Assembly: GCA_951406725.2 (NCBI GenBank)
Contig: OX597841.1
Span: forward strand, 28,210,001 to 28,274,000
Reading direction: 5' to 3'
Source: Octopus vulgaris
Taxonomy: Eukaryota
DNA: 64,000 nucleotides
The notes below the pieces were generated by a model, which was not told the DNA's origin, made no database searches, and saw only the letters and a list, made by a program, of their open reading frames with translations. Both the position numbers and the translations under genes were made by a program. Within the stretch, counting starts at the first letter, position 1. Every line of letters starts with the position of its first letter. This document shows positions 1 to 64,000 of this stretch, one piece after another.

Positions 1-470
1 CATCTGATAAGGGTACACCAGGCACATACATCACAACAATATGTGCGCGACATGGTGATCTCATATCAAGATAAACAGCATATGACCTTGCAGGTGGGGC
101 CCAGTTAGAATTTTCTTCAGGTCAAGTAACCCATCCTGCTGAAAAGATCTCTGAATAAGGGTTGTTTAAGGATGTTGAACGAAACACCCATATGAATTAC
201 CCAAACCCCAAAGAATCTCTCTCAACACATGGCTATGATGCTCTCCCACTACTTCTGCTTGTGATCAGAGATGCACATATCGTCAGCCACTAAGGAATAT
301 GCTCAACTGGTTAAGGTCAAACAAGTGACAAGCAAATCTGTGGTATTGAGCAGAATATTTGCTGTAACCTATCTTTTATACCAAGACAAAACAATGTACA
401 TGATAACTCTTCCAATCAATTAAGATGAGAAGCCATGAGAGCCACTGCCTGGTACTGCATCAGGGCATTT
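1..470. mobile_element. Non-coding interspersed element embedded in (TTA)n (partial copy)
   Basis: Homologous to 14606-15146, 15164-15420 and 13990-14026; abuts a TTA tract. Confidence 0.7.
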
Positions 471-658
471 TATCATTATTATTATTATTATCATTATTAT
501 TATTATCATTATTATTATTATCATTGAGTCAGCCACCAAGGGACATGCTCAACTGGTTATGGTCAAACAACTGACAAGCAAATCTGTGATATTGAGCAGA
601 ATATTTACTGTAGCCCATATTTTGTACCATTATTATTATCATTGTTGTTGTTGTTGTT

Positions 659-870
659 GGCGGCGAGCTGGCAGAATCATTAACATGCTGGATGAAATAC
701 TTAGTGGTATTTCACCAATCTGTACGTTCTGAGTTCAAATTCCGCCAAAGTCGACTTCGCCTTTCATCATTCCAGGGTCAATAAATTAAGTACCGGTTGC
801 ATACTGGGGTCGATCTAATCGACTGGCCCCCTCCCCCAAATTGTAGAGCCTTGTGCCTATTGTAGAAAGA
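659..870 (+). mobile_element. SINE with Nin/Deu-like domain
   Basis: Head GGCGGCGAGCTGGCAGAA with B box GAGTTCAAATTCC, then GCCTTTCATC..GGGTC.ATAAATTAAGTACC. Other copies at 15453-15665 (+), 30856 (+), 60515-61100 (-) and 62862-63097 (-). Confidence 0.75.
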
Positions 871-1053
871 ATTATTATTGTTGTTGTTTTTGTTGTTGTC
901 TCAGTTCAATTACTGCCAAGGTCAACATTTGCCTTTCATCCTTTTGAGACCAATAAAAGTAGCAGTCAAGAAATACCAGTTATATACTGGGGTTGATGTA
1001 ATCAACTTAGCCCCTTCCCCAAGATTTCAGGCCTTGTGCTTATAGTAGAAAGG

Positions 1054-1157
<104 letters not shown>

Positions 1158-1160
1158 GCA

Positions 1161-1560
1161 TAGGCGCAGGAGTGGCTGTGTGGTAAGTAGCTTCCTTACC
1201 AACCACATGGTTCCAGGTTAAGTCCCACTGCATGGCACCTTGGGCAAGTGTCTTCTACTATAGCTTCGGGCCGACCAAAGCCTTGTGAGTGGATTTGGTA
1301 GACGGAAACTGAATGAAGCCTGTCGTATATATGTATACGTATATACATATATGTGTGTGGGGGGTGTTGTCTCCCTAACATTGCTTGACAACTGGTGCTG
1401 CTGTGTTTACATCCCCCTAACTTAGCGGTTTGGCAAAAGAGACCGATAGAATAAGTACTAGGCTTAGAAAGAATAAGTCCCGGGGTCGATTTGCTCGACT
1501 AAAGGCGGTGCTCCAGCCTGGCCACAGTCAAATGACTGAAACGAGTAAAAGAAAGAAAGA

Positions 1561-1562
<2 letters not shown>
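1161..1562 (+). mobile_element. tRNA-derived CORE-type SINE (dominant family)
   Basis: Head TAGGCGCAGGAGTGGCTGTGTGGTAAG, CORE-like CCTTGGGCAAGT, internal (TA/TG)n and tail CAAATGACTGAAAC.AGTAAAAGA. More than 10 copies in the window. Confidence 0.85.
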
Positions 1563-1622
<60 letters not shown>

Positions 1623-2131
1623 TCAGTTGTAGTGTAGTAGAAATCATTACCAAAAGATGAGTCATATCCATGGGTTAATTAGTCTCGCTGTAAAATTAGG
1701 CTTATGAATCATTAATTATTATCGTTAGAGCAATTATTGTGCTTTTCAATCATCAATTTTGTATGATTATTCAAATGAGAACCATTTCGTTAAGGATTTT
1801 AATGATGTAGCCTTTCTGCTGCCACACTTCAGCCTTCTTTCTACTCTTTGATGAAATTGAGAGATTTCCAATCAATCAGTGGCGCTACGTGGCTCAGTGG
1901 TTTAGGCGTCGGACTTGTGATTGTAAGATCGCGGTTTCGATCCCTGTACCGGGCGACACGTTGTGTTCTTGAGCGAAACGCTTCATTTCACGTTGCTCCA
2001 GCCTGACCAGCTGGCAAACATGAGCAACCCTGCGACGGACCGGCGTTCCATCCAGGTGGGGAATTTCTATGACTCCGAAATCGGGAAACTGGCCCTTATT
2101 TGCCTGGCATGGCTAAAGAAGGAACATTTTT

Positions 2132-2470
2132 GGAGGCAGTGGTTATGGCAGCGGACTCGCGGTTGAGGGATCGCAGGTTCGAATCTCAGACCGGGTGATG
2201 TGTGTGTTTATGAGTGAAACACCTAAGCTCCACGCGGCTCTGGCAGAAGGTAATGGCGAACTTCTGCTGACTCTTTCACCACAACTTTCTGTCACTCTTA
2301 CATGGCCTAGTTGTTAGAGCAGCGGACTGGAGGTCGAGGGATTGCAGGTTCGAATCTCAGACCGGGTGATGTGTGTGTTTATGAGCGAAACACCTAAGCT
2401 TCATGCGGCTCCGGCAGAAGGAAATGGCAAACTTCTGCTGACTCTTTCGCCACAACTTTCTCTCACTCTA
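2132..2470 (+). mobile_element. Two tandem tRNA-derived SINE 5' halves
   Basis: A-box-like TGGCCTAGT and B box GGTTCGAATC; paralog of the 6-unit array at 18776-19800. Confidence 0.8.
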
Positions 2471-3490
2471 TATGAGATCTAAATCATCTACATGCTCGAA
2501 TCAATTGGTCCTTGTTCATTTTGGACATTTCTCTGACTATGGCAGCTTTCAAAGAATCTTTGGTGTTATAGGCGTGTCCATTGACCCCTCTCTCAACAAT
2601 GCTCCACATGTAATAGTCCAATGGATTAAGATCTGGGGAATCAGGAGGCCAAATATTAGGGGTTATGTGACCATGAAAATTTTCAGCCATCTACTCCTGT
2701 GTAACTGTGTGATAGTGCAGAGATTTACTGAGACACATATGGGCCTCTATTGCATACACTGTGTTTCCAGGGCTTATGAATTATTTCCAGGACCTCAATG
2801 TAGGCGGCAGAGTTAACTCTAAAGCCTTGTGGAAAGAAGTAAGGTGGCATCACATGTCCTTCATTGCTGACAACCCCTAAAACCATGACAGTTGCAGGAA
2901 ATTTTGTATGCTTAACACTTGGAACTTCAGAAGGGTCTGCACATAACCATCTGTCATTTCTTCTGTTACCTTTTTGATCTTGGTCGAAGTTTTTCTCGTT
3001 TGATAAACACCAAATCAAATCTTCTTCTGCTGGATTTTTCAGTTTGTTTAAGAGTCTTTTAGATCTGATGAAGTAATTTTCTTTTGCTTTTTTCTGACAA
3101 ACTGACCTTTCCTCATCGTATAAGATTTATATGTGATGTCTTCGTGGACAACATTTCTGACTGTTCCTTCTGACTCATGGAGATCTTTTGCAGCTGACCT
3201 TCTGGACTTTCTGGGATTGTAATCAATGGTCTGTTGAACTTACTGGATAAATTTATGCGTTCTGATGATTTCAGAGCATTTAGAATGCTTTTTATGCTTT
3301 GATACTGGTGATATATTTCCATCTTCAGTCTCTAGCTCCTTACAAACTTTGTGGACGAAAGATCTGGAAACCTTTGGAAACTGGGATATTTCTAAATCAC
3401 TATGCTCAGCCTTTATAACCATAATAACATCATGCCTCTTCATTTCTTGAGTAAGCTGATGGTTTGCCATTAATATTTTCTGAAATAAAG
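2471..3490 (-). pseudogene. Decayed Tc1/mariner-superfamily transposase, maT/DD37D-like
   Basis: Frameshifted pieces MANHQLTQEMKR..., SNEKNF, VMVLGVVS and WPPDSPDLNPLDYYMWS; third catalytic residue D as in maT. Confidence 0.85.
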
Positions 3491-3498
3491 TTTATACA

Positions 3499-3698
3499 CT
3501 GTTGTGTCTGGGGAGAGTCATTTTCTTTTTGTACCTTATTATTTAACACACTCACTGGTAAAATTTCCACTTATTTCTTAATAAAAATAAAAATTAAAAA
3601 TAAATAAAAATAAAAATAAGAAATAAGTGGAAATTTTACCAGTGAGTGTGTTAAATAATAAGGCACAAAAAGAAAATGACTCTCCCCAGATACAACAG
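3499..3698. mobile_element. Fold-back MITE with about 80-bp inverted arms
   Basis: CTGTTGTGTCTGGGGAGAGTCATTTTC...GAAAATGACTCTCCCCAGATACAACAG around an A-rich spacer; paralog at 20936-21334. Confidence 0.85.
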
Positions 3699-3826
3699 AA
3701 TATGCTTCAACACACGAACTCACATAAAGAATCTTGCAAACCAAATTCAAAAATGAAAGATTCTACAGAGTTAGCAAAAAATGCAGCAATGCCCCCAAAA
3801 AGGGTATGTCCTCTGATACCTTACGC

Positions 3827-4981
3827 CAGTGCTTTTCAACCATTTTGCTGGAGTAGAACCCCAAGGAAACATTCCACTGGCTCGAGGAACCCCTGTGCAA
3901 TAATTTAATAGTCTTATGCACACATATCTGCACAGGAGAATTAAAAATTACTGTCGATTTTAGCAGTTTTGTAACTTCTTGTGGAACCCCTGGACTGTAC
4001 TGGCGGAACCCTGGTTGAAAACCACTGAGTTAGACACAGTCAGTTAGACACTAGTTAGACCAGTGCTTTTCAATATTTTTGCTGGAGCAGAACCCCAAGG
4101 AAACATTCCACTGGCTCGAGGAACCCCTGTGCAATAATTTAATAGTCTTATGCACACATATCTGCACAGGAGAATTAAAAATTACTGCCGATTTTAGCAT
4201 TTTTGTAACTTCTTGCAGAACCCCTGGACTGTACTGGCGGAACCCTGGTTGAAAACCACTGAGTTAGACACAGTCAGTTAGACACTAGTTAGACCAGTGC
4301 TTTTCAAACTTTTTGCTGGAGCGGAACCCCCAAGGAAACATTCCACTGGCTCGAGGAACCCCTGTGCAATAATTTAATAGTCTTAGGCACACATATCTGC
4401 ACAGGAGAATTAAAAATTACTGCCGATTTTAGCAGTTTTGTAACTTCTTGCGGAACCCCCGGACTGTACTGGCGGAACCCTGGTTGAAAACCACTGAGTT
4501 AGACACAGTCAGTTAGACACTAGTTAGACCAGTGCTTTTCAATCTTTTTGCTGGAGCGGAACCCCAAGGAAACATTCCACTGGCTCGAGGAACCACTGTG
4601 CCATAATTTAATAGTCTTATGCACACATATCTGCACAGGAGAATTAAAAATTACTGCCGATTTTAGCAGTTTTGTAACTTCTTGCGGAACCCCGGACTGT
4701 ACTGGCGGAACCCTGGTTGAAAACCACTGAGTTAGACACAGTCAGTTAGACACTAGTTAGACCAGTGCTTTTCAATCTTTTTGCTGGAGCGGAACCCCAA
4801 GGAAACATTCCACTGGCTCGAGGAACCACTGTGCCATAATTTAATAGTCTTAGGCACACATATCTGCACAGGAGAATTAAAAATTACTGCCGATTTTAGC
4901 AGTTTTGTAACTTCTTGCAGAACCCCTGGTCTGTACTGGCGGAACCCTAAGGTTCCGCAGAACCCTGGTTGAAAACCACTG
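3827..4981. mobile_element. Tandem array of 5 hAT MITEs (about 201 bp plus 33-bp spacer)
   Basis: TIRs CAGTGCTTTTCAACC / GGTTGAAAACCACTG. Units start at 3827, 4061, 4295, 4530, 4763. Outer TSD CCTTACGC at 3819-3826 and 4982-4989. Confidence 0.92.
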
Positions 4982-5313
4982 CCTTACGCACCCTGTATAT
5001 AACCAAGACCACATAACTGGCAAGCATACTTCTTAAACAAACAGCCTTGCCACCACCTGAAAACTATGGCAAGAGTTTTTGTGGTTTATTTTAATTACTT
5101 CCAAGGTTTTAATTAATTAAAATTTCTTTAGTTCCCAACATCAAATATATGAGTTCCTACTTTCCCGTTAATGTTTTAAGATTCTGGCATCTTTTCGTAT
5201 GGGATTTTGGGGGGGGGGGGGGGTTTAAATTTCTTTTATTTATTTATTTTTGGTTTTATTTTTTATTTATTATTCATTTTTTTTTGGTTTCAGCTATTTT
5301 TATTACAACCCTC

Positions 5314-5795
5314 GCCACCACCACCACCACCACCACCACCACCAATAGCTATACCACCATCACCACCCCGACCACTAACACCACCATCACCACCACCACC
5401 ACCACCACCCCCACTAACACCACTAACAACAACACCACAACCTCACATTACTACCACCACCACCACCACCACCACCACCACCTCAACCATCATCAGCACC
5501 ACCTTGGCTGCCTCTGCCACCACCACCCAACCACCACCACCACCACCACTAACACCACTAACAACAACACCACAACACCACAACCCCCACCACCACCACC
5601 GTCAACACCGCCACCACCACTGCCTCTGTCGTCACCTCCCCCCACCGTCTTCCCTGAAATATTGACGAGTTTCTAATAATACAGCATTTCTTGAGAACGT
5701 GTTAGTTTGTTAACGATCAGTCTGACACCTGTCGTCATACATATCATCATCATCATCATCATCATTACCATCATCATCCTCAACATCATCATTAC

Positions 5796-5831
<36 letters not shown>

Positions 5832-6400
5832 TACCATCATCATCATCATCATCATCATCATTACCATCATCATCATCATTACCATCATCATCATCACAAC
5901 CACAATCACCCTCCTCCACTTCATCATCATCATCATCATCACAACTACAACCACCACCCTCCTCATCTTCCTCATCATCCTCACAGCCACAATCACCCTC
6001 CTCTTCATCGTCATCATCATCATCACAACCACAACCACCACCCTCCCCCTCCTCCTTTCCATCATCATCATCACCACCACCGCCCTCCTCATCCTCATCC
6101 TCATCATCATCACCACCACCACAACCACTCTCCTCCTCCTCATCATCATCATCATCACCACAACCACCCTCCTCCTCATGCTCATCATCATCATCACCAT
6201 CATCACCACCACAACCACTGCCCTCCTCCTCCTCCTCCTCATCATCATCATCATCATCATCATCACCACAACCACTCTCCTCCTCCACCTCCTCTTCTTC
6301 CTCCTCCTCCTCATCATCATCATTATTGCTGCACTAGTTATTGTTATTATTATCCTTGTTGTTGTTGTTGTTGTTGTCGTCGTCGTTATTGTTATTGTTG
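5314..6400. repeat. Compound (CAC)n/(CAT)n/(CCT)n/(GTT)n microsatellites with unique islands
   Basis: Direct inspection; paralog at 24150-25205. Confidence 0.95.
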
Positions 6401-6886
6401 TTGTTACTGTCGTTCTTTTATTGTTCTTTTTGCGCGAGGTGTCAGACGAATTCGTTAACGAGCTTAATCAGACGAGCCACAATTAAACGAGGAAATATTT
6501 ATAGCCAATGCACTCGCTCCTGCGAAAATTTCGGTGGAGGAGAGAAATTGGAATGAAGTCGAGAACTGAAGCAGTGGAACGGAGGAGGGGATGGGCGTGG
6601 GGGGAAGGGAGGTGGGGCTGGGGGGTGGGGGAGGGTGACAAATGGAATGAAGTATTGTCGTTGTCGTTGTTGTCGTCGTTGTCATTGTTGTTGTTCTTTC
6701 AAATGAAGGGTCATCCCTAATCAAGGAGGTAGTACGTGTTCGAAAGCATTCCAGTCATGACCATCCAGACTTTTACCGTGTGTGCAAGGTGCTCAAGACT
6801 AACAACATTATCATCTACTGCACCAATTTTTTTTTTTTTTTTTTTGTTTTAGCCAAAAAGAGCTTTAAGGGATATTTGGCTGCTAT

Positions 6887-6986
6887 NNNNNNNNNNNNNN
6901 NNNNNNNNNNNNNNNNNNNNNNNNNNNNNNNNNNNNNNNNNNNNNNNNNNNNNNNNNNNNNNNNNNNNNNNNNNNNNNNNNNNNNN
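6887..6986. other. Assembly gap (100 N)
   Basis: Run of exactly 100 n. Confidence 0.99.
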
Positions 6987-7078
6987 CGATGATGATGAAG
7001 ATGATACGTGACCTCGTGAGTACCGCTGTCGATTTTTTTTCCTCTGTCTTCCCTTCTCGGGATCTTTCCTTCTCCTAT

Positions 7079-7113
7079 GTTTCCGACGAAGAGCTCCGCT
7101 CGAAACGTTAAGC
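7079..7113 (+). ncRNA. Minimal type-I hammerhead-like motif with U4C core variant
   Basis: GTTT-CCGACGA-A-GAGC(TCC)GCTC-GAAA-CG-TT-AAGC; palindromic AACGTT stem III; GUU triplet. Confidence 0.55.
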
Positions 7114-7405
7114 CCTCCTTCTTCCCTTCTTTCCTGAGTGTCCAATAATACTATATTTGTTCCACGTCCTCGCATTGTTGTGTTTTTTTTGTGTTTTCTT
7201 GTTTGGATTAACTATATATATATAGAGAGAGAGAATGGTTGTATACTGTCAATCTAATACGAACGTGACAGTAGGGGGGTACACCACCGCTGTATAGCCC
7301 TAAGAAGCATCGACGCCTCCTGATGGCTTTGACACATTTTTCCCTGTGTCCTTATATACATTTACGAAGGGGAGACAAACACCCCCGGCCGCCGGAGCTG
7401 CATCT

Positions 7406-7444
7406 AGGGACACGTGTTTCAGGATCATTGTCCTTCATCGGCCT
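7406..7444 (-). ncRNA. Minimal type-I hammerhead-like motif with U4C core variant
   Basis: Minus strand AGG-CCGATGA-AGGA(CAATGA)TCCT-GAAA-CACGTG-TC-CCT; palindromic ACACGTGT stem III; GUC triplet. Confidence 0.6.
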
Positions 7445-7461
7445 TCATTGTCCTTCATCGG

Positions 7462-7498
<37 letters not shown>

Positions 7499-7994
7499 GT
7501 GTGTGTGTGTGTATGTATGTGTACATAGTGTACAAATCATTATGAAACACCTGACGTAGACGCTGCCAAAAAAATGATGAAGGTTTATTATTGTTGCGTG
7601 GAATAAAACAAACCATAAATATTACAGCCGTAAATTTTAGTTTAAAAATATTCAATGTTATGAATCCTTGATTGCAAGATTCTTTATAAAAAAAGCTGCT
7701 TCGTGCTGTATTCATTCTAAAGGATTTTCATTTATATTTAAAAATAATATCAGAATAGATTTGTTTGTGTACAATGATGATTAAAATAAATTGCAGAGCA
7801 AGCAACTGGAGCAGAGAGTGATATTGAAATAACTTGATTTAATGAAAAATTGATAAATCGGTGGCAGAGCTTCAGAATTTCCGCCCTAGATACAGATGTG
7901 GCGATCTTTCGTCTCTAGTAGACCTTTGATTTTGATTTTGATTTTTCCAGTTTCAGCTAATGAGCTGTGGCCATGCTGGGGCACCGCCATTTGA

Positions 7995-8575
7995 AAATTT
8001 TGCATTATTTAGCTTGTTATTCTCTTTAAGTGAACATTTTTCTAGTTGAAATACACCGAAAAATGGCGACACAGCAGTCAAAAACTAGGGATTTTCATAG
8101 AAAAAAAAGCACCTTTTTGATGTAAATAAATTTTGGTGTTAACATGGTCCGATTTGAATTTTTTCTTCTACGGAATGAAGAGTAGACCTTCTTCTATCAT
8201 ATTCTCAATTTTAGTCAACTTGCGCCAAACCTGCCATACACAGACAACTCCAGCTTTATATATATATATACTAGCAGTATTGCTCAGCATTGCTCGGGTT
8301 TGTTTCAACCCTTTAGAATTGAAATTTTTGAAAAGTAAAAAATTTGCATTATGTAGCTTGTTATTCTCTTGAAGTCAACATTTTTCTGGTTGAAATTCAC
8401 CAAAAAATGGCGACACAGCAGTCAAAAAATCGTAATAGGGATTTTCATAGAAAAAAAACACCTTTTTGATGTAAATAATTTTGATGTTAACATGGTTCGA
8501 TTTGAAATTTATCTTCTACAGAATGGATAGCAAGCCTTCTTCTATCATACTCTCAATTTTGGTCGACTTGTGCAA
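7995..8575 (-). mobile_element. Two partial non-autonomous Helitron copies in tandem
   Basis: Reverse complement of the 9688-10915 family; CTAG 3' end at 8271. Confidence 0.75.
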
Positions 8576-8627
8576 AAGTTCCGTCGATTTCCGTAAAAAA
8601 AATTTTTTTTTTTTTACATATGGGCTT

Positions 8628-9228
8628 TTTTTACATAGGCGCAGGAGTGGGTGTGTGGTAAGTAGCTTGCTAACCAACCACATGATTCCGGGTTCAGTCC
8701 CACTGCGTGGCATCTTGGGCAAGTGTCTTCTGCTATAGCCCCGGGCCGACCAATGCCTTGTGAGTGGATTTGGTAGACGGAAACTGAAAGAAGCCTTTCG
8801 TATATATGTATATATATATATATAGGTGCAGGAGTGGCTGTGTGGTAAGTAGCTTGCTAACCAACCACATGATTCCAGGTTCAGTCCCACTGCGTGGCAT
8901 CTTGGGCAAGTGTCTTCTGCTATAGCCCCGGGCCGACCAATGCCTTGTGAGTGGATTTGGTAGACGGAAACTGAAAGAAGCCTGTCGTATATATGTATAT
9001 ATATATATGTATGTGTGTATGTTTGTGTGTTTGTGTTTGTCCCCCTAGCATTGCTTGACAATCGATGCTGGTGTGTTTATGTCCCCGTCACTTAGCGGTT
9101 CGGCAAAAGAGACCGATAGAATAAGTACTGGGCTTACAAAGAATAAGTCCTGGGGTCGATTTGCTCGACTAAAGGCGGTGCTCCAGCATGGCCGCAGTCA
9201 AATGATTGAAACAAGTAAAGAGAGAGAG
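8628..9228 (+). mobile_element. CORE-type SINE with duplicated 5' half
   Basis: Heads at 8636 and 8823; TSD TATGGGCTT at 8619-8627 and 9229-9237. Confidence 0.88.
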
Positions 9229-9687
9229 TATGGGCTTGCGGGAACTTTTGAAGTAATGAGAGCGAAAGAGACTAAGAGAAAGCGATTGTATGACGAGAGA
9301 AGTTCTTTTGAAGTTACCGTCCAGGGGAAGCATTGATGTACATGTGCGTGTGTGTGTGTGTGTTTGATGGGGTGTGGGAGACAGACAGTATGTTGTGTAA
9401 GTGAAGTGCTTCTGTTAGTGTGTTTGAAGAGACAGAGTAATGTGTGAAAGAAAGAGATAACTGAAATTTTTTACTCGGTGTATGTGTATATGTATGTATA
9501 TTACTTCAAAAGTTCCCGCAAGCCCATATGTAAAAAAAAAAAAAAAAAATTTTTTTTTACGGAAATCGACGGAAATGTCTACTAGAGACGAAAGATCGCC
9601 TACAGATGTTATCCCTTCAGTGAGTAATAGAACTGACAAAAAGACGAAAAAAAAATATCGCCGACGATGAAGTTTGAGGGATTGCAA

Positions 9688-10915
9688 TCTTTATATATAA
9701 AGCTGAAGTTGTCTGTGTATGGCAGGTTTGGTAGCCTTCTACTAACCCTATCTCCTCCGAGACCCTGTGACAAAAGTTGACCAAAATTGAGAGAATGATA
9801 GAAGAAGGCTTGCTCTTCCTTCCGTAGAAGAAAAAATTCAAATCGGACCATGTTAACACCAAAAATTATTTACATCAAAAAGGTGCTTTTTTCTATGAAA
9901 ATCCCTATTTTTTACTATTTATAAAGTTGAAGTTGTCTGTGTATGGCAGGTTTGGTAGCCTTCTACTAACCCTATCTCCTCCGAGACCCTGTGACAAAAG
10001 TTGACCAAAATTGAGAGAATGATAGAAGAAGGCTTGCTCTTCCTTCCGTAGAAGAAAAAATTCAAATCGGACCATGTTAACACCAAAAATTATTTACATC
10101 AAAAAGGTGCTTTTCTTCTATGAAAATCCCTATTTTTTACTATTTATAAAGTTGAAGTTGTCTGTGTATGACAGGTTTGGTAGCCTTCAACAAACACTAT
10201 CTCTTCCGAGACCCTGCGGTACAAGTTGACCAAAATTGAGAGTATGATAGAAGAAGGCTTGCTCTTCCTTCCGTAGAAGAAAAAAATTCAAATCGAACCA
10301 TGTTAACACAAAAATTATTTACATCAAAAAGGTGGGTTTTTTTCTATGAAAATCCCTATTTTTTACGATTTTTTTTACTGCTGTGTCGCCATCTTTTGGT
10401 GAATTTCAACCAGAAAAATGTTCACTTAAAGAGAATAACAAGCTACATAATGCAAAATTTTTATTTTTCAAAAATTCCAATTCTAAAGGGTTGAAACAAA
10501 CCCGAGCAATGCCGGGCGATACTGCTAGTATATATATATAAAGCTGAAGTTGTCTGTGTATGGCAGGTTTGGTAGCCTTCAACTAACACTATCTCCTCCA
10601 AGACCCTGTGGTGCAAGTTGACCAAAATTGAGAGTATGATAGAAGAAGGCTTGCTCTTTCTTCCGTAGAAGGAAAAATTCAAATCAGACCATGTTAACAC
10701 AAAAATTATTTACATCAAAAAGGTGGGTTTTTTTCTATGAAAATCCCTATTTTTTACGATTTTTGACTGTTGTGTCGCCGTTTTGCGGTGTATTTCAACC
10801 AGAAAAATGTTCGCTTAAAGAGAATAACAAGTTACATAATGCAAAATTTACTTTTCAAAAATTCCAATTCTAAAGGGTCGAAACAAACCTGAGCAACGCC
10901 AGGCGATACTACTTG
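9688..10915 (+). mobile_element. Non-autonomous Helitron with 3 x 225-bp internal repeat, plus a head-to-tail second unit
   Basis: A|TCTTTATATATAAA start; 3' hairpin CCCGAGCAATGCCGGG then CTAG|T at 10525-10528; second unit 10530-10915. Confidence 0.85.
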
Positions 10916-11259
10916 TGAATGATAACGACAGATTTAGATAGCGAGTATGTTGTGAGGGTGAAGGCCTCCGAGAATAAAAAGTGGTGGATGAGGATAAATA
11001 CAGAATTCAAAATGGATCATAGAAGCTAAATGGTTTACTGCCTTTTTTTTTTTTTCTGAAAGTATTTTCTGAGTTTGACAATTGTTGTCCGACAATGATT
11101 AGCTTTCGTCTCTCTTTCAAACCATGTTTTTAATTCTTTGTATCTCTTCTCTTCATTGGAATAATAACTTGTCGTTTTGACTGACATAAAGTATGGTGGA
11201 AAGAATCACCGAAAAGAAGCGATATGTAATTTTGTCTTTTGTTTGTGTGTGTGTGTGTG

Positions 11260-11292
11260 TAGATAGATAGATACACAGACAGACGGATAGAT

Positions 11293-11370
<78 letters not shown>

Positions 11371-11445
11371 CAGACACAGATAGATAGATAGATAGATAGA
11401 GAGATAGATAGATAGATAGATAGATAGACAGACACAGAGAGATAC

Positions 11446-11486
<41 letters not shown>

Positions 11487-11497
11487 CAGACACAGAG

Positions 11498-11535
<38 letters not shown>

Positions 11536-11545
11536 TGAGATAGAT

Positions 11546-11596
<51 letters not shown>

Positions 11597-11597
11597 C
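11260..11597. repeat. (GATA)n microsatellite
   Basis: Direct inspection; similar tracts at 27123-27698 and 37680-38470. Confidence 0.97.
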
Positions 11598-11828
11598 AAG
11601 AACAATAGTAACAATAACAACAACAACAATAATCAAACAACCATGACAGCAACAACAACAACAACAACAACCATAACAACATATTTACACATCTTAAATC
11701 TAGCAGCCATCAATACAGCAAATTTTAGTCTGACCTTTGACACACCTTTACACTCCAAATATGGATTGTTTCCATAAATATAGCTGTAAGTCAAGAGGTG
11801 AGGGTGAGGATGGAGGTGGAGGGTCAGT

Positions 11829-11867
<39 letters not shown>

Positions 11868-12132
11868 TGTGTCTGTGTGTGTGTGTGTGTGTCTGTGTGT
11901 GTGTGTGTAAATGTAACTATTCTTGCTTGCACTTACGCATACACATGCTTACCTATATATATATATACATACTTACCTATATATATATATATATGAATGC
12001 ATGCATGCATATGTATGTATACGTGCACTTATATACATTTCTGTGTGTGTGTGTGTATATATACACATACATTTATGTATTTATAATGGTTTTTGGCATT
12101 AGAAATTTTTTCTTTTGCATTACTTATAAATT

Positions 12133-12222
<90 letters not shown>

Positions 12223-12253
12223 GTATATGTATATATATATATATGTATGTATG

Positions 12254-12308
<55 letters not shown>

Positions 12309-12419
12309 CATAAGTAAGGGCAAAAGAAAAAATTTCTAATGCCAAAAGCCATTATAATTCGTCACTACAAGCACATATTTTGAAGAAAGCCGACAGAAAT
12401 TTCTAAAAAAATCCCGTTA

Positions 12420-43387: not shown

Positions 43388-43734
43388 GTATGTATATATA
43401 TATATATATACATGTATATATAAATATATATATATATATTTATATATACATGTATGTATGTATATATGTATGTATGTATGTGGGAGGCTGATTTGCTGGT
43501 GTAAAGGTAACACACTTAGTCACGTTAACAAATGGATGTGGGTTCAACTCCCACACAAATAGGAAAGCCTTCTTTTTTCTGCCGAGGGCTTATATGCCCC
43601 TTTATTTAGACTATTTTCCTGAGTCATTGCACGGTGATCGCCATAAGCTTTAAGCTTATATAAAAATACCATTTCTATTATTTACAGGATTGTAAAATAC
43701 AGCGCCATAATAAAAAAAAACATTCGCACTGAAA

Positions 43735-43767
<33 letters not shown>

Positions 43768-43883
43768 AACAATAATAATAATAATAATAATAATAATATA
43801 TTAGGGAGTATATCTCCAAACTTACAGGGAAAAATTCAATTTAGTATTAAATCAAATTTCACAATTTGTCCTGTACTTTTCAA

Positions 43884-44449
43884 CATGGAAAAGTACAGGA
43901 CAAGTTATTACACCTGTAAAAGTATAGGACAAGCTATTACTTCTAGTAAAGTAAAAAATAAGAAACTTTTACTTAAAATATTGCAGCAAAGAATGCCAGT
44001 TCTTCTAATTTATCACTCTTTACAGTTCTCATCTTTTAAATTTATTGTACAAAACTGTTCAGCTAATTTGTAAGTTCGTCTAATTAGTCACTTTTTTCTG
44101 TATTTAAGGTAGTAAATTATCCAAATTCTACTTAAATAAGTATAGTGTTATTTGTAAACTATAATAAAATAAATCTTAATATTCAAATTTTAATTTTAGC
44201 TGCAATATTTTAAGTAAAAAGTTTCTTATTCTTTACCTTTCTTGAAGTAATAGCTTGTCCTAAACTTTTACAGGTGTAATAGCTTGTCCTAAACTTTTAC
44301 AGGTGTAATAGCTTGTCCTAAACTTTTACAGGTGTAATAGCTTGTCCTAAACTTTTACAGGTGTAATAGCTTGTCCTAAACTTTTACAGGTGTAATAGCT
44401 TGTCCTAAACTTTTACAGGTTTAATAGCTTGTCCTATACTTTTCCAGGT
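43884..44449. mobile_element. Fold-back element with modular inverted arms (29-bp subrepeat)
   Basis: 43884-43987 is inverted relative to 44199-44449; 7 x GTAATAGCTTGTCCTAAACTTTTACAGGT at 44247-44449 versus about 2 on the left arm. Confidence 0.75.
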
Positions 44450-45531
44450 TTATAATCTTAAGAATATTACTTTTCATGCTTGCATTTTTCCATGTAATCC
44501 ATGATTTTACCAGGTATTGCTTTTATAAGATAATTAATAATGTGTCAATTAATAATTTAAGATTTTAATTTTATAATATACAGAAAGATAATATTTCAAT
44601 TTTTCCATGTAACTGATGATAATATTTCAATTTTTTTCTATGTCTAATTTAAATATATGTTGTGATTGAATTATTTGATATTACCCATCCACACCAAATT
44701 AATGGCAGGGAATTTTGCCATCTTGTTGCTCGCACCATGGCTCACCAAAAGTTACAAACAACAAGACCCCAAAACCATCAGTTACCAGGTTCGCCTTAAG
44801 TAACCTAGATTTTGAGTTGGTGATAATTAGCACTGACTGCTGCTAATATAAATCTATCAATAATTATTTAATACATCAGTAATTATAAAAGCATATCAGA
44901 TATACACAAGTTAAAATTACCTACATCCCGTTAATATAAATTTGATTTATGAAAAATCCCTTTTAATTAATTTTGAAATTTAAAAAGTAAACTTAGAATA
45001 TAAGCACTTTTAACCAGTGCCTTTTCTGGACAGCCTTACTACATGCCTTCAGGTCTGCCCTTAGAGAAACAGCAGGTGACTATATTCCTGCCCCAATAAA
45101 TTTAGATGCACATATCTGAGTGAACGAACATTAATGAACTAGCCTGATTAAATAATTAACTAAGAAGAAAAAGAAAAGCAAAAAAGGCAGAAAGCAAGTT
45201 AATTAAAGCTGAAAGAGAAAATTAATAATAAAAGTTAAACTTACCCTAATTCAACAACATATTAAAAATAACTTTATTAAATACTTAATTAAAAATCGTG
45301 CCGGTGGCACGTAAAAAAGCACCATCCGAGCGTGGCCGTTCGCCAGCCTCACCTGGAGTAAAAGTTGTAAATTATGAACCTCGTTAAGCCGGTGGCACGT
45401 AAAAAGCACCATCCAAGCGTGGAAAACAACTACTAAAAGCCAATGGGAGCCTGGTCAAAAGAGAGGTAGAGAGCCCTTTTCTCCTTTTATGATACCTTTT
45501 TCAATTACAGACGAAACCTGAGAATTGGTCC

Positions 45532-45576
<45 letters not shown>

Positions 45577-45579
<3 letters not shown>

Positions 45580-45771
45580 GACTTGCTAATAGAAACTGAA
45601 AAAATGTGGCATCTCAAGGCAACTACAGTACCAGTGATTGTAGGATCTCTAGGAATGATAAAAAAAAGGTTACTGAAACCTATTTGAAAATGATACCAGG
45701 CTTACCATCCCTACAGGAAGTGCAAAAAAATCGTATTAACTGGAACGGCTCATCTACTTAGAAGAGCATTA
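45577..45771 (+). pseudogene. Dong/R4-clade non-LTR retrotransposon, RLE C-terminal fragment
   Basis: KDLLIETEKMWHLKATTVPVIVGSLGMIKK / TETYLKMIPGLPSLQEVQK / IVLTGTAHLLRRAL; directly follows (AAT)n at 45532-45576. Confidence 0.8.
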
Positions 45772-47130
45772 CGTTCCTGGTGAAACAACATCAATTCATG
45801 GATTTATTTATTTTTTTACTCTTTTTACTCTTTTTGACTTGTTTCAGTCATTTGACTGCGGCCATGCTGGAGCACCACCTTTAGTCGAGCAAATCGACCC
45901 CGGGACTTATTCTTTGTAAGCCCAGTACTTATTCTATCAGTCTCTTTTGCCGAACCGCTAAGTTACAGGGACGTAAACACACCAGCATCGGTTGTCAAGC
46001 AATGCTAGGGGGACAAACACAGACACACAAACACACACGCACATACATATATATACATATATACGACGGGCTTCTTTCAGTTTCCGTCTACCAAATCCAC
46101 TCACAAGGCATTGGTCGGCCCGGGGCTATAGCAGAAGACACGTGCCCAAGATGCCACGCAGTGACTGAACCCGGAACCATGTGGTTGGTTAGCAAGCTAC
46201 TTACCAAACAGACACTCCATATGTATTTTTTTAAAATACACATTTTACTTGAGAATTTGCGTGTGTAATCCGGGAATGCATACAATGAGCTTCTCTGCCT
46301 TAGGTGTACGGAAAACACCCAGCGAGAAACGGAAGAAAATTTGAAGAAAGAAGGAAAAATAATAATAATGATAATAATAATAATAATAATAATGACTAAA
46401 CTAATTTAACATAAAATGATAAATTATAAATTTTGCTCTAAAATTAGATTGCATAAGCTTTTAACAGTGAAATGATAATAAAAAAATTAATAAAGACGAA
46501 AATTATAAATTTACTTCATACGTTGCAAGTCATTGACTTCCCCCCTGCCTGATGAGATCTCATTTTATTTTAATTACCTATATTAGTTTTATCATGTATA
46601 ATATAATTACTATTATAGGTAAAATTTAGTATCTTTTGTCTTTTGTAGCACCCACAACCATCCTTTTAAGTAGTTGTCATGTCAACCACCTACCTAATTA
46701 GCGAGTGGTGTATCAAAACTAAACTAACTTAACGAGGATCGCTATTTATAAATTTTACTCTAAAAATGAATTGTATAAGCCTCAAACAATCATCATCATC
46801 ATCATCATCATTTAATATCTGCTTTCCATGCTAGCATGGGTTGGACGATTTGACTGAGGTCTGGTGAACCAGACTCCAATCTGATCTGGCAGAGTTTCTA
46901 CAGCTGGATGCCCTTCCTAATGCCAACCACTCCGAGAGTGTAGTGGGTGCTTTTACGTGCCACCGGCACGAGGGCCAGTTTGGTGGTACTGGCAACGTCC
47001 ACGTCCAAATGGTGCTTTTTATGTGCCACCTGCACAGGAGCCAGTCCAGCGGCACTGGCAACGATCTCGCTCGAATGCTTTTATGTGCCACCAGCACAAG
47101 TGCCAGTAAGGCGACACAGGTAACGATCAC

Positions 47131-47310
47131 ACTTCTATATTTAAGAGATGAGGAATTATTTATATTATTTACATTATTTTCATTTGACGGATATTTATCC
47201 TCATCTTGTTTGTTGTTAACACGTTTCAGCTGATATACCCTTCAGCCTTCCTCAGGTGTCTTGGGGAAATTTTGAACCTGGGTTCTCATTCCTAAAGTAT
47301 TTTTCAATGT
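47131..47310 (-). mobile_element. Penelope-like terminal relic with degenerate hammerhead (47217-47259)
   Basis: Minus strand ACAC-CTGAGGA-AGGCTG(..)CAGCT-GAAA-CGTGTT lacks a clean NUH site; related partial copy at 55222-55318 (+). Confidence 0.5.
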
Positions 47311-47372
47311 TGTTGTTGTTGTTGTTATTATTATTATTATTATTATAACTAAATTCCTTGTTATATTTAAGA

Positions 47373-47668
47373 CTAGCAGTATCGCCCGGCATTGCTCGGG
47401 TTTGTAAGGGAAATAACTATATAAGCATTTTTAGAGAGTTACTTCCCTTATATAAACCGAGCAAAAAAAATCATTAAAAATGCGGAAAAATTATGGTAAA
47501 TTTTTTTTTTAAATCGTAGACGTGCGCTAATACCCAGAAGGGCTCAATATGAATCACGACTATAAGATGCCTGCTTTTGGTTAAACTGTGCTGCAAAATG
47601 TGGGAGTAGTTAGGAATCTAAATCGGAGTAGACAGACACACACACAACTTTAGTTTTATATATAAAGA
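47373..47668 (-). mobile_element. Non-autonomous Helitron inside a piggyBac MITE relic
   Basis: Minus strand ATCTTTATATATAAA start and CCCGAGCAATGCCGGGCGATACTGCTAG end. Flanks 47345-47370 and 47669-47721 match the 21066 MITE left end. Confidence 0.8.
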
Positions 47669-48307
47669 TTAATTAAAAGAAACAGAGCATCTCAAAATCA
47701 ATACAGTAACGAAAGGGTTAAGATCAGTAAAATCTTTAAACCTTCTCATTGAGTCTTCTCTTAGTGTCTGCAGATGTAAAAAAAGCAATCTATATCTGTA
47801 TCTAGCATTAAATTTCTTTAGGGCAGCAAACAAGCAGAATGGCTACAACCCTGGGTATAATGTTCAGCAGCATGTCACCCATCTTTATATTCTGAGTTCA
47901 AATTCTGTTGAAGTCAACTTTGCTTTTCTTCCTTCCAGGGTCGATAAAATAAGCATCAGCTGAGGACTGGGGTCTATGTAATTGACTTAACCCCTCCCCC
48001 AAAATTGCTGGCCTTGTGCCAAAATCTAAACCCGGTGTTAAACTGCTATCATGGTTTTCTATTATGTATGGGCTTAGAAACTGTGAAAAAAAAATCTCTC
48101 TTTGTTGAATGATAATTTACTGATAAAATCAAAACAAATCAAAATAGATGAACATCAATGGAATTTGTATCTTCGTGGTACCAGTGCCGGTGGCACACAA
48201 GAAAACCATCCGAATGTGGTCGTAGCCAGTACCGCATCGACTGGCCTCCGTGCTGTGGGCACATAACAAACACCATCCGATCGTGGCCGTTCGCCAGCCT
48301 CATCTGG

Positions 48308-48675
48308 CACCTGTGTTGGTGGCACATAAAAACACCATCCGAGCATGGCCGTCTGCCACCTGTGTCGGTGGCACATAAAAACACCATCCGAGCATGGCCG
48401 TCTGCCACCTGTGTTGGTGGCACATAAAAACACCATCCGAGCATGGCCGTCTGCCACCTGTGTCGGTGGCACATAAAAACACCATCCGAGCATGGCCGTC
48501 TGCCACCTGTGTTGGTGGCACATAAAAACACCATCCGAGCATGGCCGTCTGCCACCTGTGTCGGTGGCACATAAAAACACCATCCGAGCATGGCCGTCTG
48601 CCACCTGTGTCGGTGGCACATAAAAACACCATCCGAGCATGGCCGTCTGCCACCTGTGTCGGTGGCACATAAAAT
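48308..48675 (+). repeat. About 7.5 x 49-bp minisatellite inside an RTE-like 3' UTR
   Basis: Unit CACCTGTGTCGGTGGCACATAAAAACACCATCCGAGCATGGCCGTCTGC. Confidence 0.93.
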
Positions 48676-49181
48676 CACCCACTACACTCTCGGAGTGGTC
48701 GGCGTTAGGAAGGGCATCCAGCCGTAGAAACACTGCCAGATCTGACTGGCCTGGTGCAGCCTTCGGGCTCCCCAGACCCCAGTTGAACCGTCCAACTCAT
48801 GCTAGCATGGAAAGCGGACGTTAAATGATGATGATGATGATGATGATGAAATGCATTTATAATTAACTTTGCTTAAATTAAATTCATATTATTTCCTTGC
48901 AACTAAATGTTAATCGCATTTAATTTAGTGAAAATATCAGAAAGATTATGCAACGTCAATTCTTCGGTTGCTTAATTTATTACATGTCCTCGTCATCTGA
49001 ATTAAGAAATTCTAAAACGGTATCAGAGAGATTATAAAAATGCTTTAAACAACTTCCAATGGAGAGCCGTCATATCTCAGTATGAAGTGACAGATACTTG
49101 AATTCTTCTCTTTTTTCATGGCAAAGCTTCCGAAAGATACAATCATTCAGTGAATGAGTCTTAATTTTATTTAGTTTTAAT

Positions 49182-52100
49182 TATTGGGTTGTCTGGAAAG
49201 TTTGTGCCGATTTATAGTAGCTTACCTTTCGACTTATTTTAGAACATGGTTGAGTCCATAAAATAGGATTTGACTACACCTCCATTTAGAGCACAGTTTA
49301 AGCTAGCTCTGCTTTTCTATCAAGATATTGGGTTGTCTGGAAAGTTCGTGCCGATTTATAGTAGCTTACCTTTTGACTTATTTTAGAACATGGTTGAGTC
49401 CATAAAATAGGATTTGACTACACCTCCATTTAGAGCACAGTTTAAGCTAGCTCTGCTTTTCTATCAAGATATTGGGTTGTCTGGAAAGTTTGTGCCGATT
49501 TATAGTAGCTTACCTTTCGACTTATTTTAGAACATGGTTGAGTCCATAAAATAGGATTTGACTACACCTCCATTTAGAGCACAGTTTAAGCTAGCTCTGC
49601 TTTTCTCTCAAGATATTGGGTTGTCTGGAAAGTTCGTGCCGATTTATAGTAGCTTACCTTTCGACTTATTTTAGAACATGGTTGAGTCCATAAAATAGGA
49701 TTTGACTACACCTCCATTTAGAGCACAGTTTAAGCTAGCTCTGCTTTTCTATCAAGATATTGGGTTGTCTGGAAAGTTTGTGCCGATTTATAGTAGCTTA
49801 CCTTTTGACTTATTTTAGAACATGGTTGAGTCCATAAAATAGGATTTGACTACACCTCCATTTAGAGCACAGTTTAAGCTAGCTCTGCTTTTCTATCAAG
49901 ATATTGGGTTGTCTGGAAAGTTTGTGCCGATTTATAGTAGCTTACCTTTTGACTTATTTTAGAACATGGTTGAGTCCATAAAATAGGATTTGACTACACC
50001 TCCATTTAGAGCACAGTTTAAGCTAGCTCTGCTTTTCTATCAAGATATTGGGTTGTCTGGAAAGTTCGTGCCGATTTATAGTAGCTTACCTTTCGACTTA
50101 TTTTAGAACATGGTTGAGTCCATAAAATAGGATTTGACTACACCTCCATTTAGAGCACAGTTTAAGCTAGCTCTGCTTTTCTATCAAGATATTGGGTTGT
50201 CTGGAAAGTTTGTGCCGATTTATAGTAGCTTACCTTTTGACTTATTTTAGAACATGGTTGAGTCCATAAAATAGGATTTGACTACACCTCCATTTAGAGC
50301 ACAGTTTAAGCTAGCTCTGCTTTTCTCTCAAGATATTGGGTTGTCTGGAAAGTTTGTGCCGATTTATAGTAGCTTACCTTTTGACTTATTTTAGAACATG
50401 GTTGAGTCCATAAAATAGGATTTGACTACACCTCCATTTAGAGCACAGTTTAAGCTAGCTCTGCTTTTCTCTCAAGATATTGGGTTGTCTGGAAAGTTTG
50501 TGCCGATTTATAGTAGCTTACCTTTCGACTTATTTTAGAACATGGTTGAGTCCATAAAATAGGATTTGACTACACCTCCATTTAGAGCACAGTTTAAGCT
50601 AGCTCTGCTTTTCTCTCAAGATATTGGGTTGTCTGGAAAGTTTGTGCCGATTTATAGTAGCTTACCTTTCGACTTATTTTAGAACATGGTTGAGTCCATA
50701 AAATAGGATTTGACTACACCTCCATTTAGAGCACAGTTTAAGCTAGCTCTGCTTTTCTCTCAAGATATTGGGTTGTCTGGAAAGTTTGTGCCGATTTATA
50801 GTAGCTTACCTTTCGACTTATTTTAGAACATGGTTGAGTCCATAAAATAGGATTTGACTACACCTCCATTTAGAGCACAGTTTAAGCTAGCTCTGCTTTT
50901 CTCTCAAGATATTGGGTTGTCTGGAAAGTTTGTGCCGATTTATAGTAGCTTACCTTTCGACTTATTTTAGAACATGGTTGAGTCCATAAAATAGGATTTG
51001 ACTACACCTCCATTTAGAGCACAGTTTAAGCTAGCTCTGCTTTTCTCTCAAGATATTGGGTTGTCTGGAAAGTTTGTGCCGATTTATAGTAGCTTACCTT
51101 TCGACTTATTTTAGAACATGGTTGAGTCCATAAAATAGGATTTGACTACACCTCCATTTAGAGCACAGTTTAAGCTAGCTCTGCTTTTCTCTCAAGATAT
51201 TGGGTTGTCTGGAAAGTTTGTGCCGATTTATAGTAGCTTACCTTTCGACTTATTTTAGAACATGGTTGAGTCCATAAAATAGGATTTGACTACACCTCCA
51301 TTTAGAGCACAGTTTAAGCTAGCTCTGCTTTTCTCTCAAGATATTGGGTTGTCTGGAAAGTTTGTGCCGATTTATAGTAGCTTACCTTTCGACTTATTTT
51401 AGAACATGGTTGAGTCCATAAAATAGGATTTGACTACACCTCCATTTAGAGCACAGTTTAAGCTAGCTCTGCTTTTCTCTCAAGATATTGGGTTGTCTGG
51501 AAAGTTTGTGCCGATTTATAGTAGCTTACCTTTTGACTTATTTTAGAACATGGTTGAGTCCATAAAATAGGATTTGACTACACCTCCATTTAGAGCACAG
51601 TTTAAGCTAGCTCTGCTTTTCTCTCAAGATATTGGGTTGTCTGGAAAGTTTGTGCCGATTTATAGTAGCTTACCTTTTGACTTATTTTAGAACATGGTTG
51701 AGTCCATAAAATAGGATTTGACTACACCTCCATTTAGAGCACAGTTTAAGCTAGCTCTGCTTTTCTCTCAAGATATTGGGTTGTCTGGAAAGTTCGTGCC
51801 GATTTATAGTAGCTTACCTTTCGACTTATTTTAGAACATGGTTGAGTCCATAAAATAGGATTTGACTACACCTCCATTTAGAGCACAGTTTAAGCTAGCT
51901 CTGCTTTTCTCTCAAGATATTGGGTTGTCTGGAAAGTTTGTGCCGATTTATAGTAGCTTACCTTTCGACTTATTTTAGAACATGGTTGAGTCCATAAAAT
52001 AGGATTTGACTACACCTCCATTTAGAGCACAGTTTAAGCTAGCTCTGCTTTTCTCTCAAGATATTGGGTTGTCTGGAAAGTTTGTGCCGATTTATAGTAG

Positions 52101-54343
52101 CTTACCTTTCGACTTATTTTAGAACATGGTTGAGTCCATAAAATAGGATTTGACTACACCTCCATTTAGAGCACAGTTTAAGCTAGCTCTGCTTTTCTCT
52201 CAAGATATTGGGTTGTCCGGAAAGTTTGTGCCGATTTATAGTAGCTTACCTTTCGACTTATTTTAAAACATGGTTGAGTCCATAAAATAGGATTTGACTA
52301 CACCTCCATTTAGAGCACAGTTTAAGCTAGCTCTGCTTTTCTCTCAAGATATTGGGTTGTCCGGAAAGTTCGTGCCGATTTATAGTAGTTTACCTTTCGA
52401 CTTATTTTAGAACATGGTTGAGTCCATAAAATAGGATTTGACTACACCTTCATTCAGAGCCCAGTTTAAGCCAGCTCTGCTTTTCTCTCAAGATATTGGG
52501 TTGTCTGGAAAGTTTGTGCCGATTTATAGTAGCTTACCTTTCGACTTATTTTAGAACATGGTTGAGTCCATAAAATAGGATTTGACTACACTTCCATTTA
52601 GAGCACAGTTTAAGCTAGCTCTGCTTTTCTCTCAAGATATTGGGTTGTCCGGAAAATTCGTGCCGATTTATAGTAGCTTACCTTTTGACTTATTTTAGAA
52701 CATGGTTGAGTCCATAAAATAGGATTTGACTACACCTCCATTTAGAGCACAGTTTAAGCTAGCTCTGCTTTTCTCTCAAGATATTGGGTTGTCTGGAAAA
52801 TTTGTGCCGGTTTATAGTAGCTTACCTTTTGACTTAGTTTAGAACATGGTTGAGTCCATAAAATAGGATTTGACTACACCTCCATTTAGAGCACAGTTTA
52901 AGCTAGCTCTGCTTTTCTCTCAAGATATTGGTTGTCTGGAAAGTTTGTGCCGATTTATAGTAGCTTACCTTTCGACTTATTTTAGAACATGGTTGAGTCC
53001 ATAAAATAGGATTTGACTACACCTCCATTTAGAGCCCAGTTTAAGCTAGCTCTGCTTTTCTCTCAAGATATTGGGTTGTCTGGAAAGTTTGTGCCGATTT
53101 ATAGTAGCTTACCTTTCGACTTATTTTAGAACATGGTTGAGTCCATAAAATAGGATTTGACTACACCTCCATTTAGAGCCCAGTTTAATCTAGCTCTGCT
53201 TTTCTCTCAAGATATTGGGTTGTCTGGAAAGTTCGTGCCGATTTATAGTAGCTTACCTTTCGACTTATTTTAGAACATGGTTGAGTCCATAAAATAGGAT
53301 TTGACTACACCTCCATTTAGAGCACAGTTTAAGCTAGCTCTGCTTTTCTCTCAAGATATTGGGTTGTCTGGAAAGTTTGTGCCGATTTATAGTAGCTTAC
53401 CTTTCGACTTATTTTAGAACATGGTTGAGTCCATAAAATAGGATTTGACTACACCTCCATTTAGAGCACAGTTTAAGCTAGCTCTGCTTTTCTCTCAAGA
53501 TATTGGGTTGTCTGGAAAGTTTGTGCCGATTTATAGTAGCTTACCTTTCGACTTATTTTAGAACATGGTTGAGTCCATAAAATAGGATTGACTACACCTC
53601 CATTCAGGGCACAGTTTAAGCTAGCTCTGCTTTTCTCTCAAGATATTGGGTTGTCTGGAAAGTTTGTGCCGATTTATAGTAGCTTGCCTTTTGACTTATT
53701 TTAGAACATGGTTGAGTCCATAAAATAGGATTTGACTACACCTCCATTTAGAGCACAGTTTAAGCTAGCTCTGCTTTTCTCTCAAGATATTGGGTTGTCT
53801 GGAAAGTTTGTGCCGATTTATAGTAGCTTACCTTTCGACTTATTTTAGAACATGGTTGAGTCCATAAAATAGGATTTGACTACACCTCCATTTAGAGCAC
53901 AGTTTAAGCTAGCTCTGCTTTTCTCTCAAGATATTGGGTTGTCTGGAAAGTTTGTGCCGATTTATAGTAGCTTGCCTTTCGACTTATTTTAGAACATGGC
54001 TGAGTCCATAAAATAGGATTTGACTACACCTCCATTTAGAGCACAGTTTAAGCTAGCTCTGCTTTTCTCTCAAGATATTGGGTTGTCTGGAAAGTTTGTG
54101 CCGATTTATAGTAGCTTACCTTTCGACTTATTTTAGAACATGGTTGAGTCCATAAAATAGGATTTGACTACACCTCCATTTAGAGCACAGTTTAAGCTAG
54201 CTCTGCTTTTCTCTCAAGATATTGGGTTGTCTGGAAAGTTTGTGCCGATTTATAGTAGCTTACCTTTCGACATATTTTAGAACATGGTTGAGTCCATAAA
54301 ATAGGATTTGGCTACACCTCCATTTAGAGCCCAGTTTAAGCTA
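49182..54343 (+). repeat. 36 x 144-bp satellite derived from a mariner left end
   Basis: Unit starts TATTGGGTTGTCTGGAAAGTTTGTGCCGATTT at 49182, 49326 ... 54220; the last unit runs into the mariner 5' UTR and ATG at 54404. Confidence 0.95.
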
Positions 54344-54403
54344 TCTTTTCGTGGAAGAAGGTTTATGTTCGTATAACCTGTGTTAATTCTGTAACCCTTT
54401 AAA

Positions 54404-54670
54404 ATGGAAGATAAGAAAGTTCATTTTCGGCACTTGATGCTTTGGGAACCAGACAAAAATTGCTGCAGCTCGGCTGGGATGTGCTACCCTACCCTCCATA
54501 TTCACCAGATATTGCTCCTTCGGATTTCTACTTATTCAGGTCTCTGCAGAATTGTCTTAATGGTAAAAATTTCAATTCCTTGGATGACATAAAAAGATAC
54601 CTTGATGAATTCTTTGCCATGAAACCACCTCAATTCTGGGAAGAGGGTAAGTTAAAGGAAAGATGGAGAC
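54404..54670 (+). pseudogene. Internally deleted mariner transposase (probably mellifera-like)
   Basis: MEDKKVHFRHLMLWE fused to TRQKLLQLGWDVLPYPPYSPDIAPSDFYLFRSLQNCLNGKNF...; YSPD.APSD motif. Confidence 0.9.
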
Positions 54671-55220
54671 CCATAAAATAGGATTTCACTACACCTCCAT
54701 TTAGAGCACAGTTTAAGCTATCTCTTCGTGGAAGAAGGTTTATGTTCCTATAACCTGTGTTAATTCTGTAACCCTTTAAAATGGAAGATAGAAAGTTCAT
54801 TTTCGGCACTTGATGCTTTGGGAACCAGACAAAAGGGTTACAGAATTAACACAGGTTATAGGAACAAAAACCTTCTTCTACGAAAAGATAGCTTATACAG
54901 TGCTCTAAATGGAGGTGTAGTCAAATCCTATTTTATGGACTCAACCATGTTCTAAAATAAGTCAAAAGGTAAGCTACTATAAATTGGCACAAACTTTCCA
55001 GACAACCCAATATCTTGAGAGAAAAGCAGAGCTAGCTTAAACTGGGCTCTAAATGGAGGTGTAGTCAAATCCTATTTTATAGACTCAACCATGTTCTAAA
55101 ATAAGTCGAAAGGTAAGCTACTATAAATCGGCGCGAACATTTTTTACCATTAAGACTATTCTGCAGAGACCTGAATAAGTGGAAATCTGAAGGAGCAATA
55201 TCTGGTGAATATGGAGGGTG
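54671..55220. mobile_element. Duplicated and inverted mariner fragments (fold-back)
   Basis: 54671-54777 pairs with 54832-54938; inverted satellite units continue to 55137; inverted transposase piece at 55138-55220. Confidence 0.88.
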
Positions 55221-56023
55221 GAAGGATATCAGCCAAAATGTGTTAGCAACAAAGATGAGGAGAAATATCCATCAAATGTAAACAATGTACATAATTCCTA
55301 ATCTATTAAATATAGAACAGTCTAGAGTTGTTTGCTTAGAAGCCTTTTTTGCCCTCTATAAATTTCTCGGTAACACACAGAAGCATTTGTTATGGTAATA
55401 GAAACTTTTGCACTTTGTTCAAAATTTATATCTACTACAAAAGAAAACTTGTAAAAAACCCTGGGGCCTCATAAGGCAGATCCTTGTAAAGTGAGTTATT
55501 ACTGTTTTGCTGCTGTCTTCCTCTTCTTCTGCCAATCAGGACTCATGCCATTAGTCACAAAGAAAAATCTCTAATTTGAGCCTACTCTAAGCGACTAGAG
55601 TATGCGTGGCAACTTGAAGACCCACCCACCACACGCGATGGACTGGCGCGAAAGCTACGTTGTTATCCTCATTCCATAAACAGTGGCTTTTAATGGGTGG
55701 AGAGCTGAACCATCCTGGGGTACAGAGGATTTGCAATCTAGACTAGGGTCTGAAAGTTTACCACACCATAGAGGGTTAGACCACGGTTCCTCTGCTTTGT
55801 GGCAGAAGTGGGAAGAAAGAGTGAGAGAAAGTTGTGGTGAAAGAGTACAGCGGGACTCACCACCACCCTCTGCCGGAGCCTCATGGAGCTTAGGTGTTTT
55901 TGCTCAATAAACACACACAAAGCCCGGTCTGGGAATCGAAACCGCGTTCTTACGACCGCGAGTCCGCTGCCCTAACCACTGGACCATTGTGCCTCCATTG
56001 CTGCTGCTAATAACCATCTTTAA

Positions 56024-56241
56024 CCCTTTAGCGTTCAAATTAATGTCAAAAGTAATCCTTATTCATTTATATTTTTAAAAATTAATCTGGTATTATCTTG
56101 TAGCTTCAAGATTTGAAAGATGTAATTGTTTATTTTTAGAATGACATTGCAAGGTAAGTGTGAGATACTGGTTCTGGCCAGTTTGAGCATAAAATGAGCA
56201 GAATATTAGGGCCGGATATAGCCGGTTCAAACACTAAAGGG
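56024..56241. mobile_element. piggyBac-type MITE (second family)
   Basis: TTAA|CCCTTTAGCGTT...AACACTAAAGGG|TTAA. Confidence 0.85.
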
Positions 56242-56289
56242 TTAAAAAGAAAAACAATAAACTTAATATTTCAAGTAAGACACAAAGTC

Positions 56290-58611
56290 ATTGGGTGAAA
56301 TTGTAGAATTTATTGGGAAAACAATCAGCAGAATTGGAATTATAAGGATTTTGAAAACAATGAATAAATTGAAAACATTTTAACATTCCAGCCAAAATCG
56401 CCACCGATTCTTATAAAATTCACCAATTTGACAGAAAATAAATTAAGATTTCAAAAAAGAAAGGAACAGTGGGAATAATTTTTTACATGATTTTTTTTTG
56501 TCTTTTTTTACCTCAGGATGTAAAAATATGACACCATTGGTACAGAAATAAAAAAAAAATTTTAAAAAAATGTTCAAGATGGTGCTAAATACCACCAGGC
56601 ATTGTGTCCCCAAAATTCACTGGAATTTAATTTACATTACACCAACAGTGGAGGAGTAAAGAAGGTAGAAACTGACCCAGATAGGAATTGAACACAGAAT
56701 GTGAAAAGAAATTTATGCAAGGCTGTGTTCTGTTGCTTGAACCCTGGTTGTGAGATGTGCTAAAAATAACAGCTAAACAGGCCTTAAATCATGCCCCCCA
56801 CCCACCTACCATTAAAAAAAATTCTTCTTTTGCATAATCATATATGTAGAGTACAAAATTCACAAAGGGTTATATGCCATACGTTAAACACACCTGGCCC
56901 CTGTGCCAGTGGCACGTAAAAAGCACCCACTACACTCACGGAGTGGTTGGCATTAGGAAGGGCATCCAGCTGTAGAAACACTGCCAGGTCAAACTGGAGT
57001 CTGGTGCAGCCTCCTGGCTTCCCAGACCCCAGTCGAACTTTCCAACCATGCTAGCATGGAAAACGGACATTAAACGATGATGAAGGCGTTAGGAAGGGCA
57101 CCCAGTGGTAGAAACACTGCCAGATCAAACTGGAGCCTGATGCAGCCTCCTGACTTCCCAGACCCCGGTTGAACTGTCCAACCATGCTAGCATGGAAAAT
57201 GGATGTTAAACGATGATGATGATGAAAACCTTATGTGGACCCTCAAGGGCCATATGGAAAAATTCATGATTCTTATGTCTTTATCTACAGTGATGGTTCT
57301 CAACCAGAGTCCATAAGGCATATGTGCACATAAGAATATGTAAACGCATAAACAGTCTGTAAACTTCTGAGGGGATTTGGTAGATGGAAACTGAAAGAAG
57401 CAGTGTCTCTCGTTTCCAGCCCTTCTCTGGAAACATGTCTGGCAACAGGGTTAGGGTTGGTGACGGAAGGCATGAGACTGTAGAAGACCTGCGCCTCAGC
57501 GAATTCCACCCGACTCATGCGAGCCATGGAAGAATGGATAAATGGAAAAGCCCTGGTCTTTATTAGTGATAAAAGACCAGAGCTTTTACCTTAGGTATCT
57601 TTAATCGTTAAAACATGTATCAGAAGACGATTAAAAAACTTGGAGCAGGGAGAGAAAAAAAAAAAAAAAAAAAAAACTACTCTCAATACAAATTGAGACA
57701 CATTACACTTGGTGCTACCAACCTTCAATTAAGGTAATACATAAAAATTCCCGTAGTCTTTATGTTGCAAAATAATTCACATTAAAGACCCCCTTCGGTC
57801 ATGAATGACCATGGGATTGCACCTAGAAAGTTACCCTCCTAGACACAAGTCCGGGCAAGATTGTTTATGGAAGACCAGCAGTCGCCCATGCATACCAGCC
57901 TCCCCTCTCCACGCCACCAGTGTTATCCAAGGGAAAGGCAAAGGGGCCGATACAGCTTGGCACCTGTGACGTCGCAACTCATTTCTACAGCTGAGTGAAC
58001 TGGAGCAACGTGAAATAAAGTGCCTTGCTCAAGAACACAACACCCCTTTAGTATTTAACCTAGCCAGATCTGACCTCTCTCACCTACCCTACAATGTCAT
58101 TCTAAATAAAAAAAAAAATAATTATTAGATTATTGGAATCTCATGGCTATGAGGCAAGGAGATACAAGAGTAGTGTGTGTGTATGTGTGGTTTCGGTGAG
58201 TCTGTCGTAAAGAGAGGGGAAATGGAAACAAAAAAAAAAAAAAAGAGGCATTTATGGTAAAGATGGGCTAGATTCAGCTGTCGAAGTTATATACAACCAA
58301 TGAAAGACACAGAAATACACACACACACACACACATATATATATAAAAATATTTCTTTTTTTTAATGATGATAATATCAAAATCGACAGTGTTCCAAAAG
58401 TAGGGGGGGGTTACGCTGTACATATATAGCATTTGGTGTGGTGTGTAGTTGAGAAAGAGGGGAAATATAAAGAATGCAAGAGAACGATATATACATATAC
58501 ATACACATGTGCGTGTGTGTATATAAATATATATATATATGCATGTATATATATATCTATATACATGCATATATGTGTATGTGTATATATATATATATAT
58601 ATACATATGTG

Positions 58612-58652
<41 letters not shown>

Positions 58653-59053
58653 GCATATATGTGTATGTGTATATATATGTGTGTGTGTGTATGGATTTGT
58701 GTGTGCATATATATATATATGCTTGTTTATATATATATATTATGCATGTTTTGTATATATATATATATATATATATGCATGTTTTTATTTATATATATAT
58801 TTTCATGTTTTGTATATATATAAATTTTCATGTTTATATATATATATATATATTTTCATGTTTTGTATATATATATATATATTTTCATGTTTTGTATATA
58901 TATATATATATTTTCATGTTTTGTATATATATATATATATATTTATGTTTTGTATATATATATATATATATATATTTTCATGTTTTGTATATATATATAT
59001 ATATATATATATTTTCATGTTTTGTATATATATATATATATATTTTCATGTTT

Positions 59054-59091
<38 letters not shown>

Positions 59092-59325
59092 TGTTTATAT
59101 ATATATATTTCATGTTTTGTATATACATATATGTAACCTTTATATATATATATTTCATGTTTTGTATATATATATATGTAACCTTTATATTTATATTTAT
59201 ATATATATATATATACTGAAAGACCAAAGCGAAGCAGAGAAAGTAGGTAAAAAGAGAAAAAGAGATGAGGGAGTTAGAGGCACTACACCAAAAGGGACCA
59301 GATAAACCTATACCCACACCAGATA
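56290..59325 (-). other. Putative CDC20 3' UTR (end uncertain)
   Basis: Follows the stop codon and is U-rich on the minus strand. Candidate AATAAA signals (plus-strand TTTATT) lie near 58784, 57559 and 56309. Extent is inferred. Confidence 0.35.
58490..59215. repeat. Compound (TA)n / TTTTCATGTTTTG(TA)n minisatellite
   Basis: CATGTTTTG motif recurs about ten times, separated by variable TA runs, starting about 110 bp after the CDC20 stop. Confidence 0.9.
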
Positions 59326-59507
59326 CTACCGAATTGTAGACAATCGGATCATGCCTGGCACGAGGGCCTTATTGTTCTTCTCAGCCTTCTTCTTTTGCTC
59401 GGAGCCTGCAAAGCACTTCCAGAGTCGCAGGGTCTCATCTGCTCCAGCAGACACCACCGTCGACCCATCTGGGGACATAGCCAAGTGTAGGATGCGCGCT
59501 GTGTGAC
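59326..59507 (-). CDS. CDC20: CDC20/Fizzy APC/C co-activator, terminal coding exon (last WD40 blade and IR tail)
   Basis: Acceptor ttttgcag precedes 59507. Phase-1 exon reads (G)HTARILHLAMSPDGSTVVSAGADETLRLWKCFAGSEQKKKAEKNNKALVPGMIRLSTIR*, with TAG at 59328-59326. The SPDG..V.SA.ADETLRLW.CF motif and terminal IR fit CDC20 better than FZR1 (GAGDETLRFW). Confidence 0.96.
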
Positions 59508-61482
59508 CTGCAAAATAGTAAATTTAATATTAATGATGGTTTCAGATTTTGGATATAGGGCCAGCAGTTTTTATGAAAGGTACGGGGTGGCATGAGGGGA
59601 AATAGAACACATTGACCCTAGTGTATACTCTTTTACTCGTTTCAGTCATTTGACTGCGGCCATGCTGGAGCACCGCCTTTAGTCGAGCAAATCGACCACG
59701 GGACTCATTCTTTGTAAGCCTAGTAATTATTCTATCGGTCTCTTTTACTTGTTTCAGTCATTTGACTGCAGCCATGCTGGAGCACCGCCTTTAGTCGAGC
59801 AAGTCGACCCCGGGACTCATTCTTTGCAAGCACAGTACTTATTCTATCGGTCTGTTTTGCTGAACCGCTAAGTGACGGGGACGTAAACACACCAGCATCG
59901 GTTGTCAAGCAATGTTAGGGGGACAAACACACATATATATATACATATAGACGACAGGCTTCCTTCAGTTTCCGTCTACCAAATCCACTCACAAGGCATT
60001 GGTCAGCCCAGGGCTATAGCAGAAGACACCTTACCCAAGATACCACGCAGTGGGACTGAACCCGGAACCATGTGGTTGGTTAGCAAGCTACTTACCACAC
60101 AGCCACTCCTGCGCCTATATGACTGGTATTATTATTTTTCCTTTTTTGACCTTGAAAAAATGAAAGGCTAAGTTGACCTTGGCTGAACATTGAGCCAGAA
60201 GAAATCTTGCAAAACACTGTTAATGTTTCTGCCAGCTTGCCACAATGATGATGATGATCATCATCATCACCGTCTAACGTCCGTTTTCCATGCTAGCATG
60301 GGTTGGACGGTTCAACTGGGGTCTGGGAAGCCAGAAGGTTGCACCAGGCTCCAGTCTGATCTGGCAGTGTTTCTACGGCTGGATGCCCTTCCTAACGCCA
60401 ACCACTCCGTGAGTGTAGTGGGTGCTTTTACATGCCCACCTGCACAGGAGATGATGATGATAATAATAACGGTTTCAAATTTTGCCACAAGGCAGCAGTT
60501 TGTGGGGAGGAGATGAGTCGATTACATTGACCCCAGCACACAACTGGTACTTATTTTATCAACCCCAAAAGGAATGAAAGATAAATTTGACTGGCAGAAT
60601 TTGAACTCAGAACGTAGCAACGGACGAAATACCTATTTCTTTATTACCCACAAGGGGCTAAACATAGAGGGGACAAACAAGGACAGACATAGGTATTAAG
60701 TCGATTACATCGACCCCAGTGCGTAACTGGTACTTAATTTATCGACCCCGAAAGGATGAAAGGCAAAGTCGACCTCGGCGGAATTTGAACCCAGAACGTA
60801 ACAACAGACGAAATACCTATTTCTTTATTACCCACAAGGGGCTAAACATACAGGGGACAAACAAGGACAGAAATAGGTATTAATTCGATTACATCGACCC
60901 CAGTGCATAACTGGTACTTAATTTATCGACCCAGGATGAAATACCGCTACTAATCCTTTCTACTGCAGGCACAAGGCCTGAAATTTTGGGAGAGGGGACT
61001 AATCGATTACATTGACCCTCCAGTGCTTCACTGGTACTGAAATTTATCAGCCCTGAAAGGATGAAAGACAAAATAAACCTCAGTGGGACTTGAACTCTGC
61101 CTTGCTAAGCCAAATCAGACCTAGTGTATCTTCTTTCTTGATTCATTTTTTATAACCCCAGGCTAGTCCTGATCCAACCGATCTATGATCAAAGGGATTC
61201 TGGCATATGACCATCACAACTTTTATTGAGATCTAGCGTATCTAAATCTGTCTGATGTGTGCATTGTTGTTGTTCTTTAGCCCTTTACTCTTACTTGTTT
61301 CAGTCATTTGACTGTGGCCATGCTGGAGCACCGCATTTAGTCGAGCAAATCGACCCCAGGACTTATTCTTTGTAAGCCTTGTACTTATTATATCGGTCTC
61401 TTTTTGCCAAACAGCCAAGTTACGGCGACGTAAACACACCAGCATCGGTTGTCAAGCAATGCTTGGGAGACAAACACAGACA

Positions 61483-61528
<46 letters not shown>

Positions 61529-62123
61529 TACAACGGGCTTCTTTCAGTTTCCGTCCACCAAATCCACTCACAAGGCTTTGGTCAGCCTGAGGCTATAGCA
61601 GAAGACACTTGCCCAAGGTGCCACGCAGTGGGACTGAATCCGGAACCATGTGGTTCGCAAGCAAGCTACTTACCACACAGCCACTCTTACGCCTGGTCAG
61701 CCCTTATCCACTCCTCCTATGTTTATAGGTGTTCCAGCCAGCCGTGACCATCCCATCCTGTATTCCTACACAAAGTATCTAGGACGACCTCCAGTGTCCA
61801 ACCTAATACGAATATGCATTCAAGGGAGATAAACCAATATCATACTGAACTAAAATTCTCTCCCTTAGTTCCAGTTGCTAAGCAACAATTACTCTTATCA
61901 CCTCAACGATCATTATAATACGGCAGGAGAGGTCAACACAGGAGTGGGGAAAAGGAATTGGATTAAGGGTCAAAGGTCATACAGCTAAGGAAACCCATCA
62001 CTGCTTGTCCAAGTCCTGAATTAACATAATATTTAAACCAGCCATGTCCAGCCCAAATATATTTGTTTTATGTTCAAATGTGCTAAGGATTAGGCCAATT
62101 TGCCACCTTAATTGGTCACTTAC

Positions 62124-62241
62124 CTGTCAGTTCAGCTACTTTCGTCATGGACGGATACTTCCAGATGGTCAGTTGATGTTGTGCATAACCATGACCAGAG
62201 ATCAGTTCCCTGTGCTCGGCCGACCATAACATAGCACAAAC
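62124..62241 (-). CDS. CDC20: CDC20 penultimate coding exon (118 bp)
   Basis: Acceptor ttattattgctag and donor G|gtaagt. Reads [39 protein letters not shown](G) and splices in frame to the 59507 exon. Upstream exons were not found in the window. Confidence 0.96.
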
Positions 62242-62383
62242 CTAGCAATAATAAAAGAAACAAATTGAATGCTTAATTTAATTATATTACAGTTAACATG
62301 GCTTAGTGGTTAGGGTGTTGGACTCAGGATCATAAGATTGTGGGTTCAATTCCTGGACCGGGTGACACATTTTATTCTTGAGC

Positions 62384-62720
62384 GCCCACAGCATCATAAG
62401 CAGAAAGTGTAACCTCTCGAAAGAGCTGTTCTTCACTCCTGCTCCAGAGCGTCGGCTGCGGGGTCATTCCGAAAAGCTCTACCTGCGACGATTTCATCTC
62501 AATCGAAGGAGAGGAGCTTTCTCCGTCCGGGTTGCGGATCCGTGGAACAAGCTGCCAGACGAGATGGTGAAGATGCCGACGACCGCTTTGTTCAAAGCCT
62601 CCCTTGACCTCAAGTGGCCTGAACTCTTTACATGAACACCACCCTGTACTTAACTCCATGTCCCCCTACATGGCCTTGCTATTTGCTTTTGAGCCAAATT
62701 AACTAACTAACTAACTAACT
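62384..62720 (+). mobile_element. CR1-like LINE 3' end in a CDC20 intron, antisense to the gene
   Basis: LRGHSEKL...FSVRVADPWNKLPDEMV...FKASLD*, short UTR and (AACT)n tail; splits a SINE (62298-62383 / 62720-62850). Confidence 0.85.
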
Positions 62721-63846
62721 TCATTTCATATCGCTCTAGTCCATTCTAATGGCAAAAGTGAGTAAACTTGCAATGGACTGGTGTCCTATCCAGGTGGGGA
62801 ATATGTCAGAAAAACATGGAAACTGGCCCTATAAGCCTGTGGCTCAAGAAATCATCATCATCATCTATTTCTTTACTACCCACAAGGGGCTAAACATAGA
62901 GAGGACAAACAAGGTCAGACACACGGATTAAGTCAATTATATCGACCCCAGTGAGTAACTGGTACATATTTAATCGACCCTGAAAGGGTGAAAGGCAAAG
63001 TCGACCTCGGCGGAATTTGAACTCAGAACATAACAGCAGACGAAATACCGCTAAGCATTTCGCCCGGCGTGCTAACGTTTCTGCCAGCTTGCCGCCTTTC
63101 ATCATCGTTTAACGTCCGTTCTCCATGCTAGCATGGGTTGGACGGTTCGACCGGGGATCTGGGAAGCCAGAAGGCTGCACCAGGCTCCAGTCTGATCTGG
63201 CAGTGTTTCTACAGCTGGATGCCCTTCCTAACGCCAACCACTCCGTGAGTGTAGTGGGTGCTTTTTACGTGCCACCCTCTTTAATCTCTCTTTTACTCAT
63301 TGCCGTCATGAGTTCAATTCTCTGCAATGCGTCATCCTAGAGCAAAGCACCTCATTTCATGTTACCCCAGTCCAGTCAACTGGCAAAAACAACTAGACCC
63401 TATATTTCAAAGGGTCAGCCTTGTCACACTGAATCTACATTAGGGGTACACATATCTGTGGAGTGCACAGCTACGAACAGGTTGTTCTGTTCATAAGATC
63501 GCTGGTACTCTTGTCATTGTAACTGATAGGGGGCTAGTGAATGTGTTTGTGGTCAGGGTGTTGGATTCATGATTCTAAGATTATGGCTTTGGTTCACAGT
63601 GTTCTTGAGCAAGGTACTTCACTTCACATTGCCCCAGTCCACTCAGCTGGTAAAAATGAGTAGTTCTGCAACAGACCAGCATCTTACCCAGGAGTGGCTG
63701 TGAGGTAAGTAGCTTGCTTACCAACCATATGGTTCCTGGTTCAGTCCCACTGCATGGCACCTTGGGCAAGTCTCTTCTACTATAGCCTTGTGAGTGGATT
63801 TGGTAGATGGAAACTGAAAGAAGCCCGTCGTATATATGTGTGTATA

Positions 63847-63892
<46 letters not shown>

Positions 63893-64000
63893 CAGGAGTG
63901 GCTGTGTGGTAAGTAGCTTGTTTACGAACCACATGGTCCCGGGTTCAGTCCCACTGCGTGACACCTTGGGCAAGTCTCTTCTACTATAGCCTTGGGCCAA

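Follow-up and report, generated by a model that had tools for sequence, protein, structure and literature searches.

Introduction

Transposon-born arrays are already known, and the 144-bp repeat that we describe here would, taken alone, be a modest addition to them. The tandem dimers of hobo, Bari1 and the P element (McGurk and Barbash 2018, PMC5932611), as the sections of that study devoted to them describe, resemble the present arrays in going back to one founding junction, in keeping an old target word between TIRs and in having expanded by unequal exchange. In the same account, the hobo array goes back to a single dimer at one locus, whereas the junctions considered here recur on one chromosome, C28, at 13 mariner and about 34 hAT-like sites that are separately bounded; moreover, unlike the units of such hobo-type arrays, that of the mariner array consists of nothing but a left end. 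The union of a non-autonomous DNA transposon with a variable-number array, in the form of MITE-array composites, is likewise found in miDNA4 (Tc1/mariner) and in Xstir/Xmix of Xenopus (PMC12628747, PMC9659126). As these elements are described there, the repeat is internal, whereas here each unit carries a TIR, a TA and a foreign linker, and the descriptions make no mention of confinement to a chromosome.

Gap filling of Pack-TIR elements (PMC8277862) is, by that report's account of it, also a transposition-independent copying into an existing TIR element and has a same-chromosome bias (59.8% of 281); the gaps there are filled with host DNA, mostly single-copy and from within 15 kb, whereas here a transposon-end cassette is repeated over 25 Mb. 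The tandem hAT MITEs at inversion breakpoints of cod (PMC12368964) are likewise common to distant sites of a chromosome, and ectopic recombination has been proposed for them, but the breakpoints lie on two chromosomes only, and the passages on these MITEs describe no chromosome on which copies are mostly multimers. Repeat subfamilies limited by chromosomal position also occur among the SIDER2 elements of Leishmania, which their description (PMC2424063) presents as extinct retroposons without clear target duplications or tandem cassettes. In the open-access literature we found no report of the 144-bp family, nor of unrelated DNA transposons whose linker cassettes are confined to one chromosome; closer parallels may be given in the supplements to PMC12368964 and PMC9659126.

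Results

A 144-bp array of mariner left ends

The window, a stretch of 64,000 bp of Octopus vulgaris DNA, contains at 49182-54343 a tandem repeat with a period of 144 bp, 35.9 copies and 98% matches (Tandem Repeats Finder). An earlier note on this DNA had read it as 36 mariner termini, each with a foreign linker of 21-22 bp. It is indeed an array of mariner left ends with 36 TA-TIR starts; 35 units are complete (49182..54219, + strand; 33 of 144 bp and two of 143 bp), while the 36th left end continues into a rearranged copy of a 566-bp mariner deletion derivative, and the linkers on the + strand number 35 and measure 20 bp. Each unit consists of TA, positions 1-122 of the mariner element (a TIR of ~30 bp and 5' UTR) and the linker, the first of which, a C138A variant, lies at 49306..49325 (+) and repeats every 144 bp. 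As had been claimed, the left edge coincides exactly with a TA-TIR, its outer TA target dinucleotide being at 49182..49183 (+). The AGCT microhomology proposed for the join did not hold, as the word stands there twice (AGCT-AGCT) and is not collapsed. The unit length of 144 bp, which the earlier note had likened to that of a nucleosome core, is the outcome of the breakpoints, and the parallel hAT arrays described below have units of 234-252 bp.

The 35 units comprise 17 distinct sequences, with the modal unit exactly matched by 13 of the 35 units and units 10-16 forming a run of identical units. The CTATCAAG variant (C138A) is limited to units 1, 2, 4, 5, 6 and 7 (chance ~1e-4), and adjacent units resemble one another more closely than expected at random (p=0.02, with a Mantel rho of 0.11 at p=0.047), which supports the spatial ordering and local stepwise expansion put forward in the earlier note. 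Mean differences from the modal unit amount to 0.25 in units 10-21 versus 2.4 in units 22-35, and single units in the right third bear variants that are frequent in neighbouring loci. Units diverge by 1.8% within the window array and by 4.6% between loci. The most frequent changes (positions 13, 22 and 49) are of CpG type; eight of the 144 sites account for 39 of the 180 substitutions counted by locus, and this pattern of base changes suggests past methylation.

The body that follows the array (54222..54674, +) corresponds to positions 1-459 of the 566-bp derivative and includes the 5' UTR, the transposase start, the deletion junction and a C-terminal fragment with YSPDI. It is succeeded by an internal duplication of positions 73-237 (54671..54834, +), giving a 459-to-73 junction, by an inverted left end of positions 1-179 with its own TA (54832..55012, - strand), by an inverted linker (55013..55032, -), and by inverted positions 14-122 joined to 268-348 (55033..55221, -), beyond which lies unrelated DNA. 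The resulting 348-to-14 junction occurs in L036 and L077 too. The earlier note had overlooked this rearranged right end (54671-55221) with its further inverted linker; no right TIR was found within it.

With head-to-tail units homologous to a segment of a transposable element, the 144-bp repeat is a TE-derived tandem array rather than a classical satellite, for which heterochromatic arrays of at least tens of kb, separated from the element, are usual: the largest array measures 5 kb, arrays have 1-35 units, and 11 of the 13 known are still joined to a body.

Parent mariner and linker

The parent is a 1,284-bp mariner, of which whole copies were obtained from 10 of 19 loci (2.9-4.5% from consensus). 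The ORF of its consensus has a DD34D core, with 34 residues between the second and third Asp, and contains HTH, WVPHEL and YSPDI/L motifs, which we take to be marks of a mariner transposase. Pfam Transposase_1 and HTH_48 score above cut-off on the parent copy L086, whose ORF of 343 aa, without the second catalytic Asp, is the longest seen among the 150 of 11,599 candidates that were scored. The 566-bp derivative has a 718-bp internal deletion, keeps both ends and is present in high copy number, as is typical of non-autonomous (MITE-like) elements. Whole copies with TA duplications came from 25 of 27 dispersed loci (1.4-3.7% from consensus), which were the best matches to the window and are hence biased towards young copies; an internal 30-mer has at least 1,888 exact genome matches, the first 100 listed being all on C1. 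TA and matching ends of ~30 bp bound most of these 25 derivative and 10 full-length copies. A 225-bp mini element, also derived from the mariner, has 131 matches spread over the chromosomes, and 11 of 12 checked stand alone. The 1,284-bp DD34D mariner and its 566-bp derivative have spread genome-wide.

The 20-bp linker is absent from both the 566-bp and the 1,284-bp consensus, where its best ungapped match leaves 7-9 mismatches in 20. The idea that it is a normal part of the element was therefore rejected, and its description as foreign to the mariner's own UTR stands. Genome searches for linker matches revealed no donor site, that is, no copy with non-mariner DNA upstream. A donor candidate on C17, derived from a single-copy contig in two runs, was discarded because it abuts a right end and only 10 of 12 bases match.

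Sister arrays on C28

All 77 exact linker matches of the genome lie on C28, one 29-Mb contig that represents 1.04% of the assembly. At up to 2 mismatches there are 105 matches; all 100 of the matches listed are on C28, and the remaining five sort after C28:4.19 Mb and thus cannot be on C1-C27. Left-end dimers with any spacer show the same distribution (54 of 55 on C28). Full-length mariner matches (2 of 150 scored on C28) and mini-element matches elsewhere indicate that our search reaches the rest of the genome and that dispersal is the normal course for sublineages. The linker arrays form 13 loci between 4.2 and 29.1 Mb, with 1-35 units each and 106 in all, and their flanks are unrelated to one another. 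The 12 sister loci agree with the earlier suggestion that the repeat began elsewhere; of the donor site or sister arrays expected from a genome-wide search for the linker-TIR junction, only the latter were found. Segmental duplication was rejected as the source of the sister arrays, as the flanks next to the junctions are not alike, and such matches as the flanks do show are to dispersed repeats that lie out of register.

Four types of body lie under the arrays, namely the plain derivative, the derivative with the 225-bp mini element (3 loci), the type with the 459-to-73 duplication and, at L039, a 5' half of full-length type. The 459-to-73 junction has seven of eight matches on C28, at six loci; the eighth, on C9, where no mariner is present, was dismissed as a chance match. 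The mini-element composite (3 loci) and the 459-to-73 type (6 loci) never occur together. Left edges are an exact TA-TIR in 10 of the 13 loci, and six have a clean right TIR and TA. Outer TIRs with an own target duplication at unrelated sites, the signature of a composite bounded by its outermost TIRs, were found in 6 of 13 mariner and 23 of 35 hAT loci, and not at the right end of the window array. The same-chromosome bias that characterizes gap filling and ectopic conversion is present, and 12 of the 16 mariner loci with a C28-only junction are located within 26.4-29.1 Mb.

Non-CpG divergence from consensus is 1.83% in non-first units, 3.07% in first units and 2.65% in bodies, and between loci non-first units differ by 3.25% versus 5.07% for bodies; the paired mariner test of first against other units was not significant (p=0.064, 11 loci). 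Variants shared across at least three loci were significantly in excess (8 vs 2.5, p=0.001), those shared across at least two were not (21 vs 18, p=0.21); such sharing could be due to inheritance.

A parallel hAT-like family

At 3827..4981 (+), the window contains five hAT-like MITEs, each of them whole, with a 33-bp linker between successive copies; an old 8-bp target word bounds this linker, the whole being enclosed by an outer 8-bp target duplication. A second array copy of ten units (21464..23828, +) has the same flanks and is a segmental duplicate of the first. Units are 234-252 bp long, and the linker starts and finishes with the same 8-bp word, which differs from the outer duplication of the arrays. 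The parent MITE has 590 exact matches genome-wide, and 26 solo copies show 8-bp duplications at 0-1 mismatch together with short TIRs, as is usual for hAT elements; the label "hAT-like" refers to ends and target length only. Matches to the 33-bp linker are on C28 in 90 of 91 cases and once on C24. A 165-bp linker, with five near-identical copies at four loci, all on C28, consists of the right and left flank of an earlier site within an older repeat, and two arrays (L131, L132) mix both linkers, which stem from two different original sites. Clean ends were present in 23 of 35 loci examined, with 23 different target words, the other 12 being omitted as truncated, nested or with duplicate ends.

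Position 14 is A16 C5 T2 in first units, A22 C4 in solo elements and T in 19 of 23 last units, so that first units are like solo elements and unlike last units; C14 alleles of first units are without the 15A partner that accompanies C14 in three of the four solo copies with this allele. Divergence is equal in the outer and the inner halves of the arrays (84 and 96 substitutions; p=0.65). Among sampled sites, 3 of 18 on C28 are solo (15 of 18 multimers) versus 17 of 20 on the likewise small chromosomes C25-27, C29 and C30 (p=5e-5), where 11 of the C28 sites were classed by position in known arrays and 7 by sequence, and the 20 comparison sites were hand-picked. The density of outer left ends, sampled by flanking bases (369 matches) and hand-counted among the matches listed, is highest on C28 among C20-C30 (18 seen vs 11.7 expected, P=0.05), and new sites have probably been added there.

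C2H2 motifs number 69 in 269 kb at the C28 loci versus 0 in 305 kb elsewhere; chromosomes rich in C2H2 have already been described for coleoids in PMC9068888.

Presence in other organisms

The whole linker is present in contigs of organisms B and C and in those of a further organism A sample, with 26 element bases on its left and 12-21 TA-TIR bases on its right, which is below the 31-base bridging threshold (74-base query). Contigs of organism D contain the TIR and no linker was seen in them, although contigs show presence, not absence. The flank-to-TIR join of the window recurs in a contig of the other organism A sample, with 26 bases on the element side, and flank contigs of organisms B and C part from the sequence of the window at 43 bp ahead of the TA. 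If the labels stand for distinct species, the linker lineage would predate the split of A, B and C. The earlier note had called the array young, which suits the homogenised middle of the window array; the lineage, being present in organisms B and C, is older than that word implies.

Discussion

We lean towards the reading that linker cassettes spread between pre-existing elements by homologous recombination within the chromosome and were then expanded locally. With the parent mariner and the 566-bp derivative already spread genome-wide, a left end and 20 bp of neighbouring or locally templated DNA would have been tandemly duplicated at one site, the linker junction being made once. An ectopic template on the same chromosome, used in gap filling or gene conversion, would then have written the cassette into other copies at their 5' ends, and every such copy would have retained its own TA and body; alternatively, a small circle may have looped out and re-entered. 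Positions 1-122 flank the cassette on both sides, so that repair could write it into other copies. Unequal exchange would account for the unit numbers of 1-35 and the homogenised middle that we observe, and template switching may have rearranged the right end of the window array. Recombinational spread would explain the confinement, mixed bodies, mixed linkers and scarce solo elements, as well as a solo-like position 14 in first hAT units and inner mariner units that look younger than ends and bodies. Gap filling shows a cis bias in the Pack-TIR data of PMC8277862, and a preference for intrachromosomal donors is reported in PMC6829126. Against such spread speak the excess of hAT sites on C28 (18 vs 11.7 expected), the mariner junction types, which nest like a descent tree, the equal outer and inner hAT divergence, the C14 alleles without 15A, the mariner paired test (p=0.064) and the variant sharing across loci, which is not significant for two or more and could be inherited. 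Edge effects in one founder lineage would give the same reciprocal marker patterns, and the strongest counts for recombinational spread come from the hAT family, not from mariner. Transposition of some composites probably occurred too, and a mixture of recombinational spread and hopping is plausible. We propose no host function for the arrays.

Arrival by transposition on the outermost TIR, as the earlier note had it, is doubtful, since the sister loci are all on one chromosome and another derivative of the same mariner is found genome-wide. Local hopping, in which array and body moved as one composite transposon on the outermost TIRs, every landing being on the donor chromosome, has precedents in SB, Tol2, P and Ac, as reported in PMC2753552. 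It would fit the exact TA-TIR starts of 10 of 13 arrays, the clean right TIR and TA in 6 of 13 and the unrelated flanks, the clustering in the distal 3 Mb, where 12 of the 16 mariner loci that have a C28-only junction are situated (26.4-29.1 Mb), the nested mariner junction types and the C28 excess of hAT sites; excision at an inner TIR with resection could also leave ends such as those of L035 and L037 at unit positions 115-117. However, 12 consecutive same-chromosome jumps have P=1e-10 at the 15% reported for Tol2 in PMC2753552 and P=0.07 at 80%, and 33 such jumps have P=6e-4 at 80%, same-chromosome rates of 50-80% being assumed values. Derivatives with the same mariner ends are dispersed genome-wide, a same-chromosome rate far in excess of this 15% would be needed in two superfamilies that have other, dispersed derivatives, and the scarcity of solo hAT elements on C28, the mixed-linker arrays and the array on a full-length body (L039) are left unexplained; we consider hopping less likely than recombinational spread. 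That confinement or unit number reflects an assembly or scaffolding artefact, as the 13 identical units of 35 and the identical run of units 10-16 might suggest, is far less credible still, given 17 distinct units with ordered variants, unrelated flanks across 25 Mb of one 29-Mb contig, the linker junction in contigs of three other runs and the same confinement in two unrelated families.

As to its origin, the 20-bp linker is probably the lost flank of an earlier site, and flank capture does happen on C28, as the 165-bp hAT linker demonstrates. A locally templated repair insertion, patched from nearby element sequence, is possible rather than probable. In its favour, no donor flank was found, 6-mers from element positions 96-145 (either strand) cover 15 of the 20 linker bases (P=0.007 relative to 4,000 20-mers that precede a TA, P=0.004 relative to shuffled sequences), and within a window of 14 bases 10 positions agree with the continuation (P=0.03-0.04), but the signal weakens with 5-mers or a wider window (P=0.08, 0.41 and 0.04; six tests altogether).

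Returning to recombinational spread, we tentatively suggest that C28, small and rich in zinc-finger genes, may act as a closed recombination territory. Ectopic homology-directed repair would here turn dispersed transposons of unrelated superfamilies into tandem cassettes, and junctions born once would spread through most C28 copies and almost never leave. What is surprising in our data is where the junctions lie. Five or more of them, each of single origin and together drawn from two unrelated families, occupy dozens of sites with separate bounds along 25 Mb, nearly all on C28, where most sampled copies of one family are multimers. The linkers are natural barcodes, with which the limits that chromosomes set on homology search and transposon hopping become testable in a natural germline, and they could show how dispersed elements become chromosome-specific satellites. 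Such a process could also be what drives the clusters of C2H2 zinc-finger genes beside the array loci. If true, the closed C28 territory would offer a route by which transposons become satellites without transposase and within the bounds of one chromosome, and it would preserve a legible record of a process that may also expand gene clusters there.

Tandem hAT-like elements

The small chromosome that carries the window, C28, is the near-exclusive home of a tandem hAT-like MITE family, unrelated to the mariner, in which the old target site serves as linker. Two such arrays of whole elements lie in the window, at 3827-4981 and 21464-23828, and both are held in a local segmental duplication, with 5 units in the former versus 10 in the latter.

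Further hAT-like tandems were observed along C28. A third junction type is common to two loci 230 kb apart (L181 and L182, at 25.73 and 25.96 Mb), and an array at 29.185 Mb (L140), which lies some 6 kb short of the end of the contig, contains locally amplified linker fragments. At 3.85 Mb (L119), two copies are separated by a 313-bp spacer, which reads as C2H2 zinc-finger coding sequence that would have been duplicated together with the element.

The hAT-like tandems found outside C28 with microsatellite spacers lie on C30 (L190 and L191), C29 (L192), C19 (44.2 Mb) and C27 (10.3 Mb), and none of them on C1-C18. One microsatellite spacer is common to two C30 loci.

Mariner derivatives and short arrays

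In an 8-unit mariner array (L071:4140-5291), variants alternate in a two-unit pattern, and this alternation is an incipient higher-order repeat. Two orphan arrays without a body, at L035:4689-4803 and, on the reverse strand, L037:4570-4686, stop at unit positions 115-117 and are possibly leftovers of excision via an inner TIR. A lone 43-bp left end of the mariner that built the 144-bp array also occurs in the window (42025-42067, minus strand); it is preceded by a GATA run and breaks off into a SINE-like repeat. L086:1282-2310 holds an uninterrupted mariner ORF of 343 aa that lacks the second catalytic Asp.

Throughout the window, Tandem Repeats Finder revealed numerous short tandem arrays built from dispersed-repeat pieces, including arrays at 18775 (171 bp x 6), 9692 (224 bp x 3) and 48303 (49 bp x 7.7), as well as dimers with units of 187, 184, 136 and 112 bp. 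The junctions of these short arrays may be confined to C28, too.
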